Shown: piece by piece, positions 1 to 32,000 of the stretch
Layout of the letters: each line of letters begins with the position of its first letter
Numbering within the stretch: the stretch's first letter is position 1
The notes under the pieces: model-generated
The model's input: only the letters and a program-made list of their open reading frames with translations
What the model was told of the DNA's origin: nothing
Database searches by the model: none
Source: Candidatus Saccharimonadota bacterium
GTDB taxonomy: Bacteria > Patescibacteriota > Gracilibacteria > BD1-5 > UBA2023
Direction: 5' to 3'
NCBI GenBank assembly: GCA_042852035.1
Contig: BAAFHK010000001.1
Location: 150,001 to 182,000, forward strand
Length of the DNA stretch: 32,000 nucleotides
Made by a program: the position numbers and the translations under genes

Positions 1-211
1 ATGCAACTTCTCAACGAACCTTCATTACCATATGTGCTACATTATTTGCTCGAGCCTCTTCAGCTGTGATGTATCGAATACGCGATGTGACAATATTTGG
101 ATATAAGTCTATGGTTCTGGGTGCTTGAGCATTGGCAGTACTTACTGCTGCTGCAAGAGCAAATGATGTAAGAGTCGAACCGACAGAAAATTTGGACATT
201 TTATATGACAT
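1..211 (-). CDS. secreted hypothetical protein, N-terminal part only (runs off window start)
   Basis: ATG at 209-211 (alternative ATG at 197-199). MSKFSVGSTLTSFALAAAVSTANA/QAP looks like a Sec signal peptide. The tga at 11-13 is read as Gly, so the ORF continues past position 1. Confidence 0.5.
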
Positions 212-1046
212 TAGGGCTAGCGCTTTGATCGATTACGACTTTTTTTCCAGAGTTAAGGGGCTTTTTCTCAAGAGAATCCATTTTTACGTATCAGCTTACA
301 TCCGGACCCGTATGAATAGTAAACTTGTAGTAACGAACCCCCTGAATCTCAATAACTTCTCAGGTAAGCCGTACGGCATTTCACTTTGAGAGATGTAGAG
401 GGCTATCCTGCATTTTTAGAGTATCCCAGGTAAAATACCCAGAGTCAGACTTCAGAGTATATATTTGTCATTGTACTGTGGTATCGCGCATTTCTAGTGG
501 CTTCGGTGCTGGAGCAGGGGAGTATTTTTTTAGAAATGCTTCTTCAAGTTTGCTTTGGGTCAGTGGTCAAAATGCGCCATCCACATCATCTCAGGTGAGT
601 CCGAGTAATTCCTGGAGTTTTTTACAGTTTTCTACAGATTCTCTACTATAGATATCAGAATCATAGAATTTCTTGAATGCATTACGTATTCTCATTCATT
701 CATCTCAGGATGGATGAATAATTTGTCCATCAGCAAAAATCGTAGTCGAACGTTTCTTGAAGGACATCATCTGCTCATGATTGTAGGCAAGTATTTTTGT
801 ATCACTGTCATCGATAATGATCTTCGAAGGATTTTGGGCATCGAGTTTTATGACTTCGAGTTTTCCACGAGTATCCTCTTTAAGTGTTACGACTTCTTCA
901 TCTGCCTTTTTCCTTGCATTAGCTCTCGCAATCGCTATTTCACGAACTTGTTCGCTCGAGAGATTATATCGAGACATATCGCCATATCCGACATTTTTTC
1001 TCTCCCCTGAGACGTACATACTAACATCAAATGCATTACGTGCCAT
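201..1046 (-). CDS. peptidoglycan-binding (PG_binding_1-like) plus SH3b-like domain protein, 281 aa, no signal peptide
   Basis: One continuous frame from ATG 1044-1046 to TAA 201-203 once the tga codons at 705, 696, 591 and others are read as Gly. The motif VENCKKLQELLGLTGDDVDGAFGPLTQSKLEEAF fits the PG-binding repeat. The C-terminal GNAVRLTGEVIEIQGVRYYKFTIHTGPDVSGYVKMDSL is SH3b-like. Confidence 0.7.
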
Positions 1047-1169
1047 AGTATAATTGGTTATTTTATATATAATATATTATTTTCTTAGAAATGCAAGATA
1101 AGAATATTCCATAAAAAGTCATCATTTGTATTTCACTCTGATGAATTTTTTTAGAAGGAGAAGTGTCTC

Positions 1170-1637
1170 TTATTTCAATGTTTCGATTATATGATTACAC
1201 GATTGGATATCACTTGTTTTTTCAGCTTCTCTCAGAGTACAAGCGACACTATATACATCACCTCATACTGTTTTCCATGCCTCTTTGTGGTAAAATTCAT
1301 TTTGTCAGAGAGTGGTTGTGTATTCGACATATTTTCCAGGAACCCCTCAGACATTTAGATTATTTATTGCTAAGGCTCATCTTGCCTTATAGTGTTCGAA
1401 TATTTCAGCATCAGTCTTTGGGGTAACTATTTTTTGTTTTCCGGCGACGATAATTGATTTCGTTTTTTCATTGAGAAAATTGACATATCATCCAGTTTCT
1501 TTGCCCGCTTTCCATGATGAGGGATACTCTAGTTCCATTCAGTTTGTTCCCGTATATTTCGTATAACCGCCAGATCCACATGAGGTGAGAAATAAAGAAA
1601 GAACCGAAAAGATACCGAGAGAGAGTATTGCCTTCAT
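1170..1637 (-). CDS. lipoprotein, 155 aa
   Basis: MKAILSLGIFSVLSLFLTSC has a lipobox (LTS-C). Six in-frame tga codons and a TAA stop at 1170-1172. Missed by the ORF track because of the tga codons. Confidence 0.7.
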
Positions 1638-1703
1638 AGAAAAAAATAATTATAGAATAGGCGTAACAAATTCAGTATAGACAAAATCAAAACAGAAACA
1701 ATA

Positions 1704-2411
1704 TTATCCCCTCCAGCTTTTTCCGACAAGCTTCTCAGTAATATGAAATACCCATGCAAAACGATGACGGGGTTTCTTGCGAAAACAAAGGAGCCAAACT
1801 GCAAGATTTGATCCTGCGAGATAGAGTGGATAGATAAGGTCATGAAAGGTATAATTTTCTACCGCTATAAGTGAAAATATTCAGGAGAGCATCGCGAGGA
1901 ACCAAGCCCATTTGTCTTCCGTTTCGGGTTCTTTGTAGAGTTTTGTGAATATAGAAATAGCACCCATTGCATCGATAAGGGTATTCGTAAAAAGAACAAT
2001 CATAGCTACCTGTAATTCGTCGAATTCCAATTCTCAGGCGACATGAGGAAAATGTGAAAATACTGCCCAAATAATGAGGGAAAAAAGAGAAATCGCAAAA
2101 TAAAAAACTTCAACTTTATTAATTTTTGCTTCCCCATACTGAAATGCGAGTATAATGATGAGGAGTTGATTGATCGCATAAGCAAGAGCTGCTACTATTG
2201 TACTCATGCTATTGAGCTCATAGGCCGATATGAGGACGCAGATTGTCGCGAGCTCATAAAGTATCCATCCGACGATGTTTGGCTTTGTTTCTCCTCGGAT
2301 AATCGATCGCATATAGCGAAACGATGACGCGAAAATAATGACGGTACTAATAGCCGCTGCAAGCTCATGAAACGTAATCGATGTCTTTAAGAATGTAGAG
2401 AGAAAATCCAT
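1704..2411 (-). CDS. multi-pass integral membrane protein, 235 aa
   Basis: Track ORF 2034..2411 continues through the tga at 2034 and 1881 to TAA 1704-1706. It contains several hydrophobic helices. Confidence 0.7.
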
Positions 2412-2413
2412 AT

Positions 2414-2860
2414 TTATTCGTATTCATCAGCCTCTTCGACAGCATCATCGATGAACTGATTGACAAAATTCTTGGAGAGAAGGAGTATGATCATCCCTAT
2501 GGCGAGTGATGCGATGGAGGACTTTATCGGATGACCGACAAAGAGGAAGTTATCTGCAAGATTCCATATCCCACGCCAAAAAAGGATAATCGCCGCACCA
2601 ATAAGAAATGCTTCAATACGTTTCATCCAGAGTTCCCAGAGCGTATAGCGATGATGAAAGAAGCGGAATCTTCGTATTTTATCGACAGTACTCACTAATT
2701 TGTCATAAAATCCTCGTTTTGGATGAAGTTTTTCGAAAAATCGGCTTCCAATCGGTGCCGTTTCTTCGACTTGGCGAGTCATCCATTTTTCCGCATGCTC
2801 AAGTTTGTTCTTGAGTGTTTCAATTTCTGCGAGAAGTTCTTGTTCTCTTTTGGTAGCCAT
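2414..2860 (-). CDS. membrane protein with N-terminal coiled coil, 148 aa
   Basis: Intact ORF with ATG 2858-2860 and TAA 2414-2416. Two hydrophobic segments. It ends 2 nt before the next start, which suggests an operon with 1704..2411. Confidence 0.7.
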   Translation of the reverse strand: MATKREQELLAEIETLKNKLEHAEKWMTRQVEETAPIGSRFFEKLHPKRGFYDKLVSTVDKIRRFRFFHHRYTLWELWMKRIEAFLIGAAIILFWRGIWNLADNFLFVGHPIKSSIASLAIGMIILLLSKNFVNQFIDDAVEEADEYE

Positions 2861-2889
2861 AATCTGAGTGTATCATAACATTCTTTTTA

Positions 2890-2917
2890 TTGCAAAAAAG
2901 TATGATTTTTATATATT
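2890..2917 (+). promoter_or_regulatory. sigma70-like promoter upstream of serS
   Basis: TTGCAA (2890-2895), 16-nt spacer, TATATT (2912-2917), about 27 nt before the serS ATG. Confidence 0.35.
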
Positions 2918-2944
2918 GGAAGAAGCTTACCTATATTTTCTTTT

Positions 2945-4246
2945 ATGATTGATATCAAAATCCTCCGAACGAATCCTGAGATCGTCCGCAAAACCCTCCA
3001 TGACAAAGTCACGAAATGAGTGGATCTCGATGAAGTACTCCGTCTCGATAGTGAACGTGTGAGACTCCAACAAGAACTCGATGCTCTCAGGGCTCGCAAG
3101 AATGAAATCTCTGCGAGTATGGGAAAAGGGAAGCCTGAACCTGCGGTTCTCGAAGAAGCAAAAAGCGTGAAAGAAAAAATCCAATCCCTCGAACCAGAAT
3201 ATGATCGAGTCGAATCTGAATTTCTCACGCTCTTCAAAAAAATCCCAAATATCCCAACTTCAGATACTCCGATAGGGCTCACAGAAGAAGAAAATGTGAC
3301 CGTTAAACAATGGGGGAAGATTCGAGAATTCGATTTTCCAGTCCGAAATCATGCCGAAATCGCTGAAATCCGTGGATGGATCGATAAAGAGCGCGCCGCT
3401 AATGTTGCTGGTTCTCGTTTTGCCTACCTCAAGGGTGACCTCGTGAAACTCCAATTCGCCCTCATCCAGTGGGTGATGGATACGCTCTGAGATAGTGCGG
3501 TCCTCGATAAGGTTATCGCCGAACATGGACTGTCGGTATCAAACAAACCATTCACTCCCGTCCTTCCTCCATACATGATCAAGACCGCTCCCTATGATGC
3601 GATGGATAGACTCGAGCCTCGCGAAGAACGCTACAAAATCGAAGGAGAAGATCTCTGGCTCCAGGGAAGTGCTGAGCACGTCCTCGGTTCGATGCACGCA
3701 GGGGAGATATTCGCAGAAGCCGATATGCCGGTCCGCTATCTCGGATATGCGACATCATTTCGTGGTGAAGCTGGTACCTATGGGAAGGATATGGAGGGGA
3801 TTATCCGCATGCACCAATTCGATAAACTCGAGATGGAGTCATTCTCTACCGCTGAGGCCTCTCACGATGAGCACCTCCTCTTCGCAGGACTCCAGGAATA
3901 CCTTATGCAGCAACTCGAAATCCCATACCAAAAACTCCAGAAGTGTACCTTCGACATCGGAAAGCCGAATGCAAAAGGATCTGATATCGAGGCATGGCTT
4001 CCAGGACAGCAGAAATATCGAGAGACGCATACTGCTGACTATATGACCGACTATCAGTCTCGTCGCCTCCAGACTCGTGTACGCAGAGCTTCAGGTGAGG
4101 TAGAGCTCATACACACGAACGATGCTACAGCATTCGCCTGCGGTCGTGCACTCGTCGCGATCATGGAGAACTATCAGAATGCCGATGCCACTATCACAAT
4201 TCCGAAAGTGCTCAGGAATTATATGGGAGGGAAGGAGAGGATATAA
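2945..4246 (+). CDS. serS: seryl-tRNA synthetase, 433 aa
   Basis: MIDIKILRTNPEIV start, N-terminal coiled-coil arm, and class II core (FRGEAGTYGKD, IRMHQFDKLE, TNDATAFACGRALVAIMENYQ). Three track fragments in one frame are joined by the tga at 3017 and 3488. Confidence 0.95.
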
Positions 4247-4269
4247 TTTACTTTCTAACCAAACTTAAT

Positions 4270-5469
4270 ATGACAGCCATTGTTGTAGTCTTAAATAAGA
4301 ATTGAGTTTGAATAGCTGCAGATAGGGCATGAAGTGTTAATTGAGAGGTAACAAAAGTATTTGATAGCAATAAGCTATTCAGGCTTTCTAGAACAATTCC
4401 AGTTGGATTGTCAGTATATGCAAATTCAGAATTCATGTGAGTACCATGGGAAATTCTAGTCAAAGAATATAAAAAAAATGATAAATGTTTACATAGTATT
4501 GGTGATTACAAAAGTGACTTTATAAAATTTCTCTGAAATTTTGATTTACATGATCCAACGCCGCTTGAAAGACAGGTAATTTATCATTTCTTTTCAAAGT
4601 TAAGATCAAAAACAATTACAACTATTGATAGAGCTATTGATAATAATCCATGACTAAATTATGATCAAATCACAGAGATTATTAAAAATGAAATCATTTT
4701 AAATACTTATAATGATATAAATTTATCAGTAAAGCAAGTATCTCCAAATATATGAATGACTTCTAAAATGATAAACGATATAATTAAATGAAATATTGAA
4801 TTGATTGCAGGGCAAATTAAAATAATTTTCAAAAATATCGAATTGAAAAATGAGGATTTGGAGCTACTTATTAAGGCAATTAAGCTAGAATTAAAGTACT
4901 TTATTTACTGGAAATCCTATTCGTGAGTTATAATTACTTGATTCTGAAAAAATGATATATTTCCCTCCCTGAAAGAAATTATATTTTATTGAAAAATTTA
5001 TTGAAAAATAATCTATAAAGATTGAGAAGACTTTGCTATTACTCATAAGGTTACGTGATGAATCATTCCTTTTGCACAAAAAGATGTTGTCCAAAATATA
5101 ATAAATTGAATAAATCCTTTAGTAGAATGAAATCTTAAATCGGAGACAATGGCACTTATTAATAAATCCAAACTATCTAAGCCAAATAAAGAACTTTTAA
5201 ATAAGTCAATTATTGAAAAATTTTCAGAAACAAAACGAGCTTACTCAGAAAAATTAGTTAATATGTTGGAATTTTTTTCAATAAATGAGTTATGAAATAT
5301 TGCTGAAACACTTATCAACCTTACCTCATTCAATAGAAGAGTGAGAATGGAAGATGAATCAGTTTGACTTTGAACCGATGTTGCTATAATATCTAAGTAT
5401 GATTGATTCATTTGGAGTAAGCGAAAACACTATTTTGAACCCAATTTAAATCCTCATTATTTTAAGTAA
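4270..5469 (+). CDS. hypothetical protein with proteasome-beta/HslV-like Ntn-hydrolase N-terminus, 399 aa
   Basis: ATG 4270 to TAA 5467-5469 with no TAA or TAG in frame but 23 tga codons. Starts M-T-AIVVVLNKNGVGIAADRAGS, and later has SGVIITGFGKNDIFPSL. Very low GC. Invisible in the ORF track under the standard code. Confidence 0.6.
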
Positions 5470-5470
5470 T

Positions 5471-5590
5471 ATGACAAAATTAGCAGATTTTGAAATCAAT
5501 GTACCTCCGGAAGTAAAAAAGATGAAGTTTAATTCTAAGAAGGATATTTATGAGAATCTCTTTAATCTAGATATTGATTTTAAGAACTAG
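5471..5590 (+). CDS. 39-aa micro-ORF coupled to the preceding gene
   Basis: The ATG lies 1 nt after the upstream stop. Peptide MTKLADFEINVPPEVKKMKFNSKKDIYENLFNLDIDFKN. The TAG at 5588-5590 overlaps the terminator stem. Confidence 0.35.
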   Translation: MTKLADFEINVPPEVKKMKFNSKKDIYENLFNLDIDFKN

Positions 5591-5609
5591 CCCAAAACGG
5601 GCTTTTTTT
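5589..5609 (+). terminator. rho-independent terminator
   Basis: Stem agccc/gggct with loop aaaac, followed by a T-run. Confidence 0.6.
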
Positions 5610-5765
5610 ATGCTTTAATTCTCTATGTATAAAATTAAAAACATCACTCTTAGTCTCCTTACGTCTCGCACCATCCTCATCCTATTCTCTACGGATGGGC
5701 GAGTCCATAACTATGAGCTTCACTAAGAATCTTGTCTCGTGAATATAAATCTCTAATGTTGTACC

Positions 5766-5790
5766 AAAAATCCCTATCATAAGGGATTTT
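5766..5790 (-). terminator. rho-independent terminator after phnA (hairpin usable in both directions)
   Basis: Stem atccct/agggat with a 6-nt loop, flanked by an A-run and a T-run. Confidence 0.6.
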
Positions 5791-5807
5791 AAAATATATG
5801 CTTCTCT

Positions 5808-6032
5808 TTAGTCCACCTTCTTCACAAACTCGGTTCGTAGGACGAGTCACTTAATCTCGGGAGTATTGGCGGTGATTTCTTCAGAATCATCCGTCAGTCG
5901 GATATTTTTCACTTTGGTTCATTTTTTGAGAGTGACTTTGGTTCACTTTACTGAGAGTTCGCGAGTGAGCTGGACTGAGTCTCCAGAGGAGAGAGTATTT
6001 CCGAATGCGTCGGTGACGATGCTGTCTGACAT
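5808..6032 (-). CDS. phnA: PhnA/YjdM-family protein, C-terminal domain only, 74 aa
   Basis: MSDSIVTDAFGNTLSSGDSVQLTRELSVKGTKVTLKKGTKVKNIRLTDDSEEITANTPEIKGLVLRTEFVKKVD matches the conserved PhnA C-domain. Three tga codons read as Gly. Confidence 0.85.
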
Positions 6033-6203
6033 TTTGTAAAGGTAAAAGGTAAGATACAGAGAGTATAGTTGTATTCGACAGAAAATAAAAGTTTTCTCGT
6101 ATTAAAACTCTTTGGTTTTTCCTGGTCTCACTATCCTTCAAAAGGAGAGAGAATATATATAAGCCTACATCGTGAGTTGTATCGAGCGAGTAAGGCACTC
6201 TAT

Positions 6204-6866
6204 CTAATGACCAACAAACCACTCAAATAATCTCCCACTCTCGAGATATTCTGGATGCCACTGCACGCCATAGTGGGGGAGCGTTGTATGCTCGATGGCT
6301 TCGATTTCTTCATCGAAGGAGCTACGAGCAACGACACGGAGTCATGCCCCGAGCGAGTCGACGGCTTGGTGGTGGATGGAGTTGATTTTGAGCTTTTTGC
6401 TCACGTAGAGTGCTGAGAGGAAGGTATCATCTTCGATGTGGATCTCATCGATTTTCTCATAGCCACGTTCGGGTTGGAAGTGGTAGGTATTTTCTTCGAG
6501 GTCTTGTTTCAGAGTTCCACCGTGATAGACATTTATGAGCTGCATCCCTTTACATATACCGAGGATGGGCTTATTGTTTTTTGTAATCTCTTCCATCGAA
6601 GACAGGAGGAATCGGTCATAACTCGGGATGGTTCCACGAGCTCCGTCCATATCTCGACCATAGAGTGAAGGATCGATATCCTGTCCACCAGGGAAGATGA
6701 AGGCGTCAGAGAGATTGAGGTAGAATTTGATATTTGAAGAGAAGCAGGGGATGATGATGGCGATACTTCAGGTTGCTTCAATCTTTGAAATATAATCAAA
6801 TGACAGATTATTAAAGAGTCTGCCTGCATATTCCCGACGTTGAGCGAAGATACCGATATGTTTCAT
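6204..6866 (-). CDS. class I glutamine amidotransferase, peptidase C26 (gamma-glutamyl hydrolase-like), 220 aa
   Basis: GICKGMQ nucleophile elbow, HHQAV, and GVQWHPE. ATG 6864-6866 and TAG 6204-6206. The tga codons at 6768 and 6342 are read through. Confidence 0.9.
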
Positions 6867-6980
6867 AATTGGATTATGAGATTTTTTTCATTTTTTCAAA
6901 TGAGAATTCCTTCTTGGAAATGGATTCTTCCTTGATTTTCCCAAAGGAAAGATATCATAGGGTGTATAATAATCCTTTTT

Positions 6981-7727
6981 ATGAAATTTTTTCTCCTTCT
7001 TGCTCTTTTATTTTTTGTACCATCATATGCATTCGCGGCTTCTCTATGAGTTCCTGGAAGTGACCGTGATGAGCATGGATGTATCTGATCAGCAGGATAT
7101 AGTTGGTCTTCGCCACTTGAGAAGTGTATCCGAAGCTGGGAATACTATACTATCGATATAGCGTCGCTTCCTTTACTTGGTAATGAGAAGCTCGAAAAAA
7201 TGGTCCTTCGAGAAACCAAACGAATAGAACAACAATTTCGACAAAATGCCGAAGAAATCATCCGTGATATGAGTGGGGAGGTGATAGATCCAGATAGATA
7301 CATGCTCAATATCACCTATGAGGTAGTAAATACAGGAAGTATTATCTCAGTCCTTATGAATACCTATACCTATCTCTGAGGAGCACACGGTGCTGATACG
7401 GTATCTACATGGAATTACGACACCAAGGCTCGACGTCTTATCCCATTGTGGAAGGTGGTTACTCCGACTCGACTCAAGACAGAATCGAAGCGTATAGCTG
7501 ATTCACTCCAATCCTACTATACAAAAGAGGGATATCCTCTGGATAAGGTATGGCTCGAAGAGTGACTCAATCCAAAAGTAATAGCCAACTATAAGAGCTG
7601 GACTCTATCAACTGATGCGAGTGGGAACTTCCTCGATATGCTTGTCTATTTTGCTGACTATCAGGTAGGTCCACATGCTATCGGTATGCCAAAAGCGAAG
7701 ATCAATCTTGCTCCTACTTCAAAATAA
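6981..7727 (+). CDS. secreted DUF3298/DUF4163-like (RsiV-like fold) protein, 248 aa
   Basis: Signal peptide MKFFLLLALLFFVPSYAFA. Motifs YTYLGGAHG and FADYQVGPHAIG. Four tga codons. Confidence 0.75.
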
Positions 7728-7746
7728 TTTATACCCCTCTTCTTTT

Positions 7747-8136
7747 ATGAAAAGACTTTTTATTCCCCTTCTTGTTCTTCCTGTGGTGCTTTCTCCTTTT
7801 GTTGGGAATACTCTTGGTGTTACTGGGACGATTGTTGTTTCGGGTGAAACGAAAATAAATACGAAATCTCCTCGACTCAATCAAACTCAACTGACTCGCA
7901 TACAGCTTCAGAGAAAACTCGTGGCACTTTTGGGAGAAATGCAGACCCTCAAGCAGAAGATAAAAATAGTAAAACTTCGTATAGAACGAAAGGTTCGTAT
8001 GAACCTCACGCATACGATAGATGATGCCTCTCTTCAAAATCTCTTAAAGCAATATGATGAAGCACAAAAAGCAGCATCCGATATAAAGAAGAAACTTGAA
8101 GATACTGCTTCGGGGGCTCTCCAAAAAATCGGATAA
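7747..8136 (+). CDS. secreted coiled-coil protein, 129 aa
   Basis: Starts at MKRLFIPLLVLPVVLSPFVGNTLG, inside track ORF 7675..8136. Heptad-like K/Q/L-rich region. TAA stop. Confidence 0.65.
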   Translation: MKRLFIPLLVLPVVLSPFVGNTLGVTGTIVVSGETKINTKSPRLNQTQLTRIQLQRKLVALLGEMQTLKQKIKIVKLRIERKVRMNLTHTIDDASLQNLLKQYDEAQKAASDIKKKLEDTASGALQKIG

Positions 8137-8142
8137 CGAACG

Positions 8143-8616
8143 CTACTTATGGCTTTCCTCATGATTGAGGAGCCATTTTTTTCGTTCAATACCTGCCCCA
8201 TATCAGACGAGGCTTCCATCAGCACCGATAACTCGATGACAGGGAATAATGATAATGATGGGATTTTTATTGTTTGCCCCACCTACGGCTCGGATTGCTT
8301 TCGGATTTCACATAATTGCAGCTTCTTCTTTGTAGCTTCTTGTTTCTCCGTAAGGGATTTTTTTGAGAGCATCCCAGGCTTTTTTCTGGAATTCAGATCC
8401 ACTTGGATCGAGGGGGATCGAGAATTCTTTACGTACTCAGGCAAAGAATTCGCTGAGTTCTTTTTTTGTTTGGACGATTATAGTGTTTTCACCTCAAAAA
8501 TCGTCAGGATTACTATCATGGGCGTCATCGAATCTGAGTTCACAGAGATGTGAATCAGTTGCTCGGGCAATGATATTTCCTAACGGGGAGTCTATACGAG
8601 TAGAAAAGAATTTCAT
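8143..8616 (-). CDS. ogt: methylated-DNA-protein-cysteine methyltransferase, 157 aa
   Basis: IPCHRV active site, YGETRSY, and [23 protein letters not shown]. Four tga codons read as Gly. TAG at 8143-8145. Confidence 0.9.
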
Positions 8617-8698
8617 AGTAAAATCACTATAATGAAACCTCGTGATTACAAAAATAGGAACTAATTGATATTTATAATAATTATGTTATAATAAAAAA

Positions 8699-9076
8699 AT
8701 GAATGCCGTAAAAGGATATACAGACACAACAACGGATTCTGTGCTTGTATGAAGCGCACAGTGAATCACTGCTCCGAATCTTATTGCTCTTTGTTGACCA
8801 AGAATCGATGCAATTGAATCGATACAATTACGAAATGCTCTCTGAGAATTACTCGGGCGGATACAAGAGAGGATGTCAAGAAAAGATATCTGAGGAGCTC
8901 TCACACAGATTCACAATATTCCACTTCAGTATCATATGCTTTCTGGTGTTCCATTGAGTGATATTCATCGGTGTAGTGAGCTTTATACATTGCTCCTTTG
9001 AGAAAATGATCGACTCTTTGGTCTTATGTATCCCTCTGAAGTCAGGCAAAAGGCTGATCAGATTATAAAAAAGTAA
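8699..9076 (+). CDS. hypothetical protein, 125 aa
   Basis: 378 nt with no TAA or TAG and 6 in-frame tga codons. Followed directly by a terminator. The competing minus-strand ORFs are short. Confidence 0.55.
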
Positions 9077-9104
9077 AAAAAACACCTAAGATGGTGTTTT
9101 TTTA
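9077..9104. terminator. bidirectional rho-independent terminator
   Basis: Stem aacacc/ggtgtt (9081-9098) flanked by an A-run and a T-run, between convergent genes. Confidence 0.6.
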
Positions 9105-9728
9105 CTGAAACAATTGGATTACCATCGGTGATTTACTTGCTTCTCAGTTGAAGTTATATCCAGCTGAAGTCTTTTCGATCGTGTAGCCAAACTTCTTTAA
9201 TGAATCTATGAGCTTCTCAGTCATTTCTGAATCTGTTCCAGAGAGAGTTCCTGATATCGTTTTTTCACCAATATCAAGGGTATAAGAAAGAGTTTTATCA
9301 TTTATGATTCGGGTACCATTATATTTCCCGATAGATGCTGGAGTATTCATCATGCTTTCTCGGATTTTATTCATTCTTGTATAGAATTCTTGTTGTTCTC
9401 TGTGGAAGTTTTCGATTTCATCCTCTATGTCTGTTTCATGGAATCGAGGGAAATCATGTCTCATTTTTGGCCATCCGTTTGTCGCTATGGTGTCTCGCAT
9501 ATAGAACATATTTCATCGACCCTCATAGAGAGAATGTTCTCTGAAAAACATGATAACCAATAATGCAAAAAGCAGTGCTATAACCATCCATGGAAATCAT
9601 GGATTTTTTAAGCATGTATCGAGAAACGATTTTTTGTGATTTTTTCCATCATGTCCGTGAGATTCATGAGATTTCTTATTATCATGAGATTCATTTTCTT
9701 CATGATTTTGAGGAGCTTTATCGTTCAT
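9102..9728 (-). CDS. single-pass membrane protein with His-rich N-terminal tail, 208 aa
   Basis: ATG 9726-9728. His-rich stretch HEENESHDNKKSHESHGHDGKNHKK, then TM helix WMVIALLFALLVIMFF, then track ORF 9144..9509. Extended through the tga at 9144 to TAA 9102-9104. Confidence 0.65.
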
Positions 9729-9786
9729 AAGAAAAAAATTATGTGTAAGCTAAAATATTGTATGAAATTGTAGGTAAAAAGCGAGT

Positions 9787-9811
9787 AAGAAAAACCCTGA
9801 TAATTCAGGGT
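9787..9811 (-). terminator. rho-independent terminator
   Basis: Stem accctga/tcagggt with loop taat, and a T-run on the minus strand. Overlaps the stop of 9811..10233. Confidence 0.55.
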
Positions 9812-10233
9812 TATGCGAGTGATTGAAGTTCCTTTTGTACCTTTTCGAGGTCTCATTTTGCCTCATCGTCACTCGGATTTTCTTCGAGGTAGTCTTTGAG
9901 ATATGCTTCGGTGCTTTCAAGAGATTGTTTCCTCAGAAGTTTTTCTGATTCACTTTGTCGTTTCTCAAGGCGGCGTTTCTCATATTTTTGGAGATCAACT
10001 CATTCAGGAAGATGACGAACATCTGCTGGAAGTGAGCGTACTTCTTCAAACTCTGAGAGAAGAGGATTCCACGTCTTCCATGGACTCCACCAGTCACCGA
10101 GATATGCACGAGGAAGGAAGTCTGGATTCTCATCAAGAAATGTTCTATAAGCATCATAGTCATCGAAATCTTTCTGGAATGTATGAACTTTCCCGTTCAC
10201 ATTTGATCGGGAGATGACACGTCATTTGAACAT
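9811..10233 (-). CDS. hypothetical acidic/coiled-coil protein, 140 aa
   Basis: ATG 10231-10233 (the track start at 10200 is a GTG). The tga codons at 10222, 10000 and 9853 are read through. TAA at 9811-9813. Confidence 0.6.
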
Positions 10234-10260
10234 ATGCAAAGGGGTTAAGGATAAGTATTT

Positions 10261-10344
10261 GTGCTCATTTTGAGAGGTGGGGGAGGTTCTATACTGAGGA
10301 GCTCTAGCTCCGAGAATCTCCCACGCACCATCTCATATTAGCAC
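10261..10344. other. 84-nt imperfect palindrome / structured element in a divergent intergenic region
   Basis: Pairings gtgct...agcac, tgaga...tctca, ggtg...cacc and gggag...ctccc enclose a central ggagc-tcta-gctcc hairpin. It is GC-rich relative to its flanks. Confidence 0.3.
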
Positions 10345-10410
10345 ATACATTATATACGTGCTAAAATTAAAATCAAGAATAATATTTCACTTTTTATGGT
10401 ACGGAAGATA

Positions 10411-10437
10411 TTGACAGATAAATTTATATGATATAAT
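10411..10437 (+). promoter_or_regulatory. sigma70-like promoter with extended -10
   Basis: TTGACA (10411-10416), 15-nt spacer, TGaTATAAT (10429-10437), 25 nt before ATG 10463. Confidence 0.5.
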
Positions 10438-10462
10438 TAAATTCCATCTAACCCTAAAATCT

Positions 10463-10771
10463 ATGTCATTTGATACACCACAAGAGCTTACTCTTGGAGA
10501 AATGAACGCAGAAATTATGAGAAAACTTGATACGGCATTTGGAGGAATTAGTGATAATGTAGCATCTGCTGTAATATCCCTCCCGAAAAGTGTAAGAGAG
10601 GCTCTTCTTGCAGCATGAGATAAGGATGAAGTTGAGAGAGTATGGAATACCTATCTTCATTCCGTTGTTGATCTTATGCCAAAGTGAGATTATGGTGATT
10701 TGGATGAATTCAGACGAAATCATGGACATAGATACACTGATAGTGCAGCTTGAATCCTTGCTCAGAATTAG
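10463..10771 (+). CDS. hypothetical protein, 102 aa
   Basis: ATG 10463. Three in-frame tga codons. TAG at 10769-10771. A consensus promoter lies upstream. Confidence 0.6.
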
Positions 10772-11394
10772 TTTCGTACTACTTTTGAAATAAGGTTTCT
10801 TCCAGATTCTGATAGCTTATTCCATTTTGCATAGAATCATCCTTTGATGAAGATATCTTGGAGTTCGTCGAGCTTAAAGCCATGATAATAGCGAGTATGC
10901 TCTCCGATTTTGATGTCAAAATCACCGTTTCATCGGTGATTTTTTGCATACTTTTCTTGCTCCAAGAGATTCCAATTTGTCATATAGAGGGATCCCTTTG
11001 GAGAGAGATATTTTTTTATGTTTTCGAGACAGGTAGCTCTTTCTTCGGTTGTTTCCAGATGGTGGAATGAGGCAAGCAAAATAATAGCGTCAAATTGTTT
11101 CTCAGGCATGTTCTCAAATTTGGGCATAGAACTCACGAGAAAAGTACCCGTGGGATATATTTTTTGAGCTTCTTCTATCATTCATTTTGAAGAATCAATC
11201 CCAATATAAGACATATTTCTTATGCTCTCTCTTTTTTGTATTTCACCGAATAATCTCCCGTTTCCGCATCAAACATCCAAGATGGAGTGATATCAATTAT
11301 CTTCGATATCTGTGAGGATTTCATCGATTTCAGGCCAGTGCATATTTTTTCTTGAATTCGAGAATGTCTCCGCGAATGCATCGTAGTTTGTCAT
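10768..11394 (-). CDS. class I SAM-dependent methyltransferase, 208 aa
   Basis: Motif I is ILDV-G(tga)-CGNGR. Post-I and motif II-like segments (AIILLASFHHL). ATG 11392-11394 and TAA 10768-10770. Confidence 0.85.
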
Positions 11395-11468
11395 GGATAT
11401 GAGTATAGCTTGAAAATGGAATTTGTAAAAAAACGAAGGATTTTTCCCCTATAATTCCAATTTTCTTA

Positions 11469-12311
11469 CTAGAGTTTATTCATATCACTCTGAATCCATG
11501 TTCTCCATTCGTTCTCGCTCATCAAGCCTCCAGTAGTTATAAGAGATCGGGCATCTGCTCGGAGGCTTGGTATCAATCAAAACATATTTATAAGTACCAT
11601 TTTTGATAGAGTTCTATAATTGGTGTCATCATCGGGGTGCTGGCTTGATATCACAGAATCGGTCTTGTAGGTATATGTTATACCGGTACTCATTGTAATC
11701 GAAATTGATTGATTTTTCTTAGGATCGAATCATCTCAACTCTTGGAATATATTTTTCATTGAATCAAACATATAATGGACTCATTTTGTTTTTCAAGGAA
11801 CAATGATGTAGGCGTGTCATTCTACCACTTTTTTTCAATTCGGCAGTGTATAGCTTATAATGCCTCGACTCACATAATGTGGAATTTTTTGTTTACTGAG
11901 AAATGTTGAGGCAATCATGGTTTGCTCTAGGCAGGTTCCACGCGGTCTATTTTTGTCGGTTCCAATGTTTCAGGGTATAGTATATTGAGACATGTCTGGT
12001 GAATAGGGATTTACTCGTGTGAGAGAGAGTACTCGCATGGCTACCTGTAGATAGGATCCCAAAGGAAGATTTTCTTCTATACGAAACTTTGAATCACTAA
12101 GGAGCTCTTCTTTTATCCATCGAAGTCTTGAGGAGAGAAATACATCAAATGCAAGCTTTGATCGTTCCGCTCAACCAGGCTCCCTGATTCGATCGCATTC
12201 ATCTTTATACTGAGTATAGAGTCCAAGTAATATTGGATTCTCTTTGATGGTATCCCAATTCCATTTGGAATCGATACTGGAGCTTGTGTAGAGATTGTCT
12301 GTAGCACTCAT
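11469..12311 (-). CDS. transglutaminase-like cysteine protease fold protein, 280 aa
   Basis: RPRGTCLEQTMIASTFLSKQKIPHYVSRG...GHAYIIV...HYMFDS fits the Cys-His-Asp transglutaminase-core pattern. Eight tga codons. TAG at 11469-11471. Absent from the track as a single ORF. Confidence 0.6.
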
Positions 12312-12523
12312 GGCTGCTCAGGTTCTCACACCAGAATTTATTTCGTCACATGATGATATTCACATGTAAATATCCTAACACTTTTTCATTTTTTAAACAA
12401 ATCTCCATCAAAATAGAAGAAATATACATTTCATATTTTTTAGAAAATTCCTCCAGAAGAAGAGTGAGTTTTTGATTGACTTATAATGCTTATTTCCCAT
12501 AATCCGGTGTATCAATAAAATAT

Positions 12524-14200
12524 ATGCATTTCACACTTCGTATTACCTGAGCTGCTTGACTCGGTATCAACTCTCTTGCTGACATTACTGGAAACATGTT
12601 GTCACATCTTGGCTACTATGTTACGGGTGATCTTGAGTATGAATCTCGGATTAAATGAGGGACAAACTGGTTTGATCTCAATATTTCCGATACTCGACCG
12701 AGCGTCCGTCGCACGATAGATGTACTTCTTGCTTATGATATCGGCGGACTTAAAAAAAGTATCACTGCAATCAGAGAGGGGGGATTCATTATTGCAAATG
12801 CGAAACTCAAAGAGAAATTCACTCCAGAAATCGAGAGTGCTATTGCTGAAAGAAAACTCAATTTTCTTTCGATAGAAATCACTGATAAATATGAGAATGT
12901 TTACTTACTTGGTATACTTGTAAAACTTCTTGGAATCGATGCATCTACCGTTCATGATGAGATTCGTATGGTATTTGGAAAAAAAGGAGAGGAGGTTGTA
13001 TCTCATAATATTGGAGTGGTTGATACCATTTATGCGAGTTATGAACTTGGCGTAACTTCACCATGGAAGATGAGCTCTCAAGGAGTGCATCGTGAATTTA
13101 CTTATGGGAACAAGATTATTGCCCTTGGGGCAGTTGATTCTGAGCTTGAATACTACAGTGCTTATCCGATGACACCTGCGAGTTCTGTCTTGACGGAGAT
13201 TATTGCCTCAGGAAAAGTTCCATACCTCCAGGCAGAAGATGAAATAGCTGTTATGAATAGTGCTCTCGGGGCAGCGTTTACTGGTGCTCGTGCGATGGTG
13301 GGGACATCAGGTGGAGGATTTGCCCTCATGACTGAGTGACTCTCATTCGCGGCTCAGGCAGAATTCCCGATTGTTGCTCTTCTTTCTCAGCGCGCTGGTC
13401 CAAGTACAGGAACTCCAACCTTCCATGAACAAGGAGAAATCAGATATGCACTGGTTCCTACTTTTGGGGAATTTGGTCATGTGGTACTTTGTCCGTCAAG
13501 CTTTCATGAAGCATATCTTTTTGCGGGTCTCGCTCTCAATATTGCTCAGAAATACCAAACTATTGTTATCCTTCTTACGGACAAACAATTTTCAGAACTT
13601 CACTCATCGTATGATGCTCTTCCACCTCCAACTCCTGTTGATCGTGGAAAGCTCCTTGAAACTCCTTCTCCTGACTACAAAAGATATGAACTTACAGAAG
13701 ATGGAATCTCTCCGTACGTAAAAGTCGGAACAGAAAATGGTGACTTTATCGCTACTTCTTATGAGCATGATGAGTATGGAGCAACGACCGAAAGTCCAGA
13801 ATTGAAGGGAAAAATGACAGAAAAGCGTGCGAAAAAGCTCGATAATTTCTTTGAAAAAGAATGATATCGAGGATACGAGATGGTAAATGGTGGAGCAAAG
13901 AAGATTATCGTTACTCTTTCGGCAAACCGTATAGTAGCAGAGGACTTTATCGCAGAAAATCCAGAATACGGACTCATGGTTATAAAATTCCTTCTTCCTG
14001 TTGATACAAAGATTCGTGATGAACTTATTGGAAAAGATGAGGTGATTTTTATGGAAGGGAACTACTCTGGTCAACTCGAGGAACATCTTGTTCGCACTCT
14101 TGATATCGATCATATCGATGGACTCAAGATTTCAAATTTCAGAAAATATACCCTCTATCCTTTCTACCGAGAAGAAATGGATGAAAGATTTAAAAAATAA
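12524..14200 (+). CDS. 2-oxoacid:ferredoxin oxidoreductase, fused gamma-alpha subunit, 558 aa
   Basis: N-terminal gamma domain (ITGAAGLGINS...RIKGGTN). Alpha domain (YSAYPMTPASS, AEDEIAVMNSALGAAFTGARAMVGTSGGGFALM). Four track fragments lie in one frame. Confidence 0.9.
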
Positions 14201-14205
14201 AATTT

Positions 14206-14586
14206 ATGAAAACCATCCTCGTTGATGCATGGAATACTTTCGTTACTGAATTTGGAGTAAGCCAAGAAATATATGAAATGCTTGAGAAATTCCAGAATCC
14301 AAAAATTATACTAACAAATGCGAATGCTGAAGAAAAAGTAAAATATGGAATAGTCGACATGCCCTATGAAGTTTTTACCCTTGAACATAATCCGAATAAG
14401 ACGGACCCAGCCTATTATATCCAGATGCTTTCATATTTTTGATTATGAATGTGAGATGTTCTCTACTTTGAGCATAATCCTGATGCCGTGGTTTCTGCGC
14501 AATCAGTATGAATAAAAACATTTCATTATAATAAAGATAAAAAAGATATAAATTCCCTTCAAAAATTTCTCATTGATAACCTCTAA
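14206..14586 (+). CDS. small HAD-superfamily-like protein with degenerate motif I, 126 aa
   Basis: ILVDAWNT replaces the DxDxT motif. The C-terminal VLYFEHNPDAVVSAQSVGIKTFHY is HAD motif III/IV-like. The tga codons at 14440, 14446, 14452 and 14509 are read through. Confidence 0.6.
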
Positions 14587-14589
14587 TCT

Positions 14590-15192
14590 ATGCGCTCAGG
14601 TCTCACAAACATCCAATGGTGTCCCGGTTGCGGTGACTTCCTTATCATCATGGCGATAAAAAATGCTTTTAAAGAGCTTGGAATCCCATCACATAAGCGA
14701 GTTATTGTTTCTTGAGTAGGATGCTCATGAAAGGCTTCTCAGTATATCGATGGGTATGCAGCTGAAACTCTCCATGGTCGAACACTTCCTTTTGCAACAG
14801 GAGTGAAAATGGCAAATCCAGAGCTCACTGTTATCGCTGTTTGAGGTGATGGTGATGGATATGGTATCGGTATGGGTCACTTTATCCATGCATGCCGTCG
14901 GGACCTCGATATTACATATATCGTATTTAATAATGAAAACTACGCCCTCACTACAGGTCAGGCATCCCCAACAACTCCAATAGGTGCAAAAACTAAGACA
15001 ACCCCTCTTGGGAATCTTATAGCTCCAATTAATCCTATAGAACTCGCGAAACAAGCAGGATGTCATCATGCAGTGCATGCGACGGATACAAAATTTGCCG
15101 AACTCAAAGAAATCATAAAAGCAGCGATACAGCATCCTGGTTTTGCTCTCGTAGATGTTGGGCAATCATGTCCAAGTTATAAGAGATGGTAG
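14590..15192 (+). CDS. 2-oxoacid:ferredoxin oxidoreductase beta (TPP-binding) subunit, 200 aa
   Basis: WCPGCGDF, AV-G(tga)-GDGDGYGIG, and NNENYALTTGQ. TAG at 15190-15192. Confidence 0.9.
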
Positions 15193-15237
15193 AGGAACTT
15201 ATTTTTCTTCTTGAATCTCGTAGAAAAACCATACACT

Positions 15238-15265
15238 AGAGTGAATATTTCTTCACTCTTTTTTT
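15238..15265 (+). terminator. rho-independent terminator
   Basis: Stem agagtgaa/ttcactct followed by a T-run that abuts the next ATG. Confidence 0.55.
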
Positions 15266-15934
15266 ATGAAAAAAATTCTTCTTCTCGCCACGCTATTACT
15301 CCTCTCGAGTTGTATGAAATTTGAATGAGAGATTCAGTTTGCTAGCGATGGAACAGCAAATACAAAAGCCTCAGTTGATATGACAAAGTTTATGGTTCTT
15401 ATGGAAGCATTTGGATCAGGATCAAATACTTCAACTATTAACAAGAATCTCTGTCTCGATGAGAACTTCTCTGGTGGTCTTTCTGAGTGAATGTGAAAAA
15501 GTAAGGTAAAAATGAATAATTTTCAGTGTACCTCACTCTGAGACTATAAAGTCCAAATAACGGGTGATCTAGACTATAGAAAGCAAAAGTGAATCATCTT
15601 CCAGTCTGGTGGTACGATTGTAGCTGATTTGTTACTTCTTTGAGATGGTGAAACCACTCCAAGCTCTTCAGAGAGAACAGCCGAATGAACTAAAGAAGCA
15701 GAAGATATGGGATTCTCGATGAGCCAAAAGTATACTTTTCCTGGTAAAGTATCATTTATTGATGCTGGTACTATTACCTCAGATAATACTGTTTCACTCA
15801 ATCTTCTCGATTCGAAAATACTAAACCGCCGCTCACTTATCGTTATTGTGACTTCAGATGGAAGAAAACTTTCAAGAAAAGAAATTAATGGTTATAAGCT
15901 TCAACTTAAGAAATATAATCGAACGATTCAATAA
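15266..15934 (+). CDS. lipoprotein, 222 aa
   Basis: MKKILLLATLLLLSSC lipobox. Seven tga codons. The 3' part matches track ORF 15707..15934. Confidence 0.7.
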
Positions 15935-15955
15935 TTTTGTCACAGAAAAAATAAA

Positions 15956-15990
15956 ATCCCGTCTTGTCATACATAAAGACGGGATTTTTT
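15956..15990 (+). terminator. rho-independent terminator
   Basis: 10-bp stem atcccgtctt/aagacgggat followed by a T-run. Confidence 0.65.
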
Positions 15991-16063
15991 AATAAACTTC
16001 AGTATACTTCTGTTGGTTTCAAAGAGATTTTCCGCCTTGAATTATTCTTTAATCATATTTTTT

Positions 16064-16810
16064 ATGAATCAAAATCTTATCGCGAGCATAATACTTGCAT
16101 TTGGTATTATTGGAGGGGCTTATCTTATTGGAAGTCAGTGATTTACGATTTCTACCGCTCCTGCCATAAAGACTCTTTCGACTTCAGCCGAAGGAAAGGT
16201 AAAAATTATTCCCGATACACTCCTAATCTCAGCCGGAGTTGAAGTTCGGGTGAAGCCATCTCAAGATGAGGCCTATAACGATATGAATACAAGCATCAAT
16301 AAGGTAAAAGAAATACTTAAAGCAAATGGGATTGAAGAAAAGAATATTCAAACTTCCAACTTGAGTGCTTGAGCTGAGTACAGTTATAAAGATGGAAATC
16401 CTATACGTGAATGATACCAGGCAATCTCCTCTCTCATGATTCGCGTAGAAAAAAAAGATCAAAAAGTGACGAATGATATCCTGGATGCGATTGCAAAAGT
16501 AGAAAATATTCGAATTAATGGAGTTGACTATGATCTTTCAGACAAGGAGAAGGTCTATGCAGAAGCTCGTAAGCTTGCTCTCGAAAAAGCTCGATCAAAA
16601 GCCGATGAGATGGCGAAAGCTGCCTGAGTAACTATAGCTGGAGTGGCAAGCATTTTGGAAAGTGGAAATAATTATCCAATCCCCATGTATGCTCAGAATT
16701 TTAAGTCACTCGATGTGGCATGAGGAGCACCAGCGAATCAAACAACTGATATTTCTGTAGGTCAAGTTGAATATACGGCAACAGTTTCCGTTGCTTATGA
16801 AATTCAGTAA
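16064..16810 (+). CDS. SIMPL/DUF541-family periplasmic protein, 248 aa
   Basis: N-terminal anchor helix. KEKVYAEARKLALEKARSKADEMAKAAGV and the terminal VSVAYEIQ are typical of the SIMPL family. Five tga codons. Confidence 0.75.
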
Positions 16811-16833
16811 CTTTTTATTAAAGCTTTAATACA

Positions 16834-16862
16834 ATCCTCTATGGTCAGATAGGGGATTTTTT
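16834..16862 (+). terminator. rho-independent terminator
   Basis: Stem atcctctat/ataggggat (one G-U pair) followed by a T-run. Confidence 0.5.
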
Positions 16863-16897
16863 CTTGTCTTCTAACTCGATTTTCATACACTCCTTCC

Positions 16898-18598
<1,701 letters not shown>

Positions 18599-18607
18599 AA
18601 AATCAAT

Positions 18608-18642
18608 AAAAAAATCCCTCTCATAAGATGAGAGGGATTTTT
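18608..18642. terminator. bidirectional rho-independent terminator
   Basis: 11-bp stem atccctctcat/atgagagggat with loop aag, flanked by an A-run and a T-run, between convergent genes. Confidence 0.7.
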
Positions 18643-18650
18643 ATTTAGAA

Positions 18651-18824
18651 TTATGCAATAGTGTTACCTCCGCTTGCAATAGTGTTACCTCCGCTTGCAA
18701 TAGTGTTACCTCCGCTTGCAATAGTGTTACCTCCGCTGGCCATCATCGAAGAAGTACCGAGACTCATAACACTCGAGAGAGTAATGGTTGCAATAGCAAC
18801 AACTGAAACGACCTTTTTATTCAT
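18651..18824 (-). CDS. secreted repeat peptide: signal peptide plus 4 x SGGNTIA, 57 aa
   Basis: ATG 18822-18824 and TAA 18651-18653. Sequence MNKKVVSVVAIATITLSSVMSLGTSSMMA followed by (SGGNTIA)x4. It has its own promoter and terminator. Below the 60-aa cutoff of the ORF track. Confidence 0.65.
   Translation of the reverse strand: MNKKVVSVVAIATITLSSVMSLGTSSMMASGGNTIASGGNTIASGGNTIASGGNTIA
18654..18737. repeat. four perfect tandem copies of a 21-bp unit (tgcaatagtgttacctccgct)
   Basis: Units at 18654, 18675, 18696 and 18717 are 100 percent identical, in frame, and each encodes SGGNTIA. Confidence 0.95.
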
Positions 18825-18857
18825 ATTTGTATTTGTTTAAGATATAAAGGTGATAGT

Positions 18858-18886
18858 ATTTTAGCACAAATTTTTTTTAATTACAA
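18858..18886 (-). promoter_or_regulatory. sigma70-like promoter of the repeat-peptide gene
   Basis: On the minus strand: TTGTAA (18886-18881), 17-nt spacer, TGcTAAAAT (-10 at 18863-18858). Confidence 0.45.
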
Positions 18887-18950
18887 ATTAAATTTGACAT
18901 TTATTAAATTTAATTAATATTGAAAATATATTCACTGAATAATATTAATT

Positions 18951-21422
18951 ATGGAGGTATATCTTTTTGACAATGATCAGTTGCCAAAACTAGACGATAC
19001 ATACCCAACATTTCAAAATATTGAGCCGACTCTCAGGGAACGGATTTGACGACAGGATACCACCTTTCGATCTCTTGCATTTCCTGACTCTGTCTATTTT
19101 TCCGATCCTCTCTTACCAGATAATCCTGAACAACTCGAGACCTACCTTGTGAGTTATGTATCTGGTATTTATAATTTCAAAAATAAACACCCATCATTAG
19201 CATATTTTCGATTAACTCAAGTATTACGAGATGTACAAAAGTTTCCAAAGATAGTTACTAGCCCCATATATCTAAGGGTGAAAGCTGAGTGGATTGCTGC
19301 AGCTATGTTTAGTGGGGATTTTTCATCTGTATACGATTCCAGAGTGTCTCTTGAGTCGAGCTTATCGGATCATATTTCTCGGATGACACATGGAGTACCT
19401 CTACAGAGTGAAGGACTCGTTCTTGATGATGAGATGATCTACGAATATAGGGCCCATTTGCTCCAATTTATCAATTATTTCTCAAAATACTACTATAGTG
19501 TCTGACTTTATAATGAAGCAAGTATCATCTCTGCCAAATGAATTAAGATTGCTGCACTCATGAGCGCTGCACATCCAAAATTTAATCTGCTACTTGATAG
19601 GCTTATGGCTATTATTGAGCAAGGCGAGTTCGATACCCAAGAATTTCAAGAAACTCTCAGAATCGGAAGAATATGATCTCAGGTACTTACTGACTTCTTT
19701 GAACAAAGAGGGAGTGCTGATGTTGCAAAAACCATACAAGATCAATTGAAAATTGTTGAACTCTATTGAGAAGTAAAAAGCTTTAAAGGATGTGATGCAC
19801 TGAAATTAGCTGAATTTATTCAGCGCTGGGAGTGACTCAATAATAATGCAACTATCGATCAGGATGATAGAGCAAAACTTGCACATATAGAGATGATGCT
19901 CTATGTTCAGTACAGAGATCTACAAGAAGAACAAAATTCATTACTTGATGCCAAATCACATCACCATGAAGAGTTTAATAGGATATTGCTTTTCTGAGCA
20001 AAGCTCGTGAATCAGGGATTTGAACTTGATAAATATAAAGATAGTCCAGATGCACGATTTTTTCTCGCATCTTTTATAGATCATTTAGAATTTAATGTCA
20101 GATCACTTGTATGATCAAGTAAATGAAAAACCAATAACCAGAAAATACTTAGTGTGAGAAATGCAATCGTTGATATTTATCGACTTGCAGTTGGAGTTGA
20201 TGAATCAGGGATTGATGTTTTTAGGAGAATGAGTTTTTATCGGCAGTTTATTAATGCGGCAAGGCTTTATTTTCATCATATCGGTGTCTCTGATATTGGA
20301 AATGATAATACCGTACTCATGCAGATTCGACTCATTTCTCAAGAGTTAGAGCAAGAGGCGCATGTGAATCATGGTAAAATGATTGAGTATATAGTAGCGA
20401 GGTGGAAAAGAATTTCTCAGATTAGTCTCTCAAAAACTACTGAAGATGGTGAAAAAGAAGATGGAAATAAGGTAATATATGAGTGAAATTGTCAGCAAAA
20501 TGACTTTAGACAAGTCATACACAGTCTCTCTTGAGGGGCCAAATATAAATTTACAGTAGCTGTAAGAGGAGCCCCATTTGGCCAAAGAGACTTAGCACTC
20601 TTAGCTACCGATCTCGCGAAACTCCTCGCATATGAGACAAAAAAAATGATTGAGACAGAAGTGTCTGGTACTATGAGGATTCTTAGGCATGATTTAACAA
20701 ATCTAATAGGAAGCATATGACCAGCAAGTCAACTCTTAGATCAACGAGTCAGTCAAGTTGAAGAAGAAGTGGATCGAATTATCTGAATTCCTGGAAATCC
20801 AAGGGAAACAGTTGAACGACTTGAAAGATTATCTGCCTGAAATCTGAAAATAATACGCCGCCTTACTGCAGCGCTCGCAAGTAATGCAAGTGGAATTGGT
20901 GACTTTACAGCAAGAATGGTTGATGAGATTGATGCTATTATGCAATGATATAAACTGAGTAGGCAACCCCTCAATGTGACAAAATATATTTCTGATAAAA
21001 TGTGAACTGGTGCAGGGCAGTGAATCGATTTTCAAGTAATAGGGAATGATACTTTGGTGTTAGTAAATATATGAATGTTTGGTGGGCTTGTTGATAATAT
21101 CGTTCAAAATGCAAAGCGATACAAAAGACCAACCGAAGAAAAAGCAAAATTAACAATCTCCATTCATGATAGTTCAGATGGTGTTACGGTTGCTTTTATG
21201 GATGAGTGAATTGGCATGACGAATAAAGCAATTTGAACGTTTCTCTCGGCACATACTGGTGCAGAATTGGATTATTGATCTGAAGCTGCAAGAACAATTG
21301 AGTCAAAACGGCTCGGAGCAAAAAGTATTATGAATACCGTAAGAGCACATAATGCATCACTCCAGATAGAAAGTGAGGTAGGGAAATACACGAATTTTCT
21401 ATTCACCTTTCCAAAAAGCTAA
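18951..21422 (+). CDS. cytoplasmic sensor histidine kinase with large helical N-terminal region, 823 aa
   Basis: H-box MRILRHDLTNLIGSI. N-box LVDNIVQNAKRY. G1 box FMDE-G(tga)-IGM. G2-like SKRLGAKSIM...ESEVGKYTNFLFTFPK. About 21 tga codons. No hydrophobic segment seen. Confidence 0.8.
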
Positions 21423-21490
21423 GGATTCCATATTGATTTTTTTGTATCGGAGTATATACTCTATGAACTTTATATTCTAAACGAGTAAAT

Positions 21491-22009
21491 ATGTTTTACG
21501 ATGCAGTTATTACCCTCCCCAAGGCTCGCCTCAAAGGTCTACTATCCCTCATTGAAAAAATTGAATCACAAGTCAAAGAAAAAAATATGATTGATGCTGA
21601 GGTTCTCAATCTCCGTCTTGCTCCTGATATGTTTTCTTTTGCGAAGCAAATCCAGATAGCAACTGATAATGCAAAGGGTATGGCATCTCGATTGGCACGG
21701 GTAGAGGCTCCGAAATTTGAAGATAATGAGACAACTCTTTCAGACTTAAAGAATCGACTCAATAAAACTATTTCCTATCTTGAAACTTTCACTTCTGAAC
21801 ATTTTAAAGATGCAGATACTGCTGAGGCTCGATTCCCGTATTTTCCAGGAATGAAGATGGTTGGGAAGGGATATGTCTTTACTTATGGGATACCGAATTT
21901 TATGTTCCATGTTGTTACGGCATATTCTATACTGCGGAATGCTGGATTTGATATTGGGAAAGCAGATTTTATGGGAGGGCAGATAGAGTTTCATCCAGAT
22001 ACTGTATAA
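21491..22009 (+). CDS. DUF1993-family protein, 172 aa
   Basis: Intact ORF. LRLAPDMFSFAKQIQ and PNFMFHVVTAYSILRNAGFDIGKADFMG match the DUF1993 pattern. Confidence 0.8.
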   Translation: MFYDAVITLPKARLKGLLSLIEKIESQVKEKNMIDAEVLNLRLAPDMFSFAKQIQIATDNAKGMASRLARVEAPKFEDNETTLSDLKNRLNKTISYLETFTSEHFKDADTAEARFPYFPGMKMVGKGYVFTYGIPNFMFHVVTAYSILRNAGFDIGKADFMGGQIEFHPDTV

Positions 22010-22036
22010 AAAAATCCCACGAAAGTGGGATTTTTA
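22008..22036. terminator. bidirectional rho-independent terminator
   Basis: Stem atcccac/gtgggat with GAAA loop, flanked by an A-run and a T-run. Confidence 0.65.
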
Positions 22037-22042
22037 GATGAT

Positions 22043-23599
22043 TTATTTCGTCCAATCCTTCTTTTTATTTACTTTTCCATGGGGGCGAGCATTAGGAGTT
22101 TTTATGGACTCTTTTTTCTTTTGTCCTCATTCCCATGATTTTTTTGGTCCAGAATATTGAGATTTGGGTGGACGAGGTTTTTCCCGTCTATGGGAGTTTC
22201 CAAGATTTCCACTCTCGAGATCCCAAGTTGGTTTTTCTTTTTCGGGGCGAACTCGCTCTGGGCGTTCCTTGCGAGGAGTATCCTTTCTTTCTTTATCCCA
22301 TTTTCGATGTCCATTTCCATCTTTCGGCGCGAATTTTCCACCCTCTTTTTTTTCGAAAACTTTCTTTGTCGGCTTGCTCCCTGTTTTTGAGAGAAATGCA
22401 GGTTCTGTAAGTCGAGTTGCAGGGTAGGGATGATTTTCTATGACGGGAATACTTTTTGCAATCAGCTGTTCGATATCTCGGAGCCAAGCTCGTTCCTCAA
22501 TATCACAAAATGATAGTGCTATTCCACGAGCTCAGGCTCGTCCCGTACGTCCGATACGATGAACATAGGTTTCAGAGATATTTGGAATTTCAAAATTGAT
22601 TACATGCTCGAGCTCATCGATATCGATTCCTCTTGCGGCAATATCGGTTGCGACTAATACCCGTGTGGTTTGTGCCTTGAAGTTTGCGAGCGCTTTTTGT
22701 CGAGCTGATTGAGCTTTATTTCCATGGATCGCTTCAGCTGGAATCTTGTTTTCGAGGAGGAGTTTTACAACTTTATTGGCTCCATGTTTTGTTCGAGTGA
22801 ATACAAGCGCCGTTTTGATCTCGTCTGTATTTAGGAGATCAAGAAGGAGTTTTGGTTTATTTGCTTTATCGACATGATATACTTTTTGAGCAATGATTTC
22901 TGCGGTCGAAGAGACAGGAGTAACGGTCACGCGAGCAGGTTTATAAAGTATTGAGTCAGAGAGTTTTACTATCTCTTTTGGCATTGTTGCCGAGAAAAAA
23001 AGTGTCTGGCGTCTCTCAGGAAGCATTGAGATAATTTTTCTTACATCGTGGATAAAGCCCATATCAAGCATGCGATCGGCTTCATCAAGTACGAATATTT
23101 CTATGTCAGTGAGCCGAACATGCCCCTGAGAAATGAGATCAAGAAGACGACCTGGGGTGGCGATAACGATATCTACTCACTCTCGCATGTTTGCGATTTG
23201 TCCACCCTGTCCGACTCATCCGAATATTACGGTCGAACGGAGTTTTGTATGACGACCATATGCATCAAAACTTTCTTTAATCTGACTTGCAAGCTCACGG
23301 GTAGGAGTGAGTATAAGGCAGCGGGTTCTGCGTTTTAGGATGAATGGCTTTTTTCCATCTTTTGTTATTCAGGATGCTTGTGATTCTGTTTGTTTTTCGG
23401 ATCATTTTGAAAGTCGTTGGATAATCGGGAGTGCAAATGCTGCCGTCTTTCCTGTTCCAGTCTGCGCGCATCCAAGGAGGTCAAATCCCCCAAGAATAAC
23501 AGGGATAGATTTTTCCTGGATAGGAGTAGGGTTTTTATATCCTTCTTCTTCAAGAGCTTTTAGGATTGGGGCTGAGAGTTGGAGTTCTGAGAAAAGCAT
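22043..23599 (-). CDS. DEAD-box ATP-dependent RNA helicase with basic K/R/E-rich C-terminal tail, 518 aa
   Basis: Q-motif region, [30 protein letters not shown], and HRIGRTGRA. Fragments are joined by the tga at 23402, 23218, 23179 and 22532. TAA at 22043-22045. Confidence 0.9.
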
Positions 23600-23837
23600 C
23601 GGTTTTAGGATTAAGAAAAAGAAATGAGGGCAAATGCCCTCAAAGGAATTGATGAAGAGATAGTACCTAGAAAACTGAAAAAAGCGAATCTGAATTTAGA
23701 AGATACGATGCATGCTTGAATACTACTACAATAATCTATGAAAGTTAAATAATTATGATATTACAATAAAAATTACAATGTCAATTGAATCTGAAATTCA
23801 AAAGATGATATAATAGATTTATGTATAAAATCAAATT

Positions 23838-24749
23838 ATGACTCAAAACCTCGCTCTCTCTATCAAAGGACTCTCAAAAACCTACCAAAATGGAAAAAAG
23901 GCACTCGATGATGTTGATTTTTCTATTCCGGTTTGAGGATTTGTAGCACTTCTCGGAGAGAATGGAGCATGAAAATCAACTCTCATAAATATTGTTTCTG
24001 GATTGATTCCAAAGACTCATGGTTCAATCCAAATCTTTGGAAAAGATATTGATAAATACCGAGAGGATTCCAAGCTTTCCATCGGCATTATGCCACAAGA
24101 AATCAATCTTTCTATTTTTGAGAAATGTATTGATATCGTCACAACTGTAGGAGGCTATTATGGTGTACCGCTTTCAGTTGCTCGACCTCGTGCCGAGCGT
24201 CTTCTCGATGCACTCTGACTTGGTGATAAAAAAGAATCCATGGCACGAACTCTCTCTGGGGGTATGAAACGTCGATTGATGCTTGCCCGAGCGCTGATTC
24301 ATGAGCCAAAACTTCTTATTCTTGATGAGCCAACTGCAGGGGTAGATGTTGCTCTGCGTCGTGGAATGTGGGAATATCTTCAAAATCTTCAGAAGGAGAC
24401 GGGTATGACTATACTTCTTACGACTCACTATCTCGAAGAAGTCGAGGCACTCTGTGATCATGTGACGATTCTTAATCAGGGTAAAGTCGTCTCATCAGAC
24501 TCTGTAAAAAATACCCTCAAGAAACTTGAGAGTGAAACATATCTTATAGAAATTGATGGTCAAAACTGTAAAGAAATACCTGGATTGGTCCAATTTCAGG
24601 ATCAAGTTTTGGAAGTGATAATTGATAAGAAGAATACCCTCTCTCATGTATTTGATATTCTTCGATCTCAGTCGATTGCCATCCTTTCTGTAAAGCCAAA
24701 AGAGAACCGGCTTGAAGCATTCTTTCTTACTAAAAATTCTGAATCCTAA
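23838..24749 (+). CDS. ABC transporter ATP-binding protein (ABC-2 exporter type), 303 aa
   Basis: Walker A is GENGA-G(tga 23970)-KST. Signature LSGGMKRR. Walker B LLILDEPT. H-loop TTHY. Confidence 0.9.
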
Positions 24750-25426
24750 TCCTTTATGTAGGGATTTTCATCGGTATCATCTTCTTTGTATATAGTCATT
24801 CAACGAATAATGAGGGTATTTCTCTCATTTTTTTTCTCGAGAATATAATAAATACGTATCCCACTTTCGAATGATAGAGACTGCCACTCATCTGATTCGG
24901 TTATGAGCACGTTTGGTCCTGAGCTAAAATCATGTTGTCGACTTATATCAACTTTTCAAAGAATTGATCCAGTAAAGAGTTCATCACCTATTTTTTGTCA
25001 AAAAGAATTTGTACCACGAAATCAAGGTCATACAAATATGCTTGAGAGGGGAATGTTTTTGCAGCTTGGATATTTTGATATAAAAGAATCTCTATTATTT
25101 TTGATGGTAGCAAGCTCATTTATTCATCCTACACTCTCACGACAAGCTTTTGGAATTTTAAAGAAAAAAACATACTGAAATTTTTCGTATCAGAGCTCAT
25201 AAGCGTATCAATAATCTCATGCAGAAACTCCAAGAGCACCACCTCAAACCTTATCCATAACTTCAAATAAATCACTCGCATAGAGGTGGATATCCTCCAA
25301 TCAAACTCAAGCCGTAAGTGTTCCATGAGAATATTTTGAGGGGACACTTCCTCACCAAATAAAAAAACTAGCACTACTAGCAATTATCAAAAGAAGAATT
25401 CATAGGATGATGAGCTGATATCTCAT
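24746..25426 (-). CDS. membrane-anchored hypothetical protein, 226 aa
   Basis: ATG 25424-25426. Anchor helix MRYQLIILGILLLIIASSASFFIW. About 17 tga codons. The TAG at 24746-24748 overlaps the stop of the ABC ATPase gene. Confidence 0.55.
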
Positions 25427-25501
25427 AGAAGAACTATTTATACGCTATTATAGATATTTTTTTCTTTTTCAAAATATATAAAGTTTCATATACTTGGGAC
25501 T

Positions 25502-26161
25502 ATGGCAGTCAGGATTAATCCATCTTGGTATAGGCTCCTAGAAGATGAGTTTCAGAAACCCTATTGGGATTCGTTAACCCATTTTGTAAAAGAGGAATAC
25601 ATTCATAATAACTGCTTTCCAGAAGGAAAAAATATCTTCAGAGCTTATGATTTGACTCCATTTGAAAGTGTAAAAGTCGTTATCTTGGGGCAAGATCCTT
25701 ACCATACCCCAGGTGCAGCTATGGGCCTCTCATTCTCTGTACCTGATGGATCAAAGCCCCAACCATCACTGCGAAATATATTTAAAGAAATTACGTCAGA
25801 TCTTGGTATTTCTCGAACCAAGACAGATCTCACTGACTGGGCAGAACAAGGAGTACTTCTTCTGAATGCTGTCCTTACCGTTCGTCAAGGTGAGCCAAAT
25901 TCACACCAATGAAAATGATGGGAAAACTTCACTGATGCAACGATTCATGCGCTTTCTGGAAAAGGGGAGAATATCGTTTTTATCCTTTGGGGCGCTTATG
26001 CAATAGCAAAAAAATCACTTATTGATACTACAAAACATCTTGTTCTTACTTCTCCGCATCCGAGTCCATTTTCAGCTGATCGATGATTTTTTGGATCAAA
26101 ACCATTTTCCAGGGCAAATGAATATCTTATTTCTTCTCATAAAACACCAATTCACTGGTAA
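25502..26161 (+). CDS. ung: uracil-DNA glycosylase (family 1), 219 aa
   Basis: GQDPYH, SLRNIF, HQ-G-K-G-WE (two tga codons on conserved Gly), and HPSPFSA. Confidence 0.92.
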
Positions 26162-26166
26162 ACATT

Positions 26167-26925
26167 ATGCAACTTATAGCCTTCTATACCATTATTCGTA
26201 AGGAACTTATTCGGATACTCCGAATCTGGCCACAGACCATCCTCCCACCTGTAATTACTCAAACCCTCTATTTTATAATTTTTTGAGGATTCATTGGATC
26301 TCGTATTGGTCAGGTTTGAGGAGGTGATTATATTGTCTTTCTTATCCCTGGAATCATACTCATGGCTGTTATTACCAATGCGTATGCGAATGTTTCGAGC
26401 TCATTTTTTGGTTCTAAATTCCAAAAATCAATCGAAGAACTCCTTGTTGCCCCCGTTCATCCTGCAACAATTATTGCTGGATACGTATTTGGAGGGATTC
26501 TCCGTTGAGGAATTATAGCGCTGATTATCTATGGGGTTTCTCTTTTTTTCTTTCCAAAAATGTTTGCCTCTCCATTTCTTGCATTTATAATATTTTTTCT
26601 GGTTGCGCTTTTCTTCTCGCTTTTAGGGCTCATAAACGCGCTCTACGCAAAGAATTTTGATCAGGTAAATATAATCCCAACATTTTTTCTTACGCCACTC
26701 ACGTATCTTGGGGGAGTCTTTTATCCGCTTTCGGCACTTACAGGAATTTGGCATACTTTTTCTCTCTGGAATCCTCTTGCATGGATGATTGACAGCTTCC
26801 GTTTTTCTTACACATGAAATTGATATTTAAATCCAGTTGGTACCATCATTATACTTGCTATACTCTGTATCATTTGTTTTTTTCTTGCAACATGGCTTCT
26901 GAAGCAAAAGAAGATAGTTGAATAG
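26167..26925 (+). CDS. ABC-2 type transporter permease, 252 aa
   Basis: Six hydrophobic segments. The N-terminal RKELIRILRIWPQT is typical of ABC-2 permeases. The tga codons are read through. TAG at 26923-26925. Confidence 0.8.
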
Positions 26926-28191
26926 TTACTGAGCACTGTCACTCCAATCTACCTTCCAAATTTCACCGTCCTTCCTGTATATGCCACTCACATCTGAGTA
27001 TGCAAGGATTTCTCATTCAGTAAGCCATTCAATTCGTTCGCTTCCTTCATAAATAAAGAGAATCACATTGTTGGTTTTTATAAAAATAACTCCCTTTGAT
27101 TTATAGATATCTAAACCATCGAGGGGAATATCTGGAAATGGAATAACCATTTTCCCATCATCTTTAAATAGTACCATAAAAGTATCATCCCCCTTTTTTC
27201 CTAGAGCTATAATATTCCCATCGAGGGTTGTGATATTTCTTATAGAATCAAGAGAGGTATCGATGAGGGGGACAGTTTTTCGGCTTTTATTCGAAAAAAG
27301 AGGGATAAGAAGTCACTCACTCGGTGTATACCAGGTATTATCCACTTCTATAAATAATGTATTCTGCCTTTCTTTGCTATTCAGTGCGAATTCCTTTCCA
27401 TTTGCGTAGAGTGTATTTTCTGAGAGAAGATATTTTTTTGTTACAGAAATTACTTTACCATAAAGATGACCATCACTCGAAAGAACTTCCTGATTTTCAT
27501 CACAAATAAGATAGGAAAACTCCACTCTCAGTGAGTCTCCACATTTTTTTATGAGGTTTATGCTTCCACTCCAAGATTTTTTCTCCCAGTCAGAGTTCTC
27601 ATATTTATAAAGAGAACTTCATGAGAGGAAAAATCCCTCTCAAATAAGTTTTCCTAGAGGTGGAATGCGAGTTCCAGTTGAGAAAAATTTATCATAGATG
27701 AGGTGTTTTTTTGCCTCAACAGCTATCCATGTTCATTCATCCTTTGGAGATATTTGGATTTCACCACTGGTAACTTTCGTGTACTTCGCTCGAGGCATCA
27801 GATGAATTTCGCTGATGAAATAAGGAGTTTTTTTTGTTATCTCAAAACGTACTCGATCCTGAATATATCCAGGCTTTCCTACTGAAAGTCGATATTTACC
27901 ATAGGGTACCATTCTTTTTTCATCGAATCAAAATGCTTCTCCATTGACTACCATATTTGATTCTCGAGGATAGGTTCTTACATTGATGATTCCAAAAGAT
28001 CGGATGAGTTCATCTTTTGATAGCTCCCTCATACCTCAGCTCGAGAATACTTGTCTCCAAGTAATATCAAGTGCTGGATAGTATCACTGAAAAAAGAAAT
28101 AGAGAAATGTTGCGAAAGAAAAGACGAGAAACCAAAAGATTCTCGAGGCACGACGTTTTCGGATGACTTCTTGTTCGTAGGATTCTAGCAT
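26926..28191 (-). CDS. membrane-anchored PEGA-like plus beta-rich domain protein, 421 aa
   Basis: ATG 28189-28191. TM helix IFWFLVFSFATFLYFFF. INVRTYPRESNMVVNGEAFGFDEKRMVPYGKYRLSVGKPGYIQDRVRF is PEGA-like. TAA at 26926-26928. Confidence 0.6.
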
Positions 28192-28192
28192 A

Positions 28193-29725
28193 TTATTTTC
28201 GTTTCATTTTTTGTGTGGTATCGAAGCTATCGATTCGATAGCCAAGGAAGAGTCTTATCTGACTTTCAATAGCGGGTATCGAGAATAAGGTAAGCGTAAG
28301 CACTGGCACAGCAGCCCATTGGAGTATATTAAAAATGTAATCATACCATCGGAACTTTGTAAATTTTCTCATAATATGGATTGAGAGAAAGCTCGGAAAA
28401 GCAATTGTTGCAAAAAGTATGGTAAATATAATCGAACTTGCAATTGGTACGGTGAATGCCGCAAGAGAGTGATCTATTGTTACAAAGATTCACGGAACAT
28501 ATCCTATGAAAAATAACATAAATGGTCCTCAAGCCCAAAAGAGGTGATTATAAATGAGGTATGTTGTTTTTCTTATTTTTTCAAATAATGAAATATGTTT
28601 CGCACTCTGAAATTTTGGAATCACATATTCAACATCAGTACATCACCAACTCCAACGCCTAAGTTGTTTATACTGGGATCGTACGGTTCGATAGATAGAG
28701 GTTTCATCAACAAGATCCATTTCGCATATTGCGGGAGTGTGAATAATCCTAAATTTTCCACCCCATCAAAAGTAGCTTCTCCAGTATTGCATTCCATCCT
28801 CTACTATAGAATATTTATCCCAATAATCAGCTTTCTGAAGACAAAGAAGCGATTGTCCATATACTGCAAAGTTTCTATAGAATTCTGGATTTTGGCTTTC
28901 AAAAAATTGCCACATAGTAGTTCAGGCTGCAATAATGCGAGCAAAAAATGTTCCTTCATGCCAATTGTTTGAGTAGATTGGTGTATATTGATATATCGCT
29001 CTATGTCTTTCATCTGTTGTAAGAAAGCGTTCTGTTACTATGGAAAAGAATCTCTTTTCTACTTTTGTATCAGTATCAATGCTAGAAACGAATGTGTTCT
29101 CGGGGTCGAGAGGGGAATAAGTGAATCAATCTGACTGAGTATGATGAATTCAGATATCTTGATTATAATCAGATCTCATACAAAGGCTCTCGTAGGATTT
29201 CATGGCATAGGTAATATTCGCTCATTTTACTTTTCCTTCTTGAGGAAGGCCGTCAGGATGTACAATGTTTATAATTCGGACTTTTGATCCAAGCTCTCGT
29301 ATGATCTTATTTGCATGAGTGTGAGCATTTGGTGCTCGCGCCTCAGTTGCAAGGAGTATTGTAAGGTTTTCTTTATATTGGTATATATTCTGGATTACAG
29401 AAAGTACCGCCTCCTCTATGACATCATAGGGTTCTGTGTATATGGGTACAATAATTATATGTTGAAGCTTCTTTCAATTTAGCTCAATAATTTTATTATT
29501 TTGAAAGTCTTTTTTCTCCATTTTCAGGAGCTTGATATAAGATTTTAATACATAAAAGTATCATTCGAAAACCTTAATACTCCAATACGATATATAAAGT
29601 GCGATAAAAAATAATCCTGTTTCATAATGGAGCTCCATAAGTAATAGAGGCAAGATAAAAATGCCAATTAATGAAAGAAATGGTATTTTTGGAAGCCAAA
29701 ATGAAAGGGTTGTGTATTTTTTCAC
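28193..29725 (-). CDS. processive family-2 glycosyltransferase (cellulose/chitin/hyaluronan-synthase-like), about 510 aa
   Basis: EGKVKGANITYA, DTD, IVEDGMQYW, and the QLRRW (QxxRW) motif, with flanking TM helices. TAA at 28193-28195, 1 nt before the next ATG. The start is uncertain: GTG 29723-29725 or ATG 29636-29638. Confidence 0.8.
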
Positions 29726-29732
29726 AGAATGT

Positions 29733-29759
29733 ATTATAAAGAAAGTTTTTCCTTTGCAA
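29733..29759 (-). promoter_or_regulatory. sigma70-like promoter of the GT2 operon
   Basis: On the minus strand: TTGCAA (29759-29754), 15-nt spacer, TATAAT (29738-29733). The -10 box ends 7 nt before the GTG at 29725. Confidence 0.4.
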
Positions 29760-29801
29760 GGTGAGAGTTGAATTCTCTTTGAAAAAATATAGTATCAGGG
29801 T

Positions 29802-30491
29802 ATGGATACTGAAATTTTTAAAAAATATTGATTTGAGTTGAGCTCTTTGGAAAAGGGGTTATTTGAAAAATACCTTCAAATTTTTCTTGAGTATAATAAT
29901 CATACCAATCTTTCAGCAATACGAGATGAACTGGGAATAATTGAGAAGCATTTTGTAGATTCCCTCTTTTGAGCTGAGGTGATTTCAGGTTATGTAACTA
30001 AAATTGCTGATGCAAATCACGAATGATATAATCCAAAATTGCTTGATATTGGATCTGGATGATGATTTCCTGGTATTCCTCTGAAGATAGTTATTCCAGA
30101 CCTTAAAGTAACACTTCTTGATTCCGTCTGAAAGAAAGTGAAAGCTATGAATTTCTTTATCGAACAATTGTGACTTGAAAATATTGACGCCGTTCAGGAA
30201 CGAGCGGAGGTTCTAGCAAAAGGCGGAAATCATAAAGAAAAATATGATTTTGTAGTGTCTCGAGCAACGGCATATATTACTGATATACTTGCATGGGCTC
30301 TTCCATTTCTTAAAGCAGATGGAAAAATCATTCTTTATAAGATGCCCAGCGAAGATGAGATGAATGATCTTAAAAAAATTCTAAAAAAATTTTCTCTTAT
30401 TCTTTCTTGAGAGCTTGATTATGCTGTAGCTGGCAAAGAAAGAATTATCCTCATTATACAAAGAGACCCCCATAGCGGGGGAGGGAGATAA
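29802..30491 (+). CDS. rsmG: 16S rRNA (guanine527-N7)-methyltransferase, 229 aa
   Basis: LLDIGSG-G-G-FPGIPLKI, where both central Gly are tga (30060-30065). The FVVSRA motif is present. Eight tga codons in total. TAA at 30489-30491. Confidence 0.9.
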
Positions 30492-30800
30492 TTTTTGGAT
30501 ATCTACGGAGCGTTCGCTCCATTCAATATCTCAAGAGCTACCTCGATTCGTCCTATATGTTTGAGCCTTTTCTAGGCCTGTTATAAGAAAGACGATTGCT
30601 CCGATGATGATGCCTGGCAGGAACCAACCCACGTGAACCCATAATGGAAATTCATCTGGATCAGGTTGGGTAATTCTCGCAAACATCACAAGCAAGAAGA
30701 TAAAAGCAGCAACAACCTCAAGAAGGAAGAACAACGCGAATGCTGTTCCCGATCCTGACCTGGATCTTATCCAAACAGGACTACCTCCCTTTTTTGCCAT
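30381..30800 (-). CDS. small two-TM membrane protein: 89 aa to the tga at 30531, 139 aa if that tga is read as Gly
   Basis: ATG 30798-30800. Two hydrophobic helices. The first TAA or TAG in frame is TAG 30381-30383. The 3' end is uncertain (see findings). Confidence 0.5.
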
Positions 30801-30871
30801 AAATTTTCCTCTTTCATAACTGATGGAGACATTTTTATTCTAATTAAATTTACAAAAAGTCAAAAATATAG

Positions 30872-30900
30872 TTGCAAATCATAAATTTATGTGATAATAT
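30872..30900 (+). promoter_or_regulatory. sigma70-like promoter with extended -10
   Basis: TTGCAA (30872-30877), 17-nt spacer including TG, TAATAT (30895-30900). Confidence 0.45.
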
Positions 30901-30932
30901 ATATTTACATTAATTTTCTAACACATACACAT

Positions 30933-31055
30933 ATGCAGAAACACTTTGCAGAGTTCGAGGCAAAACACAATATTCGCCCATATACTCTTGTTCTTCTTGG
31001 ATTATTCGCTGTAACGAATAATGCATTGGCTGCCGCCCAGCTCGTACAATTCTAA
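30933..31055 (+). CDS. 40-aa small hydrophobic-tailed protein
   Basis: MQKHFAEFEAKHNIRPYTLVLLGLFAVTNNALAAAQLVQF, bracketed by a promoter and a terminator. Confidence 0.4.
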   Translation: MQKHFAEFEAKHNIRPYTLVLLGLFAVTNNALAAAQLVQF

Positions 31056-31070
31056 CATCTTGATATTAAA

Positions 31071-31100
31071 AATCCCCTTGTAATAATAGGGGATTTTTTT
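31071..31100 (+). terminator. rho-independent terminator
   Basis: Stem aatcccct/aggggatt followed by a 7-T run. Confidence 0.65.
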
Positions 31101-31233
31101 GTTTGACACAGCTTATTATGTTATATTTTATATTTACTTATAAAACAAAAAATTTATATCGCAATATATATTTTGTGACTTGAAATTTACAATGTGCTAG
31201 TATTGAGGGGTATACATCCATACCAATACGCAT

Positions 31234-32000
31234 ATGCAAATCTGTTTTTCACCTCATAAATTCTTGAGGAAAGCAATATCTTCGGTACTCTTAGTTACTT
31301 TTTCAATCTCGTCCTTGCATCCAGTCTTTGCAGATTGAGAATGATTTCAATTTTATTCTACTGTCCTTAGGACGGCAGGAGTTATTGATAGGGACTATAT
31401 TTCAACAGCAGTAGCTACAAGCCGAATGGATGCGGTTCGTATAGCTGTTGGTATCTGATGATGGCCAAATGGATGTAGTGCTACTCCATCTCTTTCTTGT
31501 GATATTGAGTCAGTTGCACGATCAAGGGGACTGATTACAAGCGGACTTGAAAATATTAACCTCGGTCGCGTAATTAGGGCAAATGCTATCCGATTGGTTC
31601 TTCAGGCTCGAAAAATAAATCCATCTCAGAATCAGAGTTGATTTAAGGATGTGGATGGAAAACTTTCCAACTCGTATATAGGCTATATTGCAAAAGCTCG
31701 AGAGATAGGCTGTATTCAAACGGCTGAAAATTTTCGACCATTTGATCCAGTAACGGAAGGGGAGTATGCTAAGATGGCTGTATGCGCCATAGATGATAGT
31801 GAAAAGAATGGCACATTCAGCTCGGCACCAAATATAGCTCCTGCAACAAATCCAGTTGTATCATCACCTCAAAATGGAGCGGTCTATTATGTAGGATGAG
31901 GTTGAGGTTCTAGTACTACAATCATTAATAATGTTTATTCATCTTCAGGATTACTCCAAGATTTTACCTCTACTGGGGTAGCGAATTTTAATAATGTTAA
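31234..32000 (+). CDS. secreted SLH-domain-like surface protein, N-terminal part only (runs off window end)
   Basis: Signal peptide ...VLLVTFSISSLHPVFA. FKDVDGKLSNSYIGYIAKAREIGCIQTAENFRPFDPVTEGEYAKM fits the SLH pattern. A Gly-rich linker is partly encoded by tga. Confidence 0.65.

Follow-up and report, generated by a model that had tools for sequence, protein, structure and literature searches.

What kind of protein is encoded by the large, AT-rich ORF that follows serS in the window (the whole stretch of DNA analysed here, 32,000 nucleotides), and does it act together with the tiny ORF that lies directly behind it? The large ORF resembles a family known as PMI-4 ('Proteasome homolog with Multiple Insertions 4'), which was described from sequence alone and without an assigned function, as the most populous of 22 proteasome-homologue families reported in 2021 (Fuchs, Alva & Lupas, PMC8665760). 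That study reported no informative gene context for PMI-4. Here, we examine the locus, the protein and its small neighbour, and ask what the pair might do.

Organization of the locus

The serS ORF occupies positions 2945-4246, with its TAA stop at 4244-4246, and is followed by a 23-nt spacer (4247..4269, + strand). No terminator-like site is seen in this spacer, so read-through from serS is possible. The large ORF (4270..5469, + strand; ATG at 4270, TAA at 5467-5469) encodes 399 aa under code 25, and its product is identical to NCBI protein HHAS10_01520 ('Candidatus Altimarinota bacterium'). Only 1 nt beyond its stop lies the ATG of the 39-codon ORF MTKLADFEINVPPEVKKMKFNSKKDIYENLFNLDIDFKN (5471..5590, + strand; ATG at 5471, TAG at 5588-5590), a short version of the partner that is found family-wide. 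An intrinsic-terminator-like hairpin, AGCCC-AAAAC-GGGCT followed by T7 (5589..5610, + strand), overlaps the stop codon of the partner and ends the two-gene unit; its stem-loop (5589-5603) has five pairs, four of them G-C, and a folding energy of -10.2 kcal/mol. The layout described in an earlier note on this DNA, with the large ORF 23 nt past the serS stop, the small ORF 1 nt past the large one and a terminator after both, is thus correct. The neighbours of the large ORF in the window are serS, the 39-aa ORF and a PhnA-domain gene. This copy is a bare two-gene islet amid housekeeping genes, and no flanking direct repeats or att-like sites were found around it.

The large ORF encodes a PMI-4 protein

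The earlier note could not assign the pair to any described protease, toxin-antitoxin or defence family. We find that the large protein is a full-length member of PMI-4. It aligns over 100% of its length with HDY66466.1 (= P0084) at E 1.1e-45 and 31% identity, and HDY66466.1 is the named PMI-4 representative (Fuchs, Alva & Lupas, Bioinformatics 2021, PMC8665760). The phage family phrog_5990 also matches it full length (E 3e-76), and all invariant residues of a 40-sequence family alignment are present. Pfam and NCBIfam scans of both window proteins gave no significant match, and a single-sequence search of PDB sequences with the large protein returned coiled-coil noise only.

The predicted active site lies in the N-terminal segment M-T2...D18...K35, which spans strands S1-S4 (4270..4374, + strand) and is equivalent to Thr1/Asp17/Lys33 of proteasome beta subunits. 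Among 40 homologues, M1, T2 and A3 of the M-T-A start are each at least 90% conserved, and T2, D18 and K35 (Met1 numbering) are invariant or nearly so. The spacing of D18 and K35 from the Thr reproduces the proteasome 17/33 spacing to within one residue. Position 2 of the family profile aligns with Thr1 of the mature Thermoplasma acidophilum beta chain 3c91_H, and also with residue 9 of 1pma_B, which has 8 extra N-terminal residues. Because the nucleophile comes immediately after the initiator Met, there is no propeptide; exposure of the Thr by Met aminopeptidase is assumed. After strand S5, at the candidate site of the oxyanion-hole Gly47, the family consensus is Y-G-N and the window protein reads Y50-A51-N52. 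A second conserved region, near the C-terminus (5356..5436, + strand), reads E-S-V-G-L-G-T-D-V-A-I-I-S-K-Y-D-G-F-I-W-S-K-R-K-H-Y-F, with the family consensus ETVGGPIDVAVISKGDGFIWIKRKHYF in the 40-sequence alignment. This motif seems to resemble the GG-x-I-D-V-A-V-I-x-K-D-G segment of archaeal beta subunits, as in T. acidophilum.

An AF2 model of the window protein (pLDDT 87.3, pTM 0.83) matches 26 PDB chains at E<=1e-3; among the matches listed, all are Anbu or 20S proteasome subunits, nearly all beta-type. Target-normalised TM-scores range from 0.40 to 0.56, with Anbu and 20S beta chains the best (probability 1.0, E 1.6e-4). The best viral match, in BFVD, is a phage 'proteasome beta type-2 subunit' (E 2e-6, target-normalised TM-score 0.61). 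Model and structural matches together reveal the alpha-beta-beta-alpha sandwich core (S1-S11, H1-H4), in which helices H1 and H2 span residues 60-68 and 77-90 and only short strands lie between residues 20 and 38. The single helical insertion of about 150 aa proposed previously is in fact two insertions, located as in the PMI-4 description (PMC8665760). Insertion 1, about residues 91-215 (4540..4914, + strand), comprises five helices (99-125, 131-154, 165-174, 176-186 and 194-210) that separate H2 from the core strand after it. Insertion 2, about residues 283-337 (5116..5280, + strand), comprises two (283-298 and 304-335) between H3 and H4. These data support the view that the window protein is a proteasome-like Ntn hydrolase with an intact predicted catalytic triad, and peptidase activity is predicted. 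The original reading of a proteasome- or HslV-like Ntn hydrolase with an exposed Thr therefore stands as regards the fold and the conserved Thr, Asp and Lys, but Anbu and beta subunits are closer to this protein than HslV is.

A small gene follows PMI-4 throughout the family

To define the partner, we surveyed 82 PMI-4 loci from unrelated bacteria and archaea for ORFs of at least 45 aa that start between -25 and +40 nt from the PMI-4 stop. Such an ORF is present in 95% of the loci, versus 14% of shuffles, with a range of 45-90 aa and a median of 63 aa. The coupled small ORF reported at our locus thus occupies a position that is conserved family-wide. Three features mark the canonical partner: a basic tail, the motif [FY]xSxxEFEKxYFP, whose Pro is invariant, and an amphipathic helix at the C-terminus. 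For every one of the 24 unsaturated pairs, dN/dS falls between 0.10 and 0.43, and by this sequence measure the partner gene is under purifying selection. Existing annotation contains the same arrangement: NCBI locus tags MRJ65_08690 and MRJ65_08695 are an adjacent PMI-4 gene and partner, and in each of three phage or satellite records examined, a CDS of 55-58 aa is annotated immediately 3′ of PMI-4. The partner protein matches no Pfam family, antitoxin families included. AF2 predicts that the canonical partner is a folded three-helix protein, in which the invariant Pro forms a helix-helix kink and is not an exposed cleavage site; Foldseek with this model found no PDB match. Pairing of PMI-4 with a tiny downstream gene is the rule for the family, and seems to have gone unreported until now.

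The window partner, at 39 aa, is below every canonical partner in length. An ORF of at least 39 codons at this start arises in ~20% of shuffles; taken alone, it is within chance, and so its reality rests on comparative evidence. Both code-25 relatives have ORFs of 47 and 48 aa directly downstream of PMI-4, and these share with the window peptide the pattern [FY]N[ST][KR]x[DE]hYxN..LD (shuffle p 0.009-0.04). When the Streptococcus satellite partner is added to make four short partners, all six pairwise comparisons reach p < 0.05. An HMM of the canonical partner scores the window peptide at 2.7 bits, a score equalled by 245 of 2000 shuffles (p about 0.12), so homology of this peptide to the canonical class is not demonstrated. 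The invariant Pro is missing at the aligned position in the code-25 partners, the window's included. For that alignment we rely on 'KFNSKKDIYENLF', which the two code-25 relatives support, and not on a by-eye match between 'LADFEINVPPE' and the YFP motif. We also observe that the code-25 short partners as a class resemble the Streptococcus satellite partner.

The pair is AT-rich and mobile

G+C content of the islet (4270-5590) is 26.6%, versus a mean of 38.2% (sd 2.4) for other 1321-nt windows of the 32 kb (z = -4.7), making it the lowest-G+C stretch of the window. GC3 is 0.20 here, compared with 0.24-0.49 in 26 other ORFs. The abrupt drop at the serS stop and the recovery after ~5610 noted earlier are partly borne out: the islet is indeed the minimum, but serS itself (48.8% G+C) is unusually GC-rich for this genome and exaggerates the step, and recovery is to about 36-42%, not 50%. 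The contrast in Gly codons is as reported, TGA accounting for 23 of 26 in the large ORF versus 2 of 27 in serS (0-67% in other genes). These 23 TGA codons fall on 8 Gly-majority columns of the family alignment, 5 of them invariant, and none falls on a Trp-majority column, which confirms that TGA is read as Gly and that code 25 applies.

The contigs of the two closest homologues (37-38% identity) are AT-rich, use code 25 and carry large serine recombinases. This agrees with the earlier suggestion that the gene has long resided in a TGA=Gly background and came from a same-lineage accessory pool. The window copy also shows that the module has long circulated among TGA=Gly lineages (Gracilibacteria/Altimarinota), which adds a minor data point on how lineages with a reassigned code maintain a mobilome of their own. 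The pair is absent next to serS in all 80 loci whose serS is 58-87% identical, as expected for an islet and not for a core gene of this neighbourhood.

On a broader scale, PMI-4 forms 3756 clusters at 50% identity (E<=1e-30) and is found in at least 567 species genomes, 13 of 50,697 phage records and 10 plasmids, patchily distributed over phyla and domains (bacteria and archaea). G+C of the pair is below that of its flanks in 70 of 72 loci (median -9 points, p = 2e-13). Temperate phages, phage satellites and plasmids carry the pair, which is also found next to integrases or recombinases and amid restriction-modification, BREX, DISARM and MADS-type genes. For example, BrxC/PglY, a PLD-DEAD helicase and an AAA_15 protein are neighbours of the pair at one locus; another locus is at a prophage end, after holin and amidase and adjoining Mrr; and in one phage the pair sits between Q/Dam and holin. 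By raw counts over 300 neighbours, the commonest families are DNA methylases, SWI2/SNF2, ResIII, integrases, AAA_15/21, Fic, mad2/mad3 and DrmMI. Some loci, such as those of the window and Psychrobacter, are among ordinary housekeeping genes. We conclude that the pair moves horizontally as a unit and that, nearly everywhere, it is richer in A+T than its host.

Possible functions of the pair

We favour, at roughly even chances, the idea that the pair is a self-contained mobile module of inter-genome conflict, in which a protease is the effector and the small protein its regulator or substrate. Its role could be anti-phage or superinfection defence, or addiction to a mobile element. In such a scheme, methionine aminopeptidase would expose Thr1 and yield active PMI-4, the proteolytic effector, and the helical insertions would probably replace ring assembly in controlling what reaches the active site. 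The small helical protein translated along with PMI-4 may be a stoichiometric regulator, serving as inhibitor or bait until infection leads to its release or cleavage; alternatively, it may be a dedicated PMI-4 substrate. A bolder version, which we put forward only tentatively and consider doubtful, is that PMI-4 and its mini-partner form a two-gene immune or conflict system that has so far escaped recognition and is very widespread in bacteria, archaea and their mobile elements, with the partner as sensor, inhibitor or bait. No model of PADLOC-DB v2, candidate systems included, matches either window protein significantly (best E 0.036, over a 40-residue helical stretch), and a literature search for links between proteasome-like or PMI-4 proteins, or phrog_5990, and phage defence found nothing beyond the 2021 paper.

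How do other explanations compare? That PMI-4 is an ordinary housekeeping quality-control protease, analogous to HslV or Anbu and AT-rich by happenstance, seems very improbable: the proteasome-like fold and intact triad would suit such a role, but the gene is missing from all 80 related serS loci, is patchy over phyla and domains with phage and plasmid copies, has no AAA+ partner present, and is far below its genome in G+C and GC3. It is unlikely, to a lesser degree, that the window PMI-4 acts alone and that the 39-codon ORF is a chance ORF or the remnant of a decayed partner. The frequency of such ORFs in shuffles (about 20%), the shortness of this one relative to canonical partners and its failure to match the general partner HMM all fit that reading. 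Against it, the ATG comes 1 nt after the stop and the terminator only after the small ORF, an ORF of 47-48 aa with a shared motif occupies this position in each of the two other code-25 relatives (p < 0.05 in the six short-partner comparisons), and the Streptococcus satellite partner is similar to this short class.

The pair might instead be a dedicated enzyme and its substrate, as connectase and MtrA are. In that case PMI-4 would be a sequence-specific peptidase or transpeptidase that acts on the co-encoded protein as its sole substrate, via xSxxEFEKxYFP, to produce a matured peptide or protein tag for signalling, intoxication or modification. Proteasome homologues can be monomeric and highly specific ligases, connectase being one, and the insertions of PMI-4 are predicted to hinder ring formation (PMC8665760); the two genes are coupled and co-inherited, and a single motif of the partner, invariant Pro included, is sharply conserved. 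Yet PMI-4 lacks the signature S3/S4 insertion of connectase, the Pro sits at a helix-helix kink of a folded three-helix partner in the AF2 model, the code-25 partners, including that of the window, do without this Pro in the aligned motif, and there is no conserved secretion signal or downstream target gene. We regard this account as improbable, on a par with PMI-4 acting alone. Slightly less probable again is a pair that serves the phage or mobile element and not host defence. It could act in counter-defence, by breaking down a defence or repressor protein of the host, or it could govern lysogeny or induction, and the small protein would be an adaptor. In favour of this reading, a PHROG is devoted to the family, temperate phages and satellites carry members of it, and other proteasome homologues, PPH and AAH, are phage-borne too. 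However, chromosomal copies make up the majority of those found (at least 567 species genomes, compared with the 13 phage records), several copies stand as bare islets of two genes without neighbouring phage genes, and the phage copies are at moron-type positions, beside lysis genes or at the end of the element, and not in early or regulatory modules.

If the conflict-module reading is true, the effector would be an N-terminal-threonine (proteasome-type) protease, a class that we found in no described prokaryotic defence system, in a family of more than 3,700 clusters at 50% identity. More generally, the orphan PMI-4 family gains a gene context that turns it into a testable two-component system: PMI-4 is nearly always accompanied by a partner of about 60 aa that is co-translated with it and under purifying selection, and the pair behaves as a mobile, AT-rich accessory unit.

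Comparison with known systems

With type II toxin-antitoxin systems, the pair has in common only a two-gene, coupled and mobile architecture, and its small protein matches no Pfam antitoxin. HslV (ClpQ) shares with the window protein the M-T N-terminus, the Thr1 nucleophile and the Ntn fold, but is compact, about 175 aa, forms a double hexameric ring and needs an adjacent hslU AAA+ gene. We rejected an HslV identity for the 399-aa window protein, which has two insertions, no hslU neighbour and no Pfam or NCBIfam placement; the 2021 classification likewise puts PMI-4 in group II, not on the HslV/BPH branch (PMC8665760). Connectase, the methanogen ligase that acts on MtrA, offers a functional analogy, being a non-ring, proteasome-fold Thr1 enzyme that recognizes a single protein target via a short conserved motif. 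Its signature two-helix insertion, however, lies between S3 and S4 and covers the active site, and it has no H1/H2, whereas the insertion sites of PMI-4 are elsewhere; it is also restricted to methanogens, and its substrate gene is no adjacent mini-ORF. A connectase identity was discarded for the window protein, since its AF2 model has H1 and H2 and no S3/S4 insertion.

PPH and AAH of the 2021 survey are, like PMI-4, phage-spread proteasome-fold proteins of no assigned function. They differ in belonging to group I, in being much smaller (PPH is about 140 aa) and free of insertions, and in having no detectable sequence relation. Anbu is the nearest solved structure by Foldseek (PDB 5nyw, 5nyj and 5lox; E 1.6e-4, probability 1.0). 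This bacterial proteasome homologue, for which no AAA+ partner is known, likewise carries a Thr at its N-terminus and is made without a propeptide. Unlike the window protein, to which it is only 8-10% identical, Anbu has about 235 aa, lacks the two large helical insertions and forms helical or ring assemblies. The Anbu operon is conserved and contains ATP-grasp and transglutaminase-like genes; a small ORF is not part of it.

The closest comparison remains PMI-4 itself. The window protein is homologous to it over the full length, with the Thr right after Met, no propeptide, and insertions after H1/H2 and between H3/H4, and the family as described in 2021 has the same broad but patchy spread across bacteria, Euryarchaeota and phages that we see here. 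The window copy departs from typical members in its length (399 aa versus about 430), its shortened partner and its TGA=Gly (code 25) lineage. To the 2021 description, the present analysis adds a conserved downstream partner, systematic AT-richness, and an association with mobile elements and defence islands.

Results

The islet lies directly 3′ of serS (2945–4246, forward strand, table 25). A 399-codon ORF on the same strand and in the same code runs from an ATG at 4270, 23 nt past the serS stop, to a TAA at 5469; a 39-codon ORF (forward strand, ATG 5471 to TAG 5590) starts 1 nt further on, and a terminator-like hairpin, AGCCC/GGGCT then T7 (5589–5610, forward strand), marks the 3′ end. These positions and the hairpin bear out an earlier note made from the sequence alone; no terminator-like site was found between serS and the 399-codon ORF. 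The two ORFs together have a G+C content of 26.6% (GC3 = 0.20), compared with 38.2±2.4% across every other 1321-nt window in the 32 kb (z = -4.7), and form the lowest-G+C stretch of the whole window. The abrupt drop reported at the serS stop is therefore real but inflated: serS is itself GC-rich (48.8%, GC3 0.49, versus ~38% and ~0.31 for the genome), so that the step overstates the islet's ~12-point departure from the genome mean.

TGA is a sense codon in the window. It makes up 23 of the 26 Gly codons in the 399-codon ORF versus 2 of 27 in serS, in agreement with the earlier counts, and 0–67% in 25 other ORFs; serS falls at the low end of this range. TGA codons of the 399-codon ORF fall on eight alignment columns that are Gly in standard-code homologues, five of them invariant (G219, G224, G226, G280, G379), and none falls on a Trp column. 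Hence, TGA=Gly is directly supported. The identical protein in NCBI is HHAS10_01520, from 'Candidatus Altimarinota bacterium'. Candidatus Altimarinota is a candidate phylum within the Patescibacteria group, and presumably the current name for Gracilibacteria.

Searches of Pfam, NCBIfam, PADLOC and (with the single sequence) the PDB gave no significant match to the large protein. Among 5.8 billion proteins, we found 287 full-length homologues of 28–38% identity, mostly 410–450 aa long and none with a Pfam domain; those named by organism include Brocadiaceae, Marinimicrobia, Virgibacillus, Psychrobacter and Methanobacterium. Aligning 40 sequences reveals a near-invariant M1-T2-A3 and invariant D18, K35, G219, P232, F268, Q270, D370, W382 and R385. 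Ntn hydrolases of the proteasome superfamily use the free α-amine and hydroxyl of Thr1 in catalysis, and methionine aminopeptidase processes N-termini that read Met-Thr. An AlphaFold2 model based on this alignment is confident (pLDDT 87.3, pTM 0.83). Foldseek matches it to 26 PDB chains at E<=1e-3, and every match listed is an Anbu or 20S proteasome subunit, beta-type in nearly all cases; among viral models the top match (E 2e-6) comes from a siphovirus and is named 'proteasome beta type-2 subunit'. The alignment profile also hits the Thermoplasma acidophilum beta subunit (E 0.013), with position 2 on the mature Thr1. Because fold, register and catalytic triad agree, the earlier reading of a proteasome-like Ntn hydrolase with Thr after Met is supported; peptidase activity is predicted. 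The gene thus codes for an intact Thr1 enzyme of proteasome fold that has no propeptide. The extra sequence is helical, as first noted, but in the model it forms two large insertions, five helices at ~91–215 and a second helical segment at ~283–337, rather than one of ~150 aa.

More than 10 PDB entries for the N-terminal cullin-repeat region of Cullin-3 match the family profile (E 7e-4 to 3e-3; window 4519–4758, residues ~84–163), with better scores than its proteasome match. This may reflect helical-composition bias, or true resemblance of the first insertion to a cullin-repeat bundle.

The earlier note could not place the large protein in a described family. In fact it joins PMI-4 ('Proteasome homolog with Multiple Insertions') as a new member; this family figures in the description of 22 new proteasome-homologue families by Fuchs, Alva & Lupas (Bioinformatics 2021; PMC8665760), with 501 sequences at nr90 from all major bacterial phyla, Euryarchaeota and phages. 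The named representative, HDY66466.1 (homologue P0084 in our set), gives E 1.1e-45 against the window protein with 100% coverage, and phrog_5990 ('unknown function') matches it end to end (E 3e-76). The protein is thus not new in kind, but belongs to a known family described only computationally. That family is much larger than known in 2021: an exhaustive search of 1.84 billion cluster representatives with the PMI-4 profile returned 6302 clusters at E<=1e-3, of which 3756 reach E<=1e-30. In the literature, we found neither a mention of PMI-4 beyond the 2021 paper nor a link of any proteasome-like protein to phage defence. Two homologues (P0004, P0033) carry the JGI names 'L-rhamnose mutarotase' and 'phosphopentomutase' with no supporting Pfam domain, which look like annotation errors. 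Another, in an uncultured bacterium (L032, SRP185410 co-assembly), is intact and full-length apart from two in-frame TGA codons, suggesting another recoded host or a pseudogene.

Scanning a single genome for each species located relatives in at least 567 stretches, from which 80 loci across bacteria and archaea were kept. An ORF of >=45 aa starts -25 to +40 nt from the PMI-4 stop in 95% of the 82 loci with enough downstream sequence, versus 14% of shuffled controls (median partner length 63 aa). In all three phage or satellite records opened, an annotated 55–58-aa CDS lies 3–25 nt 3′ of the PMI-4 gene, and locus tag MRJ65_08695 (partner) adjoins MRJ65_08690 (PMI-4 homologue). A small ORF 3′ of PMI-4 is thus the rule and no accident, in line with the coupled partner originally proposed. 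Its dN/dS of 0.10–0.43 (24 related pairs with unsaturated dS) indicates a real protein-coding gene. Most copies begin with a basic N-terminus, followed by the motif [FY]-x-S-h-x-E-[FYW]-E-K-x-[YF]-[FY]-P, in which the Pro is invariant, then by a polar linker, by D-P-x-x-h-G and finally by L-A-x-E-S-L-x-x-I, an amphipathic helix. The AlphaFold2 model of a canonical partner (the usual small protein of 45–90 aa; pLDDT 79) comprises a disordered basic tail, helix 14–21, a kink at the invariant Pro, helix 23–31 and a long helix 37–57, and has no fold match in the PDB. No Pfam family was found for the partner, all database copies are 'hypothetical protein', and the pairing is, as far as can be told, unreported; Fuchs et al. 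stated that gene context was uninformative for PMI-4. One 119-aa protein from Logan assemblies (P0341) is twice the usual length and holds the partner domain (63% identity to the query, 98% query coverage); it could be a duplicated or fused partner.

On the window sequence alone, the 39-codon ORF is unremarkable: it arises at that spot in ~20% of shuffles. Its peptide scores only 2.7 bits (p ~0.12) against an HMM of the canonical partner. The nearest PMI-4 homologues (P0002, P0003; 37–38% identity) show Trp in their database translations where the family has Gly, and so are code-25 genes translated with code 4. Their loci have a 47- or 48-aa ORF in the same position. All three code-25 peptides share a motif (KFNSKKDIYENLFNLD in the window, VYNTREELYKNFLRLD and TYSSRMEMYNELGID at relatives' loci L085 and L084) that aligns with the canonical vF-x-S-x-x-E-F-E-K-x-Y-F. 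Smith-Waterman scores exceed shuffles (p = 0.007–0.044) in 6 of 6 pairs among these peptides and the partner from a Streptococcus phage satellite. Judging from these alignments, the 39-codon ORF quite probably belongs to the partner family as a short and divergent member, one without the canonical C-terminal helix and without the invariant Pro where the motifs align.

PMI-4 genes are present in 13 phage records and 10 plasmids. In a lambdoid Providencia phage the gene lies between Q/Dam and holin; in Streptococcus Javan prophages and satellites it lies at the element's end; and Stenotrophomonas phages and a Porphyromonas prophage are further carriers. A Virgibacillus copy sits at a prophage end, past holin and amidase and beside Mrr, and one chromosomal copy belongs to an island that also encodes BrxC/PglY, a PAPS-reductase-like product, a PLD-DEAD/SNF2 helicase and an AAA_15 protein. 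In Psychrobacter the two genes form a bare islet, with neighbours that differ from strain to strain. On its contigs L086–L089, which carry the same pair (440 aa + 74 aa), an AAA_15/AAA_21 ATPase takes the place of a DJ-1/PfpI gene, and an MgtC/DUF808/UPF0114 block is inserted downstream; the spot behaves like a small variable hotspot. Among 300 flanking ORFs at 65 loci, the commonest Pfam families are Eco57I and N6 DNA methylases, SWI2/SNF2, ResIII, phage integrases, AAA_15/AAA_21, DUF3800, Fic and DUF1156, and the commonest PADLOC models are mad2, mad3, DrmMI, NsnB, type I R-M subunits and SoFic; as raw counts from the PMI-4 loci alone, these tallies make an association with conflict genes suggestive, not quantitative. 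The pair is lower in G+C than its flanks in 70 of 72 loci (median -9.1 points, Wilcoxon p = 2e-13), so AT-richness is a family-wide trait. Both code-25 relatives are on contigs that are AT-rich (21% and 33% G+C), and a large serine recombinase follows 1–2 kb downstream. The 21%-GC contig, that of the closest relative, also has a gene for a 229-aa predicted membrane protein (L085 1467–2156, forward strand) of 15% G+C, extreme even for its lineage. Overall, these data show horizontal spread of the pair and a place for it among conflict genes.

Housekeeping genes surround the islet (serS, a PhnA/YjdM-domain gene, a PdaC-like lipoprotein gene and ogt); no recombinase was found in the window, and no repeat flanks the islet. 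PMI-4 adjoins serS at none of 80 metagenomic loci whose serS is 58–87% identical, and the closest of them (87%) has the same upstream neighbour and, beyond other intervening genes, a downstream homologue. For this reason, the pair is an acquired accessory islet, in keeping with the accessory pool proposed in the earlier note, and not a conserved syntenic core gene. So saturated a use of TGA for Gly speaks for a donor pool that likewise had TGA=Gly, again as first suggested. The 490-codon ORF called mechanically at 6255–7727 (forward strand) is probably over-extended: only the C-terminal ~250 aa, opening with a lipoprotein-like signal (MKFFLLLALLFF), match PdaC/DUF3298. For this part there is also a homologue 3′ of serS in L093, the closest relative.

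Discussion

The observation behind this work is confirmed, and its interpretation was essentially right. That the large protein is what we take it to be and that the pair is mobile are, jointly, almost certain. The partner start is coupled to the PMI-4 stop, and the partner is a co-inherited small helical protein. PMI-4 and its partner may constitute an autonomous conflict module, acting in defence, superinfection exclusion or addiction. In such a module PMI-4 would act as effector through proteolysis, and the small protein would either regulate it stoichiometrically, as an inhibitor or bait, or serve as its dedicated substrate. We infer this reading as a whole with evenly balanced confidence.

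Two coupled genes could, by analogy, also encode a connectase-like pair of specific enzyme and substrate, a possibility we hold to be real but doubtful. For a gene carried by phages and satellites, a function benefiting the phage or element, e.g. counter-defence or life-cycle control, is conceivable though rather unlikely, and an ordinary housekeeping protease is very improbable. Compatible with any of these readings, the partner ORF in the window might be a remnant. We consider this improbable, if worth bearing in mind.

To PMI-4 our analysis adds a conserved mini-partner and a mobile-element and defence-island context, both seemingly unreported, which make the function of the family experimentally approachable. 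As described by Fuchs et al. (PMC8665760), PMI-4 proteins have long insertions after H1/H2 and between H3/H4, expected to interfere with ring and double-ring assembly. The window protein has these sites in common with the family: the two helical insertions of its model fall at exactly both.

Follow-up and report, generated by a model that had tools for sequence, protein, structure and literature searches.

The closest described systems to the locus reported here are the RRNPPA systems (Rap-Phr, NprR-NprX, PlcR-PapR, and AimR-AimP), which have been described in the Bacillota and their mobile elements (PMC11343458, PMC9765709, PMC10075063). In these systems, a small propeptide gene that carries a signal adjoins the gene for a cytoplasmic helical-repeat sensor. 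The mature pheromone, of 5 to 10 amino acids (aa), lies in most cases at the C terminus, and 1 to 4 repeated copies of it are present in some propeptides (PMC11343458, PMC9765709). The RRNPP(A) signature is taken here as the five criteria of RRNPP_detector (PMC10075063). The AgrD/AgrC, ComC/ComD, and ComX/ComP systems of Gram-positive bacteria link a histidine kinase gene with one that encodes a short exported peptide; AgrC, ComD, and ComP sense the peptide outside the cell via polytopic membrane domains, and the Agr/Com loci also carry a response regulator gene and a dedicated processing/export gene. Here, in an episymbiont of the Patescibacteria (CPR) rather than in the Bacillota, we describe an unannotated gene for an exported-peptide candidate that is divergent from the gene for a soluble histidine kinase.

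The locus lies in a 32-kb window (the whole stretch of DNA analyzed, 32,000 nucleotides) of the 1.3-Mb genome of MAG HHAS10, class JAEDAM01, a Zoogloea episymbiont that lives inside Zoogloea flocs and for which genetic code 25 (UGA = Gly) has been published (PMC11393006). Code 25 is required for reading the whole window; on this condition, the preliminary description is confirmed in all details open to checking. The kinase open reading frame (ORF; positions 18951 to 21422, plus strand) contains 21 in-frame TGA codons and is open only when all of them are read through, and in the G1 box (DE-TGA-IGM) the first Gly is supplied by one of these codons, which fits code 25. Read in this code, the ORF encodes 823 aa, identical to NCBI HHAS10_01730.

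The small gene (18651 to 18824, minus strand) consists of 57 codons and a TAA stop and was not seen in gene calls. Its product is MNKKVVSVVAIATITLSSVMSLGTSSMMA followed by four copies of SGGNTIA. Codons 1 to 29 (18738 to 18824, minus strand) have the character of a Sec-type signal, with an n-region MNKK, an uncharged hydrophobic core of 16 residues (VVSVVAIATITLSSVM), and a c-region of small residues, SLGTSSMMA. The best 15-residue Kyte-Doolittle mean is 2.24, and a signal-peptide-like N terminus, scored by a heuristic criterion that is not SignalP, is present in 4 of the 215 ATG-started ORFs of at least 40 aa in the six frames; of the three besides the small gene, one is an ORF of 226 aa and two resemble lipoproteins. 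The candidate cleavage positions are ambiguous (SLG/TSS or MMA/SGG). The remainder of the gene is four head-to-tail 21-bp units (18654 to 18737, minus strand), each reading AGC GGA GGT AAC ACT ATT GCA, which are nucleotide identical and in frame, with the stop codon immediately after the last unit. Tandem Repeats Finder reports 21 bp × 4.0 copies at 100% identity with a score of 168, against 75 for the second-best repeat in the window. The preliminary description of a signal peptide followed by nothing except four identical SGGNTIA units is therefore confirmed for the sequence, with the signal character supported by the heuristic values (2.24; 4 of 215). No protease sites are found between the repeat units. 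We considered and rejected a double-glycine leader: the Gly-Gly sits inside each unit and does not end a leader of ~15 to 25 aa. Neither a C39 peptidase nor an ABC exporter of the double-glycine type is encoded in the 32-kb window, which does hold an ABC-2 permease.

Searches for similar peptides gave no matches. The exact protein sequence is absent from ~15 billion proteins, exact look-ups of variants with 1 to 7 copies matched nothing, no homologue of the peptide was found in 5.8 billion clusters, and neither the peptide nor the sensor domain of the kinase matches Pfam or NCBIfam. We also found no description of such a peptide or system in the literature, in agreement with the earlier statement that this is not a described system. 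Because UGA is not a stop in this organism, several frames of the small-gene region are open, and an open frame alone means little. Judged from sequence features and from the comparisons given below, the small ORF is a real gene.

The two genes are separated by a spacer of 126 bp (18825 to 18950; 87% A+T) that holds two back-to-back promoter-like sites. The site for the small gene (18858 to 18886, minus strand) consists of TTGTAA, 17 nucleotides (nt), and TG-n-TAAAAT, with a TG extension, and the site for the kinase gene (18894 to 18921, plus strand) consists of TTGACA, 16 nt, and AATATT. These two sigma-70-like promoters would drive the small gene and the kinase gene, respectively. By reading, there is an A8 run inside the promoter spacer. 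The 5′ leader of the small gene (18825 to 18857, minus strand; …CACCTTTATATCTTAAACAAATACAAAT-ATG) has no Shine-Dalgarno sequence. Since all 17 window genes that were checked likewise lack one, its absence is no argument against translation of the small ORF. On the other side of the small gene lies a hairpin (18610 to 18642) with a 15-pair stem that includes 5 G-C pairs and a loop of 3, flanked by a T-run (minus strand) and, at its opposite end, by an A-run. It can serve both strands and is common to the small gene and the convergent helicase gene (16898 to 18598, plus strand), which is of the PIF1 type with an HTH_40 domain by Pfam. The small-gene mRNA would be monocistronic, ~240 nt long, and would end at this bidirectional terminator. 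The promoter, the AT-rich 126-bp spacer, the bidirectional terminator, and the convergent helicase gene had all been noted beforehand, and each was located as described.

The kinase has the C-terminal part expected of a two-component sensor. Its catalytic domain (20964 to 21419, plus strand; residues 672 to 823) contains the N box DNIVQNAKRY (715) and the G1 box DEGIGM (751) of a GHKL ATP-binding domain and matches Pfam HATPase_c at residues 713 to 822 (E = 4e-9, above the gathering score). This is the only Pfam match in the protein at E ≤ 0.01; there is no TPR match and nothing in the sensor region. The Pfam HisKA model gave no scoring match in the kinase, and NCBIfam gave partial matches to the C termini of PhoR and WalK. 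The DHp helical hairpin (20583 to 20942, plus strand; residues 545 to 664) carries the predicted phospho-accepting residue His580 (RHDLTNL; 20688 to 20690), which AlphaFold2 places inside a 67-residue helix, and Foldseek aligns the protein across the DHp-CA regions of HK853, WalK, ZraS, and KinB (E = 1e-7 to 1e-4). Because the highest 19-residue Kyte-Doolittle mean is 1.53, the kinase has no recognizable transmembrane segment, and we predict that it is cytoplasmic. Both the H, N, and G1 boxes and the missing transmembrane segment had been reported from first inspection. The kinase had also been called an orphan, and no receiver domain was found in any window ORF of at least 100 aa (Pfam), in the six-frame translation of the window (crude three-sequence receiver profile), or in the 18.7-kb orthologous locus (L007) described below. 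The adjacent response regulator gene of a typical two-component system is thus lacking at both loci, and the orphan status holds for 32 kb of the 1.3-Mb genome.

The N-terminal region of the kinase had been described as helical over about 550 aa. In the AlphaFold2 model, helices extend over residues 26 to 484 (19026 to 20402, plus strand), forming an all-helical TPR-like solenoid, and residues 488 to 538 (20412 to 20564, plus strand; pLDDT 63 to 74) form a four-strand beta-sheet linker that precedes the DHp and CA domains. The best Foldseek matches of the sensor in the PDB are the peptide-binding TPR solenoids of LGN (4wnd, E = 0.011), KLC1, and MalT domain III. About half of the best 50 matches are TPR solenoids and the remainder are other helical repeats; none of the 50 reaches E ≤ 1e-3, and Rap, NprR, PlcR, PrgX, and AimR are not among them. 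A PDB sequence-profile search with the sensor found no match, and when the family profile was aligned to a TPR_12-type protein with hhalign, the probability was 2.4%. The model of residues 1 to 545 is confident (pLDDT 83, pTM 0.78), and its nearest folds are TPR domains with a peptide-binding groove, which makes a receptor role for the solenoid plausible. We found 12 relatives of the sensor region among 1.84 billion representatives, and by these sequence searches the solenoid is specific to the UGA-recoded CPR lineages in which it was detected.

The only relative found for the kinase pair is in GCA_031386685.1 (L007), so that the kinase subfamily is sampled in two genomes. The L007 kinase is ~43% identical and keeps the phospho-accepting His (LQHDLRNL). 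At the corresponding position, in frame and divergent from the kinase gene, there is a 42-codon ORF (5998 to 6126 of L007, minus strand) that encodes MNKK, a hydrophobic signal, and two copies of VGEGSVV, followed by a stop codon and a terminator. It had been proposed that loss of the small ORF, or of its frame, in relatives that keep the kinase would count against the module, and in L007 the ORF is retained. The two small proteins share MNKK and a hydrophobic core (Kyte-Doolittle 2.38 in L007) and almost no other residues. The repeat unit is entirely different (GTA GGT GAA GGT TCT GTG GTA, two perfect 21-bp copies with the stop directly after them), and the number of copies is 2 versus 4, with 100% identity of copies within each genome. 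The leader is nearly identical to that of the HHAS10 small gene, and both genes start with ATG AAT AAG AAG. The L007 spacer is 118 bp long, compared with 126 bp in HHAS10, and TTGACA, read by eye, likewise lies upstream of its kinase start. The perfect 12-nt palindrome ATTAAATTTAAT lies within the divergent promoter region of HHAS10 (18903 to 18914), where it has its single occurrence in the 32-kb window, and it also occurs once in the L007 spacer (6170 to 6181), although the spacers are otherwise diverged. It is a candidate operator on sequence grounds, and in 87% A+T DNA it may be a chance occurrence. The whole neighborhood (POR, SIMPL, helicase, small gene, kinase, and DUF1993) is syntenic between HHAS10 and L007, and for this reason conserved adjacency alone is weak evidence.

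More distant solenoid homologues provide a second genomic context. In four genomes (L008, L010, L013, and L016), the solenoid is joined to a different C-terminal domain of ~350 aa that matches no known family, and its gene lies in a different neighborhood. Here too, a small gene with 2 or 3 copies of a 6- to 10-residue Gly-containing motif adjoins the solenoid gene. Counting the kinase loci, a small gene with 2 to 4 copies of such a motif adjoins the solenoid gene in all six genomes with readable flanks, in divergent orientation in the two kinase genomes and in convergent orientation in the four distant genomes. The pairing of a multicopy peptide gene with a solenoid protein, first noted in HHAS10, therefore recurs with the opposite orientation. 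The small genes of L007 and of the distant genomes keep the position and extended −10 element (TGTGnTA…) of the small-gene promoter, the four distant 5′ leaders can be aligned with the HHAS10 small-gene leader, and a stop codon followed by a hairpin is found in L007 and in all four distant small ORFs. The motif forms the exact C-terminal end of four of the six small ORFs.

The distant small genes also show how their motifs are maintained. In L010, the three copies of IGNGFA differ by 5 synonymous and 0 nonsynonymous changes. In L013, the two copies of TGNGWA are written ACA TGA AAT GGA TGG GCT and ACA GGG AAT GGT TGG GCT, so that the synonymous changes include TGA to GGG exchanges. The differences between the L008 and L013 leader-coding regions fall 7/6/16 at the three codon positions. 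Because the distant motifs persist while their codons change synonymously, the repeat is no noncoding VNTR, an outcome that had been named as one that would undermine the coding interpretation. In the four distant small proteins, the leader is hydrophilic and a hydrophobic signal is absent. They share the leader MT[NH]xKxSQ[KR][KR]KASLxAL, which is followed by variable repeated motifs and acidic spacers (e.g., IGNGFA-AEDVNMDIAR-IGNGFA-ATDVNVDLA-IGNGFA). They are no more than putative homologues of the kinase-linked peptides, and the shared promoter-leader class also precedes an unrelated 40-aa ORF at 30933 to 31055 of the window. We conclude that the two genes form a real module and that it is specific to those UGA-recoded CPR lineages where we found it.

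Our preferred but tentative reading, made by analogy, is that the pair forms a peptide signal that is exported, re-imported, and detected by a cytoplasmic receptor, an RRNPPA-like logic that ends in a kinase. Sec would export the precursor, signal peptidase would cleave it near residues 23 to 29, and the repeat tail (28 to 34 aa) would be trimmed outside the cell to heptapeptide-sized units, with four copies per precursor raising the yield per transcript. The peptide would then be re-imported and would bind the concave face of the solenoid. Binding would alter autophosphorylation at His580, and phosphate would pass to a response regulator encoded elsewhere. A heptapeptide and a receptor that diverge fast together would yield strain-specific "pherotypes." The interpretation offered in the preliminary description is partly supported.

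The likeness to RRNPPA systems is in the adjoining genes for a small propeptide with a signal-like N terminus and a cytoplasmic helical-repeat sensor, in a C-terminal unit of pheromone size (7 aa) present in up to four identical copies per propeptide, and in strong peptide divergence between relatives. The propeptides (57 aa; 42 aa in L007) are within the range of 10 to 100 aa of the RRNPP signature, and the receptor and propeptide genes are adjacent (divergent, with a spacer of 126 bp; 118 bp in L007). However, the receptor has 823 aa rather than ~250 to 500 aa (the sensor part alone is ~480 aa), and the search for a TPR hidden Markov model match was negative (Pfam at E ≤ 0.01; hhalign, 2.4%; PDB profile search). 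The receptor ends in a DHp-CA kinase and not in an HTH, phosphatase, or response-regulator-binding surface, its solenoid is unrecognized by TPR models and has no specific likeness to RRNPPA structures, the repeats follow the signal peptide without an intervening pro-region, and the 32-kb window has no Opp-type oligopeptide permease genes. Membership in RRNPPA is rejected on three grounds: TPR models, receptor length, and homology. The Agr/Com-type systems have the linkage of a short exported-peptide gene to a kinase gene in common with this locus but differ in their membrane sensor domains and in the regulator and processing/export genes, which are not found in the window. The small gene, moreover, has no double-glycine leader. 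The MFalpha1 precursor of the yeast alpha-factor consists of a signal peptide and four tandem pheromone copies, an arrangement that raises the yield per transcript and resembles that of the small gene. However, the yeast copies are 13 aa long and separated by Kex2/Ste13 spacer sites, whereas the units here abut, and the yeast receptor is an unrelated GPCR. The two are not linked by descent.

A broader proposal, which is possible but about which we are doubtful, is that UGA-recoded CPR bacteria (JAEDAM01, Gracilibacteria, and relatives) have a peptide-receptor module family of their own. In each module, a small and strongly promoted gene would encode several copies of a Gly-containing peptide of 6 or 7 residues, and its partner would be a cytoplasmic TPR-like solenoid protein with a variable output. 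Outputs in such a family would be the histidine kinase here and the ~350-aa domain elsewhere.

The main alternative to the signaling reading, rather unlikely but with several points in its favor, is that the product of the small gene is a repeat peptide, secreted or displayed on the surface, with a function outside the cell and that the kinase is merely its syntenic neighbor. Such a peptide might serve in contact with the Zoogloea host, in the matrix or adhesion, or as an antigenically variable coat that changes by slippage, and the divergent layout would reflect inherited synteny and, at most, shared transcriptional control. Repeats that are perfectly identical within a genome and differ in unit and number (4 versus 2) between genomes are what would be seen for fast-evolving surface repeats, and nucleotide-identical units are expected from recent slippage in any repeat. 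The wholly syntenic neighborhood of HHAS10 and L007 means that adjacency could be inherited and not selected. The heptad SGGNT(I/V)(A/S) also forms a linker rich in Ser and Gly in a lipoprotein-like protein (L004) that is unrelated and belongs to a G+C-richer organism. The organism itself is an episymbiont within Zoogloea flocs (PMC11393006), and there is the A8 run in the promoter spacer. The Vlp/Vsa proteins of mycoplasmas have a signal sequence followed by in-frame, nucleotide-identical repeats whose number differs between strains, and their reduced genomes, in which UGA is also a sense codon, carry homopolymer runs in promoter spacers that in the vlp genes are phase-variation switches. In contrast to Vlp/Vsa, the product here has no lipobox Cys and is several-fold smaller, no gene-family array or invertible element is seen, and linkage to a large protein family recurs. 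The mature product would have just 28 to 34 aa, and the 57-aa protein lacks any anchor that we looked for (Cys/lipobox, LPXTG-like or SLH motif, or C-terminal hydrophobic segment). Furthermore, the multicopy-motif gene also adjoins solenoid proteins in a nonsyntenic context and in the opposite orientation, and the motifs of the distant genes are under purifying, not diversifying, selection.

It is improbable that the small genes are multicore precursors of a modified or cleaved natural product (antimicrobial or host directed) with the solenoid proteins as leader-binding/processing, immunity, or regulatory partners. The conserved leader, variable motifs, and acidic spacers of the distant small proteins are a layout typical of multicore precursors, and the ~350-aa domain of the distant large proteins could be an enzyme. 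However, by Pfam the 32-kb window has no radical-SAM, YcaO, lanthipeptide, cyanobactin-protease, ATP-grasp, or C39-peptidase transporter gene, and such genes are also absent from the precomputed domain lists of L007, L008, L010, L013, and L016. The partner in the window is a canonical histidine kinase and not a peptide-acting enzyme, and SGGNTIA has no Cys and few modifiable side chains. A Sec signal peptide is unusual in bacterial RiPP precursors, which also counts against this explanation. Multicore RiPP precursors such as those of cyanobactins have a leader and then repeated cores with flanking recognition sequences; the HHAS10 repeats are spacerless and come after a Sec-like signal, and the distant small proteins do have a conserved leader and motifs set apart by spacers.

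It is very unlikely that the 57-codon ORF is untranslated, as a small RNA or noncoding VNTR that might, for example, titrate a protein through its four GGAGG repeats: each unit does contain GGAGG in a genome with no visible Shine-Dalgarno use (0 of 17 genes), several frames are open where UGA is sense, a promoter and a terminator of its own are present, as for small RNAs, and no protein homologue was found in 5.8 billion clusters, but L007 keeps the frame, start context, signal character, and stop after the last repeat although the repeat RNA differs, the predicted RNA structure is unexceptional (z-scores of −2.0 and +0.8; in the centroid structure, the terminator alone is stable) and without an Rfam match, and the motifs of the related genes are kept through synonymous changes, with substitutions peaking at third codon positions.

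CPR/Patescibacteria are ultrasmall episymbionts with minimal genomes in which, to our knowledge, regulatory systems are scarce, and next to nothing is known about how they sense partners, hosts, or their own density. If the signaling reading is correct, we know of no earlier case in Patescibacteria of peptide-based communication between cells or between symbiont and host, nor of an RRNPPA-style intracellular peptide receptor wired directly into phosphorelay signaling. The logic of export, processing, re-import, and a solenoid receptor would then extend beyond the Bacillota and to a kinase output. The pair of a secreted peptide and a soluble kinase would offer a testable handle on signaling in an uncultivated lineage, for which simple reagents (synthetic heptapeptide and recombinant soluble kinase) would suffice. 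Regardless of signaling, this class of small-peptide genes is likely to be missed by standard annotation, being short, without a Shine-Dalgarno sequence, and with in-frame UGA, and gene calls made with code 11 or code 4 in public collections fragment or mistranslate the solenoid partner proteins.

The small gene (18651 to 18824, minus strand) is a 57-codon ORF whose product consists of MNKKVVSVVAIATITLSSVMSLGTSSMMA followed by four identical SGGNTIA units. At the DNA level, these units are a tandem repeat of 21 bp × 4.0 copies with 100% identity, which is by far the strongest that Tandem Repeats Finder detects in the window. The ORF is preceded on the minus strand by a promoter-like site with a TG extension, TTGTAA-17-(TG)n-TAAAAT, and is followed by a 15-pair hairpin with flanking A- and T-runs, a candidate terminator for both strands that is shared with a convergent gene for a PIF1-type helicase that ends in an HTH_40 domain (Pfam). 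A divergent spacer of 126 bp (87% A+T) separates the small gene from the kinase gene (18951 to 21422, plus strand) and carries a kinase-facing promoter-like site, TTGACA-16-AATATT, on the plus strand. The preliminary description had reported the repeat units, the extended promoter, the bidirectional terminator, and the AT-rich spacer, and all of these are borne out. It had also proposed a Sec-type signal peptide, and the product passes a crude hydrophobicity test for a basic N terminus and an uncharged hydrophobic core, as do only 4 of 215 six-frame ORFs; of the other three, two are lipoprotein-like and one is 226 aa long. Based on these sequence features, the small gene appears to encode a secretory-type precursor with nothing but four heptapeptides after its signal. 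No Shine-Dalgarno sequence was found before any of 17 window genes checked, and its absence before the small ORF is therefore uninformative. By eye, several window genes have a -10-like hexamer just ~8 to 15 nt before the start codon, which would suggest very short leaders or leaderless mRNAs.

The 57-aa peptide has no homologues at an E value of ≤10 among 5.8 billion clusters, and neither its exact sequence nor any 1- to 7-copy variant is present in a collection of 15 billion proteins. The gene and its peptide are in none of the protein collections and gene lists queried and match no Pfam or NCBIfam model. We found no description in the literature of the small gene and kinase together, in agreement with the earlier statement that this is not a recognized system. 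A degenerate DNA scan of JGI metagenomes for (SGGNTIA)x2 yields a single match, in a lipoprotein-like gene of a G+C-richer organism (contig Ga0206856_10104, ~330 to 560, minus strand) that carries the run SGGTVV/SGGNTVS/SGGNTVA/SGGNTIA as a Ser/Gly-rich linker. The gene is unrelated and the linker is Ser/Gly-rich, and we take this match as an analogy rather than as a homologue. It does indicate that the heptad can arise independently as a low-complexity spacer.

Reading the kinase depends on the genetic code. Under the standard bacterial code, the window is almost without long ORFs and the kinase frame is interrupted by 21 TGA codons; we rejected this code 11 reading, which splits the kinase into more than 20 pieces, in favor of code 25. 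A normal gene map is obtained once TGA is a sense codon. The in-frame glycines of the kinase are then encoded by 21 TGA and 34 GGN codons, and the G1 box, DE-TGA-IGM, has TGA for its first Gly, which identifies the code as code 25 (UGA = Gly). This reassignment has already been published for HHAS10 (PMC11393006, PMC9530719), a 1.3-Mb metagenome-assembled genome of the class JAEDAM01 that is 97.7% complete and comes from activated sludge, where fluorescence in situ hybridization places the cells inside Zoogloea clusters (PMC11393006, PMC9530719). The 823-aa kinase is identical to the NCBI entry [quoted passage not shown] on a 750-kb contig. Public gene calls for the UGA-recoded organisms considered here are either fragmented (code 11) or have Trp in place of Gly (code 4). 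Under code 25, long overlapping ORFs are open on both strands at ~2400 to 6260 and 23745 to 25270, and the greedy gene map is unreliable there; ORFs tested in these regions, e.g., 3943 to 5469 (508 aa), have no Pfam match, and 23745 to 24887 (minus strand) looks spurious, with an alternative plus-strand ORF at 23829 to 24746.

With code 25, the divergent 823-aa kinase of the preliminary description is confirmed, with an H box (RHDLTNL, with His 580 as the predicted phospho-accepting residue), an N box at 715, a G1 box at 751, and a HATPase_c domain at residues 713 to 822 (Pfam). No transmembrane segment was found in it, as had been claimed. AlphaFold2 modeling of the full-length protein from a 9-sequence alignment (pLDDT 71) places helices at residues 26 to 484, a four-stranded sheet at 488 to 538, and, starting at 545, a long DHp helix, with the CA domain after it. 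Foldseek matches the C-terminal third to HK853, WalK, ZraS, and KinB over their DHp-CA cores. A separate model of residues 1 to 545 is confident (pLDDT 83, pTM 0.78), and its nearest solved folds include peptide-holding TPR solenoids, namely, LGN (E = 0.011), kinesin light chain, and MalT domain III. In this Foldseek search, no match reaches an E value of ≤1e-3, and sequence methods do not detect TPRs in the sensor. The kinase is cytoplasmic, and its sole candidate sensor is a large solenoid of the peptide-groove type.

Searched exhaustively by HMMER with the sensor region as the query, 1.84 billion representatives yield 12 proteins; one of these, P0004 (1396 aa, 16 repeats), is a repeat artifact and was set aside. 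Word-index searches with the whole kinase and its N terminus return just the kinase itself and one fragment, and a scan of GTDB species genomes with the kinase returns just two distant HATPase_c matches. Two short HMMER matches are code 11 fragments of a single orthologue, P0014 (831 aa, GCA_031386685.1), which is 43% identical overall to the window kinase. L007, the P0014 locus, shows synteny with the window (POR, SIMPL, helicase, gap, kinase, and DUF1993). The gap, an unannotated 279 bp, contains on the minus strand a small ORF, ATG AAT AAG AAG…, that reads MNKKATLAVLISALAVVSGSVAVQS-G(TGA)-FLS-VGEGSVV-VGEGSVV-stop and is followed by a hairpin terminator. The small genes of the window and L007 agree in leader, first four codons, frame, and signal-peptide character, and both have perfect copies at a 21-bp period and a stop directly after the last unit. 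Heptad sequence and copy number differ. The preliminary description had named loss or frameshift of the small ORF in relatives as grounds against it; this relative keeps the ORF in frame beside the kinase. We consider this conservation strong evidence that the small ORF is a real, selected gene, and the small gene and kinase, with their predicted back-to-back promoters, are kept together across a protein identity of 43%. By eye, the heptads can be aligned codon by codon (A-S-G-G-N-T-I versus V-G-E-G-S-V-V), which would fit, as weak evidence, one ancestral heptad with concerted evolution. The divergent promoter region contains a perfect palindrome, ATTAAATTTAAT (18903 to 18914), that has no second copy in the 32-kb window, and the L007 spacer, although otherwise diverged, has it once as well (6170 to 6181). 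By eye, the two genomes differ in the promoter spacer that it overlaps, which is that of the kinase in one and that of the small gene in the other. The palindrome may be an operator, but in 87% A+T DNA it may also be due to chance. The window spacer also has an imperfect 16-nt A+T repeat at 18876 to 18921. Another match, P0005 (833 aa; JGI contig Ga0654615_0060561, 19 to 2520), is 25% identical over the sensor, and the next gene after it is DUF1993-like, an arrangement that the window shares. An alignment by eye places Glu at its phospho-accepting His position (…MTREEVINLLG), and it may be a pseudokinase or be misaligned; its contig is too short to cover any small ORF upstream.

Six more distant proteins (P0006, P0007, P0009, P0010, P0011, and P0013) have the solenoid alone in common with the kinase, at 15 to 20% identity (E = 1e-16 to 4e-4). 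Their C-terminal domain differs from that of the kinase and is not matched by Pfam, NCBIfam, or a PDB profile search. Many Trp residues stand at conserved Gly positions, which shows that code 4 gene calling was applied to UGA-recoded genomes. The genes around these proteins are not those of the window: GroEL or pentose-phosphate genes precede them, and genes for cNMP-binding, SH3, and ClpB proteins follow. In 4 of 4 of these genomes, the large solenoid gene converges tail-to-tail with a small monocistronic gene that has a promoter and a terminator of its own, in one case with an IS200-type insertion between the two. At L013 6580 to 8062 and L014 3634 to 5116, the small repeat-peptide gene is separated from two tandem solenoid genes (P0007, P0010) by an insertion of an IS200/IS605-type Y1 transposase gene and a 317-aa ORF. 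The small genes, all on the minus strand (L008, 4380 to 4676; L010, 4257 to 4505; L013, 8124 to 8385; L016, 3779 to 4018), encode proteins of 79 to 98 aa without Pfam or NCBIfam matches, in which a conserved hydrophilic leader, MT[NH]xKxSQ[KR][KR]KASLxAL, precedes 2 to 3 copies of short Gly-containing motifs. These are IGNGFA × 3 at the C-terminal end in L010, FAGESSHG × 2 and TGNGWA × 2 at the C-terminal end in L013, AKEASGGFA × 2 in L016, and REA(T/R/S)(G/P)GL(C/A) × 3 in L008. The L010 copies have 5 synonymous versus 0 nonsynonymous differences, and the L013 copies differ synonymously in GGA/GGT and TGA/GGG pairs, the same Gly of the two TGNGWA copies being written TGA and GGG. Counted by codon position, the L008 and L013 leaders differ at 7/6/16 sites, with the third position highest. 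The synonymous copies and the third-position peak indicate that these genes are translated and that the motif is under purifying selection. Thus, a solenoid protein adjoins a small gene with 2 to 4 copies of a 6- to 10-residue Gly-containing motif in 6 of 6 genomes with readable flanks, a small sample (two with the kinase type and four with the other type), and this pairing is seen in either orientation and in two different contexts.

RRNPPA peptide quorum sensing provides the nearest working model. There, the gene for a Sec-secreted propeptide adjoins that for an intracellular helical-repeat receptor, and a pheromone of 5 to 10 aa, usually C-terminal and possibly in 1 to 4 copies, is reimported and then bound (PMC11343458, PMC9765709, PMC10075063). 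The locus differs in its histidine kinase output and its Patescibacteria host. We reject its membership in RRNPPA: the receptor length and TPR HMMs do not fit, and structural relatedness was not found, with no RRNPPA receptor among the top 50 Foldseek matches of the 1 to 545 model. The locus is best filed as a putative secreted oligopeptide with an intracellular solenoid receptor, new in having a histidine kinase output, in Patescibacteria. We tentatively infer a cycle, possible rather than probable, in which the precursor would be exported by a Sec-type pathway and cleaved to a pheromone that would be reimported and bound by the kinase. The output would be kinase autophosphorylation, and the response regulator would be encoded elsewhere; no receiver domain was found in the 32-kb window, as stated earlier, or in the L007 locus.

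Only slightly less likely is that the small gene encodes a repeat peptide that evolves fast and is secreted or surface exposed, and that the kinase is a bystander. Copies that are identical at the nucleotide level, a unit and copy number that differ in L007, the use of an SGGNTIA-type heptad as a linker in the unrelated lipoprotein-like gene, and a fully syntenic neighborhood all favor this reading, but the product is tiny and without any anchor, and pairing with a solenoid protein recurs in a second context. We consider it quite improbable that the small genes are multicore RiPP-like precursors; the distant small proteins do fit a leader, spacer, and core layout, but no modifying enzyme was found nearby, and the partner in the window is a canonical kinase. 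That the small ORF region is a noncoding repeat or small RNA is very hard to reconcile with the conserved frame, the signal-peptide character, the synonymous-site patterns, unremarkable RNA folding, and the lack of any Rfam match in the window. A tRNA scan of the window is likewise empty. A CsrB-like RNA sponge for the GGAGG repeats was considered and rejected, being unsupported by RNA folding and opposed by the coding evidence.

All six small genes have a TTGCAT-like -35 element, 17 nt, TGTGnTA…, and then …TAAC[AC][AC]ATACA[AG]AT-ATG-A. A control search finds the same promoter-leader element at window positions 30881 to 30935 (plus strand), before a 40-aa ORF (30933 to 31055) without repeats and not beside any solenoid protein, which refutes the shared element as proof of small-gene homology. 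The element is therefore the mark of a small-peptide gene class, possibly a regulon, rather than of one family, and suggests that this class is coregulated. What connects the small genes beside the kinases with the distant ones is analogy of architecture and neighbor rather than demonstrated homology. In viral contigs, the 18-mer core of the leader has 70 chance matches, 0 of them with the wider context. A possible stem around the start codon, pairing CACCUU of the leader with AAGG of codons 4 and 5 (18825 to 18852 with 18810 to 18818; 5 to 6 bp, start codon in the loop), has an equivalent in L007 and looks compensated in L008 (GUCUU/AAGAC), and we set it aside since L010, L013, and L016 lack it in alignments by eye. 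The 40-aa ORF belongs to a second monocistronic small gene (30873 to 31092, plus strand), which reads TTGCAA … TGTGATAATAT … TTCTAACACATACACAT-ATG and encodes MQKHFAEFEAKHNIRPYTLVLLGLFAVTNNALAAAQLVQF, a peptide with one hydrophobic segment. This gene has its own hairpin terminator at ~31066 to 31099 and is closely followed by a gene with an SLH (S-layer homology) domain.
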